This document shows, piece after piece, positions 1 to 43,577 of a stretch of DNA of 43,577 nucleotides (its first letter is position 1; each line of letters begins with the position of its first letter). Origin of the DNA: a virus (taxonomy: Duplodnaviria > Caudoviricetes); the IMG/VR virus record IMGVR_UViG_3300048060_000004, positions 1 through 43,577 of that record. One strand, written 5' to 3'. Position numbers and translations under genes: made by a program. Below the pieces are notes generated by a model. That model was not told the DNA's origin. It did no database searches and saw only the letters and a program-made list of their open reading frames with translations.

Positions 1-147
1 AGATTCAAGCTTGGCGATTAGAGACGCATACTCTTTGAGAATATAACCCTCAAAGCTTGGGTTTTCTGCCGCTAGTCGATTGGCTACTGATTGGCCTTGC
101 TTGAGCTGTTCTAGTGCGATCTTTCTGTTTTTCTTTGTGAGCTTCAT
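1..147 (-). CDS. N-terminal 49 codons of a 72-aa early hypothetical protein that continues at 43577..43506
   Basis: ATG at 147, open to base 1 (exactly 49 codons), continues in frame for 23 codons from 43577 to TAA at 43508-43506. Confidence 0.7.
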   Translation of the reverse strand, partial: MKLTKKNRKIALEQLKQGQSVANRLAAENPSFEGYILKEYASLIAKLES

Positions 148-185
148 TGTATTATGTATTTAGTGTTAAATCGGCTCATACCGTG

Positions 186-450
186 GGCAACTGTCTAAGA
201 TCATTCATAGATTCAGGCTGAGTGCAACAACTATTTTCAACTTTCTGCATCTTTTCTCACCAGACAAACCGCACACACTTCTCAACATCTGAGGACACAT
301 TGACAGCTAAATACCCTTATTGAGACTGAATCCCCTAGATGTAGGCATATACCATACAATCGTATGCATTTAGTGGCACCTATTCTCAGCTCATTGAGAA
401 CTACTCGACCAATCCCCCACGCTATCCCCAAATAAGCACGTTTCAGAGCC
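186..450. repeat. 265-bp imperfect direct repeat, copy A (copy B at 43198-43462)
   Basis: Identical blocks 186-207, 232-267, 295-329, 377-397, 430-450 all match at constant offset 43012. Confidence 0.95.
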
Positions 451-809
451 CTATTCACTGCATAACTAAATACCAATAGGTAGTTTATTCCCACCATCAC
501 ACACACTTTAACATATCAGCCTATCATGATACGTTGATATGAGAGGGATGCAGAACGCACCAGGGAACAGGAAGGATACAGAGCAGACTAGGGAATCCAT
601 CACCCTCGCACCAAAACAAAACCACTACACGGGGAGGGGGTTGGAGACGGATGGCAGCTGGCTAGTAGGGATACGTAAACCACCCTCTAAAAAATAGCCA
701 TTCTCATGGGCTTCTGAGACATGTCAAATCTAGGGTATTTCCGCCGTTCGCTCCGCTCACCGACTACAGAAGGTTGCTTATGTCTGGATACAGCTTCGCC
801 TATCAAGGA

Positions 810-893
810 ATAGTATTGTTTATGAGTCCCGAAATGGGACTTTGGGTATGTATATACATAGTATTACTTATGAGTCCCTATTTGGGACTTTGG
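810..893. repeat. Two 36-bp direct repeats, each containing palindrome AGTCCC-N5-GGGACT
   Basis: 810-845 vs 858-893, 31/36 identical. Confidence 0.85.
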
Positions 894-1335
894 CTTCTTC
901 GTGGTATATCCATGAGCGTAGGGCAAAGTCGGAGCGTTTAACTTGGCCTTCTGAGCATAGGTCTACGAGTTCTTGTGCTGACTTCTTGGATTGTTCTGCC
1001 GTCATGCCAGTAGCCTCCTGTATGGCTTCTCTGCACTCCTCAAAGGGGATAGGTGGCTCGTAGCCCTCTGGAGCCTTGTGAACCTTTGGGTAGACCTTGT
1101 GGACTACTCGGCCAGATGGTAGTTTGCGACGGAATAGATATCCAGCTTCCTCTAGCTCCTTCATGGCCTTGAGTATGGACTTGCGCCCCTCCTTGGACTC
1201 TTGGGCGATTCTTGCGGCACAGAAGTCCCAATTTGGCGGCTTGGACTTGATGTATGCCCACAGTCCCTTAGCCTGCATGGATAGGGTTTCGTCCCATAGG
1301 ACGTTGTTTGGAACTTGTGCAAATCCCTTAATCAC
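868..1335 (-). CDS. Winged-helix protein resembling the N-terminus of phage replication initiators
   Basis: GFAQVPNNVLWDETLSMQAKGLWAYI...SILKAMKELEEAGYL pattern. Confidence 0.7.
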   Translation of the reverse strand: MIKGFAQVPNNVLWDETLSMQAKGLWAYIKSKPPNWDFCAARIAQESKEGRKSILKAMKELEEAGYLFRRKLPSGRVVHKVYPKVHKAPEGYEPPIPFEECREAIQEATGMTAEQSKKSAQELVDLCSEGQVKRSDFALRSWIYHEEAKVPNRDS

Positions 1336-1663
1336 AGAGTCCCTCCGATTCTAGGACGTTTTCTACGTCTTTGCCTGCTCCTACGCGCTTATATTCATTG
1401 GCAACTCTCCTAATGGCGGCCTTTGCTTCGCTTGGTGTACAGCTAAACCACTCACCAATAGCTCGACTTTCCTTCAGGTTGGCGTGGGTTAGTTGTTCAA
1501 GCATCTGTGCCCTATATTTGTTTTTGCAGGGATGTTTATAATAAACCTTTAGCTTACGCGGGTTTCCAGTCTGCAAACCTCTCAGCCGACTATTGACATT
1601 GTCAGCCTTTCCTACCTTGCAATATCCAGATGGATCAACGATCACGTATACATAACTTTTCAT
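1328..1663 (-). CDS. GIY-YIG superfamily (T5orf172/MUG113-like) protein
   Basis: YVYVI, KVGKA, RLRGLQTGNP, LEQLTH, GEWF motifs. Confidence 0.85.
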   Translation of the reverse strand: MKSYVYVIVDPSGYCKVGKADNVNSRLRGLQTGNPRKLKVYYKHPCKNKYRAQMLEQLTHANLKESRAIGEWFSCTPSEAKAAIRRVANEYKRVGAGKDVENVLESEGLCD

Positions 1664-1984
1664 AACACAAAAATACCCACCACAACGGAAATTGAGAAAG
1701 GGGCACAGAGAGGCCGAAATCCGAAGGGTGGGTTAAATTGATGTATATTGAACATGATCTCTGTTTGTCAAGCTAGTTTCTCACGCTAACTATTATTCTT
1801 AGATAGAAGCATATTTGCTTCGTATTGTCAAGTATTATACCATAGCACTTCGTTAATCCTTTGCAAATTGACAACTTTATTGTCAACTCTGAATACATAG
1901 CGAAATATACCTGATATTTGGTATAAATAGTTATATTTGCTGAGTTAGCTTGACAAGGTGCTGTAGATGTGCTTAGGTGGGAGC

Positions 1985-2311
1985 ATGAAAAACGAATATA
2001 CACCGAACGTGTGGTGCTTAGTGAAGCATCACGGCGAAACGAAGGTTCTGGGAAGCTGGCGAGGCGGATACCTAGATGGGGACTCATGGAGGCTGAATAG
2101 CGGGATCGTAAGCGTCGAGGACGACGGAGATGCTTGGGTATTCCACGGAAACAGCGGGTCTGCGTATCGCTGCCGCAAGGGTGCGTATGGGTATTCTCCG
2201 TATGCTGCTGCGTCGCTGCCATCAGATGTGGACATAAAGGGGGTTGAATCAACCCTTGAGTTTATCGAGGGGTTGACAAAGCCAGAATCTTCTGATACAG
2301 TGACAACATAA
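1985..2311 (+). CDS. Phage hypothetical protein
   Basis: Open ORF with GGGAG upstream; GSWRGGYLDGDSWRLNSGI motif that I recall from other phage proteins. Confidence 0.7.
   Translation: MKNEYTPNVWCLVKHHGETKVLGSWRGGYLDGDSWRLNSGIVSVEDDGDAWVFHGNSGSAYRCRKGAYGYSPYAAASLPSDVDIKGVESTLEFIEGLTKPESSDTVTT
2273..2301 (+). promoter_or_regulatory. sigma70-type promoter for tRNA/late arm
   Basis: TTGACA-N17-TACAGT with extended -10 TG. Confidence 0.75.
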
Positions 2312-2340
2312 ACTAGGAATTGTCTAGCACAATAAACTAG

Positions 2341-2351
2341 AGTTCTTTGAA
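2341..2351 (+). promoter_or_regulatory. boxA-like antitermination element
   Basis: AGTTCTTTGAA about 40 nt after the -10 box, preceded by a small CTAG..CTAG hairpin. Confidence 0.5.
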
Positions 2352-2354
2352 TTT

Positions 2355-2481
2355 TGCAGATAAAACCTGACGGTCAATCCCATTGAACCGCTGTCGAGGT
2401 GTGGCACTACCGCAATCCTTCGGGGCAAAAGTGCTTTGACTTTGGGAGGTGGATAGTAACCTTCAAGGCGATGGGTCTGCA
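2355..2481 (+). ncRNA. Putative structured RNA upstream of tRNA cluster
   Basis: TGCAGA/TCTGCA closing stem, several inner hairpins including a cUUCGg loop, no credible ORF. Confidence 0.45.
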
Positions 2482-2497
2482 TTATATTTTACTTTAC

Positions 2498-2585
2498 GGA
2501 GGTTACGGTATCTGGGTATACAAGCAGTCTTGAAAACTGTCGGCAGTAGTGATGCTGCGGGGTTCGAATCCTCTAGCCTCCGCCA
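2498..2585 (+). tRNA. tRNA-Ser(TGA)
   Basis: GGAGGTT/AGCCTCC acceptor, anticodon loop CTTGAAA, long variable arm, GTTCGAATC, G73 plus CCA. Confidence 0.9.
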
Positions 2586-2586
2586 T

Positions 2587-2672
2587 AGAGAATACTGAGG
2601 TTGGCTCCTCAAGCTCTTTGCTAAAGAGTAGGTCGTTTAGGCGACGTGGTTCGATGCCACTATTCTCTGCCA
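2587..2672 (+). tRNA. tRNA-Ser(GCT)
   Basis: AGAGAAT/ATTCTCT acceptor, loop TTGCTAA, long variable arm, G73 plus CCA. Confidence 0.85.
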
Positions 2673-2677
2673 TTTTA

Positions 2678-2747
2678 TGCGGGGAGGCGAAGGACGCCAC
2701 AGAGTCTCATAAGCTCTGCTTCGCGGGTTCAATTCCCGCCCCCGCAA
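2678..2747 (+). tRNA. tRNA-Met(CAT) with fMet-like acceptor stem, CCA not encoded
   Basis: TGCGGGG/CCCCGCA-A acceptor, loop CTCATAA, GTTCAATTC T-loop. Confidence 0.8.
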
Positions 2748-2751
2748 CTTT

Positions 2752-2827
2752 GGTCATGTAGCTCAATTGGTAGAGCACCTGTTTTGTAGTCAGGATGTTG
2801 CGGGTTCGATTCCTGTCATGACCTCCA
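2752..2827 (+). tRNA. tRNA-Thr(TGT)
   Basis: GGTCATG/CATGACC acceptor, TAGCTCAATTGGTAGAGC D-arm, loop TTTGTAG, CCA. Confidence 0.9.
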
Positions 2828-3211
2828 TTTTATTATGACAGAAGAAAAACCAATCAAAGAGGTAATCAAGGAAATGCCCATTATCCCGCATACGGAAGGC
2901 GCATCTGAGTGAACCTATACCGAATCACCTACGACAGACCAATGTTCCCGCAAGACGGGACGACACAGACAATCAAGCGAGCCAGAGACGAAGCCAAAGC
3001 CAAGGAATACGCTAAGAAATCAGCCCGTGGCAGCATCCGAGTCCTAGCCGTAGATCAAGTAAGAACTATAGATGAATCTTAATCAAGGACATGGAAGCTG
3101 AATCACTAGACAGACTCTTTGAGGAGATTTACGGCGTCAATCCCGACACATGGGGGAAGGTTCGCCAATACTTAATCAAGACTTGGAACAGGGGCTACCC
3201 GATTGGATATT

Positions 3212-3742
3212 ATGGAAACTGAACTAAGCATTGAGACTGAGCGCACCCTGCGCGAGAAGCTGATCGAGGAGCAGAATGTAGTGCGTCCTGGCCCTAACCT
3301 AGCTCGGCAAGACCCTGAGCGGTGGCTAGACGTGGCATCTGGGCTGGTTCGTGGCGTGTCCATCAAGCACTTCCGCGATAAGTATAGCATGGACTACTAT
3401 ACGATTAAAAAGATTCAGAACTCGGTCTGGCCTAGTATCGAGGAGTTTCGCATCAATCAGGCGAACGAAATCGACGTGAATCTGTCCATGATGGACGAGG
3501 CTATCTCTGGCAAAATGAACAAGGTGCTTGAGAAGGGCGACTTTGATCTGGATGAGGCTAAGTCCATGAAGGAGATGGCAGTGGCTACACAGGCTCTAGG
3601 ACAGCGTAGTAACCGTCTTCGTGGCGAGGCTGATGTCAGGGTCGAACACAAGCAGGTAAAGACACCTGCGGAGTATAAAGCCGAACTAGAGGCAATGTTC
3701 AAGGAGAACGTAATTGAAGCGGAGGTCGTAAATGATTGTTAA
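3212..3742 (+). CDS. Probable terminase small subunit
   Basis: Helical protein with HTH-like segment shortly upstream of terL; positional inference. Confidence 0.5.
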   Translation: METELSIETERTLREKLIEEQNVVRPGPNLARQDPERWLDVASGLVRGVSIKHFRDKYSMDYYTIKKIQNSVWPSIEEFRINQANEIDVNLSMMDEAISGKMNKVLEKGDFDLDEAKSMKEMAVATQALGQRSNRLRGEADVRVEHKQVKTPAEYKAELEAMFKENVIEAEVVNDC

Positions 3743-3941
3743 GGTAATATATTACCCACCCCAATCAAAAATTGGGACTCTATCATTGCTTTCGTTGCGC
3801 TGCGACAACTATACCATATCCGAGGATGGATCATTTAATTTTTGGCTAAATGGTCAGCCAATTATGTTTATGAGCAAGTCATTGGTTGAGGCTATAGTTC
3901 CAGTAGAAATAGATACGTGCCATTTTATGCATGGGCAGTGA
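3732..3941 (+). CDS. Hypothetical protein
   Basis: Overlaps upstream stop, GGAGG RBS. Confidence 0.55.
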   Translation: MIVKVIYYPPQSKIGTLSLLSLRCDNYTISEDGSFNFWLNGQPIMFMSKSLVEAIVPVEIDTCHFMHGQ

Positions 3942-4060
3942 TATGGCGAGATCGTGGAAAGTTAGAAAATGCGAGTGGTGGAAACATCTACGACCATTTA
4001 ACAAGCGCCGAATGGCAAAGAAGGAACGACAATATTCTAAGAAGGAGAAGAGGGAAGATC

Positions 4061-4168
4061 ATGGGTAAAGGATGCCAACCACGCAAGGGACATAATGCTG
4101 CCAAGCAGCGCAAGAACTACGACGAAATCGACTGGTCTAAGCCGAAGGAACCTAAGAAATCTAAGTGA
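4061..4168 (+). CDS. Small basic hypothetical protein (MGKGCQPR...NYDEIDWSK)
   Basis: Purine-rich leader, GTGA overlap with terL start. Confidence 0.55.
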   Translation: MGKGCQPRKGHNAAKQRKNYDEIDWSKPKEPKKSK

Positions 4169-6786
4169 ATAGTTTCAAGCAGACCCCGCACCCCATTCTC
4201 AAGCCTATCCCGCTTGAGGAAATAAAGCGTTACGTTACGGTTAATGGTGAGATTGACGTGGATCGCGTCATGGAGATTCACCAGAAGATTCAGGAGCGCG
4301 AGGAGGTGCTGAAGCAGGCCGAGGAAGACCCGCTTAACCACGGGTTTGACCTTGAGCATTGGAAATATGCTGAGGCGATGCTGAAGCACTACGACTCTCT
4401 GATGTGTCTCGGCGGAAACCGCTGTCTCGGTGGACGTCAGCCAATACATTTGGTGGAAAAAGATCAGCTAGTGAATGTGGAGGATATTGATGGTCCATTT
4501 CAAGTTCGATCTTACGACGAGCGAACAGGTCTAGAAGTAATCCGAACTGCTTCTCATCCATTTCGTAAACCGAATCAGGATATATACCAAGTCCAGACAA
4601 GTGATGGTCAACTTCTTGAAGCGTCACTAAGCCACCGAGTCCTTGCAGATTCCCAATGGCGTTCTGTAGGCGAGTTGTCCGAGACTGTTTGGCCCGACGC
4701 TCATCTGTCCAATGAGGAGGCCGACGATTTTTCTGAGCTTCCGCTATTCGACGGCGACCATCTCCTGACCATTTTGGACATTGACCTTTTAGTGTCTGAC
4801 GAAGGTGTTCGGCGTTTGTTTGAAACAATTCAAGATTCTCAATCGCGTTGTTCTGTTTGTTACCGTCTCGGTGATGGACCACTTCATCGCGTGTTAGGTA
4901 GCGACCAAGATGCTCCTCCATCACCAAGCGATGTTCTAGAACATATGGGGTGTGCTTACGGCGATTCGGATGATCTGGTGAATAAACTTCGATATACCCG
5001 TCTTTATTTACTGTCCGACCGCCCTTCCAGTCTGGATGACCTTCGCCGCTTCTGGGACCTGTCCTCTGACATTTTATCTGATGCTTCTTGCACACCTTGT
5101 ATATCAGCTTCGCAGTTACGCGCTTATCAAGCGTTTCGCGGAGTTGATCCGCGATCCACTGTTGGGTTTTCCCGTCAGTCTCAATCCACTCGCGGATTTG
5201 ATCGACGGGGTATTCGATTTTATTATGTTTCGGCATATGATGGTGGGATTCCTATTGGTGGTTATGACGGTAAGGTAGACTACTTTTGCCCCGTTGTCAA
5301 GTCTGATTACCTCCGAAATGATGTTGTATGGGATTTCGAGGTGGAAGATACTCACACCTATTTCATTGGAAATATCGTAAATCACAACAGCGGAAAGACA
5401 GAATTCGGGGCGAGGGCAGTCGTGAAGGCCGCCATTGAGAATCCAAACTCAATCATTGTCTGCTTCGCTCAGGACGAGGATGCGTCTGTTCGTATTCAGC
5501 AGTCAGCCGTCTACCGAAACCTGCCACCAGACCTAAAGAAGAAGGCTAAGGGGGCTGTAGAGTATGTTAATTACTCAGTCAAGAATGGATTCACTGGCGC
5601 ATCGCTGATCCTGCCGAATGGATCACAGATACTTTTCCACAAATACTCGCAGTTCATCGCCAATCGAGCCAAGTTCGAGGGTCTTGAGCTAGGATCAAAG
5701 GAACCCAAGTGGATTAACATTGGCCTGTGGTTGGACGAATACCTTGAGGATGGCGACTTGGTGGAGACTATGCGCTTCCGCCTTGCTACCCGCAATGCAA
5801 AGATGGTTCTCACCTTCACGCCGATTGACGGATATACGCCATTCGTTGCGTCATACATCAAGGATGTTGAGACTACGAAGACCCGACAAGCCGAACTGCT
5901 TGACAATGAGGAGGTTCCGCTTACGCAGGTCAATGAGAAGAAGAACTGCGGGATTGTTTACTTCCACTCACAGCTTAATCCGTTTGGTGGCTATTCGCGA
6001 ATAGCGAAGGAACTAGCGCACAGCACCCGTGACGAGATTCTGACTCGCGCCTACGGAATTCCAGTGAAGTCCATGACTACGCTGTTCCCGCTATTCAATA
6101 CGAATGTTCACGTTGTCGATCATTTACCCCCTGATTTGAGAGACAAATCCAAATGGACAGTTTACCACGTTGTTGACCCCGCCTCTGCTCGCAACTATGT
6201 TTCCTTGTGGGCTGCGGTGAACGAAAGGCGCGAAGTTGTAGTTCTGCGTGAATGGCCTGACCGTGACACATACGGACCTTGGGCAGAGTTCGGTGATCCG
6301 AGGTGGAAGTTTGGTCCTGCCGCCAAGAAGCTTGGATACAATGTCAAAGGATATGTCGATTTATTCAAAGAAATTGAACATGAGCTTGGCGTTGAGGTGT
6401 TTGAGCGAATTGGAGACTCTAGGTTTTTCGCCGCTGAGAATGAGGACAATGTTGATTTATTTACGGCATTTAGCGAACATGGAATGGAATTTGTTCCATC
6501 TGATGGGCGACATGAGGATATGGGAATATCAAAATTGGATGAATATTTTCACTACAATCCGAATGTCGAGATCGACGAGATAAACAGGCCGCTAATGACC
6601 ATTTACTCAAAGTGCGGAAACAGCATATACGCACTTCAGAATTACGGGCAAAACGGCAAGAAGGATGAACCGCTGAAGGACTTCCCTGACGGGTTCCGAT
6701 ACCTAGTCATGGCAAATGGAGGTGACGGGCCAGAGCATTATTTACCAGAAATGTTTGAACAAAAACAATCGTTTGGAGGATACTAA
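4165..6786 (+). CDS. terL: Terminase large subunit containing an intein (551 aa after splicing)
   Basis: Walker A GGNR|SGKT restored by removing residues 87-408; Walker B LWLDE; LTFTP coupling motif; VVDP RNase H-like nuclease motif. Confidence 0.95.
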   Translation: MNSFKQTPHPILKPIPLEEIKRYVTVNGEIDVDRVMEIHQKIQEREEVLKQAEEDPLNHGFDLEHWKYAEAMLKHYDSLMCLGGNRCLGGRQPIHLVEKDQLVNVEDIDGPFQVRSYDERTGLEVIRTASHPFRKPNQDIYQVQTSDGQLLEASLSHRVLADSQWRSVGELSETVWPDAHLSNEEADDFSELPLFDGDHLLTILDIDLLVSDEGVRRLFETIQDSQSRCSVCYRLGDGPLHRVLGSDQDAPPSPSDVLEHMGCAYGDSDDLVNKLRYTRLYLLSDRPSSLDDLRRFWDLSSDILSDASCTPCISASQLRAYQAFRGVDPRSTVGFSRQSQSTRGFDRRGIRFYYVSAYDGGIPIGGYDGKVDYFCPVVKSDYLRNDVVWDFEVEDTHTYFIGNIVNHNSGKTEFGARAVVKAAIENPNSIIVCFAQDEDASVRIQQSAVYRNLPPDLKKKAKGAVEYVNYSVKNGFTGASLILPNGSQILFHKYSQFIANRAKFEGLELGSKEPKWINIGLWLDEYLEDGDLVETMRFRLATRNAKMVLTFTPIDGYTPFVASYIKDVETTKTRQAELLDNEEVPLTQVNEKKNCGIVYFHSQLNPFGGYSRIAKELAHSTRDEILTRAYGIPVKSMTTLFPLFNTNVHVVDHLPPDLRDKSKWTVYHVVDPASARNYVSLWAAVNERREVVVLREWPDRDTYGPWAEFGDPRWKFGPAAKKLGYNVKGYVDLFKEIEHELGVEVFERIGDSRFFAAENEDNVDLFTAFSEHGMEFVPSDGRHEDMGISKLDEYFHYNPNVEIDEINRPLMTIYSKCGNSIYALQNYGQNGKKDEPLKDFPDGFRYLVMANGGDGPEHYLPEMFEQKQSFGGY
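4334..5236 (-). CDS. HNH homing endonuclease encoded antisense within the intein
   Basis: HPDWKGG, DGYIEV, EHRLVMEEHLGRYL, VHHRDGNKQNNAIENLEL (HNH_3-like), NUMOD3-like HWTDERRAKQS. Confidence 0.9.
   Translation of the reverse strand: MPKHNKIEYPVDQIREWIETDGKTQQWIADQLRETLDKRVTAKLIYKVCKKHQIKCQRTGPRSGEGHPDWKGGRTVNKDGYIEVYSPDHPNRRKHTPYVLEHRLVMEEHLGRYLTRDEVVHHRDGNKQNNAIENLELFQTNAEHLRQTLKGQCPKWSGDGRRRIAEAQKNRRPPHWTDERRAKQSRTTRLQNAIGNLQGLGGLVTLQEVDHHLSGLGIYPDSVYEMDEKQFGLLLDLFARRKIELEMDHQYPPHSLADLFPPNVLADVHRDSGFRRDTSESRSASASPQHISNAQGQTRG
4423..5388 (+). mobile_element. Intein (322 aa) in TerL Walker A
   Basis: Starts CLGG; block B LEASLSHRVL; block F VWDFEVEDTHTYF; ends HN followed by Ser+1. Confidence 0.95.
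5272..5300 (-). promoter_or_regulatory. sigma70-type promoter for the antisense HNH gene
   Basis: Minus strand TTGACA(5300-5295)-N17-TACCTT(5277-5272), 35 nt before ATG 5236. Confidence 0.7.
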
Positions 6787-7205
6787 TGAAGTGTAAAGAT
6801 ATAGCAAATGAATATAACGTAACGGCAATGCAGGTCGGAAGACTGCGAAAGAAATTCTTTCCAGATCATATGGGTGGGGAATTGAGCGATGAAGAGGTAG
6901 AAACGCTGATTGCCTATTTTGAAGATTCTACCGAGATTGACGAGCGAGACTCGATGGAGGAGGCCGTAAAGCCCAGATTCATTGAGGGGTTCGTTAGTTA
7001 TGCACAGAAGGGACGCAGGCTTGTGGAGTGCAAAGTTCGTGGTGCTGGTGGAATTGAAACCGTCCACGCCCTAATTCCGAACGGTCAAGACCCCGTGACA
7101 ATTTTGCGCAAGTCAATTAAACTTGAATATATTGAGAAATCTGATGGAACAAAACGATACCGACACGCCAGCCTCGCAAACTATGCATGGCCTGAAACAT
7201 TCTAA
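6786..7205 (+). CDS. Hypothetical protein with N-terminal HTH
   Basis: KCKDIANEYNVTAMQVGRLRKK; TAATG coupling to terL. Confidence 0.7.
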   Translation: MKCKDIANEYNVTAMQVGRLRKKFFPDHMGGELSDEEVETLIAYFEDSTEIDERDSMEEAVKPRFIEGFVSYAQKGRRLVECKVRGAGGIETVHALIPNGQDPVTILRKSIKLEYIEKSDGTKRYRHASLANYAWPETF

Positions 7206-7425
7206 GTGGGGCGGCGAATTGCCGTATCCCACTCAAACTGAACTCTGCTGCATTCGGGATGATTGGATGTCGTGGGAATTGCTGTCAAGGGGCATTCTGC
7301 TAGGAAGTTTCGGTGGCATGGAGCCGCAGGACATAGCAAATGTTTGCGGGTATCCATGCGGTGCTGGCATTCGCAAAAAGTCCCACAAGGCGATGGAAAA
7401 AATCAAGGCAACGCAAGCCGTATAA
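7183..7425 (+). CDS. Small protein with sigma region 4-like HTH
   Basis: MEPQDIANVCGY...IRKKSHKAMEKIK; start uncertain. Confidence 0.5.
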   Translation: MHGLKHSKWGGELPYPTQTELCCIRDDWMSWELLSRGILLGSFGGMEPQDIANVCGYPCGAGIRKKSHKAMEKIKATQAV

Positions 7426-7426
7426 T
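7407..7426 (+). promoter_or_regulatory. Candidate late promoter 1
   Basis: GGCAACGCAAGCCGTATAAT, identical to 9779-9798. Confidence 0.75.
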
Positions 7427-7433
7427 ATAGCTT

Positions 7434-9542
7434 ATGGCAAATGAATTAGTTGAGGGTTTGTCCTATGCGGGTAGCGAACCCGATATGGTTGTCATCCCAG
7501 ATATTTACCAGCAAGATGTGTCTAATCACTCTGGCTTTGCAGATCAATGTCGAGATTCACGCAACCAGCGTGTGAATTGGTGGCCAGGGAAGACGCTAGA
7601 CCAGCGAAAGCATGGAGTCGATGCAAAGCCGTGGCCGAACTCCTCTGACGTAGAGGTTCCCGCATATGATGTTCGTGCGAATACCCTCATTGCGTATGCG
7701 ATGAATGCCATTAGGGATGGCAATATCACAGCATTACCAGTTGGCTCAGATGACCCAGAGCAGTCTGCGTCTACGTCTACCTTTTGCCGATGGATGCTGG
7801 ACACATGGATTCCACGGGCGTATGACCATATCGAACTTTCCCTGAATAACATGGGCGAGAAGGGGTTTGCAGCCACATGGGTTGGGTGGGAGGAGCAGCC
7901 AAGAGAACACCTAGAGAAGACCAGTCTTGAGCTGATTGCCGCTCAGGATATGGAACGTGCCGAACTTTTTGCCGATCCTGATCGTGTGGACGAGGCAATT
8001 GCTACGCTCCAAAACGAGTATGATTTTGTAGACGAGAAAAAGGCAAAGAAAGCACTGAAGCAGTTGCGGGAGACTGGAGAAGCTGACATTCCAGTTGTCA
8101 AGAATGACATCAATCGTCCAGTAATTGAGGCAAAATGCCCACGCGCTGACATTATCTTTCCGTCATGGACAATGAATGTCGAGGACGTGTCTCGCGTTCA
8201 CATTCGCCATTTCATGGATATTCAAGGGTTGCGGTCTGCGCAGTTTGCTGAAGGCTGGAATAAGCAATGGGTCGATGAAGTCGAGGACAAACACATGGGA
8301 GTCACGCAAGGTGACATTGAAGGTCAATACGGCAATCGGAACCCATACTTCGCAAATCAGACCGCAACTCTATTCAATGCTGGAAACCGCAACGCGGAGG
8401 AGCTAGTTGAGGTAGTTCGCACCATTCAGCGCCTAGTTGATAAAAAGACTGGTGCTATTGGGTATTACCACACGGTTTGGTGCCCTAAGCAGATGCAGGC
8501 TACCAATAAGCGCAAGACATCTAAGGTTCAGTATGGCACATTTGAGCTACTGAATGGATGGGACGAGCTGCCGATTGCGCTCACGACGCTTTCGCGGGAT
8601 TCAAAGAACATCTACGACCAGCGCACATGGGGCGACCTAATGCGCGGAAATCAGGCTCAGGCTAAGATTGCACGCGATTCTTGGAATGACCAGCAGAGCA
8701 TTCACTCAAATCCACCACGTATGCACCCAGCAGGACGCCCCGCAAGCATGTGGGGGGCGGGAGCTACATTTGCTGCTCGACGCGGCGAGGAGGGTCTGTA
8801 TCGCACGCTGGATGTCCCTGACACGCTTCGGACTGGTGTAGAGCGCGAAACGTTCTTGGCTGAAGAAGCTGACGCAATTATGGGGCTTTCTGAGGATTCA
8901 CAGAACTCTATTGCTCGACGACAGGAGTTTGTGAACCGCGCACTTGACCACGTGGCTGAGATTGTTCGACTGGCATATAAGGCCTTCCAGAAGTTCTACG
9001 ATGGTCCTGATCTATATTTCAGAGTTACTGGAGTCCCAGACCCGCAGGTATTTAATAACACCTATTTCCAAGAAGAACTGGACGTGAAGATGGTTTATGA
9101 CGTGCGCCTAGGAGACAAGGACTACGTCAAGGAGAAGACCGAGCTGCTGCTGCAACTGGCAAATGCTGATACCAACGGAACATTTGACCGCGATCAGGTG
9201 CTACAGGTGGCTGCATATTTGAACATTCCTCAGTTTGCTGGTCGTATCCTTAGACCAAAACAGGAAGCTGAAGCAGACATTGTTAAAAACGTAGCTGACG
9301 ATCTGACGCTGATTTGGGCTGGAAACACGGTCAATGCACGACCAACTGGAGCAAATGTAGCACTTAACTACATTCAAGGATACGTTCAGCAAGAGAGTAT
9401 CATTCGACGCACACAGGAGGATCAGAACTACAGTGCCGCACTGAATGCCTATATTCAGCAATATCAAATGCAGATTCAACAGCAGCAAAATGCCGTAACT
9501 GGGCGACTTGGCGCACCGCAACAAGATATTAACAATGTCTAA
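7434..9542 (+). CDS. Portal protein
   Basis: 702 aa after terL; KPWPNSSD motif; Gln-rich C-terminus as in podovirus portals. Confidence 0.8.
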   Translation: MANELVEGLSYAGSEPDMVVIPDIYQQDVSNHSGFADQCRDSRNQRVNWWPGKTLDQRKHGVDAKPWPNSSDVEVPAYDVRANTLIAYAMNAIRDGNITALPVGSDDPEQSASTSTFCRWMLDTWIPRAYDHIELSLNNMGEKGFAATWVGWEEQPREHLEKTSLELIAAQDMERAELFADPDRVDEAIATLQNEYDFVDEKKAKKALKQLRETGEADIPVVKNDINRPVIEAKCPRADIIFPSWTMNVEDVSRVHIRHFMDIQGLRSAQFAEGWNKQWVDEVEDKHMGVTQGDIEGQYGNRNPYFANQTATLFNAGNRNAEELVEVVRTIQRLVDKKTGAIGYYHTVWCPKQMQATNKRKTSKVQYGTFELLNGWDELPIALTTLSRDSKNIYDQRTWGDLMRGNQAQAKIARDSWNDQQSIHSNPPRMHPAGRPASMWGAGATFAARRGEEGLYRTLDVPDTLRTGVERETFLAEEADAIMGLSEDSQNSIARRQEFVNRALDHVAEIVRLAYKAFQKFYDGPDLYFRVTGVPDPQVFNNTYFQEELDVKMVYDVRLGDKDYVKEKTELLLQLANADTNGTFDRDQVLQVAAYLNIPQFAGRILRPKQEAEADIVKNVADDLTLIWAGNTVNARPTGANVALNYIQGYVQQESIIRRTQEDQNYSAALNAYIQQYQMQIQQQQNAVTGRLGAPQQDINNV

Positions 9543-9771
9543 TCAAATATCCTACGACGATGCGCTGAAGTTCTTTCAGTCGCATGAACTCTACTGGGAG
9601 GCACTGCTGAATGGGTTGGAGGCAAAGCGTGAGTCCTACATTGCAGACCTGAAGCGTAACGCGGAGACACCCACATGCGATGAGCGAGCCGATTCCAAGG
9701 CAATTGGGGGTATGCTGGCAGTAGATGACCTTATATACGACTTCAAATTGCCCATTGAGACTGACGAATAA
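9535..9771 (+). CDS. Hypothetical protein between portal and scaffold
   Basis: Overlaps portal stop; typical position. Confidence 0.7.
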   Translation: MSNQISYDDALKFFQSHELYWEALLNGLEAKRESYIADLKRNAETPTCDERADSKAIGGMLAVDDLIYDFKLPIETDE

Positions 9772-9778
9772 GGCCAAG

Positions 9779-9798
9779 GGCAACGCAAGCCGTATAAT
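9779..9798 (+). promoter_or_regulatory. Candidate late promoter 2
   Basis: Second exact copy of the 20-mer, intergenic before scaffold. Confidence 0.75.
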
Positions 9799-9836
9799 GT
9801 ATTTATCGTATCACCAAACGTTATTGGTTGTAAATT

Positions 9837-10901
9837 ATGACAGACGCAAATCAAGGGGATATCTCCGATGCCCCTCAAATCTTATCGGATGACGGTTCTG
9901 TATCTGAAGCAGGCTTATTGCAGGCTTTAGCACAAGAGAATCCCTTCGCGGAAAAACAACAGCCTGAATCGGTAGAATCCGAGGAAGCCGAAACTACAGA
10001 GGAAGTTGAAGAACCAGAAGTGGTTAATGAGACGGAATCTCAAGAGGAGGAGTCCGAAGAATCCAATGAGGAAGTGCAAGAGGAAACCGCAGAGGAAGAT
10101 GGAGATGTTCTTTCTCAGATTGACGTAGACGATCTTTCCATTGAGGACAAGATTGAACTAGCAAAACTAATTGGATCGGATGTTGGGCAAGACAATGCCA
10201 AGGTTCGCCGCGAAAACGCCATGCTCAAAAAGGAATTGGAGAGCTATAAGGCGCAGATCGAGGATGGCCTGAGCGAGTTGAGCGCAATCCCGCAGGAGTT
10301 CAAGGGGCTTAATAGCACCGATACTCTTGATGAGAAATCCAAGGAATGGCGTAACTACAAAGACCAGATTGATGACATGCTCGTTAAAACCGACGAGGAG
10401 TTTGAAATCAATGGTGATTGGGTGAAGCGCGAAACCTTGGCTCAGTGGGGCAAGCATTACGGTAAACTACTTCAGGGTGTTCCAGAGTATCGACAAAAAC
10501 TCAAGGATGCTCAAGGATTTTCAGAATCCAAGGTCGTTGAAAAGTTGAAGGCTGATTTGCCTGATGTTGAAAACGAGGACTCTGAGTTCTACAAGAAGTG
10601 GCGTGACATTGTGGATGATCCGCAAATGAAGCTGGTTAAGCACATTGCACCTAAGCAATTTGCTAAGGTTCTTGAATTGGCTGCTCACTCGGTAGCCTTT
10701 AAGGATACACCAAAGTCTACGAAAAAGCTTAAACTGCCACTCAAGAAGCCAAAGAATATTGGCACTCGCTCAAACGCTGCAAAGCAAGTGAGTTCAAATA
10801 AGCCAAATAAGGCCAAGCAGGAGGCAAGAGAGCGTATTCAATCTGGAAATTACACAGAGAATGATTTGGCGCTGACGATGTTCGGATCACAAATCCGATA
10901 A
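9837..10901 (+). CDS. Capsid scaffolding protein
   Basis: Acidic low-complexity N-terminus, coiled coil, basic C-terminus, directly before capsid. Confidence 0.75.
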   Translation: MTDANQGDISDAPQILSDDGSVSEAGLLQALAQENPFAEKQQPESVESEEAETTEEVEEPEVVNETESQEEESEESNEEVQEETAEEDGDVLSQIDVDDLSIEDKIELAKLIGSDVGQDNAKVRRENAMLKKELESYKAQIEDGLSELSAIPQEFKGLNSTDTLDEKSKEWRNYKDQIDDMLVKTDEEFEINGDWVKRETLAQWGKHYGKLLQGVPEYRQKLKDAQGFSESKVVEKLKADLPDVENEDSEFYKKWRDIVDDPQMKLVKHIAPKQFAKVLELAAHSVAFKDTPKSTKKLKLPLKKPKNIGTRSNAAKQVSSNKPNKAKQEARERIQSGNYTENDLALTMFGSQIR

Positions 10902-10932
10902 ACCGATAACAAAATCTTAATTATTACGAAAA

Positions 10933-11910
10933 ATGTCTGGAGCAAATGCATATGATACTACCAATCCTGGTAGTGCAGTATCTAATCGCGAAGACCTCGA
11001 ACAGGGCGTATATCTGATTGATCCAGATAGCTCCCCAATGTGGTCGGCGCTTAACAAGGAACAGTGCGACAACGCGCAAGTAGAGTGGTCAGTGGACAAG
11101 TATGATCCAGTTGATACTACCCAAATTGCGGAAGGTGAAGACGCTGTTGCCTTTGATAACGAATACGAGCAACTTGAGCGCGTATTTAACTATATTGGTA
11201 TTACTCAGAAGAAATTCTTGGTAACTGACGTTCAGGAGATGTCTGATTCTGCTGCTGGCGCAAACTACGCTGGTTCCGCTATGAAGGCACTCAAGGAGTT
11301 GAATCGCAACTCTGAGGCAATTACACTTGGTCAGCAAGTTCGCGGCATTAGTGGCGCGACTCGCACAGCAGAAGGTGTTGCCGCACAGCTCAGTTCCAAT
11401 ACTAACATCTTCTCCGATGAGTATAAGATTCCAACCGCACAAGAGGTCACGAATACCGCACCAACTGAAAGTGCTGTTGATGATGTCCTTCAGTCGATTA
11501 GTGACGAAAGCGGTAAGCTGAAGCGTATGCGCGTATTTGCTGGCAGCTCTTGGCTGAAGGCTTTTGCTGCGAATACAATGCGCCTCACAAGCACAACTGA
11601 CAACTTCCGCACCCGGGTTAATATCAACGGCCAAGAGGGAACAATCGTCAATAAGATTCGCATCTACGAAGGCCAGCACGGGTCTATCGAGGTTCAAGAC
11701 CTAAACACCGAAACTCTATATGACAAGGTAGACAAGGACATGGCCTATTTCATGGACTTGGAATATGCCTCAATCAAGGAGATGGGTGGACTTGTTCAAA
11801 AGGAACTTCCCGACCTTGGTGGTGGTCGTCGCGCTGTATTCAAGCGTTACTTCGCACCAGCCATCAAAAACCCAAAGGCACACGCCTACTGGGATGGTAT
11901 CACTGCTTAA
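10933..11910 (+). CDS. Major capsid protein (DUF5309/SU10-like)
   Basis: NREDL...IDP..SP, EW..D, EG.DA, R..NY..I..K...V pattern; 325 aa. Confidence 0.85.
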   Translation: MSGANAYDTTNPGSAVSNREDLEQGVYLIDPDSSPMWSALNKEQCDNAQVEWSVDKYDPVDTTQIAEGEDAVAFDNEYEQLERVFNYIGITQKKFLVTDVQEMSDSAAGANYAGSAMKALKELNRNSEAITLGQQVRGISGATRTAEGVAAQLSSNTNIFSDEYKIPTAQEVTNTAPTESAVDDVLQSISDESGKLKRMRVFAGSSWLKAFAANTMRLTSTTDNFRTRVNINGQEGTIVNKIRIYEGQHGSIEVQDLNTETLYDKVDKDMAYFMDLEYASIKEMGGLVQKELPDLGGGRRAVFKRYFAPAIKNPKAHAYWDGITA

Positions 11911-11935
11911 CACTTAATATAGGAGATAAATCATT

Positions 11936-12406
11936 ATGGCTGATATTAGCGTAGCAAAAAGCACTGGCCCAGATAGCATCAATGAGAGCGTGTTTCTAAA
12001 ATACGAACTCAAGGTTTCTTATGTGGACCTTATCAATGGTGGCACTTATGCCGACGACGACACCGCAACACTTGAACTCCCAGCCAAGGCTGGTCAGGTT
12101 GTTACTGGTGTTGGTGTCCAAGTTGTCGAATCCTTCGATGACAGTGGCGCGGGTGCAACCCTAACTCTTGACGTAGGTGATGGTTCCGACCTAGACGGTT
12201 TCATTGATGCGGCTGAGATTCACGCAGACGGCACACCAGTGACCTATGCGTATAATACTGGCGATCTTGTAGACGGAACAACTTCAGATCAAAAGGTATT
12301 TGTTACAGACGGAGATGTAAACTTGACATTTACCCCAACATCCTACAATCTGGGTGAACTGACTCAGGGTGAGGTTATTGTTACCGTTTACTCTGTAACC
12401 ATCTAA
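11936..12406 (+). CDS. Probable capsid decoration protein
   Basis: Beta-rich, TLTLDVGD..D.DGF motif, strong AGGAG RBS, follows capsid. Confidence 0.6.
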   Translation: MADISVAKSTGPDSINESVFLKYELKVSYVDLINGGTYADDDTATLELPAKAGQVVTGVGVQVVESFDDSGAGATLTLDVGDGSDLDGFIDAAEIHADGTPVTYAYNTGDLVDGTTSDQKVFVTDGDVNLTFTPTSYNLGELTQGEVIVTVYSVTI

Positions 12407-12413
12407 TTCAACT

Positions 12414-12443
12414 GGGTTGGGGGCTTCGGCCCCCGCCCTTTTT
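12414..12443 (+). terminator. Rho-independent terminator
   Basis: GGGGGC-TTCG-GCCCCC stem plus T tract. Confidence 0.85.
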
Positions 12444-12447
12444 ATTT

Positions 12448-12765
12448 ATGCTTGATCTAATCGAAGGGGTAAAGGACGAGGATGCTTTCAATGAGGGTGT
12501 CCAAATGTGGTATAACGGCGAGTTCCAAAAGGTCATGCACTTTCTTGAGGATGAGCTTCGAGAGTGCGCAAAAGACGCATGGGACTTGAACGAAATGAAT
12601 AATGGCGATAAGCAGCTCTTATGCTCTGTCCCTGTCAAGCTTTACAACATTGTTTCTGCGCAATACGGTCCCGATGCGTGGAAGGACAAAGACTTCATTG
12701 AGTGCTATCAGCGATACATGAAGCAAACATTTTTGGCAAAACCATCTAGCGAATTTGGTAAATGA
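12448..12765 (+). CDS. Hypothetical morphogenesis protein
   Basis: ORF coupled by ATGA to next gene. Confidence 0.7.
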   Translation: MLDLIEGVKDEDAFNEGVQMWYNGEFQKVMHFLEDELRECAKDAWDLNEMNNGDKQLLCSVPVKLYNIVSAQYGPDAWKDKDFIECYQRYMKQTFLAKPSSEFGK

Positions 12766-13712
12766 GTTTAACAACGCAGCCATATTCTGATTTACTTGCA
12801 GAGGTTGAGGCAATCTCTGGGCAGACTCTAACTGGAACGGAAGTGAACAGGGTTGGAAGATTGCTTAATCTTGCCGCGCGTCGGGCATACCGCGAATCTG
12901 TATGGTGGGAGCGGTATTTGGTCGTGAGCCAACCACGAGCCGTTGAGCGAGGAGAAATAAAAACATCGGAAGATAGCTATCAGGTATATGGCGCAGGAAC
13001 TAGCGAGGTTAATGGGCTGTATGTTCGCAACGGCGACCTTAATGGCTACCCCAAATATACACTCTACAAGGACGACGAGGCACAGTATTCTCTGGCAGTC
13101 AATCTTCCGCTAGCAATAGCAACTTGGACAATTTACCCTGGCGATGGATCGGCTGGTCTTGAGCTATACGTCAATGTTGTAGATACTGATGTTACTGCCA
13201 TACCGCCAAAGACAGGGTGGGAAGTTGGCTCATCTTTTTTATTTCCCCCAATACCAAACGCCGATGAGCCAGCGCCAATAGTTACGGGTCTTGACGACAT
13301 CGACACCTGTATGATGGTAAACCGCGAAGACATTTTAGAATGTCGCGGATACTACCCGATCCAATTTCATGTCTCAGGTAGAGGAATCGTCATCAATAAC
13401 AGCCAAAAGGTAGACAGTGACGTTGCCTATGTGACCTACAAGAAAACCCTCTCGGATGAATATGGCGATGGAACTGGTGGAACAGTATCTGATGTTCCGT
13501 CAGAATGGTTCAACTATATGGCGCTTTATGCTGCGAGACAGTTGCAAATCAGCCAGCGACAAGGAAACAGCTCACCATACGCAGTAATTGCCTCAAGGGA
13601 GGTAGACGAAGCCCTTCAGGACGAGCTAATGAAACTTGAGGAGCAAAATATTTCAAACGGAATCGCTAAGCGAATCCAAACTCACATGCAATATAATACC
13701 CAACTTCAATAA
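12762..13712 (+). CDS. Probable head-tail adaptor / tail tubular protein with inserted domain
   Basis: Helical N- and C-termini (LLNLAARRAY..WW; VPSEWFNYMALYAA), position. Confidence 0.55.
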   Translation: MSLTTQPYSDLLAEVEAISGQTLTGTEVNRVGRLLNLAARRAYRESVWWERYLVVSQPRAVERGEIKTSEDSYQVYGAGTSEVNGLYVRNGDLNGYPKYTLYKDDEAQYSLAVNLPLAIATWTIYPGDGSAGLELYVNVVDTDVTAIPPKTGWEVGSSFLFPPIPNADEPAPIVTGLDDIDTCMMVNREDILECRGYYPIQFHVSGRGIVINNSQKVDSDVAYVTYKKTLSDEYGDGTGGTVSDVPSEWFNYMALYAARQLQISQRQGNSSPYAVIASREVDEALQDELMKLEEQNISNGIAKRIQTHMQYNTQLQ

Positions 13713-13714
13713 TT

Positions 13715-13978
13715 ATGGGAACACGACGAAACGATACACTAGAGCAAGGTTCCAATGGTGGACGCATCTTAAACGTTGGTGAGGGTGCATTAACTGACGT
13801 TAACTATGGCGGTCTTCTGGTTGTTGAAGCTGCCGTTTTAACATCATGGACATGTAACCTTGACAACTCCGCAGACCTAGTGGGGGTTACGCTTCCTGCT
13901 GGAATCTACATTCCTGCACAAATTAGTGCAATCAATGTAGCAAGCGGAACAATGGTAGCATACAACGACTACGAATAA
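13715..13978 (+). CDS. Small virion protein
   Basis: Beta-rich ORF in structural operon. Confidence 0.6.
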   Translation: MGTRRNDTLEQGSNGGRILNVGEGALTDVNYGGLLVVEAAVLTSWTCNLDNSADLVGVTLPAGIYIPAQISAINVASGTMVAYNDYE

Positions 13979-15591
13979 TGCCCTGCTTCGGTTTAGGACT
14001 TGGAACCCAAATACCAAGACGGGTTCTTTTTTCGGGACTTCTTGACGAGTTCCCAGGCGCAGCAGCAGCCTATAGCCCCTTGGCACTGTCAAAGGATTAT
14101 GTTTCTGACTTGCCGACTGTTTATGTTCAACGTGATAGTGATGACGCTTTTTCCAACTTCACTCAGCAGGAAATAATAAACGGTGACTTGCTCGCATGGG
14201 CGCAGGGAGGTTCGGTTTATGTTCATACATATTACGATCAGTCGGGGAGTGGTAACAATTTGACGCAAGCGACAAGATCGGCGCAGCATCGAATTGTAAA
14301 AGATGGGGTGTTAATAACACAGCAAGAAGCTGTTGCATGCTTAAATGGAGGCACGACTTACTACGACTTCGATTCTGCCGTATCACTGACTGGTGATTTC
14401 TCCATTTTTTCTGTTGTCGAATATGGCATTGGAGGAAACGGAGTATTGCTCGGGGACACTACATCCAATAACCCAAGGTTGAGGGCAGTTGATACCGCTT
14501 CAGAGTGGGAAATTTTAAACGGAACGGGAGAAGTAAATATAAGCTCAGGTTGGACAGGTGAGCGTCAACGGTTTGCGCATATACGAAACTCATCAAACGT
14601 GAATCAAGCGTATAAGTTTGGAAGCTCCATCGGGTCGAAATCACTAAGTGGAACCTTTACGTTCACTCGCGCTTTTTCAAGGAACAGCGGCATTGATTCG
14701 ATTGATGGTAAAATCCAAGCGTTGATTATTTATCCGTCAGATCAAACCGCGAACCTTGATGGCATTGATTCTGCGCTAGATAAGCTACTACAAAAGCCAA
14801 AAGAGATTTATGTGATGCTTGGTCAGTCGAATATGGTTGGCAGGGCAGTTGACGGAACTAACCTAACCAGCCGTTCCGCCGATGGGCATTTGCAGGAGCG
14901 GAGAAACTTGGGTGGGGTCAATGAGTTTTATGGCAGATTTATCGACTATTATCCATCAGGATCGGTCACTGGCTTTGGTCCCAATGTGGGCATGGCTCGA
15001 CAACTATATGTAGACGGGAATAGAAACATAAACATAATCAGATATGCTATCGGCGGAGCTAGCATTGCCTCTTTCTTGGATGAACCAAGGCGATTGCTTG
15101 ACCCACAAAACGATCTCCCTCCTGGCGATACGGATCAATGGGACTCTATGGTGTTGTATCTGAACAATGCAATTGCTACCACACTAAGGGACTCTGGTTC
15201 TCCATACACTATTAAATTTGTATGGTATCAGGGCGCTGAAGATGCGAACTACACTGGCTCCGAGGGGGGCTACACTCAAGACTTGTCTGGAATGTATGAG
15301 ACTCACCTAACTAGGCTAATTGAGGACTTAAGGGCAAATATCAATTTAGCCAGTTCGTCAACTCCGTGGGTCATTATTCGCTCCCCGGATTGGGGGGCTG
15401 GCCCAGGCAGCGCAAAGCCGGGTCAAACCGAGGTTCGCGCAGCTCAAGTTTCCGTCGCAGATGCAGACGGCAATGCTCAATGGCTAACATCAGACATTAA
15501 CCAGGGCGTGACTACTACATGGGAGGACGCCTCCCATATTGACGCAGCATCACAGGAACGACTAGGCATTGATTTAGCAGCAATAATCTAA
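13978..15591 (+). CDS. Virion-associated lectin-like plus SGNH/SASA carbohydrate esterase
   Basis: GQSNM, GG.SI, WYQG, DASH motifs; N-terminal AAAAYS...DQSGSGN lectin-like region. Confidence 0.8.
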   Translation: MPCFGLGLGTQIPRRVLFSGLLDEFPGAAAAYSPLALSKDYVSDLPTVYVQRDSDDAFSNFTQQEIINGDLLAWAQGGSVYVHTYYDQSGSGNNLTQATRSAQHRIVKDGVLITQQEAVACLNGGTTYYDFDSAVSLTGDFSIFSVVEYGIGGNGVLLGDTTSNNPRLRAVDTASEWEILNGTGEVNISSGWTGERQRFAHIRNSSNVNQAYKFGSSIGSKSLSGTFTFTRAFSRNSGIDSIDGKIQALIIYPSDQTANLDGIDSALDKLLQKPKEIYVMLGQSNMVGRAVDGTNLTSRSADGHLQERRNLGGVNEFYGRFIDYYPSGSVTGFGPNVGMARQLYVDGNRNINIIRYAIGGASIASFLDEPRRLLDPQNDLPPGDTDQWDSMVLYLNNAIATTLRDSGSPYTIKFVWYQGAEDANYTGSEGGYTQDLSGMYETHLTRLIEDLRANINLASSSTPWVIIRSPDWGAGPGSAKPGQTEVRAAQVSVADADGNAQWLTSDINQGVTTTWEDASHIDAASQERLGIDLAAII

Positions 15592-15610
15592 TCCCAACAG
15601 AGGAAATCTA

Positions 15611-15736
15611 ATGGCATACACAAACGGCAGATGCAGCATGAAGCGTAAACTCACAAAGAAACCCACAAAGAAGCTGGCAAAGAAGCCAATGGGCAAACTG
15701 GTTCGCAAGCCAAAGAAATCACTACGGAGGAAATAA
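15611..15736 (+). CDS. 41-aa highly basic peptide
   Basis: GAGG RBS, 18 K/R and no D/E, TAATG coupling to next gene; below ORF-track cutoff. Confidence 0.65.
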   Translation: MAYTNGRCSMKRKLTKKPTKKLAKKPMGKLVRKPKKSLRRK

Positions 15737-16011
15737 TGGCCGAAAAGACACTCAAGGAGCATTTAACGCTTTCCATCTCCATTATCCTTGTTGGTGGACT
15801 CTGCCTTGGGTGGGTTGGGGGTCGGGCAATCGACTACACATTCAAGGATGTTCGAGACAATACTATGTTTCGCGTATCGCAAACAGAAGAGAATAAGCAC
15901 CTGAACGAGGAAATCGAAGAACTTAAAGAGGCACTGTCAGTGCTTCCTAAAATGTCGGAAACTCTGGTGCGTATTGATGAGAGAATAAGGAATTGGGAGC
16001 CATCGGAATGA
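15736..16011 (+). CDS. Single-TM coiled-coil protein (i-spanin or holin-like)
   Basis: N-terminal hydrophobic helix followed by heptad region. Confidence 0.5.
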   Translation: MAEKTLKEHLTLSISIILVGGLCLGWVGGRAIDYTFKDVRDNTMFRVSQTEENKHLNEEIEELKEALSVLPKMSETLVRIDERIRNWEPSE

Positions 16012-16196
16012 AATGGATCGCGGCTATCACACTTATCGCCTTCTCAAGCTTGTCTGGGGGTTGCAAGAGTGTCAGAGAGCCAGACGTGACAGCGACGGTT
16101 CGGCTGTGGAGGACACAGGAAGGGATAGTGACACTGACAACAGTGGACGGAGTAACATACAAGACAACAATGGACGTGAAAGGACTATATGAGTAG
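16008..16196 (+). CDS. Small lipoprotein (o-spanin-like)
   Basis: MKWIAAITLIAFSSLSGGC signal with lipobox-like Cys; ATGA overlap. Confidence 0.5.
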   Translation: MKWIAAITLIAFSSLSGGCKSVREPDVTATVRLWRTQEGIVTLTTVDGVTYKTTMDVKGLYE

Positions 16197-16365
16197 CACG
16201 AAATTCTTATGTATCACAGCCTTGGTTCTTTCGTTGGTATTCGGAGGGATCGTCGCGGGCTTCCTAATTAGCGGGAGCCAAGTCAAGTTCAACGGAGAAA
16301 TCCACATCGGTAAGCCGACCCCAATCTTTCAGATATTTCAAGTGCGCGAAAAGCCAGAAGCATGA
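16189..16365 (+). CDS. Small membrane protein
   Basis: 58 aa, FLCITALVLSLVFGGIVAGFLI TM segment, overlaps both neighbours. Confidence 0.55.
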   Translation: MSSTKFLCITALVLSLVFGGIVAGFLISGSQVKFNGEIHIGKPTPIFQIFQVREKPEA

Positions 16366-16757
16366 TAGTTAAATCACAGTTTAAGAAATGGAAGTGGAAG
16401 TTCACCAAGGATCAGTATTTCGTCCTTCCTGATTCTTCGATACCTGAGCGCGGAAAGACCTACGCCATTCTCAGCAACTCTGGGAATCCTGTGGTTTCAC
16501 TCCGAAACGGGATGCTGCGAATCCACCGACACTACCACTTCAACGGAGCAGACTACGCACCTGACTTCAAGGGCGGATTGCCGCATTACGCGAAGCACGA
16601 CGCAATGTGCCAGTTGGCTGAAAAGTATCCAGAGATTACCCGCGAGATGGCTGACGAGGTGCTAAACCCATCGCACATCACTTTTCCACCGCTTCACCTA
16701 TGGATTTACTACCCAGCGGTTAAGCTTTACTCTAAATTCACAAAAAAGGACAAATAA
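16362..16757 (+). CDS. DUF1353-like protein
   Basis: F.GA....P...HD..C, D..L pattern. Confidence 0.55.
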   Translation: MIVKSQFKKWKWKFTKDQYFVLPDSSIPERGKTYAILSNSGNPVVSLRNGMLRIHRHYHFNGADYAPDFKGGLPHYAKHDAMCQLAEKYPEITREMADEVLNPSHITFPPLHLWIYYPAVKLYSKFTKKDK

Positions 16758-17224
16758 TGATTACTCAAGCCGTAGCAGAAGTAGCAGTAGGCGCAGCAGC
16801 GGGCGGAACCTTCCAGATGATTTCTGAGGTCGTAAAGCTCGGACAGTCCTCGTTGCTGACCATTCGTGACCTTGCAGTGTCCCAGAACGAGCAGGCTCGC
16901 AAGAACCTAGAAACCGTCACCAAGGAGCGCAATGCAGCAGCCAAGCGTTCATCTGCGTGGTTGCGCGGAACTCTGGCTATTATCGCCTTTGTCGCGGCAT
17001 TCATCTTCCCGTTCATCACTGGAATTATCGAGGTTCCAACTGCCATCGTTCAGGAAGGGAAAGGCGGCGGATTGCTCTGGGGATTGATTGAGTTCGGGGG
17101 AAAGATGAAGGTGACTGAGGCGCATGGATTCGTCATGGGTCCTGAGTTCTGGAGCACTGTTCGGGTGATTTCTGGCTTCGTATTCGGAGTTGGTGGTGTA
17201 GCAACTGGACGCAGATTCTTTTAA
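16757..17224 (+). CDS. Holin-like membrane protein
   Basis: Two or more TM segments, basic C-terminus. Confidence 0.5.
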   Translation: MITQAVAEVAVGAAAGGTFQMISEVVKLGQSSLLTIRDLAVSQNEQARKNLETVTKERNAAAKRSSAWLRGTLAIIAFVAAFIFPFITGIIEVPTAIVQEGKGGGLLWGLIEFGGKMKVTEAHGFVMGPEFWSTVRVISGFVFGVGGVATGRRFF

Positions 17225-17241
17225 CGGGAGATAATTTATAG

Positions 17242-19548
17242 ATGGCAACAAGCTTAACAACAGTTACAGGTCGGCTCCTAGACCCCGCAGGGAATGCGGT
17301 GGCTAATGAGTATGTTTACTTCTACTTGCGTCAGACTGGCGCAGATGAGAGCGTTACACCCAACGAGGTGTTTTCCAGCGGCGACAGGGTAGAGGCTCGG
17401 ACTGGCAGTTCTGGAGACATTAGCGTTGATCTATGGGTGAACGATGAGTCTGGGATTGAGAGCTTGTTGATGGTCACTACCAAGACAAATAAGATTGATC
17501 CCAGCTTGGTTATCATTCCGAGTTCTGCGATTGGCGGGACGATTGACATTGCCGACTTGCTGATTAATCATCAGGCAGAGAGCAGCCCCCAGCAGTCAAC
17601 AGTCCTTGACGCTTCTAAGGCTTATACGGATTCCGAGCTTGAGTCATTTGCGGCTGATCCATCCTACGTCGCTACCTTTGCTCAGGTTCCGTGGAGGACT
17701 GGGATGGACGTTTACTCAATCGCAGAGGTTGATGCGTTAATCGGTGGCGGCGGGGTTGACCTCAGTGACTTTGCCGAAGACCCAACCAGCAACGGATCGT
17801 TCAATGCTACGAACTGGAAGTCTGGCCTTGGTCTGTCACCTACGGACAACGTAGAGTTCGGTCAACTGGAAATAAGCACACTGACATTAAGCGGGACACC
17901 AGTTACAGGGATCGTCACAACGACTACTGACGATGATTCGGTGATTCCGACGAGTGGTGCTGTGGTGGATGCTATTGCGGCAGCAAACCTTGTCATCAGT
18001 AACGAACTGGATGAGTTCGCTGGCGACCCGACATATCTTGCTGCGTTTGATCCCGTAGCGTGGAGAACTGATTTGGATGTTTATACTACATCAGAAGTTG
18101 ATGCATTGATTTCAGGTGGCGGCGCAGAACTTAATGGCTTTGCCGCTGATCCGTCCAGCAATGGTTCATTTAACTCAGCCAATTGGGTAAGTGATCTGAG
18201 TCTAAGCTCAACAGACAGTCCCACCTTTGATGGCTTAACTCTCACCTCTTCATTATCCCTGTCTGGGGACTCCGTGAGTGATATTGAGTCCGTCATCACT
18301 GACACTGATTCAGCACTTCCTACCAGTGGTGCAGTCGTGGATTACAATGCACTGAATCGCGCTGTAACACAGATTATTGTAAAGCAAGCCTCAGACTTAA
18401 GCGGAACCTTGGACAGCACCAAGGTTTATGTCATTGACGGAATAATCGACATGGGTAGCCAGACGATTGAGGTTCCATCTGGAGGCTTATCTATCATTGG
18501 GTCTACATTCGACGTATCTCAGCTTACTAGCTCCGCAAATACTTACGATATGTTTACGTCGCCAGTTGGCGGTAGCGGAAACTTAGTGATAAAAGATGTC
18601 GGCATTACGACAAGCGGAACTGGTTCCAGCGTGTTCGCACTAACTGACGCGACGGGTTTTAATGCAATCGAAATCAAGGTTGTCAACTTCAATAACTGTA
18701 CATCTCTAGGCTATCTTGACGGTTATCGCCAAGGGCTTGAGAGCGGCACTGGGCGATTTGGCGGCACACCTGAGCTTGAATTTAGGAGTGCATGGGTTGG
18801 CGGCTATCGAACAGAAACCACAATCGCACGCGGAATGAGCAACTTCACATCGCTATTCAAAGCAGGGGCGGGCTTTACTTATGATGGCCGTGTCATTCTT
18901 GGCATGAATTGCGACCTACCAGCAACAGGCGCATTCTGCGACTTTGCGGCAAGTAATATCGACAATGACGAATCGTTGCAACTTTCTGACTGCCGTGTAA
19001 CTCGTGCTGGAGTTTTGGATGCTTCAGATACCACAATTTATCCGAACATTGACCATACCAATGTGAAGTGTTTGTGGACGGATAACGCTGGACTGCCGAA
19101 TACTACAAAATACATCAAGGGTAATATCACTACCGAAGTTACTACTGTCGTATCGGCAACCAACACATATTACCCGTTAGCGGGAACATTTACGGTAGAA
19201 ACAAGCTCGCATTTGGACATGCCATCAAACGGCGAGTTCCGACTGCTATCGGGCAATGGGACGTATCAGATTTTGGGTGATTTTGTGATTGATGGATCAG
19301 CCAACGATGTTGTTGATATGCGCGTAACGAAAAGCACAGATGGGGGTGCAACATGGCCCACAGAAGTTATACACATCCGTAGACAAATAAACTCGCTTGT
19401 TGGTGGCCGGGATGTCGCCTTTTTCCCAATAAATTTCATCGCCACTCTGCAAGAAGATGACCGTGTTCGCCTTGAAATAGAGAACACAACAAGCACATCC
19501 AACCTAACAGCAGAGCTGGATTCATACCTCATTGTTACAGCCATATAA
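17242..19548 (+). CDS. Tail fibre/spike protein with internal duplication
   Basis: TGRLLDPAG.A start, S/T/G-rich, duplicated ~112-aa block ending PTSGAVVD, beta-helix-like C-half. Confidence 0.75.
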   Translation: MATSLTTVTGRLLDPAGNAVANEYVYFYLRQTGADESVTPNEVFSSGDRVEARTGSSGDISVDLWVNDESGIESLLMVTTKTNKIDPSLVIIPSSAIGGTIDIADLLINHQAESSPQQSTVLDASKAYTDSELESFAADPSYVATFAQVPWRTGMDVYSIAEVDALIGGGGVDLSDFAEDPTSNGSFNATNWKSGLGLSPTDNVEFGQLEISTLTLSGTPVTGIVTTTTDDDSVIPTSGAVVDAIAAANLVISNELDEFAGDPTYLAAFDPVAWRTDLDVYTTSEVDALISGGGAELNGFAADPSSNGSFNSANWVSDLSLSSTDSPTFDGLTLTSSLSLSGDSVSDIESVITDTDSALPTSGAVVDYNALNRAVTQIIVKQASDLSGTLDSTKVYVIDGIIDMGSQTIEVPSGGLSIIGSTFDVSQLTSSANTYDMFTSPVGGSGNLVIKDVGITTSGTGSSVFALTDATGFNAIEIKVVNFNNCTSLGYLDGYRQGLESGTGRFGGTPELEFRSAWVGGYRTETTIARGMSNFTSLFKAGAGFTYDGRVILGMNCDLPATGAFCDFAASNIDNDESLQLSDCRVTRAGVLDASDTTIYPNIDHTNVKCLWTDNAGLPNTTKYIKGNITTEVTTVVSATNTYYPLAGTFTVETSSHLDMPSNGEFRLLSGNGTYQILGDFVIDGSANDVVDMRVTKSTDGGATWPTEVIHIRRQINSLVGGRDVAFFPINFIATLQEDDRVRLEIENTTSTSNLTAELDSYLIVTAI

Positions 19549-19551
19549 CTA

Positions 19552-21804
19552 ATGTCAAGAGATCACGGAAATAACAGATTCGACCTATTTGGATCACCTG
19601 AGCTGGTTAAGCTATACAACGGACGATATCGTGTAAGCGTTCGCGTAGAAGTCACTGATGCTCAGGAGGATTGGTATTCAGCCAACAAGAATAACTTCTG
19701 GAAGGAGTTCGGTGCTAAGTATGGCGATCCCATTACAGTAGACGGAAAAACCGTTGATTGGGAGCCTGATACTGGCGAGGAATACGACAATCTGCATCTA
19801 GTATCCACCGACTTCGGATACCTTGGAGGCCAGAAGCAAGAGCCAGTCATCACGCTGATCTACGAGACGCTTACTAATGCATACGTCCAAGAGACTGACG
19901 ATGCGGTTGATGTGGAGCTCAACGGACTGCGCCGCGTAACCCGAACCCTGATTGCACAAGAGGGAACTGCATACACTGGAGTCGCAGGGCAAAGTTTCAT
20001 CACGGATTCAAGTCTCGACCTAGCGGAAAAGACACTCTATCTTGGGACATTCCAAGAGGATCAGAAGAACCCCAGCCAAGGTGGGTTCACCCGTATCACC
20101 GAGCAATGGCTAGAGCGGGGCGAGATTGCCCGTAGAGAGGACTTTGAGGATTCACGAGGGGTAATTAGCATTACATACTTCGGAGACTGCCCAGAGGCTC
20201 CTGACGGCTATACAGCGATAGGTAAAGAAGAGTCCAACGTTGGCGGATTCAAGACCTGCACAGTGACCTACGCGAAGGATGGCGCAATCATCTCTCGCAG
20301 CAAGGACAAGGTTGGTTCGCAGGTAGCTGTCACATTTGAGGTGTTCAACGGAACCGCTGATGCTGCTGACGCGAATGACTACGGAGATGGCAGCAACTAC
20401 ACTCTCGCAAACGAGGCTGAGTCCAACGTTGATGGCATACCTACACGCAGATACACGTTCCTTGAAAGTGGCTGCATCCTGTCTGAGTCCTATGATTACG
20501 TGGGTTCACAGAAAGCAGTGGTGCGCGAGGTGTTTGACGGAACGCCATTTACTCCATCTGGGTATCGGTTGGCATCTACGCAGGAGTCCGACTGGGAGGG
20601 CATTCCGACTAAGCGATACACGTTTCTTGAGCCGAGTATCCTTACGCTGTCGCAGGACTTCAACAATGGTCGCAAGCGGGTAAGCGTATCAGCCTTTGCG
20701 CTAACAGATAGTCAGGTTGACTCATTGCTCTCCGAGGTCACATCCAGCCATAAGCTAATCAGCCAGAGCGAGGGGGATTATGAGGGCATCAAGACATCTC
20801 AGTTTGTCTACGAGCTGGACGAGTCCTTCGTTGAGGACTACGAGCTTAACGGCTTAAAGAGAATCAGTCTCATTGAGCTTTCGCTGAGTTCGTTCACACC
20901 ATACGAATTTGGCACTCCAAGTGCAACAGCCCCCACCACTGGGCTATATCTGGCAACTCAGGACATCGACAACGGTGGAGCTGTAAAGGTTCGCCAGTCC
21001 GTGTGGATTCAAGAGGGTCTTGTGAATACCGCATCTCGCTCTGGACCGACAAGTATTTCTGGCACAACGTATATTACATACCAGTCAGTCGGGTTGCCAC
21101 ACGACCTACCCGTGGACGCCGTTATTACCGAGTCTAGGGATATTGATATTGACGGATTTACTACATATATCCGAACCATACTTCAAGGTGACATCGAAGG
21201 CATTCAACAGGAATACAAAGACGTTGTAGATGTCTTTACTCCAGGAACGGTGGAATGCACGACCGAGGCAGTTTCATCTGGAGGCGTATCTGGGACAATA
21301 GCGGTAACGAATCACGTCCCGCCACGAAGGAAGAAGGTGGCCGCAACTGTCACTGTAGAGATTACGACAGACCCGCCAGACACCATATCGCTTGCGTATG
21401 ACTTGGGTCAAATTAGCTGCTCAGTTACCTCTACCAATGTATCGCTTGCTGTTGGCTCTGGGGCAACTGTTAGCGTGTCGGACGGAAGCACATCAACATC
21501 TGACACTGGATATACTCAGTCATTCTCGGCTAGTGCCAATATCCAGACCTACCCAGGAAGCTACCTCACGCAATCCAGCAGCACTGGAACTATTAGTTAC
21601 ATTGCATCGTCGCAGCCTGTAGCCAACGGCAATATCATAACCAGAGATGAGTCCAGCAGCTCCAGAGATACGACATGCACTGGAACTGGATCAACTTCGG
21701 CTGACGGTTACGTAGAAACTGGAGTTATCAAGAGAGTATCACGACCAGTATTTAGCGACATTGACGGAATAACTTACTATGAAGTAATAACTTGGAGCGT
21801 ATAA
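19552..21804 (+). CDS. Tail structural protein with ~50-aa repeats
   Basis: Repeated ES..(D/E)GIPT.RYTFL-type units. Confidence 0.65.
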   Translation: MSRDHGNNRFDLFGSPELVKLYNGRYRVSVRVEVTDAQEDWYSANKNNFWKEFGAKYGDPITVDGKTVDWEPDTGEEYDNLHLVSTDFGYLGGQKQEPVITLIYETLTNAYVQETDDAVDVELNGLRRVTRTLIAQEGTAYTGVAGQSFITDSSLDLAEKTLYLGTFQEDQKNPSQGGFTRITEQWLERGEIARREDFEDSRGVISITYFGDCPEAPDGYTAIGKEESNVGGFKTCTVTYAKDGAIISRSKDKVGSQVAVTFEVFNGTADAADANDYGDGSNYTLANEAESNVDGIPTRRYTFLESGCILSESYDYVGSQKAVVREVFDGTPFTPSGYRLASTQESDWEGIPTKRYTFLEPSILTLSQDFNNGRKRVSVSAFALTDSQVDSLLSEVTSSHKLISQSEGDYEGIKTSQFVYELDESFVEDYELNGLKRISLIELSLSSFTPYEFGTPSATAPTTGLYLATQDIDNGGAVKVRQSVWIQEGLVNTASRSGPTSISGTTYITYQSVGLPHDLPVDAVITESRDIDIDGFTTYIRTILQGDIEGIQQEYKDVVDVFTPGTVECTTEAVSSGGVSGTIAVTNHVPPRRKKVAATVTVEITTDPPDTISLAYDLGQISCSVTSTNVSLAVGSGATVSVSDGSTSTSDTGYTQSFSASANIQTYPGSYLTQSSSTGTISYIASSQPVANGNIITRDESSSSRDTTCTGTGSTSADGYVETGVIKRVSRPVFSDIDGITYYEVITWSV

Positions 21805-21809
21805 CGGAT

Positions 21810-22130
21810 ATGAGTAAAGAAGGAAGACGACCAAAGGCGCGATTGAAAAGTGCTCGCCCCGACCTATTCACTAGATTCTCTGAGCCTATTACCTTTGAGG
21901 ATAGAGAAGCCGCAATGGGGCTGACCGACACCACCAAGGGTCGTGAGGATTCGTTTTATACATACGACCAACCTCAGACAGAGCAACCGCAGAGCCATCA
22001 ATTCTCCCTGCATAACGAGTCTGAAAGCCCAATACTTCAACCAGCGAATGAGTCCATAACCGCCATCCTTTGCATCAACGGCGAGCCTTTCAATGCATCG
22101 CTAAACGGAAGAATCACAGGGAAAGTATAA
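21810..22130 (+). CDS. Hypothetical protein
   Basis: ORF in operon, TAATG coupling. Confidence 0.65.
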   Translation: MSKEGRRPKARLKSARPDLFTRFSEPITFEDREAAMGLTDTTKGREDSFYTYDQPQTEQPQSHQFSLHNESESPILQPANESITAILCINGEPFNASLNGRITGKV

Positions 22131-22846
22131 TGCCAGTAGCAACTCCATTCACAGCACTAGGAAGGGGCAATGGATTTCCATATAAGCTAACTAAGGTTGA
22201 TGTTTCTGATCGAGGCGACGGTCAACCGTATGACTACTGGGTTACGCTTGGTGGATTCAAGCAGGGCGATGCAGGCCCACCAACAGACCAACAGATTTCA
22301 GATTCACTAGCAAATGCAATGAAGCTGTTCTGGAACTACAACGGTCATTCGGTTGATTTTACGGTAGACGTGGACTTGACCGCACTCACCATTGACATTG
22401 AGCAAGGCGACTTTGACGGCGGAAATGTGACCGCTCCATTTGAACCCGAAGATAGGGTTTGCGAGGAAGACGGATGGTTTGTTTTCATCCAAGATCCATC
22501 TGGGTTTGAATCTATCGACACAGAGATATATCCGATTAGGATGTATGATGGCTCAACTGACGACGAGGAAAACTTTGTTGGCTATGGAGTAGATCTTGTG
22601 GGGTTTGATGCCTTTAGCCTCCCTGCGAGTTTTTTATTTGCATCCTATATAGATACAATCTCTGTGGGATCTACCTACGAATACAGCGATGCACTCGACG
22701 GCATGTGGTTCGTTGCGGCGGCAGAAACATTTGCAGGCACATCGTCAATCAACGGACTGACTGCTACGTTTTTGATTGATGATGGGAGCGGAGAGGTTGA
22801 CGTAACAATCACCTACAAGGACTTCGACTTCTACACCTACCCTTGA
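22130..22846 (+). CDS. Hypothetical virion/tail protein
   Basis: Acidic ORF beginning MPVATPFTALGRGNGFP. Confidence 0.65.
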   Translation: MPVATPFTALGRGNGFPYKLTKVDVSDRGDGQPYDYWVTLGGFKQGDAGPPTDQQISDSLANAMKLFWNYNGHSVDFTVDVDLTALTIDIEQGDFDGGNVTAPFEPEDRVCEEDGWFVFIQDPSGFESIDTEIYPIRMYDGSTDDEENFVGYGVDLVGFDAFSLPASFLFASYIDTISVGSTYEYSDALDGMWFVAAAETFAGTSSINGLTATFLIDDGSGEVDVTITYKDFDFYTYP

Positions 22847-22871
22847 CATACACTTAAATATCTGATTCAAT
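22843..22871 (+). promoter_or_regulatory. Possible sigma70 promoter for internal virion genes
   Basis: TTGACA-N17-TTCAAT with TG extension. Confidence 0.4.
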
Positions 22872-22888
22872 CTCAATAAAGGAATATT

Positions 22889-23971
22889 ATGGCAAATCCA
22901 TTTTTAGAAGCACTCGCAACATCCCCATCTGCTGGTACGCTTGGGATGTTTAACCCGCGACCAATACCAGAACTAACCCAAGCTCCGCAGGATCAAGTGA
23001 CTCCAGAGCTACCTGCAATTCGAGCAGGTGCATCCCCAGCACTACAAGCCCCAGCCGCACCGATGGACACGCTGGGAGACATGCAGACTGGAGTATTTGG
23101 AGCGCCAATTGCGACACCATCTGGATTGACATCTCCAGAGGCGACACCAACGATTACCGCACCACAACTGGCTGCAAACGTTCCGCAGTCCCCGATGGCT
23201 CAGATTGATCCAGCGACAATGACGGCTGCTCCTCAGCCACCGTCTGGCGGTCTAGCTGCATTCGGAGGACGAACACTGAACCAATACCTCACTGATCCTA
23301 CCGTAGAAGGCGCTGGATTAATGACAGACCCACAAGGACGCATGATTCCATCAGGCTTTGCGACGCGAGCAGAGGCATATCCCGCGTATGAGGCCGAGGC
23401 AGCGGCTAGAGAACAGCGCCTAGCGGATGCGCAGGCTGGACGTGCAGCAGGTGGAGAACCGCGAACATACGGCGGCTACAAAGCGTCTCAGCTTCGTGAT
23501 ATGGTTGGGGGTGGCAAGGCGCTCCAGCAGGCTAAAGCGTTTGCCGAGACTGGGCGTGATCCAGTCAGCGGCGACCCGATTAAGACTAACGAGGATACTC
23601 GCACACCAGAGCAGGTAGAGATGGATCGACTTGAGCTTGAGCGCAAGCGTCAGATTGTAGAAGCTGGTCGCTCCCCAGAGGCAACACCATCCGAAAAGCA
23701 GAGGGGATTGCTGGAAGAGTCCTTTGAGTCAGGCGCAATATCTCAGGCTGAGTATGATGCAGGGTTGCGAGCATGGAAGAAGAAGTTCTTGGGCATTGAC
23801 CCATTTGATGTAGAAGAGGGGGGTGACGTAGTTTCGGCGGGGGCGGAAACGCCTGCGGAAGAGGGTGCAACTCCCTCCACCTCCAGCGCACCAGCGGTTG
23901 GAACAGTTCAAGGTGGATATGAATTTACGGGCGGCGACCCATCTGACAAGAATAACTGGAAGAAAGTCTAA
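22889..23971 (+). CDS. Probable internal virion (ejection) protein
   Basis: Pro/Ala-rich, ends GYEFTGGDP....NWKKV. Confidence 0.6.
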   Translation: MANPFLEALATSPSAGTLGMFNPRPIPELTQAPQDQVTPELPAIRAGASPALQAPAAPMDTLGDMQTGVFGAPIATPSGLTSPEATPTITAPQLAANVPQSPMAQIDPATMTAAPQPPSGGLAAFGGRTLNQYLTDPTVEGAGLMTDPQGRMIPSGFATRAEAYPAYEAEAAAREQRLADAQAGRAAGGEPRTYGGYKASQLRDMVGGGKALQQAKAFAETGRDPVSGDPIKTNEDTRTPEQVEMDRLELERKRQIVEAGRSPEATPSEKQRGLLEESFESGAISQAEYDAGLRAWKKKFLGIDPFDVEEGGDVVSAGAETPAEEGATPSTSSAPAVGTVQGGYEFTGGDPSDKNNWKKV

Positions 23972-23974
23972 TAC

Positions 23975-26900
23975 ATGGCAGACCCTTGGGAACAATACAA
24001 GCAGGCAGAGTCATCGCCTTGGGAGTCTTATGCTCCACCATCTGACAGTCCTTGGGAGTCCTACGCCACCAAAGACCCGTCCTTGGGTCAAGTAGCGGCG
24101 GGCGTGGGAACCGAGGTAGCCACTGGAATCGGTGGGCAAATGGCTGGAACTGCGCTTGGGGCAACCATAGGCTCCGCCGTTCCCGTTGTCGGGACTGCTG
24201 TTGGTGCTGGCGTTGGATATACTGTTGGCTCACTTGGTTCTGGTATCGCTGGATCAATCGCAGCCCAGAAGATTGAAGGACGCGACGATATTAGTTGGGG
24301 TCGTGCAATTGCAGCGGGTTTAATCAACCTAGTTCCTGGTGGACTCGGCAAAGGTGCCAAGGGTGCGGCTACGGTCGGTAAGGTGGCAGCTAGGGAAGCA
24401 ACCAAGGGTGCTGCATTCGGCGCAACTGAGGCTACGTCACGAGCCATCATTGATGAGAAGCGGCTTCCAACGGTCGAAGAGTTGGCTCAGTATGGTGGCG
24501 CTGGGGCGATGTTCGGCGGCGCTCTGGGTGCTGGTGGAAATATACTCGGACGCAAGCTCGCTGGAAAGACCACAGGACAAATTGATGATGACATTGCCAA
24601 GGGGTTCATCAAGGAGGAAGACCTATCTCCAATCTTCAATAAAGAAGACGCTCCAATGTTTTCATCTGAGTTCCGCAAGACGAGGGATGCATTGCATTCA
24701 GACATGGCGGCGCAGGCAATAGCCGATAAAGATGCTGGAGCCATTGGTCGCGTATTAGCATCTGTTGCACCCTCAAGGTTTGTGGGAAGGGAAGCGCAGC
24801 AGACAGCTATTGATTACCAGCGAAGGATTAAGTCTGCCGATGAACTTGGGTCAAAGATTGCTGATCGGGTTGAAAAGCAAATCGCTAAAAACCCAGACAT
24901 CGCTCAGCGAGTAGATGATTATATTACTGGGGCGGCTCCGATGGACAAGGCAACCTTTGATGCTATTGGTCCAGAGCTTGAGAAGTATCGGGAGTTACGA
25001 AGAGAGTTCCAGCAGGAAATGGTTGACCTCCTCGATAGCGATGCATACGCGAGACTAAAACCAGAGCAGGCTCAAGCACTGCAAAAGACAATACAAGATT
25101 CCCTAGATACTGGATCGTATAATCGAAGAGAGTATAAGATGTTTCTTGATAAGAATTACTCCGAAGACCCAAAGCTAAAAGATGCTGCACTCAAGGAGCT
25201 TACTCAAAAGTTCGGCAGCGAAGAGGAAGCTCTCAAGCACATGGATATGTTGAGAGAGGGAAGTGCTCGCCGAAAAGAATACGACCCAAGGAATTTCTTT
25301 GGCGGTGGGGTTGACTCCATGATGAAGCGCCGACACAACCCTGGAGACGCTGAACGCAAGTGGCTTGGGGAAATAGTAGAGTCGCCCGAAAAGATGCGCG
25401 GCACACTTACTGGACTTGCTAGGTCGGTGTCTAGGGCTAAGGCAGATCAGGAGATCGGCAGGCAGCTTGTAGATGCTGGCGTGGCATCTCCGACACAGAA
25501 GGGTAATATGATTGAGGTTCAGTTGCGAGGGACTGGGCCAGAGGGAACTGGCATATACGCAACCCCAGAAGTCCAAGTTGCGCTGAATCAGATTTACCTT
25601 CCATCATCAGATAAGGGGACTGAGAATATATTCCTCCGAGGTTTGCAGGATATGTATAGTGCTGGCGTTGGAGCATCAAAAGCTTCCAAGGTTCTGCTAA
25701 ATACAATCGCGTATCCCGTTCAGTTCTACGGAAACACCGCAAACTTGAGCGGCATGGGCATTAACCCGTTTCGCGGGGCTGCTCGTGGTGGTAGAATTGC
25801 GGCTATGGATGTTCCGATTCTTCGTGACATCATGCAGACCTTTGGTGGCAATACGCCGAAAGCCCGCCAAGCCATCCTAAATGACATTGATGAGATGGGA
25901 AGATATGGAATTAAGAATGCGAATGTGCTGGAGTCAGACATTCGCAAGACGCTGGAAGACGGTGTATTCTCAGGAATGCTAAACAAGGCGGTTGATCCAC
26001 TCGGAAAAGCTTATAGCGTTCCCGACACAATGGGACGCTACGTGGGCTGGAAGGCGATGCAAAACAAGCTGCGTAACATATTCCCAGAATTGTCCGAAGA
26101 TGAGTTGAAGCGTCGAGCAGCGATAGAAATTAACGATACTTACCAGAACTACGACAAGTTGTCTAACACTGTTAGGTCACTTTCTCGTTGGGGTGTTATG
26201 CCGCAGTTCGCATCCTTCACCTCTGAGTTTGCCCGAAACCAATACAACCAAGGGCGAATCATAAAAGACCTCCTATCTGGCAACTACAACAAAGACCTGC
26301 TCGATGCGCTTCCACCAGAGCGCCGCGCTCAAGCAGTTTCAGCGATGCGAAAAGAGGGGGCTAAGCGACTTGCTGCGCTTACCGCTGTATATGGAACCAC
26401 GTGGGGTGCGGTGGAAGGGGTTAAGGCCGCAACTGGCGTGGACGAAGACAAGGAGGCTGCGCTGCGCGATGTTGTATATGATCCGTGGGACAAGGATAGG
26501 AATGTCATGGTGAAGCTGAACGAAGACGGAAACACTGGATGGACTGCTAATCCCAGCTACATCTCACCCCACGCCATAGGAATATCAGCTATGAAGGCTG
26601 GTCTTAGCGGAGAGGGTGAAGAGTCCGTGATTGGGCTTATCGCGGATGAGTTTGTCGGAGAGGGTAGCTTCGTTATGCAGGAGGCGTTTCGCGCATTACA
26701 AAACAAGAGCGAACAGGGTAAGCCAATTTCAAATGAGCTTAATGCACTTCGCAGCGCTCAGGATCGCATGTCCTACTTTATCCGAGAAACTTTCAAACCA
26801 GGTGTGTCCAAAGAAATCGAGAAGTTGAATAAGATTCGGCTTGGCGAGGGCGACCTCACTCTAAAGGAGTTGGGCGCAAGGCAATTGGGTCTACGAACCA

Positions 26901-27511
26901 ATCCATTTGAAATCAATAAGGCAGCCCAGTCTACCATTCGCGGAAACAACGAAGCAGCCAAGGGAGCAAAAGCGCAGTATAATAGCCTAAAGAAATATGG
27001 CAACGCATCCCCAGCAGAGCTAGCGCAGAGCTACGAGAAGGCCAATCGCATCAATCAGGAAGCATTTGAGGCGTTGTCCCGAAACAACAAAAGCCTAGCA
27101 ACGCTTGGAAGGTCAGAGGAGGAGCGCATCGAAATCATGCAGAAGGCTGGCGTCTCTTCGAGGCAGATAATTGATATATTATCTGGGACATACACGGCGC
27201 TCCCAAGGGACAAGGAGCCAACGACATCTGAGGTTTACGATAGCCTGCCACAGGGTCAAGCAGCGAAGATGCGAGAGATCAAAAAAATTGCGAAGGACAA
27301 TCCAGAGATGGCAAAGCGACTCAGGGATACTGTTCGCAGAGAAAGGGCAACCTCCAAAATGAGCGCCAAGGATCGACTGCTAATGCGGATGAGCGTAGAT
27401 GAGCGAACCAGATATATCATGAGGCAGAAAAACCCGAAAGGCTTCATGAGGACGCTCAGCCCAAGGATTGTCACGGAATCAGTTAGGGATGCTGTCATGC
27501 GAAGCAAGTAA
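23975..27511 (+). CDS. Large internal virion (DNA ejection) protein
   Basis: 1178 aa, PWE.Y repeats, glycine-zipper region, helical body, last gene of late arm. Confidence 0.7.
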   Translation: MADPWEQYKQAESSPWESYAPPSDSPWESYATKDPSLGQVAAGVGTEVATGIGGQMAGTALGATIGSAVPVVGTAVGAGVGYTVGSLGSGIAGSIAAQKIEGRDDISWGRAIAAGLINLVPGGLGKGAKGAATVGKVAAREATKGAAFGATEATSRAIIDEKRLPTVEELAQYGGAGAMFGGALGAGGNILGRKLAGKTTGQIDDDIAKGFIKEEDLSPIFNKEDAPMFSSEFRKTRDALHSDMAAQAIADKDAGAIGRVLASVAPSRFVGREAQQTAIDYQRRIKSADELGSKIADRVEKQIAKNPDIAQRVDDYITGAAPMDKATFDAIGPELEKYRELRREFQQEMVDLLDSDAYARLKPEQAQALQKTIQDSLDTGSYNRREYKMFLDKNYSEDPKLKDAALKELTQKFGSEEEALKHMDMLREGSARRKEYDPRNFFGGGVDSMMKRRHNPGDAERKWLGEIVESPEKMRGTLTGLARSVSRAKADQEIGRQLVDAGVASPTQKGNMIEVQLRGTGPEGTGIYATPEVQVALNQIYLPSSDKGTENIFLRGLQDMYSAGVGASKASKVLLNTIAYPVQFYGNTANLSGMGINPFRGAARGGRIAAMDVPILRDIMQTFGGNTPKARQAILNDIDEMGRYGIKNANVLESDIRKTLEDGVFSGMLNKAVDPLGKAYSVPDTMGRYVGWKAMQNKLRNIFPELSEDELKRRAAIEINDTYQNYDKLSNTVRSLSRWGVMPQFASFTSEFARNQYNQGRIIKDLLSGNYNKDLLDALPPERRAQAVSAMRKEGAKRLAALTAVYGTTWGAVEGVKAATGVDEDKEAALRDVVYDPWDKDRNVMVKLNEDGNTGWTANPSYISPHAIGISAMKAGLSGEGEESVIGLIADEFVGEGSFVMQEAFRALQNKSEQGKPISNELNALRSAQDRMSYFIRETFKPGVSKEIEKLNKIRLGEGDLTLKELGARQLGLRTNPFEINKAAQSTIRGNNEAAKGAKAQYNSLKKYGNASPAELAQSYEKANRINQEAFEALSRNNKSLATLGRSEEERIEIMQKAGVSSRQIIDILSGTYTALPRDKEPTTSEVYDSLPQGQAAKMREIKKIAKDNPEMAKRLRDTVRRERATSKMSAKDRLLMRMSVDERTRYIMRQKNPKGFMRTLSPRIVTESVRDAVMRSK

Positions 27512-27515
27512 CCAC

Positions 27516-27551
27516 AAAGAAGCCCCAACCTTTCGGAAGGGGCTTTTCTTT
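27516..27551. terminator. Bidirectional terminator between convergent arms
   Basis: AAAGAAGCCCC...GGGGCTTTTCTTT. Confidence 0.75.
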
Positions 27552-27734
27552 GCCTCTCAGATACCCCACAAGGCGTTTTGATTCCGCCCAAGGGTAAGTG
27601 TCGCGCAAAATCTAATAAGGCCATATATCGAATCTCAGGGCGTATGCTGCTAGGAATACAGCTACCAACGCTAGGGTCATTGCGAGTTCTATTAGGAAAT
27701 CATTCATTAGGAGTGCTTATGATTCTGCAAAACA

Positions 27735-27929
27735 CTATATCTGCTTGTTCTGTGGTAAATCCTCAATCCACCCGCAAGGGCAGTATGTTGAATCATCAGT
27801 CAGCGTGCAGAGAATTTCGCCGCAGGAAGGACAGCCAGACTCTCCAGCCACAAACGGGGGCACAGAACCAGCCGATGCGCTATCAACAGCGAGATCGCTG
27901 CCAGTATTATCCGTCTCGTGTTTATCCAT
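27735..27929 (-). CDS. Small Zn-ribbon cassette protein
   Basis: CPSC...CPC; start inside attC-like site. Confidence 0.65.
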   Translation of the reverse strand: MDKHETDNTGSDLAVDSASAGSVPPFVAGESGCPSCGEILCTLTDDSTYCPCGWIEDLPQNKQI

Positions 27930-28224
27930 AGTTATTCTCCGTTTGCTCGCTGTGAGCGATCTCAGTGTTATCAGAGAGAAATGCCGGAAAAATATCCCCA
28001 GTCTCGCGGTTAAAATCCGAGTCACACTCAAAGTCGCACTTATCGCATTCATACCACCTTGGGCCTTCGTCCGCTTCGTTCTCGTAGAGATTGCCCCCGC
28101 ATGTGGGGCATAGATAACCAGCCGATGCGCTATCAACAGCGAGGCCGCTGCCAGTTTTATCTGTTTTGTCTTTGTCCATAGTTATTCTCCGTTCTTCTCG
28201 CTGTGAGCGATCTCAGTGTTATCA
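27747..28224 (+). mobile_element. attC-like cassette array A (two sites: 27862-27973, 28112-28224)
   Basis: Near-identical ~110-bp AAC...GTT imperfect hairpins; GTTCTGTG/CACAGAAC and GTTATC/GATAAC cassette ends. Confidence 0.75.
27922..28179 (-). CDS. Small Zn-ribbon cassette protein
   Basis: CPTC...CDKC; N-terminus paralogous to neighbour. Confidence 0.7.
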   Translation of the reverse strand: MDKDKTDKTGSGLAVDSASAGYLCPTCGGNLYENEADEGPRWYECDKCDFECDSDFNRETGDIFPAFLSDNTEIAHSEQTENNYG

Positions 28225-28391
28225 TCCATCAGGTCAAACTCGGTTGGCAGTTCATCCTTCACGCAGTTAGGGTGGTATCCTAGACCAAGTGCAACCTTCC
28301 GAACCATATCAGCGTAATCAGAGATGATAACCACCTCTTTCTTGGATTCCAGCGTCAGGATTTGATGTTTGTCTTCTACTGTTATTTTCAT
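28182..28391 (-). CDS. Hypothetical protein
   Basis: ORF ending DNTEIAHSE like its neighbour. Confidence 0.65.
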   Translation of the reverse strand: MKITVEDKHQILTLESKKEVVIISDYADMVRKVALGLGYHPNCVKDELPTEFDLMDDNTEIAHSEKNGE

Positions 28392-28714
28392 AATAAATTG
28401 GTGGCGACGAGGGAAAAACCTGCCGAGCAGGGGAAACACACCCTCGCCGCCAATGAACACAAAGTTAAGGCCAACTGGGAATCGGGAGAAGTCTGATTCT
28501 CCTCTGGACATGTAGCCCATTAGACCCAGCCAGCCAAATTGAACGCCCCTTCAGGGAGCCAACCCCATCCAGCGCGTGATTCGTTTGCGCGTCTTCTTCG
28601 CGGCTCCGGTAAGACGACCTATTACGCAGCGGAACATTCTGCGCTTTTACTCTCGGAAGTGTGCTTGCCAAATGGCTATATATGGACAGAGGCATCGAGG
28701 GTCAACGTGGTTAG

Positions 28715-28921
28715 TTAGTCTAGGGTGACAGCGAGGCCGTCAGAAATCATGTTATTAAGTTCATGCTCTAGGACGATCTGCGTAACTCCGTCATCGTCTC
28801 CCCAGCCAGAGATCACGTAAGCAAGCTCGTCTTCGCCTACCGATCCTGCTGGTGTTACGTTCATTACGTCAACAACGTCCCAGACCTTTGAGTTGATTTT
28901 TATGTGCTTTGGGTTCTTCAT
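28715..28921 (-). CDS. Hypothetical protein
   Basis: ORF with AC-rich leader. Confidence 0.6.
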   Translation of the reverse strand: MKNPKHIKINSKVWDVVDVMNVTPAGSVGEDELAYVISGWGDDDGVTQIVLEHELNNMISDGLAVTLD

Positions 28922-28969
28922 GTTGTTACTGTTTAGTGTTTTACCCATTGGTGTCAAGCTATTTGTGCA

Positions 28970-30877
28970 TTAAAACGGGCACTCGGCATCTACAGCGTCC
29001 ATGTCCTGCTCCTTGAGTTCATCCACCATCACCTCTTGCTTTTGCTCAATCGGGTATGGGCTACTGAATCCAGTGTATTCCTGTGCGTAGATACGAGCCT
29101 TCTTGTCGTATTTCAGGCCGTGAACAAACTCCTCTCGGAAACCGTTTCGCTGCTTCCATACGGAAAAGTAAACATCTGAGCCATCAATAAGTCTCTGAAT
29201 TTTCTTGGGTGTGCGATCCTCTTCGTCATACTCTTCTGGCTTCTCCTTCACCTTGTTACGGAATACGGTAGCTCCATACTGGATGGGCTTAATCATACCC
29301 TTGGATCCTTCCACGTCGCGACGACTAGGAATCTTCCACTCTGATCCCTCTTGACTCATTAGCGAGTGAGCAACAAGCATACTATTCGTGCCAGTCTTCT
29401 TGTCGAACTTGTCCAGCTTACGAACGAAAGCATCCTGAGCATCGTAGTCATCCTTGCGAATGTCTGCAATCTCTGAGAGATTATCAATCAGGAATCGTGT
29501 GCAGCCGAATCGCTTTGCGGCATAGTCCATGTCGTCCAGTAGGCCATTTGCCCCAATCTCATTATTTACTCCGTCGATGAAGAACAGCTTACCACGAAGC
29601 GCATCAGCAGCCAGTCGAATGTCATGGTCATCTGGCTCATGCATTGCCATCTGCCATGCGCACAGACGTAGCAAATCATCCATTGGAGTATCAAATGCTG
29701 CAATACACACAACTTCGCCCTGACGCATTTCGTTCAGCATGATGCAGTTAGCTAAATCCGTCTTTCCGTGACCTGCTATCCCCGTAAGGATTCCAGTGTC
29801 CTTGTTGACGAGCTTGAAATCCATAGATGGAAACAAAAAGTTCCGATTCTTCACGGCCTCCAGCATCTCATTGTTTCGCTGAATCGCGGATTCAACCACA
29901 TCCTCTGCGCCAACAAGCGTCTCAGGGTCGTATGTCGATGACTCCTTCATCATCTTGTCGAGCGCATGCCTGGTTCCCTTGCCAGCGATTAGAAACTCAT
30001 TGGCATCCTTGAACCCATCTGGAAGACTCATCCGAAAACAACGCGTAGCCCCAAGTCGGTTTGCGATGTTCTTGGAGGCTTGCTCACCAGCATCGTCCAT
30101 GTCGGTCAGTAGGTAAATCTTCTCAAACTGCTGAAGTGCCTCAAAGTCGTTGCCGATCCAATCAAGGTTGCTTGATCCCGATGGCATAGACAGAACAGGA
30201 AATTTGCAGCCCATCTGGGAAACTGACATAGCATCAATTTCGCCCTCAGTGATGCAGATTTTCTTGGTGTTCTTGTCTACCATCCACCAGCCCCAAAGGG
30301 TGTGATATGGCGGTGTTGACCAAATATCTTTCTTGCCGCTCTCTGTCTTCTCGATCCCAGTTGACTTGAGATACACATAGTTTCCATCTGGATCAGTGAA
30401 TGCTGCCGCCCAGAAGTGCTTGTTGTGCTTGGAGCCTCTTCTGTGAACACGAACCTTGTATTTCTCAATGATATCTTGAGATAGCTGACGCTCATCCTTT
30501 AGGTAAGCCATGACAGGTGACGTGTCCTTGAGGCCGTATGTCTTGTCCTTCGGCTTGGCTGGCTTCTTATTGGCGAAAGCTGGACGAACGTTCGTCACTC
30601 CGCAGAGCTTTCTGGCTTCCGCCATAGTGTCTGCCCATGTTCCTCCTAGCTTGCGGTGAAGAAGGTTGAGGATGTTTACGCTCTCCCCTCCGTTGTTGTC
30701 CTTGGCGAAGTAAATACCACCCTTTTGGCGGAATACTCCTGTGGATTGTCCTTCGTTCCCGTCTAGGTCGCCCATCTTGTAGGACGCTCCGCGCTTCGTA
30801 GCGTTCGGGAAGTGGTTAGTCATAACCGCATCAATACGGTCTGATAGTAATCTGTTTAGTTCTTGTGGGTCTGCCAT
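28970..30877 (-). CDS. T7 gp4/Twinkle-like primase-helicase
   Basis: TOPRIM ITEGEIDAMS and DMDDAG; SF4 Walker A GIAGHGKT, Walker B FLIDNL, LVAH, KQRNG. Confidence 0.92.
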   Translation of the reverse strand: MADPQELNRLLSDRIDAVMTNHFPNATKRGASYKMGDLDGNEGQSTGVFRQKGGIYFAKDNNGGESVNILNLLHRKLGGTWADTMAEARKLCGVTNVRPAFANKKPAKPKDKTYGLKDTSPVMAYLKDERQLSQDIIEKYKVRVHRRGSKHNKHFWAAAFTDPDGNYVYLKSTGIEKTESGKKDIWSTPPYHTLWGWWMVDKNTKKICITEGEIDAMSVSQMGCKFPVLSMPSGSSNLDWIGNDFEALQQFEKIYLLTDMDDAGEQASKNIANRLGATRCFRMSLPDGFKDANEFLIAGKGTRHALDKMMKESSTYDPETLVGAEDVVESAIQRNNEMLEAVKNRNFLFPSMDFKLVNKDTGILTGIAGHGKTDLANCIMLNEMRQGEVVCIAAFDTPMDDLLRLCAWQMAMHEPDDHDIRLAADALRGKLFFIDGVNNEIGANGLLDDMDYAAKRFGCTRFLIDNLSEIADIRKDDYDAQDAFVRKLDKFDKKTGTNSMLVAHSLMSQEGSEWKIPSRRDVEGSKGMIKPIQYGATVFRNKVKEKPEEYDEEDRTPKKIQRLIDGSDVYFSVWKQRNGFREEFVHGLKYDKKARIYAQEYTGFSSPYPIEQKQEVMVDELKEQDMDAVDAECPF

Positions 30878-30907
30878 TGTCTTATGTCTTGTGTTATGTG
30901 TTTTGTC

Positions 30908-31360
30908 TTACCCGAAATTGCGTTGGTCTGCCATCTCCTTTAGGTGGTCTGCCGCTCCTCCGAATGGGTCGTAGGGGTCATCCTCATTTTCATTTACATC
31001 TGCATTGATATTTACATTAGTATTAGCATTTACATTAGTATTATGCTTAGCATCACTAGCATTTGCTAGATTATCGTAGCATTTGCTAGATTTGCTAGCC
31101 TTTGCTAAGCCACCCTTCTTTCCTGCTGCGCGTCGCTTCTCCTTGGTCTTTAACCACTTATCGTGATCCCTATCAAATTGCTTTGCGAACAGCCTGTAGA
31201 ACCGCTTTGTTGCGCCATTAGATACTTGATCTATATCAAACTCCCCCATATTGTAATTGATAACAAAATCTAAGAACTCAGCCTTCTCGGTCATCGTCAT
31301 TTCCTTCACATCTTCTAGCATATCAAGATGCAGAACGAAGCTTTCTTTGCGGTCAATCAT
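30908..31360 (-). CDS. DUF6291-like replication initiator
   Basis: SFVLH...DRD..KW.....KRR.AGKKGG followed by Asn-rich linker. Confidence 0.7.
   Translation of the reverse strand: MIDRKESFVLHLDMLEDVKEMTMTEKAEFLDFVINYNMGEFDIDQVSNGATKRFYRLFAKQFDRDHDKWLKTKEKRRAAGKKGGLAKASKSSKCYDNLANASDAKHNTNVNANTNVNINADVNENEDDPYDPFGGAADHLKEMADQRNFG
30991..31108. repeat. Iteron-like repeats, candidate origin
   Basis: ATTTACATTAGTATTA at 31010 and 31028; TAGCATTTGCTAGATT at 31057 and 31077; further TTTGCTA units. Confidence 0.65.
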
Positions 31361-31690
31361 AGAACCCTCCGATCTATTGGTTTCTTGGAATCTTTCTCTA
31401 TCTGATACTCTACCAGATAGTCGATAATTACATCAAGCCTTAACAGGAGCTTTTGTGAGTATAGACTTATCCAATGGGAGAGCTTAATTAGTAGTCTAAT
31501 TAGGGTTATCATAGCCAGCGTCCTCCAGACGCAAAAAACACCCCCCAAAGCTGGTGTGAAGTAAGGCCATGAAACGAGCCATCCAGCGATGAGAGGTGTA
31601 AATTGTATGTTCCATAATTGAGGGACTTCACTCCCGTTTGTCAAGCATTAGAGACGGTAATCCCTAATTTATTCCCGAGTATGCACAAAT

Positions 31691-31930
31691 TTATTCATTT
31701 GTCAAGTATCTCATCATTACCTCATTGATAGTCGGCCCACCAATAATCTCATGGTATTCGCCATCTGACCTATATTGCTCGAAGTAATGCACTGCCTCTG
31801 ATAGAACCTTGATGCAGTCACTCCCTTCAACCGACCAAAGCCCAAGCTTGCAGGATACTTTATAGTAAACTCCATCCCTCGAAGATGTAGAGCACATCAA
31901 AAAGGCTCCCGTGTCGTCTATTTCTTTCAT
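31691..31930 (-). CDS. Hypothetical protein
   Basis: ORF co-oriented with arm. Confidence 0.6.
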   Translation of the reverse strand: MKEIDDTGAFLMCSTSSRDGVYYKVSCKLGLWSVEGSDCIKVLSEAVHYFEQYRSDGEYHEIIGGPTINEVMMRYLTNE

Positions 31931-32294
31931 TCTTCTAGGTTCTCCAGTGCAATCATAATTGCCGCTCTAATGCCGCTGAGCTTCGCTCTATGGCTCTCCG
32001 TGGTTTTGCGCATGTCTAGGCTCTCGTAGATTCTTAAAGCCGTTTCTAGGGCTGCTGTGGTGTCTTTATTCGTCATTTGTGTTGTATTCTTGTCGATTTA
32101 GACCAACTTGGTCTGCGATATTTGCTCTTAGAAATGTCGATTGTGCCGACCTGACCCTCGTAGGTCACGTATTCGGGCGGAGGGCTTCTCCGCTTTTTCC
32201 ATAGTTTGTATTGTATTTTAGAAGAGGTCTTCATCAAGGATGTCCTTTAGCTCACTGTCTCGATCCTTGCCGAGATTCTGTGCGTTGTCAATGG

Positions 32295-32636
32295 CTAGTT
32301 CTGATATTTCCATAGGTTGAGTGTTTTGAGGAATGCTTCGGCTCGTTGGGCGGCGGTGGCGTGCCAAGTCCATCCTACACCATCCATTGCTCTACGTAAA
32401 TTGTCAGAATATTCATCGTATAGCGTAGGATCACCTAGATGCTTCTCCGCCTCGTGCATTGCGTTGAGGTCGTTGAGGTAGTCGGGGATGTCGATTCGGT
32501 TGCTGGAGCATTCGTGATTCCCAGTCAGGACATTATATCCATCGTTACCAGTATCCGAGCGATACACCCATATTTTCTTTACGTCTGTAAACCCGCAGGC
32601 TTCGGCTATTGCGATTCGTTGTTCTTCTGTGTTCAT
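32295..32636 (-). CDS. Phage hypothetical protein (ABA-sandwich-like)
   Basis: IAIAEACG...PDYLNDLNAMHEAE...ATAAQRAEAFL. Confidence 0.65.
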   Translation of the reverse strand: MNTEEQRIAIAEACGFTDVKKIWVYRSDTGNDGYNVLTGNHECSSNRIDIPDYLNDLNAMHEAEKHLGDPTLYDEYSDNLRRAMDGVGWTWHATAAQRAEAFLKTLNLWKYQN

Positions 32637-32637
32637 G

Positions 32638-32841
32638 TTAATAATCCACGTCCTCGTTGGTTGCTATTCTTCTTAGTTCCTCGTCCCTATCAATTCCCAT
32701 GTTCCTTGTGTTACTCATGGCTAGTCTTGACATCTTTTTAATCCACTCGCTCTCGCCATACAGATCGTGGGCAATCATGCGATCCTGAACGTATGGCGGG
32801 AGCTTGTGAAAGTATTTTTTAACTTTGCCCAGATCTCCCAT
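32638..32841 (-). CDS. Hypothetical protein
   Basis: Coupled ORF. Confidence 0.6.
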   Translation of the reverse strand: MGDLGKVKKYFHKLPPYVQDRMIAHDLYGESEWIKKMSRLAMSNTRNMGIDRDEELRRIATNEDVDY

Positions 32842-33215
32842 TAGAAGGGAGGTTCCTCATCTACTGCGGAGGCATCGTGACCACCAGCCGAGATGGTATT
32901 GTCAGCCTGATCCTTATCTTGGTCTGCACGAATGGACTTGAGGCTAGTGAAGTATCGACCTTCAGCTTTCCCCTTACCTGCGCGAGATTCCACGTCAAAG
33001 GTGACATCTACGAAGTCTCCCACATTGTTATACTTCTTGAAGTTTTCGATACGCTGACCGTCTGACTTCTCAAAGATTTCAAAGACTAGAGTCTTTTCAG
33101 CGCCCTCGTAACCGTCGTTGTTTTGAATGACATACAAGAGCTTGTTGTATTGTCCATCTGAGACGGACTCCACTGGCTTGATGTCGATGATTTTTCCTGA
33201 TGCTTTTAGTTCCAT
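32841..33215 (-). CDS. Single-stranded DNA-binding protein (DUF3127-like OB fold)
   Basis: VGDFVDVTFDVESR..GRYFTSL; acidic tail DEEPPF. Confidence 0.8.
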   Translation of the reverse strand: MELKASGKIIDIKPVESVSDGQYNKLLYVIQNNDGYEGAEKTLVFEIFEKSDGQRIENFKKYNNVGDFVDVTFDVESRAGKGKAEGRYFTSLKSIRADQDKDQADNTISAGGHDASAVDEEPPF

Positions 33216-33223
33216 ATTATTTA

Positions 33224-33487
33224 TTACTTGTTGATTGAAATTACGTCTTGTGCCATGCCAAGGTAGGTGCATCCTTCTGTCATGAGTGCACTTTTGGTTA
33301 TCGCGCCGTCATCAAGTGCCACTCCATGTAAATCTTCACCCACAATATACACCCAATGGTGAATATTGTCCTGCCATACTTGACCTGGTTCTAATTTTGG
33401 AACGTCCTTGATTGGCGTTAGTATCAGTTCGCCGCCCATTATAACGTTTACCTTGTATTTCTTTCCGTCTAGTTCTGTTGTATCCAT
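33224..33487 (-). CDS. Hypothetical protein
   Basis: ORF in operon. Confidence 0.6.
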   Translation of the reverse strand: MDTTELDGKKYKVNVIMGGELILTPIKDVPKLEPGQVWQDNIHHWVYIVGEDLHGVALDDGAITKSALMTEGCTYLGMAQDVISINK

Positions 33488-33488
33488 A

Positions 33489-34103
33489 TTATTTTGCTAG
33501 TTGTTCTTTTTTTGATGCGAAAGCCCGCTTAACGTCTGCGCGTTCTTGCATGTCCTTCGTGAGAGTCTTCCAGAGTGCTGTTAATGCCTCTACTGTTGCA
33601 GCTTCCGATACGTCTGTCAAGACATCTGCTGGTTTAATTGCAAACTCAGCGGCCATTTGGCTGACGTATTTGTTGTCATCGTAGCGACCCATAAACACAT
33701 CAGCATTGAAGCCGAGAGTAGACAAGCCCTTGGTGATGGCATCGGTCTGAGCCTTCTTTGCGTATTCGTCATCCACCATAAGGTAGCCTTCGCCGTTCTT
33801 GGTGACGTATGCAACCTTGACGTTGGACGTGATTGGGAACTCGCCATGCTGGCCTCTGTATTCATACCACATTGTAGCCTGATAGGTTCCAATCTTGGTC
33901 TTGTTGTCGAAGTCGAGATAGCTCCAAGCTTCATCCTTCACACCCCATCCGATACCGTATGGGCCGAATACTGCTGTAGCATTCTTGCGCTGATATTGAG
34001 GGGCGATGGCCGTGATCTGCATCTGGCCGATGCGAGCCTTCTTGGTGTGCTTGGGGTCTGTCTTCTCGACGGACTCCCATAGTTTTAGGTTTTCTTTACT
34101 CAT
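33489..34103 (-). CDS. Rad52/Sak-like single-strand annealing protein
   Basis: FGPYGIGWG, KKAQTDAITK..S.LGF.ADVF; next to SSB. Confidence 0.75.
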   Translation of the reverse strand: MSKENLKLWESVEKTDPKHTKKARIGQMQITAIAPQYQRKNATAVFGPYGIGWGVKDEAWSYLDFDNKTKIGTYQATMWYEYRGQHGEFPITSNVKVAYVTKNGEGYLMVDDEYAKKAQTDAITKGLSTLGFNADVFMGRYDDNKYVSQMAAEFAIKPADVLTDVSEAATVEALTALWKTLTKDMQERADVKRAFASKKEQLAK

Positions 34104-34249
34104 ATAGTTTAGCTGACTCTTTTTGAGCGGTGAGCCATCCGATTACGTAGTGTTTGTTCTGGGTTGGTGTGTAGATGTTATCCATGCAGCCTAGGCTGTA
34201 GCCATCGTAGAAGGCGTCGTAGCCTGAGCAGAAGTAGATGTCCATTGTG

Positions 34250-34582
34250 TTATACTTCTGGGAGTTCTACTTTATCTGAGATGTTGATTACACGATTGTG
34301 CGGAACAAGCTCAGTGGATCGGACAACGAACTCAGAGCCAGTCCATCGGGCTAGGTCTGTTCGCTCGATTGCTCCAAGGCGCTGGCGCTTTGCTAGATAC
34401 CTAATCATGTATTTGCCGTCGATCTCTAGCCCATTGTCGTAGTGGTAGTAGACTGCGCGGATATCAGTTTCCTTCTGTCCATACGTGCCACGAATCTCAT
34501 CTCTGAGGTTGCTGTTTTCTTTGTAAAGAACTTGAATGTCCTGCTCTAGTTCTTCGATACGTTTCTGTGTCTTAGTTTTCAT
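34250..34582 (-). CDS. Hypothetical protein
   Basis: N-terminal coiled coil. Confidence 0.6.
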   Translation of the reverse strand: MKTKTQKRIEELEQDIQVLYKENSNLRDEIRGTYGQKETDIRAVYYHYDNGLEIDGKYMIRYLAKRQRLGAIERTDLARWTGSEFVVRSTELVPHNRVINISDKVELPEV

Positions 34583-34587
34583 TATTT

Positions 34588-34842
34588 CTAGTGTTTAGGT
34601 GTTAACTTTAGGTGCTTGCGCATGATCTCATCGGACGGGTATTTTACCCCGCTGCCGCGAGTATGGTGGGCAATGTAGAAGGTCTGATGGAAAGCGTCAA
34701 GGAAATCCTGACGTAAATTACTGAGAGTGTATTCTTTTTCAAACTCAGTGTCACAGCATCCAAGCAGTTCTTCCCGCTTGAGCCATCGGTCGATTGCTCT
34801 GTCTCGTTTGTGCATTATAGTCCTTCTACTTTTGCGCCGCAT
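34588..34842 (-). CDS. Hypothetical protein
   Basis: ORF in operon. Confidence 0.55.
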   Translation of the reverse strand: MRRKSRRTIMHKRDRAIDRWLKREELLGCCDTEFEKEYTLSNLRQDFLDAFHQTFYIAHHTRGSGVKYPSDEIMRKHLKLTPKH

Positions 34843-35126
34843 TGAGCGTAACCAGCGATGTCTACCCAGTTGTCTCTCTTCGGCTTGTGATTGTTGCGAA
34901 CGATCTTCATGAGAATCATCATGTTGGCGACGTCCTTTGGTGCGATTAGATCACCGTCGCACTTAAGGTAGGTGTTCCACATATCTGCAATTTCTTGGAA
35001 GTTCTGCTTAGGAGAACCGTAATCTTGCTGTCTGTCTCCGCCTTGGATGCGTAGTGCTTCGGCGCAAATGTCTTCGTATTCTTCACTCATTGGTGGTATC
35101 TTATCTGGTAGTTCTGTTAGGATCAT
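34815..35126 (-). CDS. DUF6378-like protein
   Basis: RQQDYG.P..NF..IA.MW, MMILMKI.R, DNWVDIAGYA. Confidence 0.8.
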   Translation of the reverse strand: MILTELPDKIPPMSEEYEDICAEALRIQGGDRQQDYGSPKQNFQEIADMWNTYLKCDGDLIAPKDVANMMILMKIVRNNHKPKRDNWVDIAGYAQCGAKVEGL

Positions 35127-35128
35127 GA

Positions 35129-35803
35129 CTATAAAAACATAGGTTCCATAAATGCAAGCTTAGAACTGTAAACAACTCCACAGCCCACAATTGGTTTAGC
35201 GGCATAGACGCGTCCGTAGTGCATTGCTGGATGTTCGTGATCCACACCACATCCAACTTGCATTCCGAACACGCAGTCACTCTTGTTCGCGTGGTAGACA
35301 ACTCCAGCCTGAGCATGTAAGTGTCCCTGAACGAGCGAACTAAACTGAGCTTGGGAGTTCTTGTAGGCTGCCATCTGACCACCCTTTTCCTTGTCTCCGT
35401 GACGGTAGATGACATCATCAATAACAAGGTCATGGAAGCGGGGGTGAACAGTCCAGCCGCTCAAGTCCCACAAGGCTTTGAAGTCCTTTAGAACCTCTTC
35501 TGGCAGGCCGATAGTCTGAGCCTTGCGGGATGGCAGGCAGTCGTGATTCCCGAGTAGGTGGTCAACCTTTGGAAACGCTCGATGTAGCTTGCGAACCTGC
35601 TTGAATGCTTTCTTGTATTCTTCAGCAGCAGAGGGATGGCTTGGGTCTTTCTCGTGGTAGCTGATGCTGTTCCAGTCAACAAGGTCGCCAATGTGAACCA
35701 CTCGGTTGCACTTGTGCTTCTTGTAGATTTTCTTGAGGAAGGGTATATACCCCTCCAGCATGCAAGGCGCGTGGCAATCGCCAATTATTAATACTCTGCT
35801 CAT
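35129..35803 (-). CDS. Calcineurin-like metallophosphoesterase
   Basis: DCH, GDLVD, GNHD, HG, GHLH motifs. Confidence 0.92.
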   Translation of the reverse strand: MSRVLIIGDCHAPCMLEGYIPFLKKIYKKHKCNRVVHIGDLVDWNSISYHEKDPSHPSAAEEYKKAFKQVRKLHRAFPKVDHLLGNHDCLPSRKAQTIGLPEEVLKDFKALWDLSGWTVHPRFHDLVIDDVIYRHGDKEKGGQMAAYKNSQAQFSSLVQGHLHAQAGVVYHANKSDCVFGMQVGCGVDHEHPAMHYGRVYAAKPIVGCGVVYSSKLAFMEPMFL

Positions 35804-35809
35804 GATATT

Positions 35810-36154
35810 TTAGTTGGGTTGAATGTCTCCGTCTTCCTGCGCCTTGTCAAACAGGTAGTGCCAAGGCTCGGTAGGACGTTCGCTCATTTCGTAAAGGTCG
35901 TCGTTCTGCTCGTTGCGAACTTCTACGATGGTGTATTCGTCATAGATGTGAGTATCTACGCCATCGCCAACATCGTGCTTCTCTCGATGCTCAGTTCTTA
36001 GCCAACGCACCTCGATGGGGATTTCAGTTGCACTTGCAGTGTATTCGTCTTGATCTGTCCCGCAGATGAATGAGATGATCTTTGACCACAGTGAGTCACG
36101 CTCTGTTGCGATTGGCTTGTATAGGCAGTGATATGATGTCTCGTTCCAGTTCAT
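35810..36154 (-). CDS. Hypothetical protein
   Basis: AGGA leader, ORF in operon. Confidence 0.6.
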   Translation of the reverse strand: MNWNETSYHCLYKPIATERDSLWSKIISFICGTDQDEYTASATEIPIEVRWLRTEHREKHDVGDGVDTHIYDEYTIVEVRNEQNDDLYEMSERPTEPWHYLFDKAQEDGDIQPN

Positions 36155-36238
36155 TGTGTTTCCTTTCGTTGCAGTTAGCTTTTTAAGTGACCTGTAAGAA
36201 GTAATAGCTCTTTGAGCAGTTCGTCAAGTATTTCTTTG

Positions 36239-36610
36239 TTATTTTTTTTCACGGATTGTTCTGGTTCTGGTTGGCTTCAAGGTGATGCTATATTTGTCGC
36301 ACCAATCCCGAATGCTCTTATGGTTGAATCCAAGCTCTCGGCATACATTATTAACCGTTTCCCCGTTGTTGACGCGATCAGCCACAAGTCTAGCTCTGCG
36401 CTCCTGTTCCTCTGGCGGGTATCCTGTGCAGCCCATTCTGTTTGGGTTTTTCTTGGGCTGGAACTGGATGAATCCCATGCGCTCGTAGTGCTTTACCGCT
36501 CTAGCCCCAAGCTCGATGTTGATGGCCTTCTGGACTGCGCCCTTGATACTACCGCTGTAGTTGATGCAGTCAGAGATTCGCGATGTTTCTAGTGTTGATA
36601 CTGTGTTCAT
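36239..36610 (-). CDS. HTH-containing protein
   Basis: GETVNNVCRELGFNHKSIRDW. Confidence 0.65.
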   Translation of the reverse strand: MNTVSTLETSRISDCINYSGSIKGAVQKAINIELGARAVKHYERMGFIQFQPKKNPNRMGCTGYPPEEQERRARLVADRVNNGETVNNVCRELGFNHKSIRDWCDKYSITLKPTRTRTIREKK

Positions 36611-36631
36611 GTTTTTGTTCTTGTTTTTGTG

Positions 36632-37105
36632 TTATTTACTTGGTTGCCACTTGTTGGCCTTGATAGCCTTGGAGAATAAATCTGTGCGCTCTTCCGAGTT
36701 CTTTGGGGCTAGGATGTCAGTTTCTCTGTCGATCATGCCGACCTCCCGTAGCCCCTCCAGAAGCTCAAGCTGCTTGTCCTTGGGGCTGTTGCGAAAACGC
36801 TTGATGTTGTCACGCGCTCCGACTGGGTGCAGAACGTCCGTATCTGATTGATCCAGGAAGTTCGCTACGGCTCTTAGCATTTCTGGCAGGGGCTTCTGCC
36901 GCACGTCCAGCGAAAGGCGCTTGTAAGCGTTCTCGATGCGCCCCACGAATGCGTTGGTCTCTCCATCTATAGCTCCTCGCACCATTCCTGTGTCGTGGTT
37001 ATGGTCTAAGGCTGGATTCGTCATTGTAACGCCGCTGATCGGGCAGTAGTCAGGCCGATGCTCGTTGCGGTAGTCTTTAACCTTGTTGGATGTAAGATAT
37101 TGCAT
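36632..37105 (-). CDS. Recombination endonuclease VII-like resolvase
   Basis: CPIS...LDHNHDTGMVRG......N...G. Confidence 0.8.
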   Translation of the reverse strand: MQYLTSNKVKDYRNEHRPDYCPISGVTMTNPALDHNHDTGMVRGAIDGETNAFVGRIENAYKRLSLDVRQKPLPEMLRAVANFLDQSDTDVLHPVGARDNIKRFRNSPKDKQLELLEGLREVGMIDRETDILAPKNSEERTDLFSKAIKANKWQPSK

Positions 37106-37117
37106 GCTCTATATGTT

Positions 37118-37318
37118 CTACCAAATTAAAATCAGCGAAAAGACGAACCACCCGATACCAGATGCTCCACCCGTTAAGTGCGCCCAGTATGCGCAGATTC
37201 CCGCAGATGCGAATGTAGCCAGCGTTTGTCCAGTGTATCGCCATGCGGTAGAACCAGACGAGCTAGGCAATGCCTTAGCGGTCGCGGGTGTTTCAGTTTT
37301 TTGGTTTTCTTTACTCAT
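37118..37318 (-). CDS. Small membrane cassette protein
   Basis: Two hydrophobic segments; start inside attC loop. Confidence 0.65.
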   Translation of the reverse strand: MSKENQKTETPATAKALPSSSGSTAWRYTGQTLATFASAGICAYWAHLTGGASGIGWFVFSLILIW

Positions 37319-37498
37319 GGTGTCTTTTGTTGGTTTAGGTTATTCGGCGGCATCGCCTACTCTATATGTTGTATTGGTTTTCTTGGCGTGTAAAGCCCCT
37401 TTCTGTCGCTTTTGAAGCGAGACAGAACCTCCTCAAAGCTCTCATCGCGGCGCGGCCTGTTAAGACCTCCTAATCTTCGCTGCTCTGGCGTGTAACTA

Positions 37499-37747
37499 TT
37501 AGGATTCTTCATGTTGTGCAGTTCCTACTAATGGTCTGTTCGCGAGAAGAATTTGGTCGATGGCTTCATCGAGATCAACGGGACTCAGAGAATGGACATC
37601 AACACACCATTCAAGATGCGCCCATGTCATCCCGTCTGTGCCTTCTGAGTAGTCAATCTTTTCCTTGATCGCTCGGTATCGCATCGCATCGCGAACAAGG
37701 CGCTGCACATCAATCGCCTTCGCGTCGGAGTTTTCTGGTCTTTTCAT
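37499..37747 (-). CDS. Cassette hypothetical protein
   Basis: RDA.RYR...DLDEAID phage-type motif; start inside attC. Confidence 0.7.
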   Translation of the reverse strand: MKRPENSDAKAIDVQRLVRDAMRYRAIKEKIDYSEGTDGMTWAHLEWCVDVHSLSPVDLDEAIDQILLANRPLVGTAQHEES

Positions 37748-37750
37748 AGT

Positions 37751-38236
37751 CTATTTTCGCTCAGTCGATGAGTGAGCTTTGGCGTTCGCAGACAGAAAAT
37801 GAAGTTGTGATTCTTTTGCGTAGATCGCGCCACTTCCGTAGGATTCACCATCCTTGAAAGAGCCGTATCCATCAGCCACAAGCTTCCATCTTTTTCGCCT
37901 CTCATTGCTTAGCGTTGCTTCAAATGCTAGGTCGACATCCTCCCCGCTTTGAGGCCATCCGCGATTGGCGAAGTCTTGCCAGATCACACACCCTCTGCGG
38001 ATGCGAACCAAGCGTGGTGAGCAAACCATTTGGCCGCTCGATTTTCTGATAGCATTGTTATCCATATATCGGCGGATTTGCGTCTCTTCGGTGACTACCT
38101 TGATGATTCGAACTTCTTCAACGCTTGGCGCTAGGGTTTCGGCTATCTTGTGTGCGTCCTTCTCGTCTATTGCCTCGCAGCACTTGACGAAACAAGACTC
38201 TGGATATTTTGCTACTTCTACTCGGTATCTAGTCAT
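37751..38236 (-). CDS. Fusion of two cassette ORFs read through an attC
   Basis: Internal DNNAIRK...PRLVR segment is the 38002-38063 site. Confidence 0.65.
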   Translation of the reverse strand: MTRYRVEVAKYPESCFVKCCEAIDEKDAHKIAETLAPSVEEVRIIKVVTEETQIRRYMDNNAIRKSSGQMVCSPRLVRIRRGCVIWQDFANRGWPQSGEDVDLAFEATLSNERRKRWKLVADGYGSFKDGESYGSGAIYAKESQLHFLSANAKAHSSTERK

Positions 38237-38304
38237 TTTTTTACATTGGTTTAGGTTTCGACTGGCGCTAACCAGTCATACATGGCAACGGCTACGCCGC
38301 GCCA

Positions 38305-38514
38305 TTATTCGTTGTTGGCAGAGTGAAGTTTTATACGCTTCACCATCTCCTCAGTTTCAATGCGTATCGTTTCGCGCTTCATGTCTGAGATTTCCTGATA
38401 AGCTTTGATCTCCATGCGGGTTGTTATCCACTTCGAAAGAATCGAAGTGCCGCCAGCTAGAAGAATCAGTGAGCATATCGTGACTGCAATTATGGTTCCG
38501 TCTGTCATTTTCAT
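38305..38514 (-). CDS. Single-TM cassette protein
   Basis: Flanked by two 55-bp attC-like sites. Confidence 0.7.
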   Translation of the reverse strand: MKMTDGTIIAVTICSLILLAGGTSILSKWITTRMEIKAYQEISDMKRETIRIETEEMVKRIKLHSANNE

Positions 38515-38572
38515 ATTTGGGTTTGAGTTAAATTGCCAACCAAGCGTATATCACAACGCCTTTGGCGCGTGA

Positions 38573-38908
38573 TTACTTGGTGTTCTGAAACAATTTTCGC
38601 CAAGACTCGACCGTCTCCATAATTTCCTGATCGTCAGGCCATTCTTCGATAGGCGCAGTTGGGGCGGTCTCAAGCATCCGAGCCATCATGTCTCCAATCA
38701 CTCGGAGCGTTTTACAGTGTCCCACTAGCTCATTTTGCATTAGTCGGCCATGCGGATCACCCACAGCCTCCCGAATGTCCGCCAGTAAACCTAAAAGGGA
38801 ATACTCAGAACCAGCCGAAGCTGAGCAACGACTATTCGCCGCTTGCGATTCTTTACGTCCATCGTATTTGCCTAGCATGTAGGCCGTTGTTAGGTCTTCT
38901 GTGTCCAT
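38573..38908 (-). CDS. Cassette hypothetical protein
   Basis: Start inside attC 38805-38934. Confidence 0.7.
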   Translation of the reverse strand: MDTEDLTTAYMLGKYDGRKESQAANSRCSASAGSEYSLLGLLADIREAVGDPHGRLMQNELVGHCKTLRVIGDMMARMLETAPTAPIEEWPDDQEIMETVESWRKLFQNTK

Positions 38909-38921
38909 AGTCGTGTCGGTT

Positions 38922-39140
38922 CTAATTGTTCTCGAAGTATTCAGCGTAAGCCATCTTTACAGCCTCTTTCCCCACTTCGGCCATCCAGTCCATGTCTCCC
39001 ATATCTGACTTTTTGTCGATTAGTTTCCATGCAGCATAGGCATATATTCGACCGTCACTCAAAGATTCGAGAACCAGACGGGACATATCAACCTCACTCT
39101 CGCTCGGTTGCTTGATAGATTCAGGGTTATTTTCGCTCAT
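38922..39140 (-). CDS. Cassette hypothetical protein
   Basis: MSENNP...SRLVL leader; GTTCTCGAA/TTCGAGAAC ends. Confidence 0.65.
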   Translation of the reverse strand: MSENNPESIKQPSESEVDMSRLVLESLSDGRIYAYAAWKLIDKKSDMGDMDWMAEVGKEAVKMAYAEYFENN

Positions 39141-39571
39141 TGGTATCCTTAATTTTTCAGTGTTATTTTCGTTTTGGAATAATTCGAGTTGTTCGGAATG
39201 TCCTAATAGCTGGATGTGGGTCTTCTGTGTCCATTGAAATTGGCGGCATAAAGAGAAATTCAATCTCAAGCTGGGCTATCATCCAGCGTCAGCAGACTAT
39301 GCCAGTTTATTTAATAGGTAAATGCGTTGCCTTGGCTGTCAATGCTTAATCTCTTGCCCTCCTTGCTTAGTGTCAGGCCGCAGATTTCCCACTCCTCAAT
39401 CTCGCAGAGGTAGTAAGCCGCCTTAAGCTGGGCTTCGTTTAAGTAAGGGCGTTCCTTTTTAAATTCTTCGATGGTTTTCATTTGTTCTTCTCCATGAATT
39501 GACCGAGCTTAATCAGGTCGGCAGGTGAAAGGTCGTTTTCCTCTTGTGGTGTCATGTGGTGTTCGTCGTGG

Positions 39572-39955
39572 CTAAATAGTCCCATTGTTTGCCTTTCTGA
39601 TGATTGCCTCCATTTCTATGTTTGCGCTCTGCTTGGTGGCGTGGACATACTCGCCAATCTCTTCCCCTGTCTCGTGTTCTGTGACAACGTAGGAATCCAT
39701 GCAGAGCGGTTGCTGAATGAATTTGAGCTTATAACCAACGCCTCGGCGGGTGTAAGAAACGCCATCTGGTGCTGGTCTTGAGCCTTCCACGAATACAGGG
39801 TCTAGCCATCGACCATACATTTCAGAGGGTTTGCTGTGGTCTATCTCGGCAGGATCTTCTATGATCTTAATGCAGTGACCGTCCGACATTATGACATGAT
39901 ACCATTTGCCGCTGACTTTAACCTGCTGTCCCGTTGTATATGTTTGTATTTTCAT
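39572..39955 (-). CDS. Early hypothetical protein
   Basis: ORF co-oriented with arm. Confidence 0.65.
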   Translation of the reverse strand: MKIQTYTTGQQVKVSGKWYHVIMSDGHCIKIIEDPAEIDHSKPSEMYGRWLDPVFVEGSRPAPDGVSYTRRGVGYKLKFIQQPLCMDSYVVTEHETGEEIGEYVHATKQSANIEMEAIIRKANNGTI

Positions 39956-40088
39956 GGTTTAATTGCGCGAGGATGCGCTATACGTGGTTTTTATTGTGTG
40001 TAAGTGGTAAGTGTCCCCTTCTACCACTGAAGCCCGCCAGTGCCGTTTTAAGGGCATCTGACAGGCTGGGGTTTTGTGGTGGTTGGCG

Positions 40089-40889
40089 CTAGAAGTTTCT
40101 AGAAATTGCTACTTTGGTGATTTCTGGGCAGGTATACTCAATAATGCCCCGAGTTTCCGCCGTAGGATTCTCAACTTTCTTGAATCTGCGCTTATTGTCT
40201 GGGTCGATGAGCGCCCGATATGTCTCAATAAAGCTGATCATTCGTTCCATCGGAGAGTGTGAGAGCAACTGACCACAGGCGACCTTCCGATACAGGGCAT
40301 TGAGTCGAGGCGTAAGCCGATCAAACTCACCGTTGGCAAACTCTTGAAACAAGGATTCTCCTGTCTTATGGTGGTGTAGAATGAATGCAGCATTTATGCA
40401 CTGCTTAGTGAGCCCGCGCTTGTTGCACCGCACTTTGCAAGCCTCCAGACTTTCAGAGACAACATTTACCATGTCCTCAGCGTCTCCAACTTGAATTCGC
40501 CCAGTTGATCTCCCGCGGAAGACGCGAAAAACGAAATTCGCAAAAAGAATTTCCCCCTTATTGAGTGCGGAGCGGTCTGCCATCGTGCGAGATACGCCAG
40601 AATCCAAAACCGCAAACGCTTCTGGGCTAACTCCAGTGGCAAGCATTGCCTCCATTGGCTTCTGTGTGTTTACAATGGCCTGAAGGCGATGCTGTCCGTC
40701 AATTAGTCGCTCTGGTCGAGTCTTGTTTCCCTGAACTGCAATTCCTTGGTGCGTCAGTTTGACCTCATCGTTCAGAATTGCCCGCTCCCAGTAAATTACG
40801 TTCTGACGACGCATTGAACGGTTGCCAACGTTATACTTTAGGAGCTTCTCTGCCATTTTTGGCGTGATGGTTGTTTTTTCGATTTTCAT
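40089..40889 (-). CDS. ParB/Srx-like N-terminal domain protein
   Basis: ITP..A..LL..N..NR, LIDGQHRL.AI, D.G..R motifs. Confidence 0.75.
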   Translation of the reverse strand: MKIEKTTITPKMAEKLLKYNVGNRSMRRQNVIYWERAILNDEVKLTHQGIAVQGNKTRPERLIDGQHRLQAIVNTQKPMEAMLATGVSPEAFAVLDSGVSRTMADRSALNKGEILFANFVFRVFRGRSTGRIQVGDAEDMVNVVSESLEACKVRCNKRGLTKQCINAAFILHHHKTGESLFQEFANGEFDRLTPRLNALYRKVACGQLLSHSPMERMISFIETYRALIDPDNKRRFKKVENPTAETRGIIEYTCPEITKVAISRNF

Positions 40890-40934
40890 TGTGTTTTTTT
40901 GTGTTTAGTTTTATCGTTTCAGGATCGTTTCGTG

Positions 40935-40961
40935 AAAGCCGCCCCGCCGAAGCGAGACGGC
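40935..40961 (-). terminator. GC-rich UUCG hairpin, weak terminator or processing site
   Basis: GCCGTCTCGC-TTCG-GCGGGGCGGC-TTT on minus strand. Confidence 0.55.
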
Positions 40962-40978
40962 ACACACTATGAAAAGGG

Positions 40979-41251
40979 TTAAAGGCAGTTATACACGGCT
41001 CGGCGCGTCTCTTCTCCGTGCCTATGCTCAATGAGATCATAAAGGGCGCTTGAGAGCTTGTGCCTCAGCTCTACAAGTGGTGAGTCAAGGTATCCGATCA
41101 CACTGTGTAGCGTGTTTATAGCCTCAAATCCTTTTGCAAGGTGCTTAATGTTAAAGAAGTTTGCTGCCTTCTCTAGCGCTTCCCCGTGGCAATTGGTTTC
41201 TGTGAGTTCTCGAAGGTCTGCAAGTAGGAATTCTAATTCTGCTGCGCTCAT
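40979..41251 (-). CDS. Early hypothetical protein
   Basis: AAGGA leader. Confidence 0.65.
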   Translation of the reverse strand: MSAAELEFLLADLRELTETNCHGEALEKAANFFNIKHLAKGFEAINTLHSVIGYLDSPLVELRHKLSSALYDLIEHRHGEETRRAVYNCL

Positions 41252-41287
41252 TGTCTTTGGTTCCTTTCTATAGTGTTGCGCGATTGG

Positions 41288-41644
41288 CTAGGCTGTCTTC
41301 TTTGGCAAGCGAAAGCCGATTTTATTAAGCTCCTTTTTCCATGAGCCACGATAGGGTTTGCCATCTTCAAAGCGGCAAGGATTCAGCCCGTTCGCTGTCT
41401 CTTCCGGCAAGCTGCTAGTGCGAGCCGATCCCGTGCATTGCTCATAGGTGCGGATTCCTGCCTTTTCCCAGTCGCCAAAGGCATCATATAGGATATGCTC
41501 AACGTTTCCAAGGCTTGGAGCGTGGACAGTGAAGGATTTACCCGTTTTTGCGTTCTCCACTTCTACAGCGTGATATACGTTCCCATAGGTGCAACGCTTT
41601 GTGTATGTGTGAGTAAGGATGACTTTTGTTTTGCGTGTTTTCAT
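41288..41644 (-). CDS. Early hypothetical protein
   Basis: ORF with AC-rich leader. Confidence 0.65.
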   Translation of the reverse strand: MKTRKTKVILTHTYTKRCTYGNVYHAVEVENAKTGKSFTVHAPSLGNVEHILYDAFGDWEKAGIRTYEQCTGSARTSSLPEETANGLNPCRFEDGKPYRGSWKKELNKIGFRLPKKTA

Positions 41645-41666
41645 AGTGTTTTCTTTCTGTGTGTGT

Positions 41667-41945
41667 TTAGTTCAGGCCGATAAGATGGCCGATAAGTGCT
41701 AAGATGCATAAGCCGCCGCCGATTACAAGGGCTAAAATCAGATTTTTTGTGCTTTCCTCGTGTTCAGGTGCAATGATAGGCTGAAAAGCCTCAGAATCCC
41801 CTAGAAGCTCGCTTTGCTGTGCCTGCGTGTCTTCCTCTACGGGAACGAACGTAAGCCCCTGAGCAAAGTCCTGGGCTTGCTCCATGCCTTGAACACAGCA
41901 AGTGCCGATGCGCTCGCCTGATTGGTCGTAAATGTTGTATTTCAT
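41667..41945 (-). CDS. Early protein with C-terminal TM helix
   Basis: LILALVIGGGLCILALIG. Confidence 0.65.
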   Translation of the reverse strand: MKYNIYDQSGERIGTCCVQGMEQAQDFAQGLTFVPVEEDTQAQQSELLGDSEAFQPIIAPEHEESTKNLILALVIGGGLCILALIGHLIGLN

Positions 41946-41974
41946 GTTATCTAAATGCTGATTGCAAGTTTTTA

Positions 41975-42184
41975 TTAATTTGTATTATTTAGGCTGAGAT
42001 ACTCCTTAACCTCAATTGATCCGTCAGAGTATACCTCAAAGAGGATTCTAAAGCCTTCGGACGTTGCCCACTGGCTAGATACTAGCTTTATTTTTCCCGT
42101 TGCTTTTGCAAGGTTTCTTGCTTGCTCCGCTTCGCCGGGAGAGTAAAATCGGTTAAAGATCGTCTCTAATTCGTGTGGCTTCAT
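41975..42184 (-). CDS. Early hypothetical protein
   Basis: Tightly packed ORF. Confidence 0.6.
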   Translation of the reverse strand: MKPHELETIFNRFYSPGEAEQARNLAKATGKIKLVSSQWATSEGFRILFEVYSDGSIEVKEYLSLNNTN

Positions 42185-42374
42185 TTTCTTTATATTGTGC
42201 GGAAAGACAGCAAAGCGCCTCTTGGATGATGTTTATTTTTACGCCATCTAGGGGAATACTCATTTCGCCGCACGGATTCGCTTCGCTTAGTCCATACCAT
42301 TGAGAGTCAAGATAGCTGTATAGCTCATCAATTTGAGTGCTGAATTGTTGCGGTTTGTATTTATTGTCGGTCAT
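42153..42374 (-). CDS. Early hypothetical protein
   Basis: ATGA coupling. Confidence 0.6.
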   Translation of the reverse strand: MTDNKYKPQQFSTQIDELYSYLDSQWYGLSEANPCGEMSIPLDGVKINIIQEALCCLSAQYKENEATRIRDDL

Positions 42375-42586
42375 TGCTTAGTGTGGTCTTTTGGTTTTAT
42401 TGCGTCTATTATTTTCGATCTTGAGACACTCCACCGCGCCACTACAGTTCCGCCACCCCAAGGCTTTGGCCCTGCAATTCGCACGTCATTCAGGCACAAG
42501 CATTTCCCAGCCACCCCTGATATTATCTCAAATACACATATTGTGTCGGCGCTAGTCGTAAGATTGTCGTTTTTAGTATCTGTCAT
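42371..42586 (-). CDS. Early hypothetical protein
   Basis: RIAGPKPWGGG motif; tightly packed. Confidence 0.65.
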   Translation of the reverse strand: MTDTKNDNLTTSADTICVFEIISGVAGKCLCLNDVRIAGPKPWGGGTVVARWSVSRSKIIDAIKPKDHTKQ

Positions 42587-42587
42587 T

Positions 42588-42812
42588 TTATGCGTTGTTG
42601 AGTGAGATTTTGCGCCCGTCTAGCTTGGCGTTAATTGCGTTTAACACGTCGGAAATGAAGGTGAAATCAGATTCGCTAAGTCTGGCAAAGTCTAGCTTCA
42701 TTTCGTCCATGATTTCAGCCGCTGCCCATTTCAGGCAAATGGCGTCTTTATCGTTTACTTCCTCGCTGCCATCGGTAACTCGAAAGTGTGCTGCTTTGGG
42801 TGTATCTTTCAT
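42588..42812 (-). CDS. Early hypothetical protein
   Basis: AC-rich leader. Confidence 0.6.
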   Translation of the reverse strand: MKDTPKAAHFRVTDGSEEVNDKDAICLKWAAAEIMDEMKLDFARLSESDFTFISDVLNAINAKLDGRKISLNNA

Positions 42813-42938
42813 GTTATTTGTGTTTAGTGTTCACCCCTGAAGCCTGCTCACTCCGTAGAATAAGCAGGCTGTGCCACACGCTAGGCGCATGAGGTGTTCC
42901 TTGGTCTGGGGTTAATCGTTTCTAAATGCTCCACATCT

Positions 42939-43169
42939 TCAGTCATCTAAGCATTCAAAGCGTGCAATCTCTTCCATGATCATGCAATCAAGCTTTGATA
43001 GGTGACGCTCACTGATTGTGCCGTTGTTATAATGGCGAGTAATTTTCTTTTCGAGCGCATAAAGCTCAGAAAGGTCAGCTTCCCTTACTTTATATACAAG
43101 CGCTCTGCATGTCTCTTCCTGAATTTCTTTTGGGCATACGCGGATTATTTGTGCTGTCGATGTTTTCAT
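42939..43169 (-). CDS. Early hypothetical protein
   Basis: First ORF downstream of repeat copy B. Confidence 0.65.
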   Translation of the reverse strand: MKTSTAQIIRVCPKEIQEETCRALVYKVREADLSELYALEKKITRHYNNGTISERHLSKLDCMIMEEIARFECLDD

Positions 43170-43197
43170 AATGTGCTTTGTGTTATTGGCCTTAATT

Positions 43198-43462
43198 GGC
43201 AACTGTCTAAGATCATTCACATATTAAGCATGACTTCAACACTTATTTTCAACTTTCTGCATCTTTTCTCACCAGACAACCTGTCCGCACTTCCCAATAT
43301 CTGAGCACACATTGACAGCTAAATACCCTTATTGAGACTGACACAACTAAATACAGTGCAAACTACCCCAAACCCCTGCATTTAGTGCCACCTATTCTCA
43401 GCTCATTGAAACTCACTAGACCAATCCCCGGGAATATCGTGAAATAAGCACGTTTCAGAGCC
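43198..43462. repeat. 265-bp imperfect direct repeat, copy B
   Basis: Gap-free alignment to 186-450. Confidence 0.95.
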
Positions 43463-43483
43463 TTAACCTAGGAGGCTAGACAT

Positions 43484-43507
43484 AAAAAAGCCCGCCGAAG
43501 CGGGCTT
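43484..43507 (-). terminator. Rho-independent terminator
   Basis: AAGCCCGC-TTCG-GCGGGCTTTTTT directly after the junction-spanning ORF. Confidence 0.9.
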
Positions 43508-43577
43508 AGAGGGTTATTGCCATCCAGTGCACCACGCCTGCTATGCGCAAACAAATGTACTTCCTCTCGCATCCCAT
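43506..43577 (-). CDS. C-terminal part of junction-spanning ORF (joins 147..1)
   Basis: 23 codons plus TAA, in frame with 147..1. Confidence 0.7.
   Translation of the reverse strand: MGCERKYICLRIAGVVHWMAITL

Follow-up and report, generated by a model that had tools for sequence, protein, structure and literature searches.

Known inteins and related elements with hidden endonucleases

Inteins with an endonuclease encoded on the opposite strand were described in actinobacteriophages by Gosselin, Arsenault and Gogarten, the antisense nucleases being of the LAGLIDADG or VSR-like type (bioRxiv 10.1101/2025.01.02.630785). In the available part of that preprint, the inteins are contiguous, carry an antisense endonuclease ORF opposite an unstructured sense insert, are often found in TerL, show signs of ongoing transfer, and are explained by invasion of an intein by a nuclease gene. 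A second example is the DnaX intein of cyanobacteria, whose LAGLIDADG endonuclease is encoded out of frame (bioRxiv 10.64898/2026.09.14.751524); this endonuclease is a +2 ORF according to the available text of this source, and antisense according to that of bioRxiv 10.1101/2025.01.02.630785. The overlapping ORF of the DnaX intein is described there as being under purifying selection with inflated host-frame dN/dS, the host is a P-loop protein, full, mini and empty alleles coexist, and a secondary invasion was proposed.

Two further systems share some of these traits, as far as the accessible portions of their sources go. The ShiLan domain is an HNH domain hidden out of frame in a phage methylase gene, with a stop-free host-frame shadow and a proposed leaderless translation (PMC11855218). 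In fractured genes, a free-standing endonuclease lies between intein halves in phage enzymes including terminase (Dassa et al. 2009, PMC2677866).

The element described here resides in the TerL gene of a tailed-virus record (IMG/VR IMGVR_UViG_3300048060_000004). The window, that is, the whole stretch of DNA that was analysed, comprises 43,577 nt, and this 43.6-kb source record also has an SU10-type capsid gene and a primase-helicase. The element is real and under selection, and it is an HNH nuclease variant of the published antisense architecture: the separate antisense ORF, the contiguous intein and the open host frame are all present, but the nuclease is of the HNH_3 rather than the LAGLIDADG or VSR-like type. 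An earlier note on this DNA had suggested that the architecture was uncharacterised, which is wrong in view of the antisense LAGLIDADG and VSR-like intein endonucleases, and the same invasion model, in the preprint of Gosselin and colleagues. The locus shares with their inteins the features listed above, including the origin model, the signs of transfer being clear here in pairwise comparisons and not decisive in whole-family trees, and departs from them in several respects. The nuclease combines an HTH with HNH_3, whereas HNH enzymes occur only in frame in the available part of that text. Such inteins are called rare there, whereas 70 of 126 best-scoring related HNH cores are embedded here, a ratio that is no prevalence since it was drawn from the best-scoring relatives. 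In that source, the splicing domain is typically not overlapped by the second ORF, whereas the nuclease tail here runs across block B, and the DNA of the intein itself contains a promoter-like site. An antisense HNH gene within an intein was not found in the literature searched, in which coverage of subscription journals was small, and the preprint's intein table may contain more. The present analysis adds the presence of carriers among cultured phages and the apparent co-selection of the nuclease tail with splicing block B.

The DnaX intein resembles the present one in its selection pattern, P-loop host, coexisting alleles and invasion model, and differs, in the part of its source consulted, by its LAGLIDADG nuclease, its chromosomal gene and its single host family. 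ShiLan differs in that no intein or intron was detected, the HNH being read from an alternate frame of the host transcript in a non-essential gene; fractured genes differ in that the intein is split, three ORFs share one strand, the nucleases are GIY-YIG or Vsr-like, and dual coding is absent, again within the accessible text.

The TerL intein and the antisense HNH gene

The features of the sense strand are as follows.

4165..6786, plus strand: TerL precursor, one open frame of 873 aa across the intein (ORF; Terminase_6N, E 1.7e-5)
4165..4422, plus strand: N-extein, up to and including GGNR, the first half of Walker A (aligned with intein-free alleles, e.g. L084)
4423..5388, plus strand: class 1 intein of 322 aa, Cys1 to His321-Asn322 (motifs, alignment, HINT fold)
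4423..4686, plus strand: N-terminal splicing region, intein aa 1-88, with Cys1, block B SxxH and His71 at 4633-4635 (invariance; pLDDT)
4687..5289, plus strand: shadow-frame linker, about aa 89-289, predicted to be disordered (pLDDT, composition, Pfam)
5290..5388, plus strand: C-terminal splicing region, comprising blocks F and G with D304, H321 and N322 (invariance; pLDDT)
5389..5391, plus strand: first C-extein residue, the +1 Ser of SGKT, expected to act as the splicing nucleophile (sequence)

The match at TerL is the only one in the virus record. Residues C87..N408 of the precursor correspond to the intein, which splits Walker A as GGNR|SGKT, in agreement with the earlier note. The Pfam Intein_splicing score was under its cut-off (19.5 against 35.8 bits), and the call is therefore based on motifs, alignment and fold. 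C1, the block B residue H71, H321-N322 and the +1 Ser assign the intein to class 1. In 35/35 aligned inteins, C1 and H71 were found to be invariant (for C1, partly a consequence of the way in which intein ends were chosen), as were D304, V307, Y313 and N322 (partly by motif selection). The termini of 66 inteins read HNS in 39, HNT in 16, KNS in 6, HNC in 4 and ANS in 1. An AlphaFold2 model showed pLDDT values of 90-98 over aa 1-80 and 84-97 over aa 291-323, and comparison with the PDB revealed a HINT fold (24 matches at E<=0.001), the best match being the Ssp DnaB mini-intein (E 1e-6). A word-indexed homologue search with the intein alone as query returned zero matches inside its length window.

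The centre of the intein departs from the canonical layout, in which an endonuclease lies in frame between blocks B and F. In the model, aa 89-286 have pLDDT values mostly <50, the sense-frame centre (4699-5250) matched zero Pfam families at E<=1, and its composition is high in S, R, D and C and low in K, E and N. These results bear out the proposal that the central ~200 aa are a shadow frame. The single 873-aa open frame sets the locus apart from split inteins and fractured genes. Splicing of the window's intein is likely, given its intact motifs, its position in an essential host motif, and the cultured phages that carry the family.

The opposite strand carries the nuclease.

5236->4334, minus strand: HTH + HNH_3 endonuclease gene, 300 aa, conserved over about aa 1-245 (ORF, Pfam, profile, fold)
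5081..5209, minus strand: HTH-like N-terminal three-helix domain, aa 10-52 (helices 11-20, 25-35 and 42-51; weak HTH matches)
4823..4933, minus strand: HNH_3 core, aa 102-138 (Pfam; I-HmuI 1u3e profile match)
4502..4669, minus strand: C-terminal tail, about aa 190-245, opposite intein aa 28-83 including block B (apparent selection in both frames)
4334..4423, minus strand: HNH frame continued by read-through into N-extein codons (absent from relatives)

Profile scans of both strands identified an HNH_3 domain in this ORF (E 9.2e-11; 41.6 bits, cut-off 24.8), as had been anticipated. H102, R103, H122, N130 and N134, together with the downstream H144, are invariant in 34/34 sequences. In the structure model (pLDDT 90.6), a three-helix domain at the N-terminus accompanies an HNH core, the latter a beta-beta-alpha-metal core with the catalytic His and Asn; a CxxC zinc ribbon is absent from the protein. 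Neighbouring Atlas clusters of the HNH protein contain HTH families. The tail is similar to that of the HNH protein of phage Ymer. The last ~29 codons of the ORF extend beyond the intein into the N-extein, which was observed in 1/66 delimited inteins, the window's own; since, in addition, the HNH of the closest relative among the matches listed ends at 245 aa, the 300-aa length probably reflects local read-through.

I-HmuI is encoded in a group I intron and has its HTH at the C-terminus. It shares the HNH_3 core with the window's protein and was its best nuclease match by sequence profile (PDB 1u3e, E 5.7e-5) and the top, but weak, Foldseek match to the model (E 0.085). Unlike I-HmuI, the window's protein has an N-terminal HTH, and its gene lies antisense within an intein.

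Purifying selection on both strands

The host and HNH frames are not codon-aligned: position 1 of the HNH codon lies opposite host position 1, and the HNH wobble base lies opposite host position 2. Both strands are stop-free, as was noted earlier, and the open host frame exceeds chance. Among 20,000 synonymous shuffles of HNH aa 1-190, the mean number of host-frame stops was 6.5, and only a fraction of 0.0001 was stop-free. None of 45 free-standing relatives is stop-free in the host-equivalent frame (mean 4.4 stops per ~102 codons), although this class was partly defined by its closed frame.

Selection was measured over a 104-codon core in 17 pairs. HNH-frame dN/dS was 0.07-0.39 in 15/17 pairs, the other two being one saturated pair and one without synonymous change, whereas the apparent host-frame dN/dS was 0.97-5.0 in 16/17. 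The purifying selection that the earlier note expected on the minus frame of the centre was thus found, and the HNH frame is intact across the relatives. Rates by codon position, pooled over 12 pairs, revealed that host position 3 changes fastest in the splicing blocks (0.56, 0.40, 0.42), and that host position 2, the HNH wobble position, changes fastest in the centre (0.41, 0.44). Both frames are under purifying selection, each in its own segment.

Six pairs with long HNH tails, including the window's, gave HNH-frame and host-frame pN/pS values of 0.62 and 0.55, respectively, over intein aa 38-85, compared to antisense-frame values of 1.6-2.0 in control stretches without an HNH ORF. Change at host third positions drops from 0.425 to 0.167 under the tail (51/120 versus 47/282 codons; Fisher p 1e-7). 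In its simplest reading, this stretch is apparently true dual coding across block B, with another constraint on the DNA as an alternative, and it offers a natural example of an antisense overlap across a folded catalytic domain.

A predicted promoter within the intein

Motif comparison and alignment located three further features ahead of the HNH start.

5295..5300, minus strand: predicted -35 box, TTGACA, in intein-coding DNA just before block F (motif comparison)
5272..5277, minus strand: predicted -10 box, TACCTT, separated by 17 nt from the -35 box upstream and by 35 nt from the HNH ATG downstream (motif comparison)
5245..5271, no strand assigned: 27-nt in-frame insertion relative to L001 and L004 (alignment)

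These boxes would constitute a sigma70-like antisense promoter of the HNH gene, predicted to lie in the C-terminal DNA of the intein. The antisense site was not listed by a stock promoter scan, and its -10 box matches 3/6. TTGAC occurs at a fitting distance before the HNH start in 21/37 embedded lineages (null mean 4.3, max 10, in 1000 shuffles), and promoter scores of >=9/12 were obtained in 26/37 (null mean 6.5, max 13); in both counts, the starts were chosen by eye and the lineages are related, so that they do not represent 37 independent tests. Among free-standing genes, TTGAC precedes the HNH start in 1/11. It is found in all three host codon phases, and is therefore not a mere by-product of one amino-acid motif.

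Two layouts recur, one in which 6-8 nt separate the -10 box from the ATG and the transcript is predicted to be leaderless, and one with a longer leader and a Shine-Dalgarno sequence. Both boxes of the window are identical to those of L004; the insertion stretches the gap between the -10 box and the ATG from 8 to 35 nt, giving a predicted leader in which a weak AGGA precedes the ATG by 13 nt. Judged by this alignment, the window's layout is derived from the short-gap type via the 27-nt insertion. An expression route for an antisense intein nuclease is thereby suggested, namely a promoter located within the coding DNA of the intein itself.

Distribution and origin of the family

Related loci were sampled as the best 80 of 187 viral, the best 80 of 381 metagenome and all 19 genome loci. 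In the best 80 viral loci, 60 HNH genes lie antisense inside a long open frame, in one register. Of the 126 distinct cores from the best-scoring relatives, 70 are embedded in a motif-bearing intein, with an unvarying frame relation to the host; a further 9 lie in open frames that share this register, and 47 are free-standing. L198 and L115 were excluded from these counts, the anchor motif being absent. A candidate for an embedded HNH in another frame, L078, was rejected, as there is no intein at that locus. Comparison of 36 host proteins with PHROGs named TerL in most of the named cases, as well as DNA helicases, a clamp loader and SbcC, many proteins having no named match. Nearly all insertion sites are Walker A-like.

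A quick HNH tree took in 122 of the 126 cores, four short ones being left out. It contained a 77-row cluster of 66 embedded, 9 open and 2 free-standing rows, with weak support (SH-aLRT 80), and the embedded L173 and L174 fall outside it. One main origin of the embedded family is likely. Related mini-inteins are also found at the insertion site used by the window's intein, P0011 and P0034 among them. Shadow remnants persist in some of the short ones (P0054), and L178 and L183 are deletion derivatives that lost 276 nt of the HNH gene and the -35 box; some of the short inteins are clearly decay products, and ancestral and decayed states may both be present among them.

Antisense-endonuclease inteins were formerly held to be rare intermediates, and the HNH family shows that they can persist stably and be widespread. 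An intact nuclease may lie concealed on the opposite strand of many inteins now classed as 'decayed'.

Mobility

Thirteen related terminases were fetched; 11 cover the insertion site, and all 11 are intein-free with a clean empty site. One of the intein-free alleles, L084, has a C-extein 92% identical to the window's. Compared with L004, which has the closest intein among the matches listed, the window gave 69% for the intein and 39% for the C-extein, and compared with L018, 43% for the intein and 68% for the extein. The window and L097 gave 0.77 for HNH, 0.79 for the splicing domain and 0.41 for the extein, and the corresponding values for L042 and L139 were 0.82, 0.87 and 0.43. This discordance, together with the near-identical empty allele, fits homing and suggests movement of the element from one divergent terminase to another.

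Other comparisons were less clear-cut. In whole-family trees, supported splits were shared or in conflict in ratios of 9/2 for splicing versus HNH, 8/4 for splicing versus extein and 5/3 for HNH versus extein, which is not decisive, nor is the higher correlation of HNH distances with extein (0.42) than with splicing-domain distances (0.24). Between the window and L084, the two 30-nt bins just upstream of the site gave 18 and 19/30, compared to 27-30 further out and 19 in the outermost bin; since two intein-free alleles also differ in the near-site bins (25 and 20/30), this signal of flank co-conversion is weak.

Proposed mechanism and alternatives

The locus is probably a contiguous class 1 intein in Walker A that likely splices itself and likely homes by means of a separate antisense HNH nuclease. 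In the proposed mechanism, terL mRNA would be translated through the ~200 disordered shadow residues, and the two HINT halves would fold around them and splice, restoring GGNR-SGKT. Host sigma70 polymerase would transcribe the HNH gene from the promoter within the intein's C-terminal DNA, giving an mRNA that would be leaderless in many relatives and have a short leader in the window. The HTH-HNH protein would nick or cut intein-free terL near the Walker A codons during co-infection, and repair would copy the whole element into the cut allele.

The family probably goes back to one main event, in which a small intein received a free HNH gene in a frame that would make host stops dependent on the HNH wobble base and hence mostly removable silently. 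This is the origin that the earlier note had suggested; its anatomy and mechanism are supported by the minus-frame selection, the same-site mini-inteins and the apparent movement, whereas the order of events is only plausible, some of the short inteins being products of decay. The broader picture, less certain but still more likely than not, is one of widespread and old two-strand homing inteins, whose DNA would code for the splicing domain, carry the nuclease promoter and, in some lineages, encode a selected tail opposite block B; such elements would home to the nucleotide-binding motifs of unrelated P-loop ATPases, be routinely misannotated, and be testable in cultured phages.

Splicing and HNH expression could also be combined with cleavage away from the insertion site, the gene sheltering in the intein and spreading by marker exclusion of nearby DNA. 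The common free-standing HNH_3 relatives (47/126 cores of the best-scoring relatives), the weak co-conversion signal, and HNH distances that follow the extein at least as well as the splicing domain would all fit such a scheme. It is nevertheless unlikely, as HNH and splicing domain moved jointly between divergent exteins in both the window/L097 and the L042/L139 pairs, and the empty site is clean in 11/11 readable intein-free alleles. Loss of function in the window itself, its HNH being a recent relic that is intact by descent and no longer expressed or active, is quite improbable. The copy is unusual in that 27 nt have been inserted downstream of the -10 box, ahead of the ATG, and in that the usual stop is lost, and its dN/dS of 0.36 against the closest relative among the matches listed is among the highest measured; against this, every invariant catalytic residue is retained, dN/dS is 0.07-0.14 against three other relatives, and both promoter boxes are the same as those of L004.

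HK97 gp74 is an HNH protein that acts as a terminase cofactor in DNA packaging. A comparable domestication, in which the HNH protein is kept for packaging and not for homing, is very improbable here. Terminases are most of the hosts, and all 8 Ymer-like records have the HNH intein, but close terminases exist without any element, the element also occurs in helicase, clamp-loader and SbcC genes, deleted derivatives persist, and the protein is an I-HmuI-like HTH + HNH_3 enzyme without the CxxC zinc ribbon.

Carriers among cultured phages

Homing of the element by its antisense nuclease, as preferred above, can be approached in culture. Among 50,697 phage records, 9 match the intein of phage Ymer over its length, in TerL, three of which were examined in detail. 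The cultured carriers are seven Pectobacterium phages, Dickeya phage Setonix and Pseudoalteromonas phage PHS3. They propagate with the insert in Walker A, and splicing in the intein family is therefore very likely. All of the 8 Ymer-like Pectobacterium and Dickeya records have the intein, with TerL labelled hypothetical or unannotated; in the Ymer and Sabo records TerL is hypothetical and the HNH gene is without annotation, and the words 'intein', 'HNH' and 'endonuclease' are absent from the available main text of the describing paper (PMC11445585). These phages thus carry the element unrecognised, and its expression, splicing and homing are open to direct testing. In PHS3, the HNH gene is annotated and the TerL annotation is truncated to the C-extein, the real frame being 708 codons long; a predicted promoter scoring 11/12, with TTGACA and GATAAT spaced by 17 nt, lies upstream of its HNH gene.

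Related elements at other sites and in cultured phages

The shadow-frame signature of the TerL element was also found, at the level of protein sequence alone, in two inteins, P0062 and P0075, hosted by a terminase-like protein and a D5-type primase. In the terminase-like host, the intein, likewise known only as protein, lies at a Walker B-like site (DIDL|CIFDEE). In five family members (loci L042-L045 and L053), the N-terminal HTH is duplicated, giving inteins of 330-345 aa.

GenBank annotation overlooks the intein/HNH element in three cultured phages:

L199:1393-3519, locus of Pseudoalteromonas phage PHS3; TerL annotated as truncated
L196/L197:1047-3311, loci of Ymer and Sabo; TerL labeled "hypothetical protein"

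Decay of the HNH gene

Compared with L122, L178 and L183 carry an in-frame 276-nt deletion that removes the N-terminal half of the HNH, and have lost the -35 box; both intein ends are intact. The two loci show decay of the HNH gene under way.

Related HNH genes in methylase and methylase-like genes

L198:1366-3216, DNA methylase gene of Cylindrospermopsis phage Cr-LKS3, with a related HNH in a different frame of the same strand

No intein is evident in this gene; the arrangement is ShiLan-like (PMC11855218). In the short contig L189, a related HNH lies antisense inside an open methylase-like frame, in which no intein motif was seen; this is possibly a ShiLan-like, but antisense, insertion.

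Other genes of the window

2498-2827, four-tRNA cluster (Ser-TGA, Ser-GCT, Met-CAT, Thr-TGT)
1328-1663, minus strand, nuclease-like gene (T5orf172/MUG113)
36632-37105, minus strand, nuclease-like gene (endonuclease VII)
13978-15591, plus strand, SASA acetylesterase domain protein (537 aa)

The tRNA cluster lies a short way upstream of the packaging genes. The two nuclease-like genes listed come in addition to the antisense HNH. The SASA-domain protein, encoded amid structural genes, is possibly a tail protein that modifies the capsule.

Follow-up and report, generated by a model that had tools for sequence, protein, structure and literature searches.

Arrays of attC sites that lack an integrase gene (CALINs) have already been published in phages as substrates of the integron integrase IntI1. 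Qi et al. (2023) described 17 phage CALINs, with TJE1, PH101, P12002L and MW202573 as CALIN-bearing virulent phages; IntI1 recombined five of the six sites tested, and those of PH101 were recombined more efficiently as bottom strand (PMC9892861). A reversed gene orientation is not remarked on in its text: the main text is silent on antisense genes, and the figures might show the layout. When three of the published layouts were rechecked, PH101 and MW202573 were found to be reversed and TJE1 forward. PH101 has four sites on the plus strand, which is the top strand of the paper, whereas all 14 of the genes annotated there lie on the minus strand; MW202573 has sites on the minus strand and genes on the plus strand, these sites coming from our own detector and perhaps differing from the four of the paper. 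The published CALIN stretches with annotated genes antisense to the attC top strand are KR534323 75900-78000 and MW202573 900-3750. A literature search, whose coverage left out subscription journals and bioRxiv supplements, returned no paper on reversed phage cassettes.

The other closely related systems are the sedentary chromosomal integrons of Verrucomicrobiota (loci labelled Coraliomargarita, Puniceicoccaceae, Luteolibacter and Opitutaceae), which have the same attC family, unpaired-base geometry and G/TT crossover as the locus described here. Their arrays carry larger genes on the top strand, often with hydrophobic N-termini, and there is an intI gene in the genome, whereas the genes of the phage array are small, antisense and partly encoded by the sites. 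IntI cleaves the folded bottom strand, which is oriented by extra bases (Nivina et al. 2016, PMC5027507), and in the phage, as in classical strand selection, the extra bases opposite the cleaved AAC make the minus strand the bottom strand. Inversion of a whole cassette by recombination of the top strand is treated as never observed (PMC5027507); the phage array differs from such an inversion in that the site has its normal polarity and only the gene is reversed. IntI also inserts cassettes at genomic GTT (attG), and folded attC sites are easily deleted (10.1101/2022.09.11.507474), a route into DNA without attI that fits the phage junctions consisting of G/TT only, although it was shown on the Escherichia coli chromosome and not on phage DNA or with reversed cassettes.

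Two cassette arrays in a phage genome

The window analysed here is the whole of a virus record of 43,577 bases, linear and estimated to be 100% complete. Terminase and capsid genes are on its plus strand, and the genes for primase-helicase, SSB, exonuclease and endonuclease VII on its minus strand. Array 1 lies within the minus-strand early region, immediately upstream of endonuclease VII, and a second array, of two cassettes, which the initial annotation did not include, is found at 27747-28220, at the junction between the late and early regions. No match to the tyrosine recombinase family (PF00589) was obtained in the genome, with 14 of 14 controls positive, in agreement with the earlier statement that none is encoded, so that the intI gene beside the array, a feature of complete integrons, is absent from this record. 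Four tRNA genes (Ser, Ser, Met and Thr) are located in 2498-2827. An Rfam match to tmRNA at 23819-23888 (39.9 bits, gathering score 47, E 1.2e-12) consists of the 5' and 3' ends of the model joined with 2 bases between them, inside the end of an ORF (22889-23971).

Array 1 and its fixed flank are made up of the following parts:

36632 to 37105, minus strand: endonuclease VII gene (PHROG 423, PF02945), fixed flank downstream of array 1
37103 to 37117, plus strand: J0, right-arm-only junction, G/TT at 37115, overlapping the endonuclease VII start
37115 to 37254, strand undecided: C1 core, ends complementary over 8 bp
37252 to 37370, plus strand: J1, intact attC-type site of 119 nt, long loop with a minus-strand ATG and leader
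37357 to 37512, minus strand: resident gene of 51 aa, not bounded as a cassette, crossing G/TT out of phase
37516 to 37540, plus strand: J2, right-arm-only junction, G/TT at 37538
37538 to 37786, minus strand: C3, core 37538-37696 and site J3 37694-37786 (three unpaired bases)
37499 to 37747, minus strand: C3 gene, 82 aa, start in the J3 loop
37784 to 38030, minus strand: C4, core 37784-38008 and J4, left arm only (38006)
38270 to 38316, plus strand: J5, intact attC-type site of 47 nt, of a family also present in Verrucomicrobiota
38314 to 38584, minus strand: C6, core 38314-38540, 69-aa gene 38305-38514, site J6 38538-38584 (47 nt)
38582 to 38930, minus strand: C7, core 38582-38811, site J7 38809-38930, 111-aa gene 38573-38908 starting in the J7 loop
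38928 to 39173, minus strand: C8, core 38928-39074, 72-aa gene 38922-39140, site J8 39072-39173

Array 2 is composed of two units:

27747 to 27969, minus strand: C9, core 27747-27868, site A 27866-27969, 64-aa Cys-rich gene 27735-27929
27967 to 28220, minus strand: C10, core 27967-28118, site B 28116-28220, 85-aa zinc-ribbon-like gene 27922-28179

The sites were located with a detector that looks for AAC, a 5-nt spacer, L'' with an extra base at position 4, a loop, L', a 5-6-nt spacer and GTT. Five intact attC-type sites were detected in 37001-39300 (at 37252, 37694, 38270, 38538 and 38809), against a mean of 0.033 (maximum 2) in 300 dinucleotide shuffles of this interval; a search of both strands of the complete window raised the count to seven, every one on the plus strand, with the two outside array 1 at 27866 and 28116. 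The initial annotation had proposed attC geometry with the plus strand as top strand, which these counts bear out, and the 12 motifs that it quoted were all found in place. R'' (AAC) and R' (GTT) boxes, spacers of 5 nt and 5-8 nt, and complementary L'' and L' are present at seven sites and not at J0, J2, J4 and J8; besides the extrahelical base at position 4 of L'', one or two more lie deeper within the same arm, a pattern that the aadA7 control primer geometry matches. When 1406 AAC positions were ranked by a weight matrix derived from 51 left arms that lie outside the window, some of which are homologues of J3 and J6, all seven left arms in array 1 came within the top 9. The sites of array 1 have a common geometry and not a common sequence, and an Rfam scan gave no match in either array.

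The ends of the cores are perfectly complementary in all six cases in array 1 (8, 8, 7, 7, 7 and 9 bp) and over 8 and 6 bp in array 2, whereas the flanks of any single site agree in just 1-3 of 4 bases, which is the pattern expected if the units were assembled from circles. The earlier description of a cassette array holds for these self-complementary ends and for the five intact sites; the array is not continuous, however, since four of its nine junctions are incomplete (37115 and 37538 have the right arm only, 38006 the left arm only, and 39072 a left arm with an unmatched right arm) and two stretches lack cassette boundaries (37368-37537 and about 38066-38269). Since two or more attC sites fall within 4 kb on the same strand (the clustering rule of PMC4889954) and intI is lacking, the element is, by the features tested, a CALIN and not a complete integron. 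No attI was identified for the array. A separate attI at 37115 was considered and rejected; a start codon overlaps this junction, which looks like the right arm of an attC (the last 11 bases of J0 are common to the right arm of J1, repeat D7). In array 2, sites A and B are near-identical 104-nt repeats, the left junction of C9 is G/TT only, and the left end of the array is incomplete and its right end complete. An exact 16-nt repeat (38893-38908 and 39219-39234) covers two minus-strand start codons and is possibly a remnant of another J7-type unit; contigs of two runs (X2 and X4) start matching at 39234.

Genes antisense to their sites

A codon model trained on 20 phage genes, whose check (146 of 151) used its own training genes, preferred the minus frame in eight of the ten segments and left C1 and C9 undecided. 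The proposal that all genes are reversed is thus supported for seven of the eight segments of array 1 and not for C1 (37115-37254), which has candidate ORFs of 66 aa on the minus strand (37118-37318, starting in the J1 loop) and of 103 aa on the plus strand (37104-37415), the public gene call being the plus-strand ORF, a singleton. The minus ORFs of C3 (35 matches), C6 and C7 (4 matches besides itself) are backed by homologues. A crude tally of longest ORFs, which is unreliable for short phage genes, gave five bottom and two top for this phage, and five bottom, three top and three uncalled for other phage loci. Promoter-like matches are at chance level, with none in 36000-39100.

The reading frames are interlocked with the sites. 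The minus-strand start codon lies inside the loop in J1, J3, J7, J8, A and B, the left arm of the long sites encodes the first residues, and the last residues and stop codon are usually supplied by the neighbouring site. At nine of the ten junctions the crossover AAC is a whole codon (phase 0), the exception being the resident 51-aa gene, and therefore a swap alters only the tail of the protein. Since the genes run opposite to the sites, the site of each cassette is located upstream of its gene, and the classical arrangement, in which the gene is on the top strand and ends at its own attC, is not seen. The cassettes thus fail the classical gene orientation, yet they work like integron cassettes. 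An upstream gene runs in frame into the ORF of C4 to give a single ORF of 161 aa (37751-38236), which appears to be a fusion of C4 with a resident gene at the point where J4 lacks its right arm; neither this ORF nor the C8 ORF (38922-39140) has homologues beyond itself. The cargo of array 1 gave no Pfam-named protein, one weak PHROGs match (an uncharacterised family) and only sub-threshold matches for two Atlas queries, and in array 2 C10 and, weakly, C9 resemble zinc ribbons below the Pfam cut-offs.

Polarity and exchange among phages and bacterial arrays

Complementarity of the cores alone cannot show which side a site travels with. The polarity is settled by three comparisons, namely a precise indel between related phages, the tails of homologous proteins at the crossover Asn, and a unit in common with a bacterial array, and as judged from these sequences it is classical: each unit comprises a core and the site that lies to the right of it on the plus strand, with exchange at G/TT. 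In the first comparison, a phage locus (L015) has 887 bp inserted at G/TT, with 4 bases of ambiguity, relative to three others with flanks 99.6-100% identical (L016, L021 and L023); in this block the sites lie to the right of the cores, one of them is identical to J6, and the tail of the upstream protein is changed. The body of J6 is also identical in a further locus (L013), with different flanks. As to the second, the nearest homologues of C3 (P0008, P0009, P0011 and P0027) retain the site-derived N-terminal arm, and the tail differs past the crossover Asn in P0008-P0011. A homologue of C6 (P0047) departs after the crossover Asn, and C6 is found at >90% identity beside another site. The tails of the C7 homologues P0002, P0003, P0051 and P0052 diverge at the same residue. 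The cassette-precise variation whose absence from relatives had been named as an argument against the cassettes is therefore present, as in the 887-bp indel at G/TT and in the tails that change at the crossover. P0004 and P0005 had at first pointed to the AAC end as the place of crossover, a reading that was rejected because the 887-bp indel and the bacterial unit contradict it. As separate observations, three loci (L015, L018 and L019) have the same 67-68-aa gene after a 47-nt site with the same R'' and a different gene on the other side, and L017 2838-3455 and L019 1734-2009 have a common C-terminal stretch that diverges after the crossover Asn.

In four runs, contig matches break off at the borders of sites (37370, 37540, 38269, 38316, 38538, 38584, 38809, 39071 and 39173). 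The contig of a relative in run X2 aligns as far as 37106, at the endonuclease VII flank; a loose end at 37370, at J1, occurs in run X4, and loose ends at J5 in runs X2 and X6; a contig of X4 has a different core after J2, a sequence similar to the resident 51-aa gene occurs in a loose end of an X4 contig, and one X4 contig matches 39072-39173, the site J8, which has a left arm and no matching L' box. Among the contig matches listed from these runs, which show presence and not absence, there was no joint that skips a cassette of array 1. A close relative with an alternative array was not found through endonuclease VII (nine loci at 38-39% identity and two short partial matches), the HTH protein (0 in metagenomes), the array itself (0 in INPHARED) or the primase (about 30% only), and C7 and the C3 alignment in viral contigs, the J7 arm in metagenomes, the site A arm in viral contigs and one pattern in the window gave 0 matches. 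A J1-type pattern occurred at 120 loci (80 and 40), none of which passed the detector, as for chance matches, and a further site pattern at 19 loci, six with a real site, four of these from the L015 group.

The 47-nt site pattern was found at 19 loci in GTDB, 12 of them labelled Verrucomicrobiota; the detector accepted 11 of these 12 and none of the other seven. Of the 29 sites in the 11 Verrucomicrobiota loci, 24 have the gene on the top strand and two on the bottom strand, and three are uncalled. IntI (TIGR02249) scored over the curated cut-off in all seven genomes tested (5/5, 1/1 and 1/1) against 0 of 14 controls. In these IntI-encoding Verrucomicrobiota the site family forms ordinary, forward arrays. 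The third comparison comes from one of the bacterial genomes (G569), in which C3 and J3 are present (210 of 268 bases identical, 78%) inside an array, antisense to three forward neighbours. The match begins at the GTT corresponding to 37538, which there follows a different site, and extends to the J3 crossover, overrun in the BLAST match by about 17 gapped, A-rich bases; the genome has three IntI genes, and the 2140-bp contig that bears the cassette has no link to intI. C3 is thus common, boundary to boundary, to the phage and a bacterial array, and it is the part of the analysis that adds most, being direct comparative evidence of traffic between phage and bacterial arrays. The text of the earlier phage study (PMC9892861) describes neither cassette-precise variation nor a cassette in common with a host array, both of which are present here.

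Reversed units among forward cassettes occur in three bacterial genomes (L205, L211 and L193), one of which (G417, L211) has a reversed unit with a J3-type site, and in another genome (G818) small genes on the minus strand surround a J6-like site, next to a gene that resembles a phage integrase; the bacterial contigs with reversed units are short or end near the arrays. In L193 1-1450 (G006:C111, a bacterial MAG) three reversed-type units are followed by forward cassettes at the contig end, an arrangement that may reflect either a mixed array or a chimeric assembly. Searches with array DNA matched 3 of 391 and 1 of 391 genomes, so that sharing is rare in the samples. The C3 alignment gave 0 matches against 401 Verrucomicrobiota genomes, with a positive control run, and the P0011 query one full match among 401 genomes of one family, the source of P0011 being labelled Verrucomicrobiaceae bacterium at NCBI. 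From the site family and the one shared cassette, the host of the phage is inferred to be a member of Verrucomicrobiota.

Movement of the units and its possible consequences

The reading that we regard as probable is that the phage carries, in its early region, a row of integron cassettes with normal site polarity and genes in the opposite orientation, likely moved by the IntI of a Verrucomicrobiota host; we infer that the host IntI does the shuffling and still does. The incomplete junctions and the fused C4 ORF speak against this reading, and the low predicted folding of J1, J6, J7 and A and a lower free energy of the bottom strand at no more than three of seven sites speak against high activity. 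The minus strand would fold during phage replication, and host IntI could act on the replicating DNA, recombining attC with attC or with a genomic GTT and so excising, inserting and reordering units, while the early transcript of the phage would express them. Half sites would be old targets or decayed sites, and a unit landing in a host array would face away from the host cassette promoter and be stored silent.

That the cassettes are real but a relic, left by a past off-target insertion by IntI, with useful genes kept, sites decaying and no current shuffling, seems rather unlikely. The four incomplete junctions, the fused ORF and the missing skipping joint among the contig matches listed would agree with it, as would insertion at genomic GTT and the ready deletion of folded attC sites (10.1101/2022.09.11.507474) and the low predicted folding of the long sites: by a crude estimate, the bottom strand adopts the recombinogenic fold with a probability of 3e-5 to 1e-3 in J1, J7, A and J6 versus 3e-3 to 0.9 in 28 of 29 bacterial sites. 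However, perfect end complementarity over 7-9 bp in all six cores, a J6 identical in another phage, the precise indel between phages 99.6-100% identical and C6 at >90% identity beside another site argue against decay. The integrase of a co-infecting phage or other mobile element could have moved the units instead of the chromosomal IntI, since the cargo is phage-like and the distant homologues of C3 are ordinary domains without site-derived ends, but this is quite improbable given that chromosomal arrays in IntI-bearing genomes have this same site family and that reversed units lie among forward cassettes in the L205, L211 and L193 genomes.

A mirror-image recombinase that cuts at the AAC end on the plus strand, so that a site travels with the gene that it follows, is highly improbable. 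It would account for the J7-derived N-terminus on a different core (P0004, P0005, P0053 and P0054) and for a C7 core with another N-terminus (P0003), and lower free energy is found on the bottom strand in only three of the seven sites, the plus strand folding slightly better in four; yet the C3 core of G569 is accompanied by the site upstream of its gene and not the downstream one, the 887-bp indel has the classical polarity and array 2 is incomplete on the left and complete on the right. The signs of a favoured bottom strand are mixed over the seven sites: beside this energy result, AT skew is negative in all, GC skew is negative in five, and G:T pairs number eight on the bottom versus one on the top strand. 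Chance, or common intergenic hairpins (terminators or boundary sequences) promoting homologous exchange, for which the near-identical repeats A and B could recombine without integrase, is hardly credible against array 1 sites alike in geometry and not in sequence, 0.033 sites expected, exchange at G/TT and terminator-like matches at chance level (8 versus 8.3 expected).

Taking host IntI as the agent, a broader reading is possible, which we put forward only tentatively: phages of Verrucomicrobiota may keep a mirror-image pool of cassettes, made of pieces of phage genes with start codons in the loops and a frame-locked crossover, and may trade them through host IntI with host arrays, orientation acting as an expression filter. 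If this is true, the host array would store phage cassettes silently as a reservoir, and the phage operon would leave any host cassette inserted into it unexpressed, anti-phage cassettes among them. Integrons are regarded as bacterial banks of anti-phage genes (10.1101/2024.07.02.601686), and if phages shuffle accessory genes with the same enzyme, the integron system would serve both sides. For gene annotation, start and stop codons are to be expected inside attC sites.

The origin of the attC sites on genes is an old question. The C3 core corresponds to part of a protein domain that is widespread and whose distant homologues do not have site-derived ends, which offers a handle on how genes acquire attC sites. 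Vibrio arrays are known to contain single antisense cassettes that have promoters of their own. Among the phage loci, L015 838-1268 is a reversed two-gene cassette that codes for an HTH regulator and a small protein, and the A/T-rich stretch upstream of it is possibly its own promoter.
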